In this document: piece by piece, positions 1 to 64,000 of the stretch | How positions within the stretch are numbered: the first letter of the stretch is position 1 | Layout: the number at the start of each line of letters is the position of its first letter | NCBI GenBank assembly: GCA_965113315.1 | Contig: OZ220372.1 | Source of the DNA: Podarcis vaucheri | Lineage: Eukaryota | Reading direction: 5' to 3' (one strand) | DNA: 64,000 bases | Translations under genes and position numbers: made by a program | Notes under the pieces: generated by a model | Database searches by the model: none | What the model was told of the DNA's origin: nothing | Seen by the model: the letters and a program-made list of their open reading frames with translations, nothing else

Positions 1-1314
1 GTTCCAGTTTACTCCTAATGGGCTGTCCATCTGTCTATCTACTTACATGATTTCTATGCCACCCAATGACACAGTTTTCTAGACTGCTTACGATAAAACA
101 TTAAATGGCAATGGCATCCATCAGTCATCAATAAAACAACAAAAAAAGTCAGCGGTAGCAAGTAAAACACCAGAAGGTTTAAGCATCACTAAAGGCAGAT
201 CTAAGATTCAGTGGATTAAAAGGACAAAGATCTAAAAAACCCAGGAAGATAAGAATGTCTTCATCTGGCACTGAAAAGAATATAAGCAAGGCACCAGGCG
301 AGCATCTCTGGAGTGGCCATTCCATAACTTAGGGTGCCACCACTGAAAAGGCCCTTTCCACAGTAGTCAACAACTGCAGCTCACTTGGTGGGGGCAGCTG
401 GAGAAGGGCTTATTTATTTCAGTACATATAAACAGGAACACTGCTGTCAGGCCCATGGAGCAGCCCGGGGGGCCCTGCCAGGGACCAGCTGCCTTTTTGT
501 TTGAGTTTATGACTTTATTCCAACAAGACTCTCGCCCCAGGCCTCAGGGAAGCTCTGCACAAGCCTAACTGGTGTTAATATGTTTGCTCTTGCAAAATAA
601 ATTTTATAGAGTTAGGGATTTGGCATCAAATGTTATTTGTTTAAGTGACTAGAAACTATGTGCAGGGTTATGAAGGTAAGGAGGATTCTTGCCCTGCCTG
701 CTCTGGAGAGTTCACTCATGGGCCTTACTGCCGCAGTTCTGGTTTATCTCTTGTCAAGGCAGAAGGATATGGGTCAAAACTAGGGCAGGCATATGGTGGA
801 GTGTCTTTCATAGGGCCTTATTGGATTTCATATTCAGACATTACTCTAAAACCAGCTTTTTATATTTTTAAGCTTTTACATCTTAATGAAAGAACTCCAT
901 TCCACACAGGGAGCAGTTGCATTGCTACAGACAGTTTTTTATATAAAATACTAGAGAATGGCAGTTTGTGTGATATGGTGAGAAGGACTTGTTCCAATTT
1001 CTCAATTCTCTTTCCTTTCTTCTTGTCAGCTTCTGGTTCAGAAACTCTACACAAGCTCTGATAATACTATGAACATTCACCACCTGTCCTGAGGTGAACT
1101 CTATGTGCCAAGCTGGGATCTGTTCAGGTTCCTTCCTCCCATGAAGCACCAACACTTCTACACCCAGGCACAGATTAGATGTCTGCAACATTATTCAATC
1201 CTACTCTTTTCTCTATCCTCACACACACAACTTCTAATAAGTGCCGGTCTGTTTCCATTTCAAGATGTAATTCATTGGGACCAAAGACATATTTCCAACA
1301 AAGGCCCAAGTTAC

Positions 1315-1436
1315 CTTCATGATTCCATTCCAGTTATCACCAGTGGAGACCTGGAAAAGTGTGAGGAAGGCCATCCCAAAGTTCTCAAAGGTGGCATGAC
1401 GGCTCATACCCTCACAGGGGTTCTCGTCGTTGCAAA
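1315..1436 (-). CDS. CACNA1I: CACNA1I exon (~exon 31): [44 protein letters not shown] pore
   Basis: ctttccag|TT TGC...AAG|gtaact; 122 nt. Confidence 0.95.
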
Positions 1437-4400
1437 CTGGAAAGAAGTGATTTATAGGAGAAAAAGTGAACCATTGGCTATATTCCAGTGAAAGGCAAGA
1501 GATGAAAAAGCAGTTCTTTGTAATATTAATTGTAACTTTATATCCAAGTCCACATAAAAATAGCTTTTGCATACTGTTACTGGCCAACAAGCTGGAATGG
1601 CCAAAATGACAAAAATCTGATGAGTTCCCATATTTATCAGGATGCACACATGCATACACAAACAAATCTTGTTCTTGCAATATTTTATGTCAAGCTACTT
1701 TCCAAATGTCTGCCTTCCATTATTACATTTGGAAGATCCAAACTATATTCCTACATTACTTCTGGATGCTACTGTGCAAAAATGCTGTGTTTGCATTGCT
1801 CATTAAAACTGATGGCCTATTAGGATGCATAAGCTTCAGTCAGCAAATGTATTGGAGCCAGATGTTAGAGCCAGTGAGAGTGACAAAGTAAATGACTGAA
1901 TTTCTAATTCACTTAGTGATAACAGCTACAACTTCATCTAATGGTTGTTCAAGTGTTACATCCTCAAGACCTTAAATTTTGAGGAACTCCATGCTTCAGC
2001 CCAATAATTCCAAAAGGACTGGTCACAGTATATGGCAAGTGGGTGAATATATAAATAATATCTATCAATCCATCATTTTGGGATCAGAAGCCATGTCTCC
2101 AAGATTCCTGTGTGTACAGGAATCATCTATAATTTCTTCTTAAATAATAGAATAACGTATACAAGCTCATTTTCTGTATATGAAAGTAGGGCTGTGCCCT
2201 GGAATCATCCAAAGCCCAAATCCTAAAACAGATTGGGTCAATTTGGGCACAGCTGCGCTTCAGTTGAGTTGGGCTGAGATAGTCCTTGATCGCCCCAAGT
2301 GGGCATACCCAGAGGTACTTTTTTTAAAAAAACAATTCACTGGGGTAACTGTACGGAAAGCAACGGCCACCCATCTTTGAAATAAACTAACTGCAGGCAA
2401 CAAACCATGCAAGAGAAATTCCCTGTCATGATAGATTCTTGGAGATACTCAGAAATTCTGTTAATTGCTGGTTAATGTGGAAAAAATAACCCTAATGCAT
2501 GATGGGAATCCTCCATGCATCTTGTAACCCACCTCTGTGCTAGAAACTTACTGAGTTTCCCAAAGAGCTCCACTCCTAGAGCAGCATAGATGAAAAAAAG
2601 GAGCATGAAGAGCAGTCCAAGATTCCCCACCTAAGAAAAAAATCAAACATACAAACTGAAGTCAAGTCAAACTAATGAGTATGATACAAGCGTCACCAAG
2701 CTGAGACCTATGGGAATACAGAGCTGCCTAAATGTGGGGCTTGACAGTTCAGCAAGTGCAAAAGTGCAAAAGTTGCCATTTTGGGTGATCACCACTCAAT
2801 CCCCATTAGCGTAGCATGGGAGAAAACATACACACACACACCTCTGCCATTTGTGCTTCTTACAAATGATTCAGATAATCTATTCAATTTGTTGAAGGGA
2901 TGATGGCAGCCCCAAGTAGAGTGTGTTACAATAGTCTAACTGGGATGTAACTAAGACATGTTTTATTAAGGCCAGATCTGACATCTCATAGTAGAACCCC
3001 AAAGGTGGCTTAAAAAATATGCAGCAACAAATTAGAGAGTCTGAAAAATGCTACCAGATTCAACATGAGAAAAGGAGGCGACAATTTCAATTGTGGTATA
3101 TACTAAAAACACGTTGGAAATGAACAGTCTGAACCAGAAGTAGACAGTCTGAACTGGAAGTTGAAATTCAACAGAAAGCATCAAGAAAGCACACTCATCT
3201 TCAACTTGTTCTCCCTAAACTGAACTTGACTCAGAAGGTGTGACTGAAGGGTAGGATTCCTGGGTTCCTCCAAACAAGGTATGATGCAGGGAGCAGAGAC
3301 CACCACAATTGCATACCCAGGCGCATGTCAGTGGCCTAGTGAGGGGCCAACCATCGAATAACAAACAGGGTTGAAATAGGCTGCAACTTTTATTGATGAC
3401 TGATGCAAGTATGCTTATGCCAAGGCATTGGGTATGTATCTGGTATCAAGCAGCCAGCCTGCTGGTTGTTAAGTGTGTGTGTGTGTGTGTGTGTATGCAT
3501 GTCGACCCTAACTAGGGGGTCATCCCCTGACATGCACCAGGTGTTACAATCCTGCCATGGCCACTACTAAGAAGGGTGTTATGGTCCATTAGCCCCCATG
3601 TGGACTCTTGGACAAAAACACACCTTCCCGGACCCCTTTAATGGAGTATCTGAACAGCTAAGGATCCAACCTGGTGAGGTGCTGAGCATTTCCCCATGGC
3701 CACACAGGAGGGGTGGGGGGTGGGAATGAGATTACACCATGGCCAGGCTGGGCAGCAAATGCCCAATCAGAGGAGACTCCCTATCTGCCCACCCCTTCCC
3801 CAGCCAAAATCAGGCACTTCAATTCCACACTTCTGTAGTACACCTGGCTCACAGCATGGAAGGCTGACTACTACATGGTTTGCTAAGATTGTGTCTGAAA
3901 AACAAGAGGAGGAAAAAGGAAAGACATAAAGCAAAAGGTTATCAGGATGGAAAGGATTTAATTTTGAAGTACTTGTTCTGCCAGAGTTCATAGATCTTTG
4001 AGAATAATGATGTTATGGATAATTTGGTTGTCCCCTGAAGAGTCAATGTGCAGAATATGGAAACTCAACCCAATCACTTAAGTGCTGAAAATTTTATTAC
4101 TGCCTCGAGTGAACCCCCCCCCCATGCACTATGGCTTAAACTATGGCTTAATCTTTGCAGCCTCCACCATGCAACATTATTAAATGAAGCTGCCTTCTAA
4201 AGAAATAATGAAGTATTGTGCTTTCTAGGCTTTGCCGGTGCTTGAAGAACAACGCAGCACAAGTTCTTCAGAGAGGGAAACAGGCCTTCAGATGCAGATA
4301 AATTGAAGACACTGTTTTGCAATGATTCTCACCCTGCCTGAGAATGTAGGTGCAGCCTTGGGTGGATGCTACTCCCTGGGCCTGGAATGCTGTAAGGTGC

Positions 4401-7400
4401 CACCTTGTCCCCAATGCCTTTAAACATCTATATGCAGCCACAGGCAGAGAACATTAACCATTCTGGAGTGCAGTGTCACTGGAGTGCTGATGCCCCCTGG
4501 CTAACACCAAACCTAATGCCAGCAGTCAAGAGTCCTAACTTGGATGCAGTTATTATCTGGATGCAGATGAACTAACTGAAGTTGAATCCTGAAAAGATAG
4601 GGCGATGATGGCAGGCAGTCCAAGGGACCCAAACACAGGGAGTATGTGTGCCTCTTCTGGATAGTGCTGCACTCACCTGGAAAAAGTAAATGTACTGCCT
4701 GGTGCTGCTCATGGGTGCCCAAGTGGTGGCAGTGGTTAGGAATGCCTTTAACTGATTAAGCTGGTTGCATCCCCTCCTTGATGACAGAGACTTGGCCACA
4801 CTCATCTATGCCCTAGTAATTTCAATGATAGATTACTGCAAAATGTTATATATAGTAAAAAATAAATATATCTGATTTTGAACCCCCCACCTCACGATGT
4901 GGTAACGTCAGTATTTTTATGAAGAGCAATAGTTTCACACAAGTGGGGTTTAAAACACCACTGATGAGCCCTTTCCTCCTGAAGGCTGTACTCTTGGGGG
5001 AGGGGAGAATCTGTCAGCAGCTGCATGCAAAAAGTGAGTGGAGCCCAGAGCCACAGCCCTGGGCTCCACCCACTCAAACACTTCCCCTTCTTCTAAGCAA
5101 CTGAAGGGTTTTACCACACCAGGAACAGTGTGATGCTGACCTCTGAACATCTAAAACTCATCGCCTCTGTAGCGTAACTCCCTCATTTGTAAATGATAAA
5201 AAGTGGGTATGTGTTCTCAGTGTAAGAAAACAAGGGATTCTTGTTTGCACAGACATAGCAGCAGGCAGAAGGCAAGAATTCTACAGAATTGTAGAGTTAT
5301 AATCCGGAGTACAATTAAAAAAGTGCTACAAGTTGCATCAGATAGCAGTGCACTGGAGGCAAGAATGTGATATCATGCACAAGTCTCATGTGTAACAATT
5401 CGAGATAAAGTTTCAAGCTCACCTCATTCACACAAAGAGATAATCAAATAACCAACCAACAGACAAACACATGTTCATATTTTTTTATAGACAAGATAGA
5501 AGATAGCTGCTTCGGTAAGCCCTCTTGGATGCCATTATTCATTCTTTGGCAATTATCTCCTAAGAACCAAAGTGTATGTGTAATCCCCGTTTCCCAAGCC
5601 ACTCATCCATCAAGTGGAATTCTGTCAGTCTGCTCCTGGCTTGATACCCATGGGAATCGAGTGGTGGGCAGTGGAAACATCAATACTGAGTATTTCTCTT
5701 GAGCAGCTGCCTTTTGCAAGTCATGCAAATCCCCCTATCCAGCTGCTGCCTTTCAGGTGACATTTCACTACATGCAAAGATGGAGGAGGCATTATTTCTC
5801 ATGGGACAGGAGACTTGATAAACGATCAGGCATTCGACAGGAGAATGGAAAATGGAGAAGGAAGAGTGAGAGCCAGAGTTAGTCAGGCCCATTTTTAGTC
5901 TTTGTTTAAAAACAAACAAACAAACCCCAAGCACAGTATTTTTATTTGATGCTCCCACTTTACAGTTACACGAAAAAAATTAAAAGAGAAATAAGAAAGG
6001 GATTATTTATATATTTTAAAAAATGGAACCGCTGCTCATAGTGTTTAAACATTCTTAACATCCTCTGGCACTTGAGTTCAAAGAGGAGAGGAGGTTTGGG
6101 GCTTTTTGTAAATTAAGAACATGAGAATGTAAGAAGAGCCAATGGCCCGTCTACTCCAACATCCTGTTCTTGCAGTGGCCAACCAGATGCCTGTGGAAAA
6201 CCCCTAAGCAGGACCTGAGGACAACAGCACTTGGCCTTCCTGTGGTTTCTTGCAACAGGTATTCATTGCTGCCTCTAACTATGGAGGCAGAGCATAGCCA
6301 TCATGGCAAGTAGCCATCAACAACCTTCTCTCTCTCATGCATTTAAGTTGGTGGCAGATACTGCCTCCTATAGGAGCAAGGTCTATAGTCTAGCCATGTG
6401 AGATGCATAGTTGGCAATGTGGGGAACCATTCTAGCTCCCCAGCAGCTTCCTAGCTGGCCTTCAAAACAGTCACAGATCCCATCAACCCTTGATGACTAT
6501 TTATTTATTACATGTTATGTCTTGCCTTTTCCCATCATGAAACTCAAGGCAGGGTACATGAGGTTCTAAACTGGCCTCCCATACAGGGACCACTGACCAG
6601 ACCTAGACCTTCTCACTCAATACATGAGTTATAGGAAATGGAAGTAAAGGACTGAAGTGTCCCTTGCCGTCAATTTGAGAGTGTGTTATGCCACATTTAA
6701 ACTCCCATGGAGGAGATGAGAAGGAAGCAGCTTGAAGCATCTTTCTGAGGTAGGAAAAGGGCTAAGACCTCCTTGCCTTGCCAGTTCTCAGTCTTGTTTG
6801 CCTCTCTGAATATTGGACATGGCCTTCCCTATTTCAAATGGGACGTCCAGGTGATATAACATGAAGAGTCTATTTTGGCCCCAGTAATATTATTTTTCAA
6901 AATCTGGTTTTCAGCCCTTATGGTTGGAGAAAAATGTCTGACAATGTGGTGGTAGATATTGCCAAAGGTCCTGAAAACAAAAATGGCCATAGGCAGTGTC
7001 TTTTGACACACCAGTCACTGCCAAAATATTTCCAGTTCTGAGAATAGTGAAATCAGAATGAATGATGCCAAATTAAATACGATTCTGCATTTTTGCATTA
7101 TTTACTTTGAGCACCAAAAGCATGCATTGTTAATATAGAGTACATCCAGCCAAGGGCATAGTGAGATAAACAAAACAAACAAACAAAAAAGAAAGAAACA
7201 AAAGGAAGAAAGAAAGAAGAAAGAAAGAAAAAGGAAAATAGGAGTAAGATCATTTAACACAGTGTAAAAGCACTGTGTTCAATGAGGCTAAAAGGGGTAA
7301 AAGTATCTAAGGGGATAAAGAGCTAATTACCTGAATATTGTTTCTTTTCCTGAAGTGTGAAATGAAAGTCAGTGGAGCTAATGGACGGAAGCATAGCTGA

Positions 7401-10400
7401 GCAATTGTAGTGTTTTGGCAAGTGGCAAGCCTACTGAATCAGTGTGATTGAAACTTGCAATCTGCACAGTGCTGAAGCAGATCATTGCTGATCCAAGGGT
7501 TCTCTGCTGTCATGGGTATTTGGAGTTACCATCATTATTTTTACACAATTGTTGCTGTCTCCTTCCTGCCTCATGTAGTGATTCAGTGAGAGTGCCTGGA
7601 CTAATGGTAATGATCCCAGCTGACCAATGGGTGTGAGAGTTGCAGGCATGTCAGTCTCCCACAAAAGCACTATGATTTCCCAGATAAAGCTGACAGGTGG
7701 AAGTATATATAAGATACAAAATGGAGAATATAATATCAGACCCCATTTGCTGATAAAGAGCTCTTAAAAAGTTTGCAAACTTACTGTTTCAGATATTTGT
7801 TTTTAATTAGTGAACTTGAATCTTAAGTCTTATTATTTTTGGTTAGTAAACTTACAAATTCATATACAAGTTGGCCAGTAGAAAATATCACTTCATCCGT
7901 CTTGGGCTTCTAACCTTCCTTTTTAAAATAAGTATCAGATATCTTATTTGTAGAAAAGAATGTGGGAGCGGCGATACCAACCGCTCATCCAAAAGGCAGA
8001 AGATAAAATAACTGTGCTTTCAGTATTTCAGAATTTCTAACATGTACAATGCAGTCACAGGAAGGCTTACTCAGAAGGAAGTCCCACTGTGCATAGTGGA
8101 GCTTACTCCTCAATAAGTATGTTTGGGAGTTCAGCCTTGGGCTGTACAATTCTACACTCCCATACTTGGGAGCAAGTCCTCTTGAATGCAGTGGAATTTA
8201 TTTCTGAATAAATAAGCTTGGGTTGGGCTGTCAGGACTGTTGGCAGCTAAGGCCTATTTTCTTTCCCCCTCAGGAATGGCAGCCTCAGCCCATCTCCTAA
8301 TTAAACATTTTGCACTCTTAAATAAATAAATAAAAAAACTAGTGCAAAATCCTCTGTAAAAAGAAATGGCTTCATTTACCTGCGGCAGTGCTTGCACAAC
8401 TGTGTCCAGTAATGCTCGCATCCCAGTCGCCATCTTCAGGAGCTTCAAAACTGTCATGGGGGGGAAAGCAAAGTGGGTGGCTTTTCACACAGGATCAGCA
8501 CACCAAGCAATGGTCCTGTTGCTGGTTTTTCGCCCCAATCTGTCTGATTAGAGAACACTCCTGCCAACATCTCATCTTCTTCTCCCCACCACCCAGTCTC
8601 TTTTTCTCAGCCACTTGCCTCCTCTCCATTTAACCCCTTCTGTTTCTGAAATGATAGTTCCCAGTAATTATGGTGCCCTCGCCACTATACTGATGAGCAT
8701 ACTCTCTTCGGTACCAGAATTCAGAGGATTCTTACCAAGGACCAAAATTGCAACACCAGTGCCCTTGGCATTCTCAGTGGTCCTGTGCAGCCTAACAAAG
8801 GTTGCAGCAGCCCAGCCGTACTTCTCATTGATTTGGGTGTCACCAGGTAAATGTCAGAGGGAATAGGTCCCCACACTAATTACTATAGGGGCCTGGGTTC
8901 TGGAGATGTTTGGCTCAAGTTGTAATTAGCCCATACATGGCTAACTGGGGAAGTTCGTGCTCTAAACATCTCCAGTTCTGAACTCTGGCAGCATCACTTG
9001 CACAGGTACATGTGAATGTCTGGCAGTATGTCTGGCAAAGTCCCAGTTAGTTGAGTGTTACTCAGTTGTCACCACGTGAGAAAGCAGCTCTGCTCAAGTT
9101 CATAGTTCTGTGGAAAACTCAGAACACTGGAAACTTGCATGGTGTTAAGTAGAGCCCTGCTACACATGCTGAAGAGTCACATTGGATAAGCATGGTAGGA
9201 GAAAGATGCCAGAATGACTGCATCTGTGTGGCTCTTGCACACACACAGAAGATGACAAATTTCACAAGCATCAGGGGCATGTGAGGCCCAACATATGATT
9301 TAGCACAGAGACTCCAAGTTGCTTAGTCTTCCCCAGTCTAGTCTCCTACTAATACATTAGGAACATAGGAATATAGGAAGACCATCGGTACATCTAGCTC
9401 AATACTGTCTACTAACTGGACATGGTTCTCCAGGGTTTCAGGCAAGGAGTCCTTCTCAACCTTGTTGGGGGGTGCCAAGGATAGAAACTGGGGCCTTCGG
9501 CATGCAAAGCGTATGCTCTACCACTGAGCCACAGCCCTTCCTCATCCTTCTTGAAACACGCCTATTGGTCAGTCTGTGCTCTGTAGCTCCCTCTGTAGCT
9601 CACCTCGGGCAATACGCAGCACTCTCATGATACGGATGATGGTGGGGTTGATGGGAAGGGCAGCATTTATTTCAATCTCCTCAAGTGTGATGCCCATGAC
9701 TGAGAGCAGAACAATGGCCAGGTCCAGTTGGTTCCACCTTTAAAAGATGGGAATCAATTTATTCCATAAATGACACACTTTCAAAATAGGCACAGCTTAT
9801 CAACAAGTTATTTGTAATGCTGTACTTATCAAAGGTTCCATTTTTTTTAAAAAAAGGAACAAAACATGCAAATCTGTGTTTGCTAATTAAATAAATGAGC
9901 ATGCCAATTAAGCAAACGGACATCCTTTATTTTGGCTGTTCTGTTTGCTTGGATGAGAATTTATATTTGCATGGCATTTGATTATTATTTGGCAGGTGGG
10001 GAGGCACATTTTTTAAATATGATACATCAAAATGCTTTATACTGATTCAATATTGTTCACTTTGATTGGCAGCAGCATTCCCCACCCCAATATCTTAGAT
10101 TCTTTAACTGGACTGAATAATTTGGGACATGGTAAGTGTGTCCCTGAGCAATGGTGACTAGGGAAGGAGCTAAGAGATAAATAGAAGACAAACACTTTAT
10201 AAAGGCAAAGTGGTGGCCAAGCTGGTGGGAAATGACTGGAGAGTTTCACTGAGTGAAGGAATGCCTTGATATCCATGTTATCTGTATTTCCTTCTAAGGA
10301 AAGAGGCTTCCTTCTAAGCCAACTTACTCCAATCTGGCACCCTCCAGCTGTTTTAGACTACTGCTCCCATCAGCCCCAACCAACATGACCAATGGTCATA

Positions 10401-13400
10401 GATGATGGGAGCCAGAAACTAAAACTCCCAGAGGGTACCGAGTGAGGAAGGGTGCCTTAAGCATTACTTTGTAAAAATGTCCGTGGTCAGAGTCCCCTCT
10501 CCCCAAATTCATGCTAATTCAAATACAGTAGTTCAGGTAGTGAATGGTATTCCAAACACAGAATGTGTCACCTCTGATCTTCTGTGTGCCACAGGGTATG
10601 ACTCACGTTCTTTCCGGCTCACCTGTCTTTGAAGAAGCGTCTCAGCCCAAAGGCTACAAGCTTCAAAACCGCTTCCAGGACAAACACAGTGGTGAACATG
10701 TAGTTGCAGTACTTGAGGGCAGTCTCCAGAGACTAGGAATTGAAAGAAAAGGGAACATTAATGTCATCAAGTTCCCTGACTGGTCTGTGAGAATCAAAAG
10801 GAGGAAGGTGTGGAAGCACACTTACTGGTTTTGAGCACATGCGCAATCGCCTCTCCTAGACTGAGTTCAGGAAAGCTGTTTGCAGCAAACCCACCAGTTT
10901 GTAGCAAATGCTAATGCGTACAAGCACTATCTGACTAGTCCTTGTGTCAGTGATAACTCCCCTTTCCTCAGAGCAATTTTCCAAAAGTAACCTCTCCCAC
11001 TTTAAACAAAACGCTGAACAAATGACTACCCTAAGATACACTGGAGATCACATTTGGGGTAGAAAACTACCCCATAAAAAGGGCTCAACGGACACCGTCT
11101 GCCCTCTGAAAAAGAAAAAGAGAGTGATGGAGGCAGGGAAAGACAACATCTGGCTGGGGAACCATAATAATGATAATTATAACTTTAGGGCTTGCCAAGT
11201 CTGACTGTCTCCTCCACTGCAGTGCTGATTTTACATTTATATAATTTGATTGCTTTAATATTTCAAAAACGTAAACAGTCTTGGGTGCCTTGGCAGAAAG
11301 GCGGTATATAAATGCAACAAATAAACAAATAGGAAGCATCCAATAACATAACATGCATTTAAAACATGTTCCCCACCCCAAAGATTCCTGAGAACTGGAG
11401 TTTGTTAAGGATGCTGAGAATTGCAGCTCTGTGAGGGGTAAACTATGGTTTCCAGGATTCGGAGGGGGGGGAGGAGTCATGTGTTTTAAGTGTATTGTGT
11501 GTGTGCAGGCAAAGTGGACATCCCACCTGGTTCATGGGGTGACAAGGAAAACACAGCCAAAAATTAATTTGGGAGCTGAACATATGTGAGGTCTAGTGAA
11601 GGCAGGAGAAAGCAGTGTTCCTTGTAGGAGAAAAACCTACCTCTGCTACTCTTTACAAATATATCTACATATTTCTAGGATTCTTGAATACTGAGCTACC
11701 AAAAGACTATGTCTGCAGCAGTATACCTCAAGTATCTTAACATTTAGTTCCTTTCTGTTTTGTTCCTTGCTGAGAAGATTTGCATGTTTCAACCTTGTTT
11801 ACAGTTCATACACGATTCATTCTTCCATGATGACTGGCTGGTCTTTTATTGTTTCTGTAGCAGCTTTCCATGGCTTAAAAAACCCCAAACAAGAAATGCC
11901 AAATTTTGCACAGCCATGTAAATGCCTCTTACCTACATTGCTGCTATGTGAACCCCCCCTTTTTTGTGTGAGAGGGGAATCTTTGAGGACATGTCTTTTG
12001 AAGGGGCTGCAAAACAAATGGTCTGTACAATATCTCCCCAGATCTGAAGAGGAAGCCCTAGCAACTACCATGGCTCCTGATGTGGTGACCTAGGAAAGGG
12101 TCTGTGGTGGCCTTCTTGGTTATAAAGTTCCCTCCCTGTGAAAATGCTGTGGTCCTCTTAATGGATGACTTTTTGCCAACATCTCTCTTTGGGCAGGCAT
12201 TCAGGAGAAGAGTGTTAAAGCTCACTTAATGCACCTGGATTCTGTTGGGATTTTTATCCACCAAGCTGTCTAGCAAGTAGCACTATGTTGTTTATATCAA
12301 GTGAGTGTCTGAGAGTGTGAAACTGGAAGCCTCAGTACTGTTGGAAGTTAGTTTCACTTCTCTGTGTTAGGCTGTTCTGTACTGATGCTGAGAGAGCACA
12401 GATGTGCTGATGGATTCTTTGTATATGGACTGTAAATAAAGTAGTTTTAGAGCTACTAATTGACTTTTTCTTCTGTTATGAGATACCAAAAGATGAGTGT
12501 GCTCCTCTCAGGAAGGAGGGGTCGCTTATCACCGATCTCTGTGGACTGAGGAAGATTTACAGCCAGAGGGTGACCACCAGAGAGACGTCTTGGGAAGGTG
12601 GTGGCCTTCCCAGGCGTTTTTCCAACAGATTCCCCCAAAGAATCCTGGGGACACTAATTTACACCTCACCGTGCTACATTTCCTAGCACACTTAACAAAC
12701 TACAGTTCCCTGAATGTGCTTTAAATGTATGGTGTGGATGAACTGTTAAGAGAGTTGATTTGCTATACATGTACTTGGTTTAATGCTTTTGCTTATTGGT
12801 TCGATGTATTTGTGATATGCTTATTTCATTGTTGTCTACTGCTCTGTGATCCTGCAGGGTGAAAGCTGGGTTAGAAGTATTAATGATGGTGATGATGATT
12901 ATTATTTCAGGGGGAAAACAGTAGTACTGAAAACAACACTGGAGAAGGGGGCTCACAGGCACTTGAGAGAAGAAACAGGTTGGCCAGGGCAGTGGCTGTA
13001 GCTCTAAGGGCTTGCTCTAAGGGATGCTGTGGTAAGACTGCACCCTTGTTTCTGAAGTATTAATCTCATCACAAATATGTTGTAGTAGAGTTTAAACCAG
13101 GACAGGACTTGGTATTAGATGCAGGCTTATGAGTCATACTGCATTCCATGGAAATGAGTCATGTTGCATTCTGTGCCACAGGGCTATCAAGCTATGCTTC
13201 TGCTCTGAACAATCTCTGTTCATCTGAACGATTGTATCGTTGGAAGGTGGGTGGTATGAAAGGGATCCAAACATCATTACACACCACTTCTGGCATCAGT
13301 ACCGTGGGACAGCTTTCACAAATTAACTGATCAGTAAATAAATGAGGGGTCTCCAAAGAGAACAATCTATGGGCTACAGCTCTTCATCTTTTTTGAGGAA

Positions 13401-16400
13401 GCGGGAAACTAAGTTTTCTGAAGAAGTTAGCAGACTTTTTCAAAATTGTATGAAGCTCCTGCAACTCACTAGAAAGGGTTCGGATAATTATGTCTGGCAT
13501 ATCTGGAGTTCCATATGCTTGAGCCACCTTAAAGCATTTTATAGGCATTCCATTATGCCAGCATAATTAACAGGTGGGGAAAGTGACATACAAGGAGGCG
13601 AAGAGAGATGTCTCCTACTTGAAGATTTGACGGGTGTAACAAGGAGGGAGGAGATAGGATGATGAGCTTAGAAGCAAAACCCAAAAGAAACTGGGATGCA
13701 GGAGGAGATACAAGGTATAAACCATAGGAATCCTGACAAAAATTGTTCTTGAAGTCTAACAGAAAGAGAAGGTGAGTTAATGACTGCAGTTCTGGCCATT
13801 TCAGATCTTAGAAATTAAAGACCCTGCCTCTTGAAGACAGCAGGCTCTGGAGGCAGAGGTTTCCTGGCATGCATGAATACAGAACTGAGCAGGATGTACT
13901 TACCCAGAGGGAAAATACCTTTTAATCTTATATCATATATATTTGATTCTGAGAGCCAAAAATTCATTTCTTCAACTAAGCCACACTAATACTGTGTGTA
14001 TTTTGGTAACATCATCATTCTAGTTTAGGAGAAATAGACAGGAAGGATTCTCTCTCCAGGATCATGCCATCCCCCACCCCACCAGATGACAAACTCCTTT
14101 GCACATGAAGCGAAATGGGAAACAAGGAGTAGCAAACAGGTTGGATTAAGAAATATACATCTCATCTAGCAAACCACACTTTGAAAGAGGAAAAAATAAG
14201 GGTTGCATGCCACCCCAATCTCCATGAGTAGTGCAAAAGTCCTGGGGTTGCAGATATGCTTAACAGGGTCTGTGTTCCCTTTTGAGACACTACAGAGACT
14301 GTGGTGCCCACTAGCACCCATAAAAGGACCTCTGCTAAGGGCCCATCCAGCTAACTCTGCAAAGCTGGCTTGCTTGGCTTGTTAGCATAAGTAAATTCAG
14401 GGGTTTTCTATGTTTGGCGAAGTTTAATCGAACATTGATTAATTCAAACTTTTACTGACTCCAGAAATTATGGGGAGTATCTAGCATGCAGGAATTTAGG
14501 GGAATCTGCCCCCCCACAAACCTATAACATCAGACATGAGCCCCCCGCCATTAGTTTGTACCTATTTGCTGTAATTATCCTGTTAGTTCTGGCTCAATTT
14601 ATGGACAATTTTGCACAGTGATATTCATCACGGAACTTTTCAACTGGCAAGGTGGATGATCATATAGCACGTGGTTCTAGTGAAACTATATAGTGACCAG
14701 ACACACGCCCTAATAAGGCAAGTTTTGTAATAAAGGAGACCTGCTGTTCTTTGCTTTGTGAGTGCAGTGGTACCTCTGTTTAAGAACTTAATTCGTTCCG
14801 GAGGTCCGTTCTTAACCTGAAACTGTTCTTAACCTGAGGTACCACTTTCGCTAACGGGGCCTCCCGCTGCTGCCATGCAATTTCTGTTCTCATCCTGAAG
14901 CAAAGTTCTTAACCTGAGGTACTATTTCTAGGTTAGCAGAGTCTGTAACCTGAAGCGCCTGTAACCCAAGGTACCACTGTGGTTCTCTCTGTAGCCTGTT
15001 CCCAACTCATCTTCTAATGCCTGCCACGTTTTACTCCTAATTGCTAGACATCTATTTTCTACTTTATGTAAAAAGCAGCTCTTTGTGAAAAGGGGAGGAG
15101 AACAAGGAAGGAGGAGGAAGGCATAAAGGTGGGATTTAGTCCTTTGAACTCACTCACCATTGGCTGGTTGTAGTGCTCCAGGGACATAGTGACAACGTTG
15201 AGGCAAATTATGAAAGTGATGAAGATGTCCAAGTAGTGGCTGGTGCAGACCGAATGGATGAGGAGGCGGACAGAGCAGTAGGTGGCATAATACGGCAAGC
15301 GCTGTGCTTCTGCCATGGGAGTGGCAAGGGGAGCAACCCAGGGAGGGAGGGAGGGGAGAGGAAGAACAGAGAAGAGGCAAGGAAAGGAAAGAATGGAAAC
15401 AGAGAAAGAGGAGCAAGGTGAAAGGAAAGGAAAAAAGAATGTAATAAAAGGAAACCAGAAGACGGGGAAGAAAACAGAAAGTGAGTAAGTGAAAGGGAAG
15501 AGGGGAGGAGAGGGGAGGGGAGGGGAGGGGAGAGGAGAGGAGAGGGACAGAAAGAATCTGTTAATCCTGTGTTTGTAGAAATGATGCTAAACCAGCATTT
15601 CATGCTCCAACAAATTGAGTTTTCAAATGAGCAGAGGAAGCAAGCATCTCCAGAAAAGGAAAATCTGAAGTAAGGAGAAGTTACAGGGACTTCCATGGTT
15701 CTGGGACAGAGATGCATTCAAAGGGGTTTAAGGAGCAGTAGAGGGGAGAGGAAAGGCTGGACTAATTCACATCCAGGTGCATTTGGGGTATGTGTGTTTT
15801 TCTCATTAAATCATCTACACACAAAACTACACGCACAAATAAGAGGCACATTGAAACGGGATTCTCTTGGTTCCAAGGCTGTCTTAGAATATGATGACTG
15901 AAAGAGATAGAGATAGCCATGGGCCCCATCTACCCAAAGAACAGGTGATGTTAACAGGGTTTTTTTGGGCAGATGCTCAATGGCATTTGACCAAGCGGCA
16001 AACAGCTCTCACAGTTTTGCCACCCACATACACATCAAGAACATAAGCACCTGCTGGGTCAGGCCAATGGCCTTTCTAGTCTGGCACCCTCTTCTCACAG
16101 CGGCCTGTGAGAAGCCCAAGAGCAACAGCTCTCTCTCCCTTTTCCCATGGTTTCCAGCAACTGGTATTCAGAAGCATTCTTGCCTCTGACTGTGGAGGTA
16201 AAATGCAGTCACCTGGGTTAGCGATGTTGTATTCGTTGTTGTTTTTTTTAATAAAAAATGACAAGTTTTTTCTCAGAAAACTTCAGCCTACGAACCAACA
16301 AAACACTTAGGTTGTTCCTTACTCCTACGCTTCTTCTCCAGGCGCCTCAGGCGCTTCTCTTCCCGCCGCCGGGCCTCTTCTGCCTCTTGGTGTTGCCGAC

Positions 16401-19400
16401 ATTTGTGGAAGTTCTCCACCACCACCCCTACAAACATGTTGAGGACGAAGAAGCTGACGATGAGCAAGAAAGAAATGAAGTAAAGGAGCATCCAAGGGTT
16501 GTTGTTGGTCACTGGCTGGAATTAAAAAGACAGACAGACAGACAGACAGACAGACGCTGTAGTTAGCACTTTATGAGAGGAAAGACCAAGAAATGATTTT
16601 GTTGAAGGAAATCGGAGATTTCTGGAAAGCAAGGAAGACAGCAAGAATTTATGATTTTTATGACCAATGGGAGACCCAAACTTCATGGAAATATGGCGCA
16701 GGACACATCCTCCCTCCCCTCAAGCACTGGAGAGTGATATTTGTGATTTATTGAGGAGAGTTTATAGGGAATCCTTCCTTGACTGCCTGTTCTTTTCTTT
16801 CCTGCTACTGGGGAAGGCATGGTGCATATATTTGTATGAACAAAAGTACTGCCATCACAGTGACATTCATCCATTCTGTCCATCATGAGGATGGTTTTAA
16901 TTAATAGGGCAGCAATAAAAAAAGCTAGAGCAGTGTCATGTTGAAGAGAATGAATATTGAGCTGGGAAGGTTCCTGCTTTCCTGAGTGTTCAGGTCAAGC
17001 CACTGTATTTAATCCTCAGTCCTACCCTTGTGATCTACAATAAAGGTATAAAAATAGTGGCATATCTTACAGGTTTGTTGCATGGAATATTCATAATTTA
17101 TATGAAGTACAGAGGAAAAGCAAAACAATCAGTCCAACTAATTTTTAACCTCTCCCACTCAATTAAAAAGTGCTTTAAATTATTATTTTTAAGCTGTCAG
17201 ATTTATTAGGCTATTGCACATGATGATCTTGATCAGATTCCAAAACAGTATCATTTTTTCCTGCACTCTAAACTTTTTTTGGAGGAAACAAGCCAGGAGT
17301 GCAATGTTAAGAGCTTATTGAAACAGTGTCCCAAAAGGATTTGACATGCGTGTCTTTCTGTGTGGGGGTGGAATTAGTATTTAGATTAATAATATTGGTA
17401 GCTGGAATACAAGAATAATAATTACAGTATCAGAGAAGTAGACTAGGATAATTACAATAATTCTCTGAAGAACTCATTTAGCAATGTATACACAAATTAT
17501 TAATGTTCGATCACTATTATCAAGTCATTAAATATCAGAAATTAGTACAGGCACAACAGCATTTTTCAGAGAAGTAATTTTGCAGCCTTGCGTGTATATT
17601 TGCCGCCTGAGATGCCAAAGAGAACTTCCAGATGGGTAATGAAGCTTAGCTAGAGAAATGGAACGGTCAAATCCTATGCATGTCTACTCTGAGTAAGTAA
17701 GTCCCATTAAATTCAATGGGGCTAAATTTCAGGTAAGTGGGTCGAGGTTCACAGTCTAAGGATTTTCCAGATTATTTTAAAAACAAAGCCCTGGTGTTTT
17801 TTTTAATGTTTTACTCATCTTAGAACAAATCCAGCAAAGGGGGAGAAACTTTGTTTGTGGTGGGAGTCATTCTGCATATGTAACAGGAGAGTGAAGAACT
17901 CTCACAAGAATTAATAAGGAGAAGACGGTGTCATTGGTAAGTAATTTATGTCACAGACACCGTCCAATAGGAGAAATCCACACTAAAATGCTGGTGAAAT
18001 TTTATATGGATCCTTAAAAGAAAGCTCACAAATTGCTGCACAGGTGTGGAGAACTGAAAATCAGTTTGGAAAAATGCAAAACTGAGAGAACAAAAATTGA
18101 CAGATTCGTCTGTCCTTATTCCCATGTAGATAAAAACCGTTTTGTACGTATATTTTGGCTGCCCTAGAACTGTTGTGAGGTTGTGCTAGAAATGGTTCTC
18201 TCCAAACAAGACCAGCTGAAAACCATTCTGCTATACTGAGAAAACAAGTTGCGTTCACAGTGTGGATGTAATATATCATCGTCACTGTTTAGGTCCTGTG
18301 CAACTGCCATCTGCATTAGGGAAGGGATCTTGCATTATTAAAGTGAACAGGAACAGCAGCAGATTTTAGCTGCCAGGCGTGAAAAGCCCTGCCTAGGGTG
18401 GGAATTGCCGCAAGTGATCATCAATCCAAAGAGTCTGCCATCATGCCCCAAAGGACACATGATACTACTGCAAAGCCATTAAGAGATAAAGAAGACGACA
18501 GTGATTGGCAGAAGTTTATGCAAAAAGAATAAACGTGGGAGCATTAAAACAATTTTCTCCATGCTAGTTACCTGAAAGATATGCCATGTCTGCACACACA
18601 GAAAACAAAAGCTACACCCACTACAAATTAGATGAGGACAAACTGCAGCAAAAATGGAATGGCCCAGCATGAAAATAGTACCAATCAATCTGACAAATCT
18701 CTGAGGGAAGCAACGTGCTTTCAATGCAAGGTGTTTATACAACCCTAGTACAGTTAAATAAGGAACTTATACTCTAAGGGCGCCTCCAGACTGTGGCAAT
18801 TTTGTGGAAGGGATTCGAGCATATACTTGAACTGTTGGTTTGCGCAATCAAAGTGGATTAAAGCACTCTGTTGCCCTAGAGCAACAAATCTGCTTTTAAA
18901 AATGCAAATGAATGGTTAACAGAAAGATGCGCAAACATCTCACACGCAACTCAGGATGAATCCTCATTGTTGCATTAAAAAGTCAGAATAAATGCTCAAT
19001 GAAGACTGGAATTAGTCTAACCCGTGTAAGTTCTGTGCGAGCAAATCAACATGAATTCTCAATGAAGAGTTTGTTTGGAGGGGGCCAAAAACGGGAGAGA
19101 AACAGCAGTGAGAGGGAGTGATAGAGAAGAGAAGGAGAGAGGACTGTGGGCAAATGTCTTGACGTGCATTTAAAGCCTATTTACACTTGGGAATGAGGAT
19201 GAAGAGTATAGACTAAAGGCTATGGGGGGAAATGCAAGTTTTGAGGAGAAAATAGAGAACTCAAGAGAGAGATTTGGCATTGCACATGTATTAAGAAAGG
19301 CAGTTCAGTGCACACAGCAAGAGAACATATTAGAAAGGTTGCTTGAGAAATCTGTTATTCCCAAATTCTGCTACAAACTGACCTGACCTCTAATACTAAA

Positions 19401-22400
19401 ATTCAGGTAAGAAATGGGTAATATTTTGGAGTTTGCACTTCTAATTTTGCAATGCAGCTCCCGCACTCAAAAAAAGTACTAAAATGCATCTAGAAATGCA
19501 AGTTTTCATGATGACATAAATTTAGAAAAATGCACTTTGCGAGAAAATACCATTAGGAAAATATGTTCAAACATACATATTTTAAATTGCAAGGTCTTTT
19601 TTCAATGCAGAAACAGAGAGGATTGGCTTTATGAATGAACACATGCAAAACAGACATTGACCAGAAAAAGAGTGATCTGTCTATGCTCACTCAATGTCTT
19701 TTGTCAAATGAAAAATGGCCTGCCGCACTATGTTATCCAGAAGAAACTTAACCACTCCCCCTATAACTTCCTAGTACTTGGGGAGGTACATAGCAAACCA
19801 ATTAGGAGTCATCAAAGATGGATCATCCAGCCTATTTAACAACCCAGCTGAAAGCAACATGAATGATCATTTTGTAAAGCAAGTTCCATACCTGCTGATC
19901 AACAGCCACAGCATCCAGTCCATTGTACATAATGTTGACCCAGCCATCTTTGGAAGCCAGTACAAAGAGTGACATCAAAGCCTGCAACACATGAAAGTGA
20001 GTCAGCTTTGGACTGGTTCAGGGGTTGACTATTTGATGCACACAAATGAATAGCAAAAAAACCAGAGAGGTTCTTTCCTTCCTTCTTCCTCCACCACCCT
20101 CCCAAAGTTCTCCAGGAAAAGCTGATGGGAGAGGGAAAAGAATTTGCCTGTGAAAAGGGGGAAGAGAGAGAAGGAAGTGCTGCCAGACAGCTGTCCTCCG
20201 AGAAATTCGTCCCTAGAGAAACACCAGATCAGCTCAGTCACACTGTTGGTTTAGAAAACAACTCATCACAATACACTCCATTCCTTGCTAAAACGTCACA
20301 AATCTATCAAATCCAAGGGGTTGCAAAAAAGGGAACATGAAAAGTATCAGGAAGGACTGTGATGCATCTGATTATTATTTTTTAAGAACCCAATTATCTC
20401 CCTTTATAACTGGCTCTGAACTCTACCCTGCCACGTCTCACTCCCCCATGGAAAATTCGCACTCCGTGCAAAAGTTGACCCTTCAAAAAAGATTCCAAGA
20501 CACTTCAGGAGGCCTCCAGATTAGACAGTGAATTTCAACTGGATGCAAACAGGGAAAGAAGCTAGAATATTTTAATCAGAAATGTAAAGCATCCTCCATA
20601 AACACTCGCTCTGTTTGCTCCCTTAAGAGCCTCCAGAGGTTGAGACTCGACAGTTTCCCTAGGCAACCATTTTCATTTCCCCAACAGTTCTTTTTGCAAG
20701 GAGATCTTTTCTAATGTCCGGTCTGAACGTGCTTTACTGGAATCTAAACACACTATTTGTAGTGCTTCTTTCTTTGTCCCTCGTAAACACTGCCCCCACC
20801 CCTGATTGATTTCTTTGCGTTTAAAACTTGCTACCAGGTCTCTTAAGGTAGCATACAATGTAAAACCATGAAAATGATATCCCTGTTCATGCAACTAAAC
20901 AGAGCATGCTGAACATGTGCTGCTGCAAGGCAGGGTTGTGGTGGCAGGCCCCATTGCCACCCTCCATGCAGTCATTGGCTCTTCTGCGCGGGGTGTGTAG
21001 ACTCTGTTCAGAAGAGTTGGTGAATGCATAGAGTCAAAAGTAGGATCCTGCTTTCCTGTCCTACATGCCCAGTTAATCTTGATTAGCACCATCAACAGCA
21101 TTGGAATTAGAGTTAAAATTCTGACTTTTGAAAATATATTTGAAAATATTTTAAATTAATTATTACAGTTTAATCCCTCATAATGCATAGCTCTTTATCC
21201 TTTCCACATAAATCATGTGCACATGTCATATGGTGGGAAGGGCCACAGCTCAACAGTAGGGTGTCTGCTTTGCATCTAGAATGTTCAATTCCTGTCATGT
21301 CCAGGTGGTAGGGCTGGAAGGGAAGCCCGGAGAGCCACTTCCAGTCAGTGCAGACAATGCTGAGCTAGATGGACTGACGGTCTTGTGTCACCATCAAACT
21401 TCTGACACCGTGTGTTGTCTTCAGCTATTTATCTAGAAACTCACTGTAAGCCAAGTTAATGAACTTTATTTCTGAAAAGGTCTGGGAGCCTACATAAAGT
21501 AGTAACGAACTTCTTCAGTCAGGCCACTTCTCTGAGCCAGCTCTGCAGCAGCTGGCCTCCTGGGCTATGCCTGTTTCCCTTAAAGGGGCCATGTGCCAGT
21601 TACGTAACTCACAATTCATACATTACAGGTGTGACTCGATAGAAGGCAGCTTTCTATGTTCCTATGTGTTCTAGAACCTCAACATGCTATTTCTGGTTCT
21701 TTTTTCTTTTAGGTCACAGAGGTCTTCAGCTTTCTCTGACCTCTGAGACCACTTGAAAGATTCCTGGATACTGTAATTGAAATATGCTGCTTTTATTGAA
21801 TTTTTTAAAGCAGCTTTTGAATTGCTGCTTTGCATTAATCATTTATTGTACAGCCCACCAACTTGATATTATTCCAATGAGATGAGGTATATCAGTATTT
21901 TAAACCAACCAACCAAACCAAACCAGACCTTGAGGCATTATCTGAACCAAGTTAAGCACTTTGTATCCCACTGAAATTAGTAATGGAGTAAAGGCTACAG
22001 TCCTTTAACCCACTTACCTGGGAGCCAACCCCATTAAACAATGGTATTTACTTCTCAATAGACATGTAAGTGCATGCTTAACCGAAGCCTTAATTGCCAT
22101 TTTTATTAAAATGTGGTTGGCTTAGTTTAGTTTCAATGTGCTGATTTTATTGCTGAAACCAAGGAGACTTAGAAGCACTTAATGTTGGATGGACTATGCC
22201 ATTTGCAATTCTGATTCTTAAGGTATATCTATCTTACAATGTGGTAATTAAAAACTGGATACGCTTCAGAAGATGAAGGCTCTCAACAGCAGGACTACAA
22301 CCTCCCATCCTTCAATGTGAGGATCGATGTCTGAAGTCACAGTCCTTCCTTTTAGGCTGAAGACACCAGGGAGACTAAAGTGAGTCTAAGGAAACTTGGA

Positions 22401-25400
22401 GGGTTCCACATTTACCTGGCCCAGATTGTCGAAGTTGTATTTGTGATGGACCCACTTGTAATTGGCAGCCATGCAGTCAGACCTATTGGTGATGTTTCGG
22501 GTGTCCACGCCCAGACAGTGGTAGAACTTCCCCTTGAACAGCTGCAAGAAGAAACCACTTTGTCAGAGACTTTGCTGTTAGGAATGGAGGGTGGTGCTCC
22601 TGAGTTTGGTTACGAGACAAGGCACCTTGCGCCTCTCGGTCACTGACTGCCACCTGATTTAAGACCCATTGTGAACTGAGAGTCATTAACCTCCTGACAC
22701 CCATTGGGAAGTAAGTAAATGAGAAAGTAGCTGAATGGGGACTAGCAGAAGCAAAATGCCCCCAATTCTATTCCCCAGGCCAGTCTAGAGTTATTCTGTT
22801 CCAAATTGTTACTGGGTTTGCTGAATGCGAGCATACTGCTCCCATGAATTAAATACTCAGAAAATATCCCCTACTCCTCAGACACTTCAACATAAATTTA
22901 CTTGGTGGTGACTTTAAAAAAAAATCTGTTGCCCCTTTCCCATATGGCAGGGATTGGATTGTGCATTTGGAAAATCTCAGGGTGACTTCACACGTTACAG
23001 GAAGCTCATCTGCTTTCTAGCACTTCCCGTACATTATGAAACTGCCATCCCTACATACAGATTAAGTATAGCACATTCTTCCAAATGATAGAAGCACTAC
23101 CCACTCCAGCAGTAGGAGCCTAAAATAAAACAGAACGTCACTACTTTCTTCTTCAAATAGTCGTGGGTGGATCCAGTGCTTGGAATGTGGGGGAAAGTCA
23201 GGAATTAACGGAAACCACTTTTTTGTAATAAAAGAGCAGGTAGATATCTGCGCTCTCAAGCATTTCAGTTTGGACCAGCAGTCAACATGCCATTTCAGCA
23301 CTGGGTCCTGAGGTCCAGCTGAATCTGACAGTAGCCCGGAACACCAGCCTTGCACTCTTATTATTTTGAAATGCATCCCTTCCAGCTATCACATTAGAAC
23401 TGGACCAAAGAGGGAGTGTGAAACAGTGAATATGACCCCTCCTCTAATTTTTTATTAAATCTCCAATATTCCAAAATATTTATTGTCATAAACAAAATGT
23501 TTTTCCCTAATATAAATTCCTTCTTGACTTCCCACCCCTCCTTTCCTGATGTTTGTTTTTCACTTCTTTTTATTAGTGAATATGACATCTCAAGCTCATC
23601 CAAATAGGTTCTTGCTTTCTCTGTGCCTGCATTCTCAGGGATGTGGAGTGGGACTCTGCCTAACATTCCTCTTCTTTCAGACCTTTGGATGGCCTTTTAA
23701 ACTGTGTAGGATATTAAATTTTGTTTGTTATTATGGTATGCATTTTTGTGTTTTTAGATTGTAAACTGCCCTGTGGTCTTTCAGATGAAGGGCGGTATAG
23801 GAATTTAATAGATAAGAATTAGAATCGATGCATTCCTAGGCAGATGCCATGGGGACAGCATTTTGTATGCCATCATTTCTGAAGTCTGCTTGCAAGTGGT
23901 TTGCATTCAAACTGCTTGCAAATGGACTTTGAAGTGATGTTTCTCGGCGTCCATCAGCTGGATTAGTGCTGAGAGCCACCCTCTTGGAAATCCAAGTGAC
24001 TGACAAATAGGCGGTTCCACCTGCTTGGCAAAGTTGGCCTGCAGTGAGGGGTGGGGGAGGGAAGGAAGGATCCAGCCCACCAACCAGATCCCGCGCCCCC
24101 ACCCTGCCTCATCAGGAGACAAAAAGCCACACGTCTCTTGACAAATTTCCTACCCACCTCTTTACCATGGTCTATAGTATAATGGGAAAGCAGGCCTTTA
24201 AGTAAGCAGAAGTAAATTCTCAACTGCTTTCATGTTAGGACAAAAAGATGCAGCACATGAGACACAAAGACACAGGAACCAGAGTGGTGTAGTAGTTGCA
24301 GTGTTGGACTAGGACCTAGACAACGCGGGTTCAAATCCCTCCTCAACCATAAAACTCAATTGGGTGACCTTGGGCCAGATACAGTCTCTCAGCCTGCCCT
24401 ACCTCACAGGGTTGCTGTGAGGGTAAAATGGGGAGGAAGAGAACCATGCACGCCACCATGAGCTCTGTGAAGGAAAGGTGGGATATAAATGCAATAAAAT
24501 TAAAAATAATTAAAAATAATACATTTTCTCATCGACGATATTAACAACAGTACCTGCACCCCAAGAATGCCGAAGATGATGAAGAAAGCACAGCAAATGA
24601 GGACGATGTTTCCAATGGGCTTGAGTGATGAAATTAGTGTCTCGACCACAAGTTTCAGGCCTGGTGCACGACTTATAACCCTGAAAAAGAAGCACTGTGA
24701 GGAGCAACAATAAGGGAGACGTAGAACAGAGCTGCTTTTCTCAATGTTTTACGAAGAGCTCCTCTAAAAAGTATCACGACACAGCTGCTTGCCCCATAAA
24801 GCAACACGGCAAATTTCCAACAAGGGCATCATTTCATCCCCATATATGTATTTTTGTACACATTACATGGCTGGACAACTGCATTACAAAATTAAGAGCA
24901 ATGCCAATTTCGAAGAACAGCTGTGCTTTGGTTTTCATATTGCTTTTGAAAGTGCAAATTAGGTACCTAAATGCCAACTCAGTCTAAATTCTCCCCCATC
25001 GCTACTATCAAAACTGACTCTGGATACACACACACCCATTCCCTGCCTCTATGCTTCTTCTTTCCTATTTCGATTGGCCTTGTCATCACAGACTGTATCT
25101 AAGTGCCCTGAGCTCTTCACCCTTCTTATTGCCCTTTCCAAAACCTTTATCACGGCAAAACATCTGGGAGTCCACACAAGCTTTCTCTGGGTGTTCAGAG
25201 GCAGGGTCCTTACAAAAGAGAGGAGGGGGGAGACTAGCCTTTTGGATCTCACCTAAGGGGGCGTAAAGTACGCAGCAGCCGGAGGACTCGCAGCACCCCC
25301 AGAATTTTGGCTCCACCAGCAGAGGCTACCGAAACCACAATATCAATGATGGATACGAACACCAAGAAGCCATCCAGGATATTCCAGCTACTGCGGAGAT

Positions 25401-28400
25401 AGGCCTGCTCCCCAAAATATAGGCCAAGGGAGACTACCTAGGGGAGATGAGAGAATGCATGAGGGTGGAGAATGTGATAGTCAAGCAATATCGCTGAGCT
25501 ACACTCCTAGAACTACTACACAGTGCAGATACTTAAGGGTTTCACCTGGGTACAGAATTCATGATGGGAACAGGCAAGGGGTCAATGGAAAGCTGATCAC
25601 TGACACTGATATAATGCTTGGCTCTCTTCTAATAAAAACAACAACCACCAAAACTCTGGGGAATAAAAAATGGACAGGAGGGCATGATTTCACCTCTAAC
25701 AAATATTTTTTTAAAAAAGCTAATAGCCACCAAGGCCCCGATGATCTCCTTGCTGCTGCTCCTGCTTATACTATATACAAATCCCTTCATCATCACAGAG
25801 ATAATTTTAAGTTTTGGAGTTCTGAGATTTGGAAATGAAAGGGTTTTAATCAGTGCTTTTTTCTGGGGGGGACGCAGGGGTATGCATACCCCTAAACAAT
25901 TTGTGAAACTTTGTACTTTTGTCCCTTTACTGTATTTGTTTTTCCCAATTTGAACTATAAAATGGTGATTTTCTTGAGTCAAAATGAGAGTACCCCTAAA
26001 CATTTTTTTAAAGAAAAAAAAAGCACTGGTTTTAATTCTCAGTACTCCCTATCATGCCAGCCTGTGGGAAGCAATTGTACAAATATAACCAGCAAGAAAT
26101 ATGGCCACACTGAATATTTACTCATTTGGGTGTGTGTGTGTGTGTGAATGTACTGGATCCTTTCTTTGGAGGAGGGAAGAAATGTTTATTTAGGAAAAAG
26201 ACACAACCCCTGAAATCACTTTCAAAGTGCTGCCATTATTTGCCCCGCCGTCTGTCTCTTGGGTGCTATTCTCACTGCTCCCCACCCTGGGTTGTTTCTT
26301 TTCTAAAGTTACCCTAGCCAGCCAGGGGTCATGCAGTGACCTTGATGCTGAAATGCTTCACAGCTCATCAGACTCAGCTAAGTGCTGATATCATCATAGG
26401 CAAACAAAGCCTATTCGGGTGGTGCTCTGAATAGACAAAGAATTGCTGCCCTATTTGCAGCAATATATGTACATTCACCAAAAGGGCGTCTGCCCTCTTT
26501 CAACTCTGACAAATATATTTGTGCAAATGGCACCCCTTTGTACCTTACCCGTCGCCCCCCCCCCCAAATGGTATGTTTGCCTCCCTGACAGATTTGGAAG
26601 GGGCTAGTTGGGTCAGTGAAATGGGGACGGCTTGGTAGCTGTCAATGAGTGACTTACTTTCAGTGTCATCTCAGCAACGAAGATCGCTGTGAAGATGTAA
26701 TTGGATACCGTAAGGAAGATTCTCTCCTGGAATAATCAAAGGCAGCCTCAGAATAGATCTAGCAAGAGCTCTGCAGTTTGAGTCATTGCAACAAGCTTGG
26801 CAAATCCTACTTGGTTGCTAAGAGCCAGGTGGGTCTAAAAGTCTAGGGCACTTTAAGGTCAGCTGCCAAAAGCATCGCCCTACCCAGCATCTCAAGTACA
26901 TTATAATATGCTGTCGTCCTTCCTAGTCTACCGTTGTGGCCCAATCAGTTCCTAGTGGATGTGGTAGAAATAAAAAAATGAATGTGAACAGGCCAGCGAC
27001 TGAGGTTTTCTTTTCATTTACATTCACAAATACCTAAAGAAAAGATACAAACACAACAAAGGACATGGTCACATTGCCAGTTACACTGCATCCAGTGCAT
27101 TCCCACTGCTAGTTTTAGAAGTCACATTCCCACGACACGAGCCACAATCCATGCTGACCCTGTACTTGGTCGACAAATACTGCTATTTGATGCGTTTCCT
27201 CCTCAAAGCAGCTTCAATTTGACTAGAAAACTAGATGCAGAGTTAGCAGTCATGGGACCGTGCCCTAATAAACCATTGTGCATGCACAGATGACAGCCTC
27301 ATAAATGGGAGTTCTGGGGGAGGGGGGTTTGCAGGGGTGAGGAAACAAAACAGGTAATGCCCCATCCCGTCTCTGATGTGAACTGTGCAAATGCAGCTTA
27401 AAACGCAGCAGGGGGGAAATGAACCTGCTGCATTTTGTTGTGAACATGCCCCCCAGTTGTGAACTGTTACACCATTGAATAGAATCCTCAGGTAGATGGT
27501 GCTCATAGCAATCACGTCAAGTATGTGGCTCTTCTGTGGTTGAGGCAAACTGTTCACAGAACATAGGAAACTGCCTTATAACAGCAACATATATAGATGT
27601 TCATTTGGCCCAGCAGCAGCTCTCCCAGGTCTCAAGCAGAGGACCTTCTCATTACTTGCCAGGTGAGCCTTTTAACTAGAGATGTCAGGGATTGAATTTG
27701 GAGCCTTCTGCATTCAAAGTGTGTCCTCTGTCACTAAGCTATGGTTCCCCCCACTACCGGGCACAGCACTGGACTGTTATCTTGTCACTGCCATCCCACC
27801 TAAACCCACCTAGACCCACATGTGCAGAAGGGAGGCTTGTTCACACAGTTTGCCATGAGCTGGAAAGTGCTACCTGCTATGTGCCCAAGGGTCATATGTG
27901 GAATTTCGCAAGCCTCGTCTCAGGAATGTGAAAACAGTCTTCAGTGTGTATGTTCTCCTGATTATACATTGAAAAGCTAATCCCCAAAGCACACAGATAA
28001 ACCATCTTATCTAACTTTCATCTTCAGTGTTGTCATGTACACAATGAGTTTCCCTCTTATTGGCAGGTGTATAGATTTCCAATACATGAGAAAGATATGT
28101 GTTTTCCTCATTTTTCACTATCATTGGCTGCTGTTCTAGTAATTTAAGGAAGTACCATTCTGAAGTTTTAGATAGGAAACGTTTTCTTCACATAGAATAT
28201 ATTGTCAAGGATTTCATCTGAATGGCTAAAGTATTTTACGAGCATGTGCTCTTTTATGTCACACACATTTATCCATTTATCTAAAATAAATATTCTGACA
28301 ATTACTAACACAGATGAGAAATATTATCACTCTAACTCAGGACAGGAGGCCCTTTTCAGGCAGAGTGCCAAATCACCCTGGTAAAAGAGGTTTAGGGCTG

Positions 28401-31400
28401 TATACTAGTAGTGGCAGGCCCAACCTCACACAGAGACTCACACAGAGACACATACATGCAATCACACATATACAAAGCTGCTTCCAATGGAAACAGAGAC
28501 ATACATTTAATTCTTAGTAAAACTACTCAAGTTTCACTTTCCATTTTCTCCATAGACTCCATAGTTTGTAAAAGAAAAAAGAAAAAAGCTCTCCAACATC
28601 CTTTCTATGTCCCAATTGTGCAAAAGGTAAAAAGAACTCTGCAATCCCACAAGAATGCAAATAAAGTCAATGCAGAGCTGAACTGCCAGCCCTGCCTTAA
28701 CAGCTGTTCAAAGCTTTAAACTTCAGCTGCATCCTGAAAGTTGTATACATGCAATTGCAAAAATGCAAAATGCATGAATGACTTTTTGCATATTTGCAAG
28801 GAACACCAGTCTACCTCTCTGCTAATACCCATTCTCCTCTGCTTTGAGCTTCTTTCAAAGGAAAGAGCTGCAAACGCACATTTTGCATGGCATCAGAGCT
28901 CTTTTTCCTCTTGGCTCCTCCTCACTGAATGGAAAGCAGATGGAACTCCAAGGGCCAGGTGGAATTTGGCTGCTGCACATCTGGCTTATGGACCAAGGGT
29001 TCCTCATACCTGCTCTAAACCATAGGTGTGTTCTCAAGATACTTTGCAGAAGGTCTGCTAGTTAATCTGCAACTAATACTATATGCACTCTTGTCAAACA
29101 AGTCATGTATAAGCAAAGAGAGTTGATACCCCCAAGTCTTTCAAATCCATCTTTTGTGTCGAGGGTGGACTTTGGTCTTTCAAATTTCAGTAGTGCCCTG
29201 TGTGAGGTCAAAATTCAGTGCCTCCACTGCCTCTCACTTTCTGCTCTGTGTGCACACTATGTCATAGTGGTGATGCCCTGTGGCGCCCCCCCCCCCAGAT
29301 TGGTGTCCAGTGCAGGGGAACCAGGCATGATGCCCTAAATCCGCCTCTATTTATATGCAGAGTCTCACAACTGTACATGAATACAAAGGAAAACAATCCT
29401 CTGCCCATGAAATGCTGCTTTTGAAGTCGACAATTTTTACCAACATATAAAAAATGCTTTTGGAAGTTTCCAAACACAGTAAATAAGATCATTTTAGTGA
29501 CAGACTTTAACAAAGACAACCAGCTTTTCTTCACACCTGCATCAAGATGCACTGTTGAAAGCATTTGTGTAGCTGCCCCACAAAAGCTCCCCTAAGCTTC
29601 TATGGTCCATCTGAACAGGTTATAGTACTCACTGTGCTTCTCTGTTCAATCTGTGGTCTCTCCAGGGCAATCGTGATGCAGTTCAGGAAAATGAAGGCCA
29701 GGACAATGTAATCAAACAGCTTATGGGCGATGATAGTTTGACAGAGGATGCGAAATCTGAAAGACAGTTCACTTGTTTGTGAAGTGCATATGTTTCTAAG
29801 GGATGATAGGGGTAGTGAGAAGGTTTGGGGGAAGTAGAAGATGATAAAATTACTCCCTGAAACTTAAGCTGTTAAACCTCCCGTTCAAAATTCTTTTGGT
29901 TTCACTTGAAGACTGTGCAACTGATTTAATTAGTATTGCCTCATGGCAAACTTTTAGAACCTCCCATTTTATTAATAATAAATAGAAGTAAATTTGAGAG
30001 CTGGAATAATTTCCTCTGCTGCTATAAGCTTTGCAAAATAATGCAGAAAGTATTGTGAAAAGAAGATACAGTAGTACAACATTGCTAAAAAATACATCAT
30101 GGTGTATGTTTGATAGTGTAACGCAGGGCTCAGCAAACAATTTCAGCAGGGGGGCGGTCCACTGTCCCTCAGACCTTGTGGGGGGCCAGACTATTTTTTT
30201 TTTTGGGGGGGATGAACGAATTCCTATGCCCCACAAAAAACCCAGAGATGCATTTTAAATAAAAGCACACGTTCTACTCATGTAAAAACACGCTGATTCC
30301 CAGACTGTCCGTGGGCTTGTTTTAGAAGGCGATTGGGCCAGATCCGGCCCCCGGGCCTAAGTCTGCCTACCCATGATGTAATGCATAAACCAACCATGTG
30401 CTCTAAAAGATGTGCAGGTATGATTGAAGGTAAATGCAAAAAATTCAAGGCAGCGTGGTAGTATCCCACCCCAATTTGCCCATCCCCCACCCCCCACAAA
30501 CAAGTAAAAGTAAATTTGATGTTAGCTGCTCTGAGCCCGGCTGTGGCTGGGGAGGGCGGGATATAAATAAAATTTATTATTATTATTATTATTAAAGGAC
30601 ACATACTTGTTTTGTGGTGAGAAAAGGTAGATGGACCAGTCTTCACGCAACTCACACCAGTCTGGCTTGTAGGCCTCTATCATCTTTTTGATACGGAAAC
30701 ACAGGCTCTGTGAAAAGTGAGGCAAGAACATCAGAAGTTGCCGCCTTCTTCACTTTCCCCACATGAGCAAGACTCCTTTAACGCCTTGCATACCAAAAAC
30801 TGAGAAACCTCTCAAGTACAGCTTCTTCATCTATATGGATCATTGATGACCCACCATGCCCCATGCCGGGTAAGAAAATGACTTGAAATCACAGCTGTGG
30901 GAGACGATGATGGCATGGACAGAGCATTCAGAAGTTTCTCTCTGATCTGACATAAAACTGAAGGGCTGAAAAGAGAACTTCAAGGTCATCAGAGCCAACT
31001 GCAAGCACCATGGCAGGATTAATGAACTAATTTACCTCATAGAAAGTAGAGAATCAGCACTGCCATTCTGACTTAGACTGAAAGCTTTGCTGATTGGGCA
31101 ACACTTAAAATTATTAACAGCCACGGGCTACTGAAACAGCTCAGAGCATTGCCTTCTACAGAGAAAACCCCCAAATGTCCCTTACTGAAACTGACATTTC
31201 ACACCTGGTGAAATCCAGTGAGTCCCTTAGAGAGAGAATTTTATGTAGCCGAGACTGAATCCTGAGCACCCTCACTTGGGTGTTGGGAGTAAGTCTCAGG
31301 GAATCAGACTCAATTTGAAGTAACATTGCATAAAGGTCACAGTAATTTTTCAAACGTTGGCTACATCAGAGGTTTGTGCATTCTTACTAATATTGCCTAT

Positions 31401-31976
31401 TCCATAAGTAACAGAGAGACACAGTTAGAGGCATGCAGGTATCCATGGGGATGTTCCTAATGCCAAAATAAAAAAGGAGAGTCTGAGATATAGTATAAGA
31501 GGAAATATTCTACTAACACATCTGGAATTTCAGACAAGACTCAGGCTAAGGACAGGGCTTCAGAGAGATACACGTAAAGCCTAATCACTGCTGATTTTAA
31601 AAAACAAGAAAACCTATGAAGTTTGATAGGATTCTGCTGTACTTGTGGGTGGGATTTTTAGCTGTTCTTGGTGTATGACAGAGATTGAATTTTCATGTCT
31701 TGTAAGCTGCCTTGCGTGGGCAGTGTGCCCTGAAAGGTGGTAGAAGCACTCTGAAACTAATTAAATAATGCCAGAAGAGTCTATGGCTTGGGAAATCGGG
31801 GGAACCATAGAGTTCTATAGAGTTCTTCAAAAGCTGATCACTCTTCAATGAGAAGATCAGAATGGGCAGCTCACTCACCACTAGGGAAGGACAAATATCT
31901 CAAGTTTCGTCTTTGTCAGTGTCTATTTTTTTTCTATTGTCAAGTTCAGTGCTCCACATTTCTGTATCAGTTTGTG

Positions 31977-32020
<44 letters not shown>

Positions 32021-35000
32021 GAAAACTGATCAGCATTCTAATGCAAATTTCTCCTAACATACATGGGTTGGTATAAAATTTTGCCTGATATACACATTCC
32101 AATAGGCAATTTTCCTGAGTAGAATGCGTTTTCATATGGTATTTTCACTAATATATGCATTCTTATGCACATTTTTACCTACTATTTCCTTCCTTGGTAG
32201 AAGAAGAAGAAGAAGAAGAAAAAGAAGAAGAAGAAGAAGAAGAAGAAGAGTAGGAGTAGTAGTTTGGATTTGATATCCCGCTTTATCACTACCCTAAGGA
32301 GACTCAAAGCGGCTAACATTCTCCTTTCCCTTCCTCCCCCACAACCAACACTCTGTGAGGTGAGTGGGGCTGAGAGACTTCAGAGAAGTGTGACTGACCC
32401 AAGGTCACTCAGCAGCTGCATGTGGAGGAGCGGAGACCGAACCTGGTTCCCCAGATTACGTGTCCACAGCTCTTAGCCACTACACCACACGGGCTCTCTG
32501 GTATGCATTATTTAATTGAAGAACTGCAACACAAAGTCACAGAACACAATGTTCTTTTCAGAGAACATGACATGAAAAGCATTTCATGGGAGATGTTTTG
32601 GAAAGGGTTCTGTTAGAGCTTCACTGTGATCTCTCTTTGCACAGTACAGTCAGGAAGTTCTGGGCTGGCCCAGCTCATCTTCTTAACCGCTATGATGGTT
32701 CTCCTCAACATTACAAAGTCCTAATGCCCCTTTAGCGGAGGAAGCAACTACTTACATAGTCTATCTCCTCCTCGTCTTCTCCATGGTCTTTGCGGTTGTT
32801 CATTTCTGGGAACATATCCTTAGCAATGTTGGGCATTTTGCCATTGCAGTTCTGGTGCTCACTGGGCCCTGTGGTCACACCCATTTTCCGCAAAGGCCTG
32901 TGATTGGATAGGACCGTGGGTGCCAACTCCACCAGTTCAGAGGAGCCTTTGGTGTCCAAGGAGAGGGTTCGCCGATGGTGGTGAACTCTGACTAGCCCTT
33001 CCTGTTCACCCTCTGATGCCCTGTGTCGTTCCCCGGATAAGAGGGACTCGTGCTCAGCTGAAGGAGGCTTGTGCTTGAGGCTGTGTCCCCGGGCAAGGCT
33101 GTTCCAGCTGGAGCGGCGGCTCCCCCAGCCCCCAGTCCGGCTCCAGGCACCGTAATGAGAACTACGAGAGCTAGACTGCAATAAATCCAAGAGAGGGTTC
33201 AGCGCCCCCACCCAAACAGGAAAGCAGCACAAGTCAACAACCTCAGCCATTTATTTATTCAGAATGTTTTTAGACCATCTTTCATTAGGAAAACCACATG
33301 AGGCAGTTCAGAATCAACACAGATCATTAAAATTACAATGGAACAACAACTTACTTCAGACTAGTTGCTTTTACTTCAAGCTCTTTTAACTGTAAATTAG
33401 AGGTATGTGGTTTTGGCTTGGTCATCATAATAACTAAGTCACAGCATACGGTACATTGGCTGTCACCCACCAGGAGCACTGCTTTCCTTCATCAACACCC
33501 AACCACCCAGCATGACTCTTATCCATTTCCATAGGGCTGGAAGGGAAATTGATCTTGCACATTCTAACAGCGGGGACAACGAGTTCTGGAAAACCATGGG
33601 GGATGTGGAGCAGAAATTCATGGAAGAGACAGCTTTCCATGGCTACTAGTCAGGATGGCTATAGATTATCTACAGGACCAGATGCAACATGTCTCTGGAT
33701 GCCAGTCACTAGGGAACAGCAGGAGAATAGGGCTATCACTCCTTCAATCTGCTTATGGGCTTCTCAAAGACACCTGACTGGCCTCTGAAGGTAACTGGAT
33801 GTTTTGGTCTGATCCACCAGTGCTCTTCTTACATTTGAACTGAAGCTGGAGTTTGGATTAAGGTTTGGATTAAGAGAGATGTTGCTTAAGCTATAGTACA
33901 TATGAGTTGAGGAGTGTTGGAAAATGTAGCCAATGGCAAGCTTGAGAGGAAGCAATAGCCCAGTACCAGAGAACATGCTCTGAATGTAGAAGAACTTATT
34001 CTCTGGTACCATAAAGTAAATGCTTATTCTCAGGTGTTAGGACTGGAAATCATTGTAGTATGTTGGCTTTAGGCAACATGTGCTACAGCTAGATTTAAAT
34101 TCACCCACCAGAGACATCACACTGCTTTTCCTGGATTCGAGGGCCATGAGGACTTGGTCTGGCTGCAGAGTATTGCGGGAAGGGTTGGGAATTCCAGCAG
34201 CTGCTCCAGGCTGGTTGAGACACGGAAGGCTGGGGTCAAGATGTCCATTTGGGGTCATGGGAATTGCACAAAGCTTTGGATCTGAGCAGAAAAATGCAAA
34301 GGAAAGAGAGCAAAGGACACTCCTTTTTCCACCCAGAAAGCCCTTCGATAAATGCATTCACGTGCTTTCAGATATATAGTGAACTCGAAGGAACTGTGTT
34401 CATACATAAATTCCACATACATAGATTCAGACTTTGGCGCGATCTCCATAGCAATGCCTCTAGGAAATAGGGAGAACAATATGGAAGAACAAAAAGTATC
34501 CTTCTCCTCCATCACCCAATAGCTTCTGCTTTGACAGTGCTTCATACTTCTCCCATTAAATCTGGGAAACGTTATCCTTGGGAGAAAGTAAAGCTTATTC
34601 TTTATTGCCCAAATGCTTAGCAAAGAAGATTCTTGCAGTAGGCACTCCACTGCAGCAGCAGGAGAACTGATGCAGTAGCAATAGCTATCCTTAGTGTGAG
34701 CAGCTTAATATTCACATACATGGAAAGAAGCAAAACTGCAATGACTGATGATACCCCCCCTCCCTGCTTTCAAATCGAAGGCAGCTGTAGCTTTGTTCCT
34801 GCAGCAGGCACACATTACAAAAGGAGAATATAGTAAAAATGAGAGAAACCGATGAAGACATTAACCAATCCGTGACAAGCTGTTTTGTATCCTATGTTTG
34901 AGAGCCCCCTCTGTGTCTCCAGACCAACACCAGCAAGTCTCTTTTCATTTGTATCTGGGAATCTACTACCAGACATGTCCTGACTTCCCTGGAAGCAGAG

Positions 35001-38000
35001 CGCCTATTGAGCCATTTGGCCTTGGAAACCCATTAGCAGTATTAGGGGTTTTGAGGTTCTGAAGCAAGCAGACAACCAGTGAAGTTCCCTCCAGGTTGGG
35101 CACCCTACAAACCAGCAGCAAATAAAAACTGAAGTCCAGAAGCAGAGGCAGAGATGTATCTTTAGAATGGTACACACTGTTGGGTGCTGCCATATGGTAA
35201 AGAGAAAAGATCATTGCTCCCAACACAAAGGTAAAATGCAATTTCTCTCTTCAAGTACCACTCCAATGTAGTAAGGGTGCCTGACTGGCATGCATTTCCA
35301 TTGTAAGTTGCCCCCATCACTTTCTTTAAACCCCAAACTCCCAGCGAACTTCCCCCTCTTCACTGTGGTCCTTAATAAGAATATGCAGGCTTGTAACTGG
35401 CATTTACAGCTGTTTGTGTTAAGGGCAATTTGCAGTATTCTTAAAGAAGTGCAGAGGGTATTGCTTTGGCTATCACACAAACAAAATTCTGCCGCCCTGT
35501 CTTTTGGCTGATTTTACTGATGTTTGAATCCAACCTTTTGTCAAGTCAAATCAGTAGCCACAGGGTATTTTACACAGATTTTTTATTTCCGTCTGATGTG
35601 CTTTGTGTGATTTGAACACTAGGGGTTTGATTGAAACTCAGTGTGGGAGCCCTGTTCCATCAGCAGCTTGAACATCTTCATCATTGTTATCCTAGTTCCT
35701 ATGAGGTCGAGTAGGAAAGCCAAGTATCCTGATTTCGCCAAGCCTGTCTAGGACATCACTGTTGCCTTTCAAAGAGAAGTGACAGGATCTGGGCCACAGC
35801 GTGTCCAAAAGGCACCAAAATCCTTTAGTAAAACATTGCAATAGCTTTGCCTTTTACTATTAGAAATGCAAATGCATTTGAAGTGTCCATTGCTGTGGAC
35901 TCAGAGCACATTTGGGGAAGAGGAAGATGAAAAGGGAAAGCTGTAGCTCAGTGGTAGAGAAACTGCTTTGCATGCAAAAGGCCCTAGTTTGATCCCCAGT
36001 GTCTCCAGATATGGCTAAGACAGAGAATCCTGCCTGCAACTCTGGAGAGCCACTGTCAATCAGTGTAGACATTATTGAACTAAATGGACCAATGGTCTCA
36101 CTCAGTATAGACATTACTGAACTAAATGGACCAATGGTCTCACTCAGTATAAGGCAGCTTCTTATGTTCCTAAGGAGGGAACTTTCCAAGATGTTATGTT
36201 TTCACATATAAAAGCAGAGACCAACACAACTGTAAGTAGGATCCAAGATTATTCCGCTCTTACATGGCAATCAAAAGTAAGACCTACTGAGATCAATGGG
36301 GATTACTCCCAGGTAAGTCACTACGATTGCAGCCTAATTCAAAGTTGCAAGGTAGTTATGCTAATAAGCCAGAATTGCAGCCAATCTTGAGAAATAGGGA
36401 AAATGGGCAATATTAAGTAATAGACTTTATTTTGCTACTCTCATGAAAACCAATATATTCACAAATTAGATTTCATGCAGCGGTTCTCACTGCAGTTATA
36501 GTCATGCAGAATTCCTATACCACCTTCTCTTACCCGAGCCATCTTGGAATTTGTCAAACTCCTCATTGTTTGATGAACTCTGATCGTCATCTGAATATGA
36601 CCGGTTAGCATCACCCTGCATTGGGAAAATAAAATCAAAGACCTGGGAATTGTGAGCATCCTGAGAGCAAAGGAGGTGCTTCCCTGTGATTCCAGCATTT
36701 TGTGGCTTCCGCTTGGTAGGGAATTTCCAAGGCAAGGCAAACTACTTTATGGAAATCATTAGCTGACATGCCACTGAACAGAAGAGACGATACCTTAGTG
36801 TCCAGGCCATGTAATGGCACATGTCCTTGCTTTTCTTGCAGTTGCTTTGAAAACCACCCTCCGCAAACATGTTCCTTGGAAGATCACTGGACATGGGATG
36901 CCTTGCCACCCTTTCTAAACCCTTCAGGCTATATCCCCAACCAGCTATAGATGTGTGCCGTACCCTCCCTGAAAGCAGCTACTGTAGCAACTCACCTCGG
37001 CCTGGAATCCCTCCACCAAGATGGCCACCAGCAGATTGAACAGAACATAATTGCCAAATGTCATGAGAGCCACAAAGTAAAGAGATGCCCATGGTGAAGT
37101 TGAGGCCATGCCATTGTAGAGCACAACATTCCAGTCCTCCTGAGTCAAGATCTGTAACACAGAACCCAAGCTTGCAAAGTCAAATCAAGAACAAAAAATG
37201 CAGGCTGGAAAATCCATTAACTGACAGGTAAAAAGTATCTCATTAGTTTTATCCTTTTCAGCCCGCTCATATACATGAACTTTTTTCTGTTTTGGTCATG
37301 ATATTTTTTTCCCCTGAGGAGATGCATTGTCTGTGTTGTGCTGTTCCAATGCCACAAGCACTCTCTGAAATGTAGTGGGTTGTCATTTACAGTTCACTGT
37401 AGAGTAGCAGAAACACTGTGGCTCCTTTACCAGTGGGCCAAGCTGAGCTCACAATCATTAGTGGGTTGCAACTGATGGCATGGTGTTAAGCATAGCAGCA
37501 GGCCCACAAGCCTGATGGTTCAAATCCTATCCTTTCCTTTAATCACTCCTTGTTTCTGGGAAGACATGCCTCCTTCTCACCCCCTCATTCCCCTTTCCTA
37601 TTTCTTGGTCTTACCTGGAACACTGTGACAATAGCCCAAAGTAGGGAGTCAAAATTCTTCCGGTCAGGGACTGTGTCTCCTGTGTCAGTCCGGAGGCTGA
37701 ATTTACACCCAAAGATGTGCATTCCCAGGATGCTGTTGGAAAGAACAGTTTTTTTATTTTTAAATCAACACATTTCTGCTGTAATTTTCATTATTGAAAT
37801 GTTCTTATTTATTTACCACATATGTATCCTATCCTTCTACTAAAGAAACTGGGGCAATACATACATGGCTTGTCACAGGACCCAGAGCTCTGCCTCCTCA
37901 TCCCCTGAAGAAGAGGTCATGGATATAGGGAACATCTTGGACTGAGAGGAGGATTTGCCCTCAGAACCAGCCTTTGGTGTCCCTACCTCCTTGGGAATTC

Positions 38001-39066
38001 TAGCACCAGGAGAACCTGTCATGCCAGTGCCTCTCTGGCTGGAAGAGGCTGCCTTGCCTTCCTCAGACTCCAGTTAGGAGGCTGCAGCAGAACTCCAGAC
38101 TCCACCATATTGCTGGGTCATGGGTCACTCATTTGCGACTTAGATAACTAGTTCTAATCCCATCTATCTGTCTGTTTATTTATCTGCTCTGTCTGTTGTT
38201 AACCCTGGGTAACTGTCAGCAATACCCATACTTAAAGGGTTTGAATGTCTGTTCCTCTACCTGCACATTCCTGTTAGCGCAGCAGTTCAGGGTTTCCTGA
38301 CTAGCTACTTTGCATTTATCTTGATTTTGTGAACTGTCATTTTAATTGGTGATTTCCTGAATTGTTCAGATCCTGGCATTATCGCACATTGTTTTCCATT
38401 AAGGGCACAGAAACAGTGTTTAATTGCACATGACTCCCAAACGGAAGGCACAGAGAGCAGAGAGAGTTCACAACAATTTTCTCCCTTTAAATATAGCCCG
38501 GACTTGGTGCTTTTGGTTGTGAGGTTGGTTGCCAAGGGTGCTTTTTATCAGTTTAGGTTAGTTTGGCAGCTGTGGCCCTAGCTAGAGAAACCTGACCTAG
38601 CCACAGCGATGCATGGCTTTCTTACAACCAGGTTATATTACTGTAATGAACTGTGTGGGGCTTGCCCTTAAAGACTGTTTGGAAAATGCTGCTGGCACAG
38701 AATGTGGCTACTAAGACATCCAGATCATACTACACCTATGCTGCATCAGTTACATTGGCTACTTTTTCATTTCCAGGTCCAATTCAAGGTGCTTGTTTTA
38801 GCCTATACTATAAAACCCTAACTAGTTTGGGACTATGTTATCTGAAAGATAGTTAATACCTGCATGAGCCTAGCCCAACATCAACATCAGCACCTGAGAC
38901 CTTGCTCACTAGCCCACCAGTGAGACCCATTAGGCTGGTGGTGATGGGCAGGGGCTTTGTTAGTGGTGACCCCACACCTTTGGAATTCCCTTCCCATGGC
39001 ATTATCACTGCTGATCAAAACAAAACTCAGAAGACAGAAGTCTGCATTTAGCTGATTTGCACTGCT

Positions 39067-39106
<40 letters not shown>

Positions 39107-40075
39107 GTAATAATATTTTCCTGTGTTTTGAGTTTTGCAAAGCTGCCTTGTTAGAGTAGTGTGCCTTGAAAAGTGTTTTCCCCCTTAATACATCAAGTTT
39201 TAACAAACATCCTTTCTTGTGACTGAACAAGTAAAATGGATCTCATTCTGGGCAGTGTTCCTGCACCCTGGAATCCCTCTTTTCACCTGAATATAAAGAT
39301 AAACAGCATGAGGAGCATGCAGAAGGTAGCGACATTGTCCATGGTCTTCATGAGCACCACCAGCTGACGCCGCAAGGCAGGCATGAACCTCACCAGCTTC
39401 AACACCCTCAGTAGCCGGAATGTCCTCAACACGGACAGGCCACCATCAGCCTGGCCTATGATCTCCCAGATGCTACAAAACAGGGACAAAAGCAACAAGA
39501 GACAAGGGAGGGGGAGGGAGGGCCAGAGTGAGACCTTGAGAAAAGTAATAGAAAGGAATCTCAAAGGATGATGAATGAGAGTGTGAAGATTATAAATAGA
39601 AGCAAGTTTTATTTGAGTCATCTTTAACTGAGATTCAGGTAGACTGTGTTTGCCAGAGAGCGGGAAGGAGGGAGATAATTTCTGTTGTCAATTGCACTGG
39701 TGTCTATAAACCAAGTATCCCTATGTGTAAGAAATACAAAGTTTGTCTGAATTAATTTTGTGTGAACAAAATACACTTGCTTATAACTCATGAGTTATTC
39801 TTTGTTCTTTGGAGTTAATGTTCCCCTTATATCCTTCCCTTAGTCAATTTCAACAGGTTTCTTCCAGGTTCCTTCAGGATCTCTCCTGAAAGCATTATTA
39901 TACAAAGATGTTATGATGCTCCACAGAAGTGAAGGCTTGTTTCCAGCCTCAAGAACCAGAAGGGAAGAAACAAAGGGTGAAAACAACTACAGCTTAGCCA
40001 AAATGGCAGCCCCAGTTCACTGCCCCCCCCACGTTTGCAGGTGGCAACTGTTTTGGTAACCTTCAAATGAGCCAT

Positions 40076-40121
<46 letters not shown>

Positions 40122-43100
40122 CGTAAATGGTTTTGGGGGTGCTTTGCTCAAGGGTGAAAGCAGGGGCTCTTTCCTTTCCTTTTCTTAGTCCTGTTCATAA
40201 ATTTCAGCGCGTCTACACTGAGTAAAACCTAGTTGAATAAAATCCTCTGGCTACCACTACCAAGCTCCCCTCTTCTCAGGTGCACTGCACCCTGGCAAGT
40301 AGGAAGTAGGGAGGTCCTGGGGGTCAATCTCTCTCCCTGCTGTCAAAACCTCTTGCAGAGCTAGCCGCTTTTAGAGCACTGCCTTGCCGTGGCGAAGGGG
40401 CTTGAATAACTCAGAGAAGCTATGAACTATGCTGAGCAGGGCACCCAAGATGGACAGGTCATAGTGGAGAGTTTTGACCAAACGTGATCCACCTGGAGGA
40501 GGAACCGGCAAGCCACTCCAGTATCCCTGCCAAGAAAACTCCATGGACAAAGACAACAGGCATATAAAAGTTATGACGCTGGAAGATGAGCCCCTCAGAC
40601 TGAAGTAGGAAGCTGCAGCCGCCCCCCTGCATGATGAAGGGCCTGTTTTGACCCCAGAGTCCAGCAGTGAGGGAGCCAGAGCAGATTCCTGGGTCTGAGT
40701 CTGAAGCTGGTGATCAGGGGACCACCAAACTGGAAACTGGCTGGGAGGAGCTGACTGAAGCAGATGCCACAGTACCAGGATTCTTAAAACTAGAGCTAGG
40801 AATCTCTTGGATAATTTCCTCTAGATGTGAGGAAGCAAATCCTTGCGCCCCTGTAGAGTTGCCACAAGTCAGAGTAGATTCATCTGAGCTAAATGAAGCC
40901 ATGGCCTGACCTGATAGAAGGCAGCTTCCTCTGTTCCTGTATAAACGATACTCTGAACAGGGTGGGTGTTTAGAAACTGATGGACAGTTGCAGTGAATGG
41001 CGAATCTAGGTATAAGGTTCTCTTACAGTTATAAGGACGCATGTGGAGCTATATGATTGGACAGTGGGTGGTATTCAACATCAGTCCTACTCAGGGAATG
41101 TCCATTGAAGTTAATGGACCTGAATAACTTTGGTTCATTAATTTCAGTGGGTCTCTTCTGAGTAGGACACAGTTGAATACTAACCCTCCCCCCCACCATG
41201 TTTAATGGATTTATGCAAGCAAAACCATGATACTCTTGGTTTTATATATAGCAAAATGGATAACAGTTACAAAGTTAATAGGAATTGTCCTGAATCCAAA
41301 GGAAAGCTGGTGGAAAGGCCGAGAATAGAATCCAGAATGGCAAGTCTCTTGGTCCTGTGCACTACCTTTTCAAGTGGCTCTCACATTTTATTGATTAAAA
41401 TGTTTAATATAAAGTAGTGGCGTCACCAAAGTCTAGAATGGCTTGAGATGTGCTGTCCCAACACAACATTGCTCAGAACACTGCTTGGAATGAGTTTCAT
41501 TTATTTCTTGGGCGGCCCCAAAACTGACCCTCGCCCATCTTTCTTATACTACTTCTCATACATTGATGCATGGCTTTGATTATCATTACCTGATGATGAC
41601 GATGATGCTGTCATAGATGTTGTAAGGATTGCGAAGATAATCAAAGAGGCCAAAGGCAGCAAGTTTCAAGATCATCTCTAGGGCAAACATGCTGGTAAAC
41701 ACAACATTGCAGATTTCCAAAATATTAGTCAGCTCTTCTGGCTGCAGGAGAAGTAAATAAAATAAAATAAAATCGGAAGCCATTTAGGAAACTTTCTATC
41801 ACATACTGTTCTGCCTAGTGTACAATAAATGGGGCCTCTGGGTAGAGAAGAGACTCTTGCAACTTTTCCATTTATTTTTTTAAATTGCATGTTAAATGTC
41901 TGTCTGTAAAACCACCATCTCCCAGTGATGTCCCAATATTTCATGATGTTTCACTTGTTATCCCCGAGTTTTTACCTTAACTCCTTTATGTTCTGTTTTG
42001 GTTCTGTCTCCAGGAGTGAAGGCTGTTGCTGTTTTTTAAATTGTAGCTGTTTTAGGGTGAATAACAGCTTCACCCTATGAAATGAAGAAATGAGGTTGCA
42101 GGAAGCTTAATGTGCAAATTTGGTGTTATAAGAAGACTGAGGATTACTGTGATGTTCCATAGAAATTTACAATATACCATGTATATTGTACTGAATGCTG
42201 GTTCCTTATGAATAAGGATACGTGATACAGATTATGGACCAGCATACCAACTGGGAACTTGAAATTGTTTTGAAGATCTTCAGGGCATTTGCACTGAGGC
42301 CGTTATATGCATGTTGAAAAACCTTATCTGTAAAATTTGCATCACAGTACTGAGAAAGGTGGAAGTTATTTCTGCAAGTTTCATGTTCTTATTTTAATGT
42401 ATGTATATTTAGGACTTAACAGTACTAGTGCCCTCTTCTGCCTCCTATAGAATTACATTACTATGTTACTAATGTTGATCTTAGACTATAAAAATTTAAA
42501 GTGAATTCACTGCTGGATTGCCAAACATAGCTCTATTATGGACTTGGTTGTATTCAAACAACAGAAGCACACAATTTCATTTTTGTGGTCTTTCACTGAC
42601 TATTTCTACAAATAATTTTGTTTTGCATCAAACTTTGTTGTTCTTTATGATCGTTGGATATGTATTTTTTCATCTGCTTAATTGGAACAAACTATTTCAA
42701 TCCTTTGCTTTTCTTTTTTTCTTATTATTTTTTAAAAACCATCAAGAAGGTATGCTTATCACTTTCACCATCCATGGCATGTGTTGGAGCACTAGCACCA
42801 GACTATAATAGTATACTAGAGCTGCTTTCTAAAATGAATTAGCACATTTCTTTTAAAAAACGTTTTGTATTAAACCCTAAACGGCCTCGGTCCAGTATAC
42901 CTGAAGGAGCGTCTCCACCCCCATCATTCTGCCCGGACACTGAGGTCCAGCGCCGAGGGCCTTCTGGCGGTTCCCTCCCTGCGAGAAGCAAAGTTACAGG
43001 GAACCAGGCAGAGGGCCCTCTCAGTAGTGGCGCCCGCCCTGTGGAACGCCCTCCCATCAGATGTCAAAGGAAAAAACAACTACCAGACTTTTAGAATACA

Positions 43101-43487
43101 TCTGAAGGCAGCCCTGTTTAGGGAAGCTTTTAATATCTGAAGGACTATTGTATTTTAATATTTTGTTGGAAGCCACCCAGAGTGGCTGGGGAAACCCAGC
43201 CAAATGGACGGGGTATAAATATATTATTACTATTACTATTATTATTAACATTTCCCTTAATGCAAAAGTCAATCAATCAATTTTTGGAAACAAAAAATAA
43301 CACTCACCCCAGTTATTTTGTGACTTCCTCTCTGTTTGCAATAATGCATATTTTCGAACAAAACTTTCCTCTATCCTTCCTTTCTTCTTTTCTCGGTGTT
43401 TTCAGCTTCCCACCCCCAGTCCTTTTTATACCCCTATACGTCTAGTAGCAGCTTGCTAGGCCTTGTTCTGCTAATCTTTTCTCATAA

Positions 43488-43532
<45 letters not shown>

Positions 43533-45004
43533 CTGCTGTCTCATTAATTACCCAATGGAATATGTAGAAATCTTGCAATGTATTTTATCGAAGAGGAGCT
43601 TGTTATGCTTGGCGCTCAAGCACACACTTAGGCTATAACACAATTCCATAAATAGAGTACACAGCCAATCATGTCACTTCTATCTTGTATATGTTGCATA
43701 CAGAACAAGCGTGTCAAGAAAACTGGTGGCATGATGCTATTACCCCCTGGGATGTTTGTGGTGAGAAAAAGGCTTGAATCAAATGATTCAGCCTTGGATG
43801 CATGCGGTATCAGGTCATTTGTGGTCTTCTTGGAACTTGCAAATAACATCCACTCACTAAGCCAGAAAAATACAGTTCTGCTTAGTTCATATGCGCGTGT
43901 GTGCGCGCGCCACAAATAAGTGATTGAATGAATAGACTTCAACCACCTGCCCTCCGATGCTTTCTCCTGAGTTCCCATTCCAGTTCCTTAGCGCTTTGTC
44001 CCACATAATCATCTGTTCACTCGCACCAAGTGGTTTTGACAACTGCTGTCCAAAAAAATCCCCTCCCTCCTGTATTCTGAAAAAGCAAAACCCTTCTCTC
44101 TCCACAGCCTACTAATTCATCCCCACACTTTCTCGGGATCAGCGACTTCACGCTAATTTCAACACAATGAGAAGGGGGAAACAGCAACAACTGCACACCT
44201 TTCCCATGCCAGATGATTCTTTATTAAAGCTGCCAGTTTCCCTAAGTGAAAAAGTAAAGACAGAATGGGAGAAACAAGGCTTCTATTTCCACCCATAATT
44301 ATGTTTGACTAATAATGCAAGTGCTAAAAGGCAAAAGATGGAATGTAAAAACTAACAGAGTGATCTTATGCATCTTCACACAGAAGGAAGAGTAAGTGTT
44401 TGTAGGATAAGACTATGCACACTGTAGTAAGCCCCAGGGAAGCAGAATTTACTTTGGAGTCCATCTGCATAGGATTAACTTCTAAGGGTCTTTCCTCATA
44501 ACTTAAAAACCTGTATTGTAGGGTGAAGAAAAGACAGACGGTAATTTCAGAAAGAAGTGGAAATCCCTCCCCTTATTTATCTCTACCATATAACACTGGT
44601 CTTGAGATCTGCATTGGTTCCCAGTACGTTTCCAAGCACAATTCAAAGTGTTGGTGCTGACCTTTAAAGCCCTAAACGGCTGCAGTCCTGTATACCTGAA
44701 GGAGCATCTCCACCCCGATTGTTCAGCCCGGACACTGAGAGGGCCTTCTGGCAGTTCCCTCACTGCGAAAAGTGAGGTAACAGGGAACCAGGTAGAGGGC
44801 CTTCTTGGTAGTGGAGCCTGTGCTGTGGAACTCCTTCCCATCAGATGTCAAGAGAAATTAGCAACTATCCTCCTTTTAAAAGGCATCTGAAGGCAGCCCT
44901 GTTTAGGGAAGTTTTTAATGTTCAATGCTGTATTGTTTTTAATATTCGATTGGGAGCCACCCAGAGTAGCTGGGGAAACTCTGCCAGATGGGCGGGGTAT
45001 AAAT

Positions 45005-45051
<47 letters not shown>

Positions 45052-48000
45052 TACTTTTCATTTCCTGAGCTGAAGAATCAGGCAGAACAAGAACATTTTG
45101 GATCATTCAATAAGCCTCTGTGTAAAACTCCTGCAAGGTGGTGTGGAGGATAGCAGCTTTTTGCAATATGTGTTCTGAGGCGGGTTGAAAATAGGATGCT
45201 GTCCTAAAATTTGTATGTTTATCCTGGGCATGAAGGAACGCCAACTGTAATTTCAACCAATCACTCTCCAAGGCAGATATCACATTAGAATATATTTTGC
45301 ATTTTACTGCCACTACCCACTTCTGAAAATGTTGAGTTGGGGGGAGGAGACGCTAGAGGAAAATACGAGTGAGGACTGAACAGGACAGAAACTTGTTTTG
45401 TAAAAATAGACATAACCTGCCTCACTGTGAACGCTTTAATTTCTAAATCGCATTGTGGTGTGTTTTACATTTTTCCTTGCCTTTCTGAGAAGAGGTCTGC
45501 GGGGCTTGCATTTTCCTCCCCCTTCATCTAATATAGATGAGAGATGTGAAACCTGAGGCACAGAATTGTGCCCTGAATATGACTAGCATATTTCATTCTG
45601 ATCTCAGTGTTCAAATGGAGTATCTCACAAACAAATAAAATGCTGAATGAGTGGGAGAGTGAAACTAAAGACCTCACCTGTTTCACAAAAAGTAGTGGTT
45701 TTTTACATGGCAGGGCAGTGGTGGAGAGAGGTGGGGAGAAGCTTTCCTAATATCCACCCACTTCATTCATTCCTGCACATGGTACTAGAGTTGCACATGG
45801 TGGAATTCCTGCATACAGTCACTCAATAAACACACCCCAGTGTTCACGCAATGACACTAAAAATGTCAAGGATATCACATGGAACCATTCCGACAAGTCT
45901 CTCAAATAGAAATTGCAATGGAGGTGCTGCATGGGGAACTTATTGCAAGCACAAAATATAGCACACAAACCAAGTGTGGGAAATGCAGTCTCCACCCCAC
46001 ATAAGGGGTATCGAGGGGAGAAGTGTGGCTCGCATAAGACAAAAATGTAACATTAACAAGTGCATATTTACTTTGCTGGAAATGTATTCTGCAGAAAGGT
46101 TATAGGGGGAAACTTCTATTTGTAGTATAATGCTCATTTCCATGAAGCTCCCCACCACAGAGACGAGCGCACATCCGAGTGGATTAAAGATACGCCTATT
46201 TTTGGCAAGGCATTTTGAGATACCAGTCCTGTCCTATTTAGATGCGTGCTTGTCTGTATGGGGGCAAGCACAACCGTGATGAAAATAAGCTCAGAACTGC
46301 ACAAGCAAATCTGCCCAAAGAGTCTTTGGCAGAAACTAGAAAAAGCAAAAATACCAATTCCAGCCCAAACTGAACAGATTATGTCAGTCATAATGAGAAA
46401 TGTAATGTAGCATCATGATATAATGGTGAATTGTCTTCCTTGCTCCTGCTGACGTGTTCTCTCTCTCACGCCTTCTGTGCCTTCGTGAGGAACTGATGTT
46501 TTAAAAGTCATCCTTGTCTGTCTCTTACCGAAAAGGTCACCTGTTCCCGCTCACTCTCCTTTCCTCCCTGACATCTGTTTCACTAGTCAAGTGCACATCT
46601 GCTAATCTTTTTCTAATGGGCCATCACTCACCCCAGGGAATGGTTCTACCTAGGGAGTTGGGTAAGAAAAGAAGAGCGTAGGAGAGGGAGACAGAAGAGG
46701 AACGGCTGGGGAAAGGCAAAACTTCTAACAATTCCACATTCCTGAGTGGAAAGGAAAATACAAAACAGAACACAGAGAGCCAGAGACACAATGAAAAAGC
46801 AAAGCAAAGAGGAAGCCAGAAGCAAATTATTAGGATGGGAAAATAATGAAGGGAGGGGAGGCTGAAGACATGCAATACAACTAAAGAACCCTGGCATACA
46901 AAACAAACAACGATGAGGATGATGTATGAAGCCCAAACTAGATGCCTTGTTGGGGGTGTTTAACAAAGTTGCAGGAGTGGGAGGAATGATGGTCAGCACA
47001 CACTTGGCTGTTTCACACCAGCTGTTGGACCAACCTATGGTTTCTATGAGGGAAGGGAACAGGCGGTGGTGAGGGAGATTCAGTTTTCCTGCTCAACCAT
47101 AGACCTCACTTACGGTGCAATCAGGGGCTAGCTCAACTGAGTTCAGTAGAATTGACTCACTTTGGACCTTGAGCCAGCTGTCAGCCTAACCAATCCCACA
47201 AGGGTGCTGTGAGATTAGAAGCGGGCAGGAGGCAAACCATGTACAATGGCAGGCATAAAATGTAAGCAATATTCAGAGGCATACTTAGCTGTTATGAAGT
47301 TAATTCATTGATAGACCTATGCTCCATAAATTTGTCCTAAAGAAAGCGGCCATCACTATTCCCAGTGACAAGGAGGATGACAAACCTCTTATGTGTTGTA
47401 TAAAGAAGTACTTTCTTTTGGCTATTGTGATGGGGCAGGTTGATCTAACACAGGAGTGGGGAACCTGCGGTTCTGCAGAAGTTGTTAGACTCTGACTCCC
47501 ATCAACCACAGCAAGCATGACCAATGGTCAGGGATGATGGGAGTTGGAGTCCAACAGCATATGGAAGGCCACAAGTTCCTTACATCTGCCTAAAAAGAGA
47601 GTAAAGTCATATCTACACTACACTAGCTCATATTTATTATTACTCCATACTTTCCAGGGCTGAGTCACGGCACTGATTTTAAAAATGTTCTGAAGTTAAG
47701 CTGTGGCAATACTGACTCAAATTAAACCCTTCCCAGAGGTCTTAGCACATACTGTTGTTATGTTCTGATGGTTATTCTATAAATAGTCCTAAACAGTACA
47801 TTAACTCAAGCTTATGTAAAATTTAAATGAAGTAACTCACGCCTAAATCTCCCTTTAGCTACATGGCTCTTGGATAACCTCTCCATCATATAAGTCATGT
47901 GTTTATAACATTTGAATATTAGTAGATGATTATACTGATTGTTCTTTGCCCTTACTCGTTGCCAATCAAAGTGATAACTACTCAGCTTCTTTAATTTTTC

Positions 48001-51000
48001 TTTATGTCAGATCTTTCTTTTTAAAAAATGATTTATGTTTTTATACAGGCCTCCTCTGAGCTGGGCATCATTATTTTTAAGAATGAGGTGGCTACATTAG
48101 TGCTTATTATACAAAGCAGAGGTTCTAATCAACCAGGGCCCTCTTAAAAGGCTATGCCCACTCTGTCTGATTCACAGCCAATTCTGTGCTATGAATATTC
48201 CATAAACAGAAAGCAAGACTGTGGGCAGGTTAGTCAGCAAATGTGGGTTATCATCATACATATTGCAAAAAAAAGGGGGGAGGAGAATGGTATTTTCCAC
48301 ACTCAACTGCTATCCTGTCAAACTTTCACAGAAAAACAATGAAACTAAGGATGGTTGGGATTGCCCTTTGATTATTGTTGTGTATAGTTTAGTTTAGTTT
48401 TGTATTTGTTTTGTTTCAAAAACTAATAAAGCATCTTTAAAAAGAAAAAAGAAACTAAGGATGGAGGAGAAATTTGATTCACATCACATTTAAGGGTCAA
48501 ACTACCTAACTCACAATTTCTGAAACAATATGTGAACCAAAACACAACCATCCTTTGAAATCTGCATTCCTCTGAATTTTGCAATGCAGTTCTCCAGCTA
48601 AGTAATTTATACAAAAATGCATATACTAGGGTAAATTAATGATAAAGTGTGCATAACATAACAATAACATAGTGAAAATAATACACCAAAAATCCATTAC
48701 CAAAAGCTTCTTTGCAAAACTGTGTTTCTGTGTATTCAAACATTTGTATACAGCCCACTTACACAGGGGTTATGTTCTAGGCCCCTGCATGCATAACTGA
48801 AATCACATAAACTGGGGAGCACTATCTAAAAGGCCTCCAGACACCCATTTCCCCCCCTGCTCTCCAGCTCTCTCTCCCACTCTCTCCCCAATCCAGACCA
48901 AAATATCTGTAGTTGAAGCTATGGGGCTGCCTGAAGAATGTGCAAGAAAGTTGCTACTGCTGCTGCTGTGCTACCCCGCATGTCAGCTGTTAGACGGGGA
49001 GGCTGAGTAGCCAAAACAAAGCCTCACTGCACCTCAGGTCTCTTTGGGTCTTCCTCCTCCCTCACTGATGTCCTCTTTGGGCTCTGGGGAGGGTCTCCTT
49101 GTGAGCTACGAGGACTCTCCAGCTCTCTCCCACCATTTCTGGATTTGAAAATAAATTACTTATTTATTTTCCTGGTGTCACACATATATGTGGTTGCACA
49201 TGAGTCAATCATGTGTAAGTGGGAGGGTGCCTGTATTTGGAGAAATGTCCTGATGAATTCTCAGAAGGACTGTTTTGGCGGGGGGAGGGGGCGGAATCTG
49301 CAAACTGATGCAGAAATGTGAGACCTGAATTCAAGATTGGAAAAATGAGAAACTGAGAGAAACCAATAATGACAGATTCATCTATTGTTAAGAAGAAGCT
49401 AGGGGGCTCTTTTTAGTTGTGTGGATGTACAGAAAGATGTTGTATGCATGACCTGGTAGCAGTCTTTCTTATTCTGGATTTAACTTGGCCCCCGCTAAGC
49501 AGTAGGTGCCAAGTCCCCTGACAGGCCTTGGTAAGAGGAAACAGACCCTGTCAGGTTTGTCTCCTGCTGCTCACATCAGGTTGCCTAACTTCTCAAACAT
49601 GAAGATGGCAACTTCCTCCTCAACTTTGACGTCACCCTCATTTTACACCCACTCGGGCAGTATTCCACCTGCCCACATGCACTACCTTCTGCTCTCTCTT
49701 TCACTGCCCACAGAACTGCTCACAGCAAAGCTCCAGCTTCATTGAGGCAGATCACAGGACCTCCACAGTACCATCAGTCTGCAACTACATGGCCAGTTCC
49801 TTCCTCTTCTGACTACACTGAAACACATATTTCACAAGCACCTCAGATCAACCAACATTCCAGAGAGTATGTTACATGGCAATCCTAACTACAACTACTC
49901 AGAAGTCCCATTGAATTCAGTGGGGTTTACTTTCAGGTAAATGGGGCTAGGCTTGTCACCTGTGTCAGGAATGCTGAGCAAGGGCTGGTCATCTCTCACT
50001 ATCTTGATACGATGTGCTGTCCACAAAGCACACCAACATGCATCAACAAATGCAGGTCACCCGAGTTCGGTGAAAAACTGTTGTGCGAAGGCGACCATGC
50101 CTTCTGATGAGCAACTGGACATTCATAATGCAGATTCTTTGCAGTTGTAAACACAGAAATATAATTATTTTCTACAAAGCTATAATGTTGATTTAAAATG
50201 CCACATTATTAACTTTCTACAGACATCAGGGTGCGGCTACTGAGGGAATATTTCATGCGGAGGAACAAAACTAATTTGCATGAATTAATTGCCTGCAATT
50301 AACATAAGTTGCAAATTGTTTTCATGAACTTAGCTGAGGCCAAAACTACAATGTGTTCTCTATGTGATGTGAAACTGTGGCATCAGCCCTTGGGGGAAAA
50401 TGGAAGAAAAATCCTGAGAGATTAAAAATAACACCAATAGATTAGGAAATTGTTTTACTGGCTTCGCAGTTCAGAGTGTAAGCCTGTGGGTAGCATTTGT
50501 TCTTTTAATTCAATTGTTGTGCTGCACCGAGTGCCGAAGCACTTTCCAAATAAGAACAGCTACAGCAATCACTACTCTAATAATTCCTGTACATTGCAAC
50601 CCCTCTTTGGAAACCCCTTAGGTTTTCAATTTTTGAAACAAAATCTTTACAACATCAAGGCCTGAAAATGTCCTGTTACAAACAGAATGACCACTGGAAT
50701 GGTCACAATTCGAACACAAATATCTGAGTTTCCTTGTATGCGCCTTGAAAGCTGGATCCTCTGCCATTCCTACTGCATACATCAATAGCAGCAGGTGGGA
50801 GGGGTACCACTGCACACCTGGCCTCCCATCAGCTGCTTACTGGAAGGGACAAGGTTGGATTGGCTCTGGTGATGCAACTGACCTCCTCGCTGCCTCACCC
50901 TCCCTCCCCAAACCTTAAAGCAGAAACAGCTTCACTGAAAGAAAGCTGGTGTTGCAGCTCCACCCAACAGAGTGAATCACTTTGGCTATACAAGATGCTA

Positions 51001-54000
51001 TACAGAAGACAAGACTGCCACATGACAGCAGTGGTACATGCAGGCTTTGAGCGGCAGGTTGTCAGTACAAACATCTGAGGTCTGGCACAGCTGCCTTTTA
51101 GGTTATAACCCTGCTCAATATTATGTGTAGCTGATTCCTCTGTGACAGTTCAGAGAGCCTCATTTGTGCCCAGACATATGCCTTTTCTATTTTGATCTAT
51201 TCTTTAGCACAGTTTCAGATTGAAAGGAGAGTTCCTGCCCCTGCTGCCCCTTGAGAGGGTTCCTTGAGCTCCATCCGCACAGGGCTCACCGGATTCCCTT
51301 GTACCTCTGTAGAAACGGGCTGTGCTTGTGTGTCTCTTAATTAAGCTGGAAAGACTGGCAAACGGATGGATTTGATTTGAGCGGTGGGTGAAGTGCCTGC
51401 GCTGTCCCCAGAGGCTGTATTAAACTAAACCAAATAGACTAAGGATTCAGTTAGCTAATGAGGAGAGAAATGAGACCGAAAGAGAGGAAGATAGTGGGAG
51501 CGGAGAGTTGGCAAAAACAGGAACACACACACAGGGAGATCAGCTGAATGGAGCATAAATGGAGGAGGACAAGGAAAGGGACAGAAATAAAAGGGAGAAA
51601 AAGGTAGGAAGCTGTGTTGGTTCGTCTAGATCAGTATTGTTAGTAGCAGCGCTTCTCCACGTTTTCAGATAGGGAATCTGTCCTGGCCCTACAAGGAGAT
51701 GCCAGGAATTGAACTTGGAACTTTCCGCATGCAAAGCAGTTGCTCTACCACTGAGCTACAGCCCTTCCCCAAAATAGAGAGCAGGAACTGAAAGGGAGAT
51801 ATAGAACAAGGAAGCAAAAGGAGGTGGAATGCACTTCAGATGGTTACTTCACCTATTAATCCCCCTCCCCATTCATTCATTTAGTGAACACAGACACTTG
51901 TTGCCCGGTGGGCTTACCAGCTATTTCTGCCCCGAAACCACAGTGAGGTAACATCTTTAGTAGGAACCAACCCAAATGTCACAGAGTTGTTCCCAGGACT
52001 GAGAACAAATTGATTAACTGCTTTATTTCATTTTTGTTTAAATGGGGGTATATCTATTATTTCTTCTTGATCCCAGCTGCTCTTGGTACAACCTGTAATC
52101 TGCAAAACACTTACCAGAGGCTAATATGCAATTACTCCATCTTAAAAGACTGTTACAAACTGCAGACTCTGGGGCTTTAGCATCATGAACTTTTTTTTTT
52201 ACTACACTCACCCAACAAATAATTTTCTAAATATCCAGTCTGAAGATGTTTGGAGGAACTCAAAAGCTTTGTGACATATTGGTTTGGCCTAACAAATGTA
52301 GTATTCTAGCATGGCTTTAGCATCTCCCCTGCCCTGCAACGAGTCAACAGAGCTACGTATGTTTTTTATAGGCTACATCTTCCTCAGTCAACCTAGAGCA
52401 AATGTATCCCATTCCATTTGAATATTTGCCAGATTTGTTTGGTCTTCAGACCCTGGCCTCAGATCACAGGACCACTATTGCTACTGCAAAGCCTCCAATT
52501 GGGTCTTCCTTCCATAATTTATTGTGGGGTGGGGAAGATGTGCAAGCCTAGTATAGAGCTGTGCACAAGATATAATCATAGAAGCTCTAAGGGAACATGG
52601 CAGATACAGGTGCCTTGTCCAGGTGCTGCTTGATTATATACGTAGGTCCTTAAATACATGAACCACCTACCAGCTCCTAGAGCCCCCCAAATTCCCTACA
52701 GAAAAAGTAAACTCATTTGAACATTGTTGTGTTGATGCCCCAACAACCACAACATGCTAGATAACAGCCATACTTTTCAAGGTACACAGTATCACCTCAG
52801 ACTGCCAAGTTAATTTATTGTTCACTGCCCACCAGTCTAGCTACCTGTTCATGGTGCTCAATGCCCATGCTGATGGTGTTCACAAGGATGGCGATCATGA
52901 TCCCACGGTTGAAGTATTTGCTCTCCACAATTCCCCTCAGTTTAACCCTGACTTCTTGCCACACGTCACTCCAGAGAGCCAGCTGTCCACCTTCCTCTCC
53001 ATCCTCCTCCTCTTTCTCCAGGTCTGTAGTCCCGGTGCTTTCTTTTCTTCCATCTCCCTCCTCTTCACTGGGTCCTCTTCCCTCTTCCTGATCTGAATCG
53101 GCACTCTCAAGCACAGAGAGTCTACGGGCTGCTTCCCGCTGGGCCTTGTGACATCTTGGGCAGTTGCTAGGGTCAGACGTCAAAGTCATGGCAATCGGTT
53201 GGCCAAGGCCTTGTGGCACATAATCAACACAGTTGTGCTTTCGGCAACGTCCTGGGGAATAATAAATACAGGGATCAAATTTAAGGGGAAAGCAGTGCTA
53301 CATTTCCGCATCTGTTAGGCAAAACAGGTCCTAAACTGTATTGCTAGCCATTTTAAGTGTGAAGGAAATTAAGCCCTGGAACCGTCTGCCAAGGGAAGTG
53401 TTAGGCTCATCATCACCAAGAGACTTTAATGGAGATTGTTTGTCTCTCAGAGACATGCTCTACTTCAGCTACAATAGATTAGACTCAATTGTGTTCAGCT
53501 CTGTAGTAGGGGTAGGATAATTCTCCAGACTGCAGGAATCACTAAATAAGAGGCCATGGCGTGTATTATCTCAGAGGTGAAAAAAAGAAAAAATATCAAA
53601 GCTTCTTCTCTCCCTAAAATCTATGATTCCCTAGTTATCACTTAAATAAATTGTTTCACTTGCACAACATATTGCTGAAAAGGTCCTTGCCTGTGTTCAT
53701 CAGAACTGCTGAGTTTTTACTTAATGTCAGTGTTACCTGTTATATCTGTAGAAAGAACAACAACATGAAGAGAAAGTATAAAACAGTCCATTGTTGCAAA
53801 CTTGCTCAAAAAGTTATGCGGATTTCAAGCTAGAAGCACAGACTTGTTCGCCCCTGTTCCTCACCACATGAAAATTTAGCAGAAACAGGCAAGAATGCAC
53901 AACTTCATGCTCCTACGGGTCATGCCACACTTTTTAAAAAATATGTAAAGCTAAGATACTTTATACCTGAATATGCAAAGTGTGAAGGCAACCAGTTCAT

Positions 54001-57000
54001 CAGAAGCACAAGTAAGGAAACTAGGCTTGACTGCAACTCCCTGCTGAGTGTGCAAGTTCACCCTGGCAAAATGGAGCAAAACTGGACAGGCTGATCTGAT
54101 TTGACAAGCTGAGGAAACCTCTTTAGCTTGCACTGGCAGTTGGACTGTTCTTATAACCAAAGTAATCTTGTGGGATCCAGAGAGTGGTCAAAGTTGAGTG
54201 GCAGAGCACGTGCTTTGCATGTAAACATCGCCCGGCACCTCTCAATACTGAGCTAGATGGATCAATGGCATGACTCAGGGCCAAACTAGATGAGACATAA
54301 AATGCATTTGTTAAAAATACAGTTGGCTTCTTTGAAGCTGCTGTATGCTTTGATACTGGCAACACCATGGGATTTCCTCCCAATACATATATCAGCTTCA
54401 GAGGTGGGTTTGCTTTTTGTTTTTTTAAACTCAGGACCACAGTAGGGGAGGAAAGAATTAAATTTCCCCTTCCTGTGTTCTGCAATCCCCAAAATATCAG
54501 CTGCTATTAAAAATACATGTACAGTATATTACTGTAAATAATTATTTAACATTGCATCCAATTTGGCCCTCAGTATAAGGTAGCTTCATATGATCAGGCA
54601 GTAACTTAGAGACCCGCCTCCCATTTATTTATCAAATCCAACAGTCTTTAGATACTCAGCTACAGGGAGTGGGGTTGAAAGACAGCTGCAGTTATCTGAG
54701 AAATGTGCCTTTAGTTTCCAGTATTGATTGGTGAGCTCCTTATAGCTTGATTTGGAAAAGGTTTGGGGTAAAACATTCTCCTCATGTCAGAAAAATCCTT
54801 CCCCCCCACTCCAAGCCCATTCCAAAGTTTCGGCTGAATCACACAGATGATGATGTCATCAGAAACATAATTGGGTTTGAAGGCCTCAACCTCCAAATAA
54901 ACACCCCCCCCATGTCCCCTTCTTTTCTCCACAAACTTATGAACGAATCTCAAGATGGCACAACTCCATTGCTTCCTCAGTTGGCACCATGGAATTTGGG
55001 TTGGAAAGGGAAGTGGGCAGCTGTGGTGGTTTGTGGAGAGGGCTGGTACCAGGATGAGCTCATTAAAACCAGGCCCAAACTTTGGTTAGGGTTTGATGTT
55101 TGAGTTTGATTCACAAAGGGCTTAGGAAGCCAAAGCCAGAGTTTGCTATTCTGAACTCACTCCCTTATGAATCTCAGTACTATTATTATTCCTAACATAC
55201 CACCGTAAAAGTGTGCAAGTTTTCTTTTAGAATGAGGACAGAACATCAGAGCAGGAGTGGTCATGCAGAAAGAAATCATCACCTCTAGGTGATAAAATGC
55301 TCTCTCATCATTAGAAAGCCAGAGATTGCAGGTCTGGAAGAAAAAGCGATTTCTTTGCTTTATCCTTTTCCCTGCTAAATTCACCTTGATGGAAAGTTAA
55401 GCACTAAAATGTAGCTTTAAATGTTGCTGTTCTCAGGCTAGAAATGCATGTTCAAGTACAGCATTTACCTACAGCCTCAGTTCCTTTACTGTTAGGTGCT
55501 CCTGCCTTACTGCTGTGGCAGAGGCATTCCTTTTGCAATGTCATCTTGGAATGAATCCTTCAGGAAGCACAGAGGTGTGATGCCATAGACAAGAAAGGAT
55601 CAGGAGGTCAACAGGAAAGGGAGCCCAGCAATGGCAGGAAAGATGGTTATATAAGAATCCCAGTAAAGGGTGGTTCATTAGTTGGCATGGTTGGAGAGCT
55701 GTATTTCTGGAGCCAGATAAGGTCCAGGATAGCCCAAGAATTCAAGTAACATCTGAGTGATCTGGCATCATTTTAAAATATTAAATTACGTTCTAAAATC
55801 CCTGAGACTCAACTGTGCTGAAGCCACTGAAGCTATCAGTAGAAAGAACTGTTGGTTACTGCAAACTTTTGGATGCCCTCCAGGATAATTTTACAGGACC
55901 ATGGCTTGCTTTCCATGCCACAAATGATTTAAAATGTATTTTTTATATTCAACAAATAAGCCGTTCAAAATGTCCTCCTGCGTAGATTTTGCCACTGAGC
56001 TTTACTGCAAGCCTGTCCTCCTTAAAAATGCTAGATTACCTCGGTTTTAATGGTCAGTGAAGTCTAATCCTCTTTATTGTAAAATCAGTTTCTGCAAATG
56101 TGTTTCCATTTGCCTGCCTCATATTTTATTATGGCAATTTTTCTGACCTACAAAAGGGGCTATTTTTCTCAACCTGAAGATCTGATGCATCCTAGATTAA
56201 ATCAATGAACAAATCTCTCACCAACAGATTCTACTCAGTGTTTGTCCAGTGTACTGCCTTCTCCTCTATGGTCACTACGTAAGAGTTTTCCATTAGCATT
56301 GCCATCTCTGTACCTACCACATAGTGTTTTCTAGTAGCATAGAGAGTCATGTGTTTTAAGTACTCTGATTCATACGTGTGGTCTTATCAATCACTTATTT
56401 CCTCTCTCTTCCCCTACCACCACCATTCTGCTGGCTTGGCCTCGCAAATCTTACTGTATTGCCTCTGGTCTTTCCCATTCATGCTCCTCTTGGCAGCGCT
56501 CGGCTCCGTTCGGCCCAGGCGCCGATCCTGCAGGCTGTTGTAGAAGCCAAGGGTGCGGCGCTTGGCCTTGCGTACAATATGGCAGACGTATTGGAAGATT
56601 TCTTCATAGCAGTCTCCTGGTTCCATGTAGCTGGCCACAGTGCTGGAGGACAGGTACCGTGCTCGCTGCTCCTGCATCAGTTGGTGCTCTCGCTGCTTGG
56701 TCTCCGAAAACTGTGTAGCAATGACCACAAGGCATAGGTTGATCATGAAGAATGAGCCCACCTAGGAACCAGAGGAGAAGAGAGGCATAAAGCATGAATT
56801 TAGAAGGAGGCGGGGAAACAAAAATCTGGAAGGGAAAAAAGGTACAGATACAGTTGAAATGTTGCCTCCTGGAGAAGTATATTTATTATTTACCTTTATG
56901 GAAATCTTACATCCTGCTTTTCTACTTGACAAAAGACCTCCAAAGCAGTTGAAAATAAGTCTGCAAGTCTGTCATCAAGATGCATTAGGTTGGCAGGCAA

Positions 57001-60000
57001 CAAAAGCATGCCTTTTTGGGTTGTGGTCCCATATCATGGAACTTGCTCCCAATTTTTAAATAGGCCTTGAAGACATTCCTATTTCAAGCTGGTTTTAACT
57101 AATATTCAAAATCCTCTTGATTGTTCTCAACTATTGCTGTTCTAATGTTCCATTTTAAGCTGCTTTTAATTAACATATGTACTGCTGCAGTTCAATTGCT
57201 TCTACGCTGGTGTTTCTAATATTTTAGCACTGATAGTGATTTAAATGTTAGGTTATGATTGTACAAGGAATAGGAATTTTATAGGATTATTTAGTTTTTT
57301 AGTATGATTTGAGCTGCCTTGGGATGGTTAGCCCTGTAAGGCAGCCTACAAATGATGAAATAAATAAATAGATAAATGCATTTTAAAGGCAGTGGAAACT
57401 CTAGGAGGATGGAAGGAAAAGAGAATGATGATTGGAAATGTCCATGCCTAAGATGCCACTGCTGCTGCTGCTGCTGCTATGGCTGTAGGAACAACCTTAA
57501 TTTGGGACAGGTCCTCAGTGAGAAGATTTCCAGCTGCATTCCATGATGGGAAAATACCGGGTTTACTATTTTTGACTTCACCATTATGCAGCCTCGGGTA
57601 AAGGGCTTTGGCAGGGGGCGTGACTGGAGGGGATGTGATGTCCAGTTTGGTTTTGTTCCCTTGATTGCTCTTTACTTGGACTTCCAGTCTCTCCTGTGCA
57701 TAGTTAAACTATGGAACTTGCTCCAGCAGAAGGCAGTGATGGCCAGCAACTTGGATGGCTTTAAAAGATGACTGGACAAATTTATGGAAGATAAGATTAT
57801 CAATGGCTACTAGCCATGAGGGCTATGCTCTGCCTCCATAGTTGGAGGCAGCGAAGCTTCTGAACACCAGTTGCTGGGAAATACAGGAGGGGAGGAGGCT
57901 CTTGGCTTGGGTCCTGCTTGCAGCTTTCTCACAGGCACCTGGTTGGCCACTGGGAAAACAGGAGGCTGGACTAGGCGGGCCATTGGCTGATATTGCAGGC
58001 TCAGCTTATGTTATTAAGTTCTTAAAGAAGAATCCTAAAAGAGATCTGTTTCCACATGTCTTTTTCAACTAATTGAGGTGTTTTAATTCAGTGTATCTCA
58101 TCTTTCATCTGTCCTTTCCCTTGTGTGTCTATTCGTTTAGGGTGTAAGTCTGCAAAAATGACTCTCCCTTGCCTTTTGTGCTCAAAAACACTATTCTAAT
58201 TTTAACAGCTCAGGAAAACCAATTTCATTGGCAGCTCTGATATTGGGCCTAATCCTGAATATTAATTTAAATGGTGAGATATTTCTTACAAGGATGGCTC
58301 TCAAAAATGCTGGTTTGGTTATTGGCATGTCTATAAAACTATTTCAGTCAAGGTGTAATTCTGCCTTCATTATAATTAACACCCTTTCATTGACTTTGCC
58401 TTCTCAGTTCCCACTACAAAAACCCTTCTTCTTCTTTGGCGATCACACATAGCCGAGTAAGATTGTCGTCCATGAACACATTCTTAACAGTGAGTCCGTA
58501 GGTGACTGTGGAGGCCAGTTCTGGATCCACACGTCCTTCCACAGTGGGGACATTGGTTTCCGGGTGGGAGTTGATCATGGTGTGGATCTGCCAAGCGTGC
58601 CTTCCTCTTAGCACATTTCTCCCTTGTGTCCTGAGTTCGAGAGTCTTCAAAGCTCATGACACTTTTGGTAAAGGCTGTTCTTCAATTGGAGCACTCACAG
58701 GCCAGTGTTTCCCAATTGTTAGTGTTTATACTACATTTTTAAAGATTTGCCTTGAGACAGTCTTTAAACCTCTTTTGTTGACTACCAGCATTACGCTTTC
58801 CATTTTTAAGTTCAGAATAGAGTAGATGCTTTGGAAGACGGTAATCAGGCATCCGCACAACATGACCAGTCCAGTGAAGTTGATGTTGAAGAATCGTTGC
58901 TACAAAAACTCATTTCACAACTCATACATTATAAACCAATACAAAAGGGTTATTTACCATCACACACAAGCTAACCCAGGATAACACATGAAAATAAGGG
59001 GAAACATTTTTCCAAATGCACTCTGAAGGTCATCTGCCTCACAATCTGTTGGGTAAGGCATAACACACCAAAGAGAACCGACCCAAGAATAAGCATAAAG
59101 AGCCAATTCTATCACCTACTTAAGTCATAAGAACGGGGTAGGAAGTGATTGTTTCTCCACCTAGCCATGTTCAAACATAATTCCCCACGTGATGCCTCTG
59201 CACTCCTGGCACTCAGCTCACACAAGCAAAGGTGCCCAAAGGCTCCATCAGAATATTCAATCCAGGAGCTCTTTCAGCATTTCAAAGGGGGTACAATATT
59301 GCTAGCACTTGAAAAAGCTTTGAAGAACTGAAACGTTCCTGGCCAGCTTCAGTGTTAGGACAATAAGCTGTTTCAAAATAATATATTTATTTATTGAAAA
59401 AATGGCATTCAAAGCTGTTCTAAAGCTGTTTTGCCTTTAACCATCTGGTCCTCCTCCACTTCAGCTTGTCCACTCTTTAGAATACTGAACACAGTGTTGG
59501 AGGGGAAAAGAAAAGAGGGAGAAAGCACAGTTTGGTTTAAAATAATCCCTTCTGACCTGTAAAGATTTTGCAAAATGCTCTCTGCTTTTCTTGTTTGAAA
59601 TTGTGACGGTTGTGAGTCCTCTCCTCTTCTAAATGCATTCCCTCACACATTCCTATTCTCACCTTTTTGACTGAACAGAAATGGCAAGTATTTCACGAGT
59701 CTTCTGAGAGTAGAGCCTTCCAACTCCAACTCCCATCAGCCCCAGTCCACACATTGGGGGAAAGCTGTATGGGAATGTACACCAGGACTGGAGAAGCTGT
59801 AGCCTGCTAGATCCTGCTGGACTCCAAGTCTCATTGTTTCTATTTATTGTTCATGCTGGCTGGGGCTGATGGGAGTTGGAGTCCAACAACATCTGCAGAG
59901 TTACAGCTTCTCCAGTCCCAGTGTAGAATTCCATACCCCCTGGCTGCAAGCTGGGTGAATGGAAAGAGAAGATGGAATCCAACCTTTAGAATAGTTCAGC

Positions 60001-62247
60001 GTCACAAACTGCAGCAAGACCAGAATGCAACCTCATTCATAAAGAGGGAGAAAATGAAATGTTATATGGGCATTTAGTTTAGCTGGTGTAGACTAGCCTC
60101 CCAAAGGGGGATACAGGAAAAAGGGGACACGAGTTTTGCAAGAGACTAGAATCTTCCATTCTCTACAGAAAATGTATAGAGCCATCCAGCACCCTTAGCC
60201 ATAGTAAAAAGGGCAACAACAGAACTGAAGTTGATATGGGTAGGAAGAAAGAAAGGGGGGGAATATATATATTCAGGTTATACTTGCTCTGGACTACAGA
60301 AAAAGAGGTTAAAAGTCACACTCTTAACAAGAATGAATGGCTGTGCTCCTTATTATACCACTATTGGTGATGGAAGACATGTGTTGGAGTATATAAAGAT
60401 TTTGCTGGCAGAAAAAGTAAAGTAAAGTAAATGTAGTTCTTGTAGGGAAGGGGTGAGAGAAAATTGGTTCAATTTATATTTTAAAACAAATCTATCTAGT
60501 GAGTGATTCCTGAGACAATATGCAAACAGAAACACAGTTATCCTTTGAAAGACACACCTACACAATTTGCCAACAAAAAATGTGTACAAAAATGCATATA
60601 TCAGGGGAAAGGATGCATAATAATGCATTTATGTAAACTAAAACATTAAGAATTTTTTTGGAAGGACTTCTTAATTTTTTTAACAACTGATGTGTCAATT
60701 TGGAGAACTGAATTTAGGATTGATAAAAAGGGGAAACTGAGAGAAACCAAAACTGATGTGAGAATTGTTTCTAAAAACATGTCCTTGAATAATTTTTTAA
60801 AAATGTATATTTTTAGTACATGGGGGTATTTTGCTTCTTTCCTTTTTGCCAGAGCTATTGTCCAAGTTTTGTGGATGTGGGAAAATTCTGACAAAAAAGG
60901 AAAAAGGAGCAGAAATTGCTGATATTTATTTGTCCCTTGTCCAGATGGAGATCAATCCATTGCAAATGATTAGTATTCTCTGTCATTGTTGCTTTCAGTC
61001 AGCACAAATATGTAATTCATTATGTAACTCACACACCCCGTCATTTTGCATTGAGAGTTCTTTGCATTGAATGATGGACTATATGGAACTGGCAGAAATG
61101 ACTGGCAGAATCCGAGACCAGGGAGAAGAGTTGGTGGAAGAAGATTGGAAAAAGTTTAAAGACCATTTACAGAAATATTGTAAAAATAATGAATGTTAGA
61201 ATGATGTTGGATAGAAACTAAGTGGTCTATAGCTGTAATGTTATAAGGGAAGACGCGAAAATGGACGATTAATAGGTAAAAATCCAATGTTACAATATTT
61301 TAAGATTGAAGACCAGGATAAACAAAGAGGGGAGGGATTTGCTGAACTAACTATCTGAACAGGAATACAGAAAAGGGAGGCGTGAGTAGGTCCGGGAAAT
61401 AAGCATATGAAAGATAAGTCATTGAAAGAGCGAATTGTTTTTAACTATTTTTTTGTATTTTTCTTTTTTCTTTTTTAATTTTGTAATATTTTGAAAATTT
61501 CAATAAATATCTTTTTTTAAAAAAAGAGAGTTCTTTGCATTGAAATGAATGGGGTGGAATAAATGAGAACACAATTACTTAAGTTATGTAAGATTTGTAA
61601 TTTTACCACAGTGGACAATGAGACAAATAATATGGTTTTTTATGGAAGATGAACTGCAGCAGAATAGAAGCAGTGCTGCAAGCAATTACAGGGTGGAATG
61701 GAAAACAGTGCCTTCTTCCATCCCAACTTCCTATAAGCAGGCAAGTTAACAGCTGTTACAGGGGTTCTGGAGACCCCATCCAACTGGCTCCTCCAATGAT
61801 GTGCCCAGGCCTTCGTGTTCTATTTATCAATTCCACGAAGCCAGCATGGAATGTGATACCTCTTGGAGCCAGTTCAGAGGAAATGCCATGTGGTGAAAAA
61901 CCCTGCTTCAGGCTAGCCATTGGGTGAACTGTCAGGCAGGATGGACTTCTCCAGGAGTCACAAAGGTCTGGGTTTTTGTATTGGTTTTCTTTAAAAATGA
62001 GGTATAGGGAGCAAAGAAGGTGCTTTCATTCTCAATAAGAAAAACAAGCAGCTCAGGAAAAGGAAACTTGTTTCAGCTGTCACCCTTAATGAAGCTTTTC
62101 AATCCCAATTTAAAATACTCTCTGCTTTCCTTTTTTCATTAGCTTTTATTGCTTCTTTTTAATCACCTACTTAACTCATGCCTGTGGACAGTGGCTTGGA
62201 AACACTGAAAGTCTAAGTGACTACAACTCCTTTAGATGAATGCGGCA

Positions 62248-62288
<41 letters not shown>

Positions 62289-62998
62289 CTGCAACATAGG
62301 TTCAGATCATCAGCATCTTATTTGCTCATTTTATCTCAAATTAATTGAACCAAAAAGAAGGCACCCCCCAAAAAACCCCCTCTAAATCTATCTTATTTCT
62401 CTTACCATCACTACTGCTTTTTTCTTCTGCCATTCACTGTGATCCATGTCTCTAAGTTATGCCTTAGGCCAGCCTTGGGCAGCCCAGAGCCCTTCAGATA
62501 TTTTGAACTACAACTCCCATCAGTTCCAGCTAGCAGGACCAAAGGCTGCCTAAGGCTGGCAATGGTTGCTACAGACTATAAATTCACTGGACCATGGACT
62601 GTAAGTACTTAGCAATTATAAATTACCATTTAAGTGAGGAGAACAGGAGACCAAAATGTCAGAAATGTCTCGAGTGAACTCTAGCTTCTCATTCTAAAAA
62701 GGCAATGCTAAATTTGATCCTTGAATTTCCTGATTTTGCTACTTGGAAAAAGAAAAAAGCCAGAACTGGAATACTTTGCATTTTGGAATGCATACAATTT
62801 TGCTTTCTACAGCTACTTTTGCTACAATGTGTGTTCCAGGCTCCTAGATTAATTGGGACATTGACAGGATCCTATCAGCTCTGGTGAAAGGACAATTGTA
62901 CTTACAATGATCAGCAAGATGAAGTAGATGAAGTTGTAGAATGAATGAGCGTCCATCACGTAGTACATAATCTCCACCCACCCTTCCAGTGTAATCAC
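1315..62998 (-). CDS. CACNA1I: Voltage-dependent T-type calcium channel alpha-1I (Cav3.3), partial multi-exon gene (24 exons, DI pore loop to DIV pore loop)
   Basis: 24 exons with canonical AG/GT boundaries join in frame (3777 nt). Pore motifs TLEGW, TQEDW, SKDGW and TGDNW give the EEDD T-type filter. The short I-II loop and motifs [61 protein letters not shown] and [13 protein letters not shown] favour CACNA1I over CACNA1G/H. Confidence 0.96.
2552..2630 (-). CDS. CACNA1I: CACNA1I exon (~exon 30): [29 protein letters not shown]5
   Basis: ttcttag|GTG...CTC A|gtaagt; 79 nt; absent from the ORF track. Confidence 0.95.
3473..3494. repeat. (GT)n microsatellite
   Basis: Pure GT run. Confidence 0.9.
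6115..6410 (-). mobile_element. CR1 LINE 3' fragment
   Basis: Reverse complement of the CR1 3' UTR at 57.7-58.0 kb (taagaacatgagaatgtaagaagagcc...agtagccatcaac). Confidence 0.65.
8380..8450 (-). CDS. CACNA1I: CACNA1I exon (~exon 29): [24 protein letters not shown]
   Basis: atgacag|TT TTG...CAG|gtaaat; 71 nt. Confidence 0.95.
9357..9540 (-). mobile_element. Squam2-like tRNA SINE
   Basis: Reverse complement of the 35934 family (ctctaccactgagccacagccc; catctagctcaatactgtc). Confidence 0.7.
9604..9737 (-). CDS. CACNA1I: CACNA1I exon (~exon 28): [44 protein letters not shown]
   Basis: tttaaag|G TGG...CGA G|gtgagc; 134 nt. Confidence 0.95.
10623..10732 (-). CDS. CACNA1I: CACNA1I exon (~exon 27): [36 protein letters not shown]
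   Basis: attcctag|TCT...AG|gtgagc; 110 nt. Confidence 0.95.
12243..12627 (+). mobile_element. Solo LTR (385 bp)
   Basis: TGTTGG...CCAACA termini, perfect 5-bp TSD GATTC (12238-12242 and 12628-12632), TATA-like motif near 12291, AATAAA near 12435. Confidence 0.75.
14765..14979. mobile_element. Tc1/mariner (Tigger/pogo-like) MITE
   Basis: TIR CAGTGGTACCT...AGGTACCACTG; internal repeats gttcttaacctga. Confidence 0.8.
15158..15309 (-). CDS. CACNA1I: CACNA1I exon (~exon 26): [12 protein letters not shown]...[12 protein letters not shown]1
   Basis: atggcag|AA GCA...ATG|gtgagt; 152 nt. Confidence 0.95.
16323..16515 (-). CDS. CACNA1I: CACNA1I exon (~exon 25): [16 protein letters not shown]...[12 protein letters not shown]6 and III-IV linker
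   Basis: aattccag|CCA...AGG A|gtaagg; 193 nt. Confidence 0.95.
16528..16555. repeat. (AGAC)n microsatellite abutting a splice acceptor
   Basis: 7 units ending ~12 nt from the exon boundary at 16515. Confidence 0.9.
18778..19086. mobile_element. Harbinger-like MITE, degraded
   Basis: Imperfect TIR GGGCGCCTCCAGAC / GTTTGGAGGGGGCC, preceded by TAA. Confidence 0.45.
19892..19981 (-). CDS. CACNA1I: CACNA1I exon (~exon 24): [34 protein letters not shown] pore
   Basis: gttgcag|GCT...CAG|gtatgg; 90 nt. Confidence 0.95.
21237..21666 (+). mobile_element. Squam2-like SINE interrupted by a solo LTR
   Basis: Head and body to 21383; tail resumes at 21628 (gactcgatagaaggcagctttctatgttcct). Confidence 0.7.
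21384..21627 (-). mobile_element. Solo LTR (244 bp) nested in a SINE
   Basis: TG...CA ends, 5-bp near-TSD ggtct/ggtgt, AATAAA on the minus strand. Confidence 0.6.
22416..22541 (-). CDS. CACNA1I: CACNA1I exon (~exon 23): [46 protein letters not shown] turret
   Basis: ttcttgcag|CTG...CAG|gtaaat; 126 nt; N-glycosylation sequons NIT and NRS. Confidence 0.95.
24277..24515 (+). mobile_element. Squam3/Ther1-type CORE SINE, older copy
   Basis: A box TGGTGTAGTAGTT, B box GGTTCAAATCC, gggtgaccttgggccag core, A-rich tail. Confidence 0.75.
24554..24680 (-). CDS. CACNA1I: CACNA1I exon (~exon 22): [42 protein letters not shown]
   Basis: tttttcag|G GTT...CAG|gtactg; 127 nt. Confidence 0.95.
25253..25437 (-). 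CDS. CACNA1I: CACNA1I exon (~exon 21): [23 protein letters not shown]...[17 protein letters not shown]3-S4
   Basis: cccctag|GTA...AG|gtgaga; 185 nt. Confidence 0.95.
26658..26726 (-). CDS. CACNA1I: CACNA1I exon (~exon 20): [27 protein letters not shown]2
   Basis: ttccag|GAG...AAA|gtaagt; 69 nt. Confidence 0.95.
27558..27752 (-). mobile_element. Squam2-like tRNA SINE, degraded
   Basis: gaacataggaaactgccttata...gagccttctgcattcaaag...cactaagctatgg. Confidence 0.55.
29633..29756 (-). CDS. CACNA1I: CACNA1I exon (~exon 19): [45 protein letters not shown]1
   Basis: ttcag|A TTT CGC...ACA|gtgagt; 124 nt. Confidence 0.95.
30124..30375. mobile_element. hAT-type MITE
   Basis: CAGGGCTCAGCAAAC...GTCTGCCTACCCATG ends; 8-bp near-TSD gtgtaacg/atgtaatg. 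Confidence 0.7.
30607..30707 (-). CDS. CACNA1I: CACNA1I exon (~exon 18): [33 protein letters not shown]
   Basis: ttcacag|AGC...AA|gtatgt; 101 nt. Confidence 0.95.
31979..32018. repeat. (TA)n microsatellite
   Basis: ~20 TA units. Confidence 0.95.
32199..32498 (-). mobile_element. Squam3 SINE (Squam3B-like, lacertid) with (CTT)n tail
   Basis: tRNA-like head GAGAGCCCGTGTGGTGTAGTGGCTAAGAGC, CORE-like GTGACCTTGGG, end GCGGGATATCAAATCCAAAC followed by (CTT)n. Confidence 0.8.
32756..33175 (-). CDS. CACNA1I: CACNA1I exon (~exon 17): [11 protein letters not shown]...[14 protein letters not shown] loop
   Basis: ttattgcag|TCT...TAT|gtaagt; 420 nt. Confidence 0.93.
34109..34281 (-). CDS. CACNA1I: CACNA1I exon (~exon 16): [17 protein letters not shown]...SRKSSVMSL
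   Basis: tgctcag|AT CCA...CTG|gtgggt; 173 nt; this donor chosen because the next exon is phase 0. Confidence 0.85.
35934..36172 (+). mobile_element. tRNA-derived SINE (Squam2-like) with internal 42-bp tandem duplication
   Basis: GCTGTAGCTCAGTGGTAGAG head, tail taaggcagcttcttatgttcct; duplication 36061-36102 / 36103-36144. Confidence 0.75.
36534..36615 (-). CDS. CACNA1I: CACNA1I exon (~exon 15): [27 protein letters not shown]
   Basis: aatgcag|GGT...TCG G|gtaaga; 82 nt. Confidence 0.92.
36996..37151 (-). CDS. CACNA1I: CACNA1I exon (~exon 14): [14 protein letters not shown]...EGFQAE, DII pore/S6
   Basis: gttacag|ATC...GAG|gtgagt; 156 nt. Confidence 0.95.
37615..37732 (-). CDS. CACNA1I: CACNA1I exon (~exon 13): [40 protein letters not shown]
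   Basis: tccaacag|C ATC...CAG|gtaaga; 118 nt. Confidence 0.95.
37871..38613. mobile_element. Probable solo LTR-like insertion
   Basis: TG...CA ends with 5-bp direct repeat TGGCT (37866-37870 and 38614-38618); terminal inverted repeat is imperfect. Confidence 0.4.
39068..39105. repeat. (GT)n microsatellite
   Basis: Pure GT run. Confidence 0.95.
39287..39472 (-). CDS. CACNA1I: CACNA1I exon (~exon 12): [30 protein letters not shown]..., IIS4-S5
   Basis: ttttgtag|C ATC...AG|gtgaaa; 186 nt; S4 basic repeat. Confidence 0.95.
40078..40120. repeat. (AC)n microsatellite
   Basis: Pure AC run. Confidence 0.95.
40365..40605 (+). mobile_element. BovB-like (RTE) LINE 5' region fragment
   Basis: cacccaagatggacaggtcatagtggagag...gcaagccactccagtatccctgccaagaaaactccatggac resembles the BovB 5' region as recalled. 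Confidence 0.7.
41066..41186. repeat. ~120-bp hairpin-forming palindromic element
   Basis: gtattcaac..tcctactcag..ccattgaagttaatggacc pairs with ggttcattaatttcagtgg..ctgagtagga..gttgaatac; related copies near 8050-8230, 17670-17750, 22000-22080, 36240-36335 and 49880-49950. Confidence 0.65.
41590..41741 (-). CDS. CACNA1I: CACNA1I exon (~exon 11): [11 protein letters not shown]...[15 protein letters not shown]2-S3
   Basis: ctcctgcag|CCA...AG|gtaatg; 152 nt. Confidence 0.95.
42872..43250 (+). mobile_element. L2-clade LINE 3' end, relatively young
   Basis: Encodes PVYLKERL...[14 protein letters not shown]...[16 protein letters not shown]...[10 protein letters not shown]; (ATT)n tail; CpGs retained. 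Confidence 0.8.
43490..43529. repeat. (CT)n microsatellite
   Basis: Pure CT run. Confidence 0.95.
44605..45051 (+). mobile_element. L2-clade LINE 3' end, second copy, with (ATC)n tail
   Basis: Clearly homologous to 42872-43250; [24 protein letters not shown] motif. Confidence 0.8.
46632..46649 (-). CDS. CACNA1I: Candidate 18-nt alternative microexon (VEPFPG) in the IIS1-S2 loop
   Basis: Long pyrimidine tract, then ctccctag|GTA GAA CCA TTC CCT GGG|gtgagt; phase 0-0 matches the host intron. Confidence 0.55.
46730..46741 (-). CDS. CACNA1I: Candidate 12-nt alternative microexon (ECGI) in the IIS1-S2 loop
   Basis: 118-nt AG-free pyrimidine tract with a CTAAT branch motif, then ccactcag|GAA TGT GGA ATT|gttaga; in frame, weak donor. 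Confidence 0.4.
47450..47590. mobile_element. Short palindromic hAT-like MITE (actcccatc...gatgggagt family)
   Basis: Internal inverted repeat; other copies near 10330-10455, 59715-59910 and 62470-62550. Confidence 0.6.
48457..49388 (+). repeat. Old dispersed repeat family (diagnostic motif gaaactgagagaaaccaaaattgacagattc)
   Basis: Related degenerate copies near 17950-18120, 19335-19690, 24790-25000, 31880-32570, 43270-43370 and 60445-60760. Confidence 0.55.
48751..49233. mobile_element. Tigger-like MITE nested in an older repeat
   Basis: TA-flanked; both ends carry cccacttacaca in inverted orientation; the host repeat resumes on both sides. Confidence 0.55.
51605..51770 (-). mobile_element. 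Squam2-like tRNA SINE
   Basis: ctctaccactgagctacagcccttcccc head (reverse), tail taggaagctg. Confidence 0.7.
52845..53251 (-). CDS. CACNA1I: CACNA1I exon (~exon 10): distal I-II loop and IIS1, ending ...MGIEHHEQ
   Basis: attccccag|GA CGT TGC...CAG|gtagct; 407 nt, phase 1-0. Confidence 0.92.
54278..54569. mobile_element. PIF/Harbinger-type MITE nested in a Squam2-like SINE
   Basis: TIR GGGCCAAACTAGATG / CATCCAATTTGGCCC, 3-bp TSD TCA; the SINE resumes as tcagtataaggtagcttc. Confidence 0.7.
56455..56761 (-). CDS. CACNA1I: CACNA1I exon (~exon 8): [26 protein letters not shown]..., IS6 and I-II gating brake
   Basis: ttcctag|GTG...TAC A|gtaaga; 307 nt, phase 0-1. Confidence 0.95.
57690..58025 (+). 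mobile_element. CR1 LINE 3' fragment
   Basis: IVKLWNLL...[17 protein letters not shown]-terminal motif plus 3' UTR; related copies near 6115-6410 (-), 16060-16220 (-) and 33560-33835 (+). Confidence 0.75.
58424..58899 (-). mobile_element. 5'-truncated RTE-clade LINE 3' end
   Basis: Minus translation [18 protein letters not shown]...[21 protein letters not shown]; (GAA)n tail; TSD ctacaaaaac (58414-58423 and 58900-58909). Confidence 0.85.
61072..61525 (+). mobile_element. 5'-truncated L1-type LINE 3' end
   Basis: ORF2-like tail ([19 protein letters not shown]...DWKKFKD...), AATAAA and A-tail, perfect 19-bp TSD gagagttctttgcattgaa (61053-61071 and 61526-61544). Confidence 0.85.
62251..62288. 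repeat. (GAAA)n microsatellite
   Basis: ~9 units. Confidence 0.95.
62906..62998 (-). CDS. CACNA1I: CACNA1I exon (~exon 7): [33 protein letters not shown] pore/S6
   Basis: tctatag|GTG...ATT|gtaagt; 93 nt, phase 0-0. Confidence 0.95.
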
Positions 62999-64000
62999 CT
63001 ATAGAAAAAGAAAACAAGAACAAAAAATGTAAATAACTACAGAAAGACTGCTCCAGTCCACACATTTTGTGTTATTTTGCTAGACTTTCAGTGTTAGGAA
63101 CCCTCCACTTGCTGCAAAAAAAGCAGAACCCACAAATCCTATAAATCTTTCCAATCCACTAAAGTAGCACTAATTTGATCTGGGCCAGCAATGCAGTACC
63201 TTTTCACTATGACATGAATGGAGGGATGGGAGTTTTGCTTCTGTGGGCTCTCTGAATCCAGTTGGGCTCTCTGAATCTGACACATTTAGCTGAATGAGAG
63301 CCAACCAAAGTTTAACACTTCTAAGTGAGTGCTGTTGATTTCAATAACATTTAAGTGTGTCCTTAACTTCCCCAATGCAATCAATTGGCAGCATATTCAA
63401 TGTTAGTCTAATCATATTCTCAGATGGCTTAAGAAATTAAAGGAAATAAGTGTAAGATTTAGGTGCATTCCCATGTTAGTCTCACCATGTATTGAAGGCC
63501 TACAGGCTAGGTTTGATCTAGACATGTAGACCAAGTAAATATGTAAACAAAAGTAGTTCTCTCTAGCACATTTCAGATGCTTTAATACCAGTTATGCAGT
63601 CTTTTAATCATCAAAAGAGAGTGGGGAAGTCAGGAGTTATACACTAATATCCTTATATTTGGAAACAGTGAGTTCACGGTTTAAGTGGTAGTTGAGCAGA
63701 TGAAACATATGGACGATAATCATGATGGTTCGTATTCCCTGACAGGCTTATTGCAACCCACTGCTGCACTGAGTAAATACTCAAGGAGCTAAGACATAAC
63801 AATTAATGACAACTGATTGTCATCCACATTATCAAGCTATTGCTGCGGGTGAATGGAATTTTAAGTTCACCCTATTCCAAAGGCCTACTGAGTAAGAGGA
63901 ACAGTAATATCTTACAACAAGAAAGATAGTAAGTTTGATATCTTCATTGGCTTTTCCTTATGGAGCAAAGCTTTTTAATCATCATCATCATCATATCTTG

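What the first reader, a model, noticed from the sequence alone, without database searches (positions are those of the whole stretch)
46626..46874. Hidden tandem microexon cassette (12 nt + 18 nt) in the Cav3.3 domain II S1-S2 extracellular loop
Seen: mid-way through the 11-kb phase-0 intron between ...EHHEQ and PEELT..., in sequence with no recognisable repeat, the minus strand reads TGCATG (46869-46874), a 118-nt AG-free pyrimidine tract with a CTAAT branch motif (~46830), cag|GAATGTGGAATT|gttaga, an 80-nt pyrimidine-rich mini-intron, then tag|GTAGAACCATTCCCTGGG|gtgagt. Both exons are multiples of 3, stop-free and in the right phase. They would give EHHEQ-ECGI-VEPFPG-PEELT, or either insert alone. 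Knowledge: neural microexons of 3-27 nt are usually frame-preserving; TGCATG is the RBFOX site; I know of no described Cav3.3 variant at this junction. Inference: a regulated splice switch remodelling the VSD-II outer loop and adding a free extracellular Cys, which could alter redox, metal or gating-modifier toxin sensitivity. Caveats: the 12-nt donor is weak and there is no SRRM4-type UGC within 20 nt of either acceptor.
Basis: partly seen in the sequence, partly recalled or inferred. Interest (0 to 1): 0.85.

Follow-up and report, generated by a model that had tools for sequence, protein, structure and literature searches.

The report
Candidate Cav3.3 microexons, probably unused
An intron of a lizard T-type calcium-channel gene (CACNA1I) holds a long pyrimidine-rich stretch with splice signals around a 12-base and an 18-base piece, but neither piece appears in any of 317 related protein records, so they are likely unused cryptic sites; the 18-base one remains a possible, untested microexon.

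Summary
Use as exons is not shown. Of 317 fetched Cav3.3 proteins spanning the junction, 314 join EHH(E/Q)Q directly to PEELT and none holds ECGI or VEPFPG. The RNA test was inconclusive, and no other vertebrate's intron DNA could be obtained. The 12-nt exon's donor scores below all 44 real donors. TGCATG occurs at background density and lies upstream, the repressive side. The 18-nt exon has usable sites and the most pyrimidine-rich upstream 200 nt of 205 look-alikes in 2.1 Mb, yet look-alikes also arise elsewhere. My estimates: cryptic or unused 0.62; real 18-nt microexon 0.15; 110-nt poison exon 0.08; recursive-splicing exon 0.08; tandem cassette as proposed 0.05. A separate element at 51490-51430 matches a bird-like intron read-through and may be the better lead. 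The scan has no earlier finding on this.

The parts
52845..53252 (-). Upstream constitutive CACNA1I exon (end of the I-II linker and IIS1, ending EHHEQ); donor CAG|GTAGCT. The 5' edge is approximate.
   Evidence: 100% match to a Podarcis muralis Cav3.3 record; donor scores 8.1 bits; RNA-type contigs of two runs stop aligning exactly at 52845
46869..46874 (-). TGCATG (RBFOX-type motif), upstream of both candidates
   Evidence: Present; 1 of 6 in the intron, at background density
46744..46861 (-). 118-nt AG-free, 81% pyrimidine tract with a branch-like TCCTAAT (46835-46829) and three TGC at 46824, 46806 and 46801
   Evidence: longer than 43 of 45 real acceptor AG-free zones
46730..46741 (-). Candidate 12-nt exon (ECGI): good acceptor, very weak donor; likely not an exon
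   Evidence: Acceptor 9.6 bits (mid-range of real sites); donor -0.6 bits, below all 44 real donors; 0 of 317 proteins
46650..46729 (-). 80-nt pyrimidine-rich spacer, which is the 3' splice-site region of the 18-nt candidate; AG-free for 54 nt (87% C/T); no TGC within 60 nt of the AG
46632..46649 (-). Candidate 18-nt exon (VEPFPG), starts with GT, donor GGG|GTGAGT; the best in-frame candidate of the intron; use not shown
   Evidence: Acceptor 7.6 and donor 5.9 bits; rank 1 of 205 for upstream pyrimidine content; 0 of 317 proteins; RNA inconclusive
46632..46741 (-). Alternative reading: one 110-nt exon (upper acceptor with the GTGAGT donor), frameshifting and with an in-frame stop
   Evidence: Computed; use not shown
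41591..41741 (-). Downstream constitutive exon (PEELT..., IIS2-S3)
   Evidence: Matches human Cav3.3 chain 7wli_A residues 665-714 with one difference; acceptor 12.0 bits

Best explanation
This is a single-copy, pyrimidine-rich stretch of the CACNA1I intron with two acceptor-like AGs and one good donor, which the spliceosome likely skips, so the mature message likely joins the two flanking exons directly and the domain II S1-S2 loop stays short. Shown: the sites, their scores and the direct join in protein records. Inferred: the strong constitutive sites (donor 8.1, acceptor 12.0 bits) pair across the intron; the 12-nt piece cannot be defined because it has no usable donor; the 18-nt piece lacks the usual helpers (a UGC near the acceptor, a downstream RBFOX site) and is at most a low-level cryptic exon.
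For: 314 of 317 junction-spanning Cav3.3 proteins join directly, and the 3 inserts are unrelated. ECGI, VEPFP and EPFPG occur in 0 of 375 proteins held. These include RefSeq isoform sets of Podarcis raffonei, Lacerta agilis, Anolis, Pogona, geckos and snakes. The same records did capture a 27-nt alternative acceptor elsewhere in the gene (21 of 257). The 12-nt donor is below all 44 real donors. No GCATG lies within 200 nt downstream and no TGC within 20 nt of the 18-nt acceptor; 74-79% of SRRM3/4 microexons have a UGC between branch point and AG (10.1101/2024.09.17.613571). Look-alikes occur at 0.9-16 in-frame sites per Mb strand, depending on thresholds. The two paralogous introns share no sequence with it. 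CACNA1I is absent from the human lists of 310 novel and 145 brain-specific micro-exons, in which CACNA1B does appear (PMC4317164 supplements).
Against: The 18-nt candidate has the most pyrimidine-rich upstream 200 nt (75.5%) of 205 look-alikes, and the runner-up is a real acceptor of the same gene. Extended pyrimidine tracts and distant branch points are a hallmark of neural microexons in human and chick, and a UGC is not strictly required (PMC12871342). The protein records are gene models, many not independent, and annotators miss isolated microexons. A poison or recursive exon would leave no protein trace. My splice model is a 44/45-site weight matrix with a few mis-picked sites, not MaxEntScan.
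Confidence: 0.62

Rival explanations
1. The 18-nt piece alone is a real, unannotated neuronal microexon that would add VEPFPG to the domain II S1-S2 loop in some neurons; the long tract upstream is its regulatory region (possible PTBP-type repression outside neurons).
For: In frame and stop-free; acceptor 7.6 and donor 5.9 bits, both within the range of real sites; the only in-frame candidate with a good donor in the 11-kb intron; rank 1 of 205 for pyrimidine context; fits the extended-tract profile of neural microexons.
Against: 0 of 317 proteins; no near UGC and no downstream GCATG; donor in the lowest tenth of real donors by my matrix; no conservation evidence obtained.
Confidence: 0.15
2. 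The upper acceptor (46741) pairs with the GTGAGT donor to give a 110-nt poison exon that would send the message to nonsense-mediated decay, with the 18-nt form as an alternative acceptor.
For: The strongest acceptor context (9.6 bits, 118-nt AG-free zone, distant branch point) has no donor of its own but shares one 110 nt away; that exon frameshifts and contains a stop. It would explain the empty protein record.
Against: Depth was 0 in the bin 46622-47015 in all 4 runs, but gene depth was only about 2-3 in three runs and 0 in the fourth, so this is weak. The exon body would be mostly pyrimidine tract. Poison exons are typically highly conserved (abstract of PMC11357089), and conservation could not be shown here.
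Confidence: 0.08
3. The 18-nt piece is a recursive-splicing exon: once joined to the upstream exon, that exon's last bases CAG and the piece's first bases GTAGAA would form a new donor that removes it again, leaving the ordinary message.
For: The piece starts with GT; the rebuilt donor scores 6.8 bits, above its own donor (5.9) and above the 10th percentile of real donors (6.3). This is the definition used in PMC6224609.
Against: The same 9-mer is in the training set, which inflates its score. 17 of 205 look-alikes also start with GT. The intron is only 11 kb, whereas vertebrate cryptic recursive sites are mostly in far longer introns (recalled).
Confidence: 0.08
4. One reading: a tandem 12 + 18 nt cassette under RBFOX control that would add ECGI and VEPFPG, including a free extracellular cysteine.
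For: Both pieces are in frame and stop-free, and the 12-nt acceptor is good.
Against: The 12-nt donor is -0.6 bits, below all 44 real donors, and donor strength is the feature that tracks microexon inclusion best. TGCATG is at background density and upstream, where RBFOX typically represses. 0 of 375 proteins hold ECGI.
Confidence: 0.05

Closest known systems
Neural (SRRM3/4-type) microexons
   Same: Length 12 and 18 nt, frame-preserving, extended pyrimidine tract and distant branch point (features from PMC12871342 and 10.1101/2024.09.17.613571, passages).
   Different: No UGC near either AG, no downstream RBFOX motif, an unusable donor for the 12-nt piece, and neither conservation nor neural inclusion is shown.
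Microexons of Cav2 channels (Cav2.2 e24a and e31a; the 6-nt CACNA1A micro-exon)
   Same: Tiny cassette exons in calcium-channel alpha1 genes under neuronal splicing control (Nova2 for e24a and e31a: PMC5633781 passages; 12-nt CACNA1B and 6-nt CACNA1A exons: PMC4317164). Their position in extracellular voltage-sensor loops is recalled.
   Different: Those are demonstrated in RNA, and the CACNA1A one is conserved to Xenopus; they sit in S3-S4 loops (recalled). This candidate lies in IIS1-S2 of Cav3.3 and has no transcript evidence.
Recursive-splicing (RS) exons
   Same: The exon start rebuilds a donor with the preceding exon and has its own downstream donor (PMC6224609 passages; scores).
   Different: No intermediate was detected, and the intron is short for a cryptic RS site (recalled).
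Described Cav3.3 splice variants (exon 9 in the I-II linker, exon 33 in the C-terminus; recalled)
   Same: Same gene.
   Different: Those are intracellular; no variant at this junction was found.

Membership tests
Neural microexon | 3-27 nt, frame-preserving, flanked by AG and GT | tested here: met
   12 and 18 nt, phase 0, stop-free
Neural microexon | Extended pyrimidine tract and distant branch point | tested here: met
   AG-free zones of 118 and 54 nt, 81% and 87% C/T; rank 1 of 205
Neural microexon | Usable 5' splice site (12-nt piece) | tested here: not met
   -0.6 bits, below all 44 real donors
Neural microexon | Usable 5' splice site (18-nt piece) | tested here: met
   5.9 bits, above the weakest real donor (5.1) but in the lowest tenth by my matrix
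Neural microexon | UGC close to the acceptor (usual, not obligatory) | tested here: not met
   Nearest TGC is 69 nt above the 18-nt piece and 60 nt above the 12-nt piece
Neural microexon | RBFOX motif in the downstream flank | tested here: not met
   No TGCATG between 46632 and the next exon; nearest GCATG is 2.4 kb away
Neural microexon | Inclusion in neural mRNA | tested here: inconclusive
   Low coverage, repeat-swamped tables, 103 joints not shown; 0 of 317 proteins
Neural microexon | Exon and flanks conserved across species | not testable with these tools
   No orthologous intron DNA obtainable; no paralogue homology
RS-exon | Rebuilt donor above the 10th percentile of real donors, plus a downstream donor | tested here: met
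   6.8 against 6.3 bits; the score is inflated by training-set overlap
RS-exon | Part-spliced intermediate or lariat evidence | not testable with these tools
   Needs deep total or nascent RNA
Poison exon (110-nt form) | Premature stop upstream of later junctions | tested here: met
   In-frame stop in codon 32
Poison exon (110-nt form) | Inclusion that rises on NMD inhibition; high conservation | not testable with these tools
   No such data reachable

The most novel reading that the evidence does not exclude
This intron hides a reptile neuronal splice switch. The 18-nt exon is included in some neurons and lengthens the domain II S1-S2 loop of Cav3.3, whose length is the same in 314 of 317 protein records from amphibians to mammals. 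It competes with a 110-nt poison form and with its own recursive removal, and a second, bird-lizard-conserved element at 51490-51430 controls the same intron. It would be the first extracellular voltage-sensor splice variant of Cav3.3 that these searches could find.
Probability: 0.15. Interest if true: 0.55.

Novelty: not a real feature. Interest (0 to 1): 0.2.

Why it matters
If unused, it is an ordinary cryptic site and shows how often microexon-like motifs arise in vertebrate introns. If the 18-nt exon is real, it is a new member of a known kind (neural microexons in calcium-channel loops). It would sit at a Cav3.3 position with no described variant and give a simple test of how the domain II outer loop tunes T-type gating. 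The claimed free cysteine rests on the least credible part, the 12-nt exon.

Tried and rejected
Relative genomes: none held. Run search: no RNA holder listed on record. Reads and contigs of 4 of the 24 listed runs were laid on 41500-53300: the tables were dominated by intronic repeats, exon depth was about 0.1-2.5 in three contig runs (31 in one bin that also drew repeat-derived pieces) and 0 in the raw-read run, and 103 joints and 1881 loose ends were not shown; no verdict either way. A short-fragment protein search returned 33 proteins, all single-exon genomic read-throughs and none spanning the junction. Metagenome scans for host DNA found nothing. HMMER search with a 104-residue intronic reading frame across the cassette found 0 hits; this is uninformative, since it needs a spurious ORF in the same frame. 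Paralogous introns: no shared sequence beyond 11-12-nt matches. RNA structure: none above shuffles (z 0.95). Rfam: nothing at the cassette. MicroExonator supplements: no Cacna1i, but also no Cacna1 or Scn2a gene names, so uninformative. Zebrafish microexon supplements: no cacna1i/g/h in the files searched, one file not searched and no positive control. PMC4390143 was not held, and the supplement of PMC12871342 was unreadable; the large microexon catalogues there could bear on the 'not described' claim. A BLOSUM test of the bird-like match at 51470 was not significant (21 of 150 shuffles, 6 of 100 other stretches), while an identity test was. No structure was predicted for an insert-bearing channel.

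Full report
Observation. The host gene is CACNA1I: the upstream exon matches a Podarcis muralis Cav3.3 record at 100%, and the downstream exon matches human Cav3.3 chain 7wli_A 665-714 with one difference. The intron is phase 0 and 11,103 nt long. The 401 nt around the cassette are single-copy in the genome.

Splice-site strength. I built weight matrices from 44 donors and 45 acceptors of this gene and its two paralogues in the same genome. Sites were picked automatically near tblastn edges and a few are probably wrong; MaxEntScan was not available. The 12-nt piece has a mid-range acceptor (9.6 bits) but a donor of -0.6 bits, below every real donor (minimum 5.1). The 18-nt piece scores 7.6 and 5.9, inside the real range but low. 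The flanking constitutive sites score 8.1 and 12.0.

Chance. I scanned 1,064 kb of this genome on both strands (the window, 400 kb beside it, 100 kb at each paralogue and 40 spaced 10-kb stretches). Thresholds fitted to the 18-nt piece pass 7 sites including it, 2 of them multiples of three. Looser thresholds pass 82 (34 multiples of three), and splice sites alone pass 601. Among 205 look-alikes, the 18-nt piece has the most pyrimidine-rich upstream 200 nt (75.5%; median 54%), and the next is a real acceptor of the same gene. This is the best point in its favour. It is weakened by the thresholds being chosen after the fact and by the finding having been picked as an outlier from many windows. 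TGCATG adds nothing: 6 copies lie in this intron against 0.48 per kb background, and none lies downstream of the candidates. RBFOX motifs are enriched downstream of alternative micro-exons (PMC4317164, passages) and typically repress from upstream (PMC5633781, passages).

Proteins. Three searches and three cluster look-ups gave 375 proteins. Of these, 317 span the junction by my pattern and 58 do not (fragments, genomic read-throughs, or a variant junction). Of the 317, 314 join directly and 3 have unrelated inserts of 3, 12 and 20 residues. ECGI, VEPFP and EPFPG occur in none of the 375. Only part of the large clusters could be listed (15 of 47, 93 and 166 members). The records include RefSeq isoform sets of lacertids, other lizards and snakes, and they captured a 27-nt alternative acceptor at 36642-36616 in 21 of 257 proteins. 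That piece is contiguous with an exon and easier to annotate than an isolated microexon, and many records are not independent, so this is moderate evidence against common inclusion and no evidence on poison or recursive forms.

RNA and conservation. Four of 24 listed runs were laid on the intron and both exons. Two contigs stop aligning exactly at the upstream donor (52845), but the letters beyond (31 and 7) were not printed. The test is inconclusive. No orthologous intron DNA could be had. The same intron in the two paralogues is 37 and 33 kb long and shares nothing with the cassette.

Mechanism. Most likely (0.62) the stretch is a cryptic, skipped pseudo-exon region and the loop stays short; the skipping is inferred from site strengths, missing helper motifs and the protein record, not observed. 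Rivals use the same sites differently. The 18-nt piece alone could be a neuronal microexon (0.15): extended tracts are typical and a UGC is usual (74-79%) but not obligatory (PMC12871342 and 10.1101/2024.09.17.613571, passages). The upper acceptor with the good donor would make a 110-nt exon with a stop (0.08). Because the 18-nt piece starts with GT, joining it to the upstream exon would rebuild a donor of 6.8 bits, meeting the definition of a putative RS-exon (0.08; PMC6224609, passages), with the caveat that this 9-mer is in the training set. The tandem cassette with an added cysteine gets 0.05, because donor strength is the feature best tied to microexon inclusion and the 12-nt donor fails. 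These probabilities are my judgement, not computed values.

Literature. Searches for a CACNA1I microexon or a domain II S1-S2 variant (listings and abstract starts) found none. Passages of PMC11953252 concern a human splice-site variant, and passages of PMC12149502 do not treat Cav3.3 splicing. CACNA1I is absent from the 310 novel and 145 brain-specific human micro-exons in the supplements of PMC4317164, where CACNA1B appears. Supplements of PMC7821500 (passages) and PMC12626420 were uninformative. PMC4390143 was not held and the supplement of PMC12871342 could not be read. The known Cav3.3 exon 9 and exon 33 variants and the loop positions of Cav2 microexons are recalled. The scan's own index held nothing relevant.

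A better lead in the same intron. An unnamed Logan protein with a bird-like Cav3.3 exon (P0047) reads through the donor into intron sequence. The end of that read-through matches the lizard intron at 51470-51429 in 11 of 14 residues, on the same strand and behind a long pyrimidine tract in both. An identity test gave 0 of 60 shuffles and 0 of 100 other stretches at that level for four window sizes, but a BLOSUM test on the whole tail was not significant, and the window sizes were chosen after seeing the match. In the lizard this place has an acceptor at 51454 (7.7 bits, 87-nt AG-free zone), a CTAAC motif, further acceptors at 51424, 51414 and 51345, and a strong donor at 51290 (8.8 bits); every exon from these acceptors to that donor carries a stop. 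It may be a conserved poison exon or regulatory element. This rests on one translated sequence and needs a DNA alignment.

Verdict. Interest 0.2.

Noticed in passing
window 51620-51290 (-), core 51490-51430: Long pyrimidine tract, then a stretch matching a bird-like intron read-through (P0047) in 11 of 14 translated residues (identity test 0 of 60 and 0 of 100; BLOSUM test not significant). Acceptors at 51454, 51424, 51414 and 51345 and a strong donor at 51290 would all give stop-containing exons. Single-copy. Possible conserved poison exon or splicing element.
   Followed up: partly
window 36642-36616 (-): 27-nt alternative acceptor extension (VFDFIFPMQ) in the II-III linker, annotated with small changes in 21 of 257 proteins; it starts with GT directly after the AG.
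   Followed up: partly
window 51765-51694 (-): tRNA-like sequence (Rfam RF00005, 47 bits) covered by many repeat contigs; likely the head of a tRNA-derived SINE lying just above the 51.6-kb pyrimidine tract (SINE reading inferred).
   Followed up: no
G000 C36 (L027-L030) and C10 (L043-L046): The intron at the same EHH(E/Q)Q-P junction is unusually long in both Cav3 paralogues (37,060 and 32,904 nt), far longer than its neighbours; no shared sequence found.
   Followed up: partly
window 52844 donor; proteins P0097, P0100, P0108, P0109: Mammal-type read-throughs of this donor begin with ASA, which implies a GC donor in mammals, whereas the lizard has GT.
   Followed up: no
first CACNA1I intron, upstream of the window (window-relative about 253380 and 127900; L020 and L008): The intron edges read ATATCCTTT at the donor and a TTCCTTGAC branch motif with AC at the acceptor: a minor-spliceosome AT-AC intron, known for voltage-gated channel genes (recalled).
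   Followed up: no
L090 minus strand, offset about 2164 from the reverse start: A background hit with very strong sites around an in-frame 15-nt piece (acceptor 16.2, donor 8.8 bits); may be a real small exon of another gene.
   Followed up: no
window 15555-15310 (-) and window-relative 68750 (L002): Two real CACNA1I acceptors have very long AG-free pyrimidine zones (246 and 127 nt).
   Followed up: no
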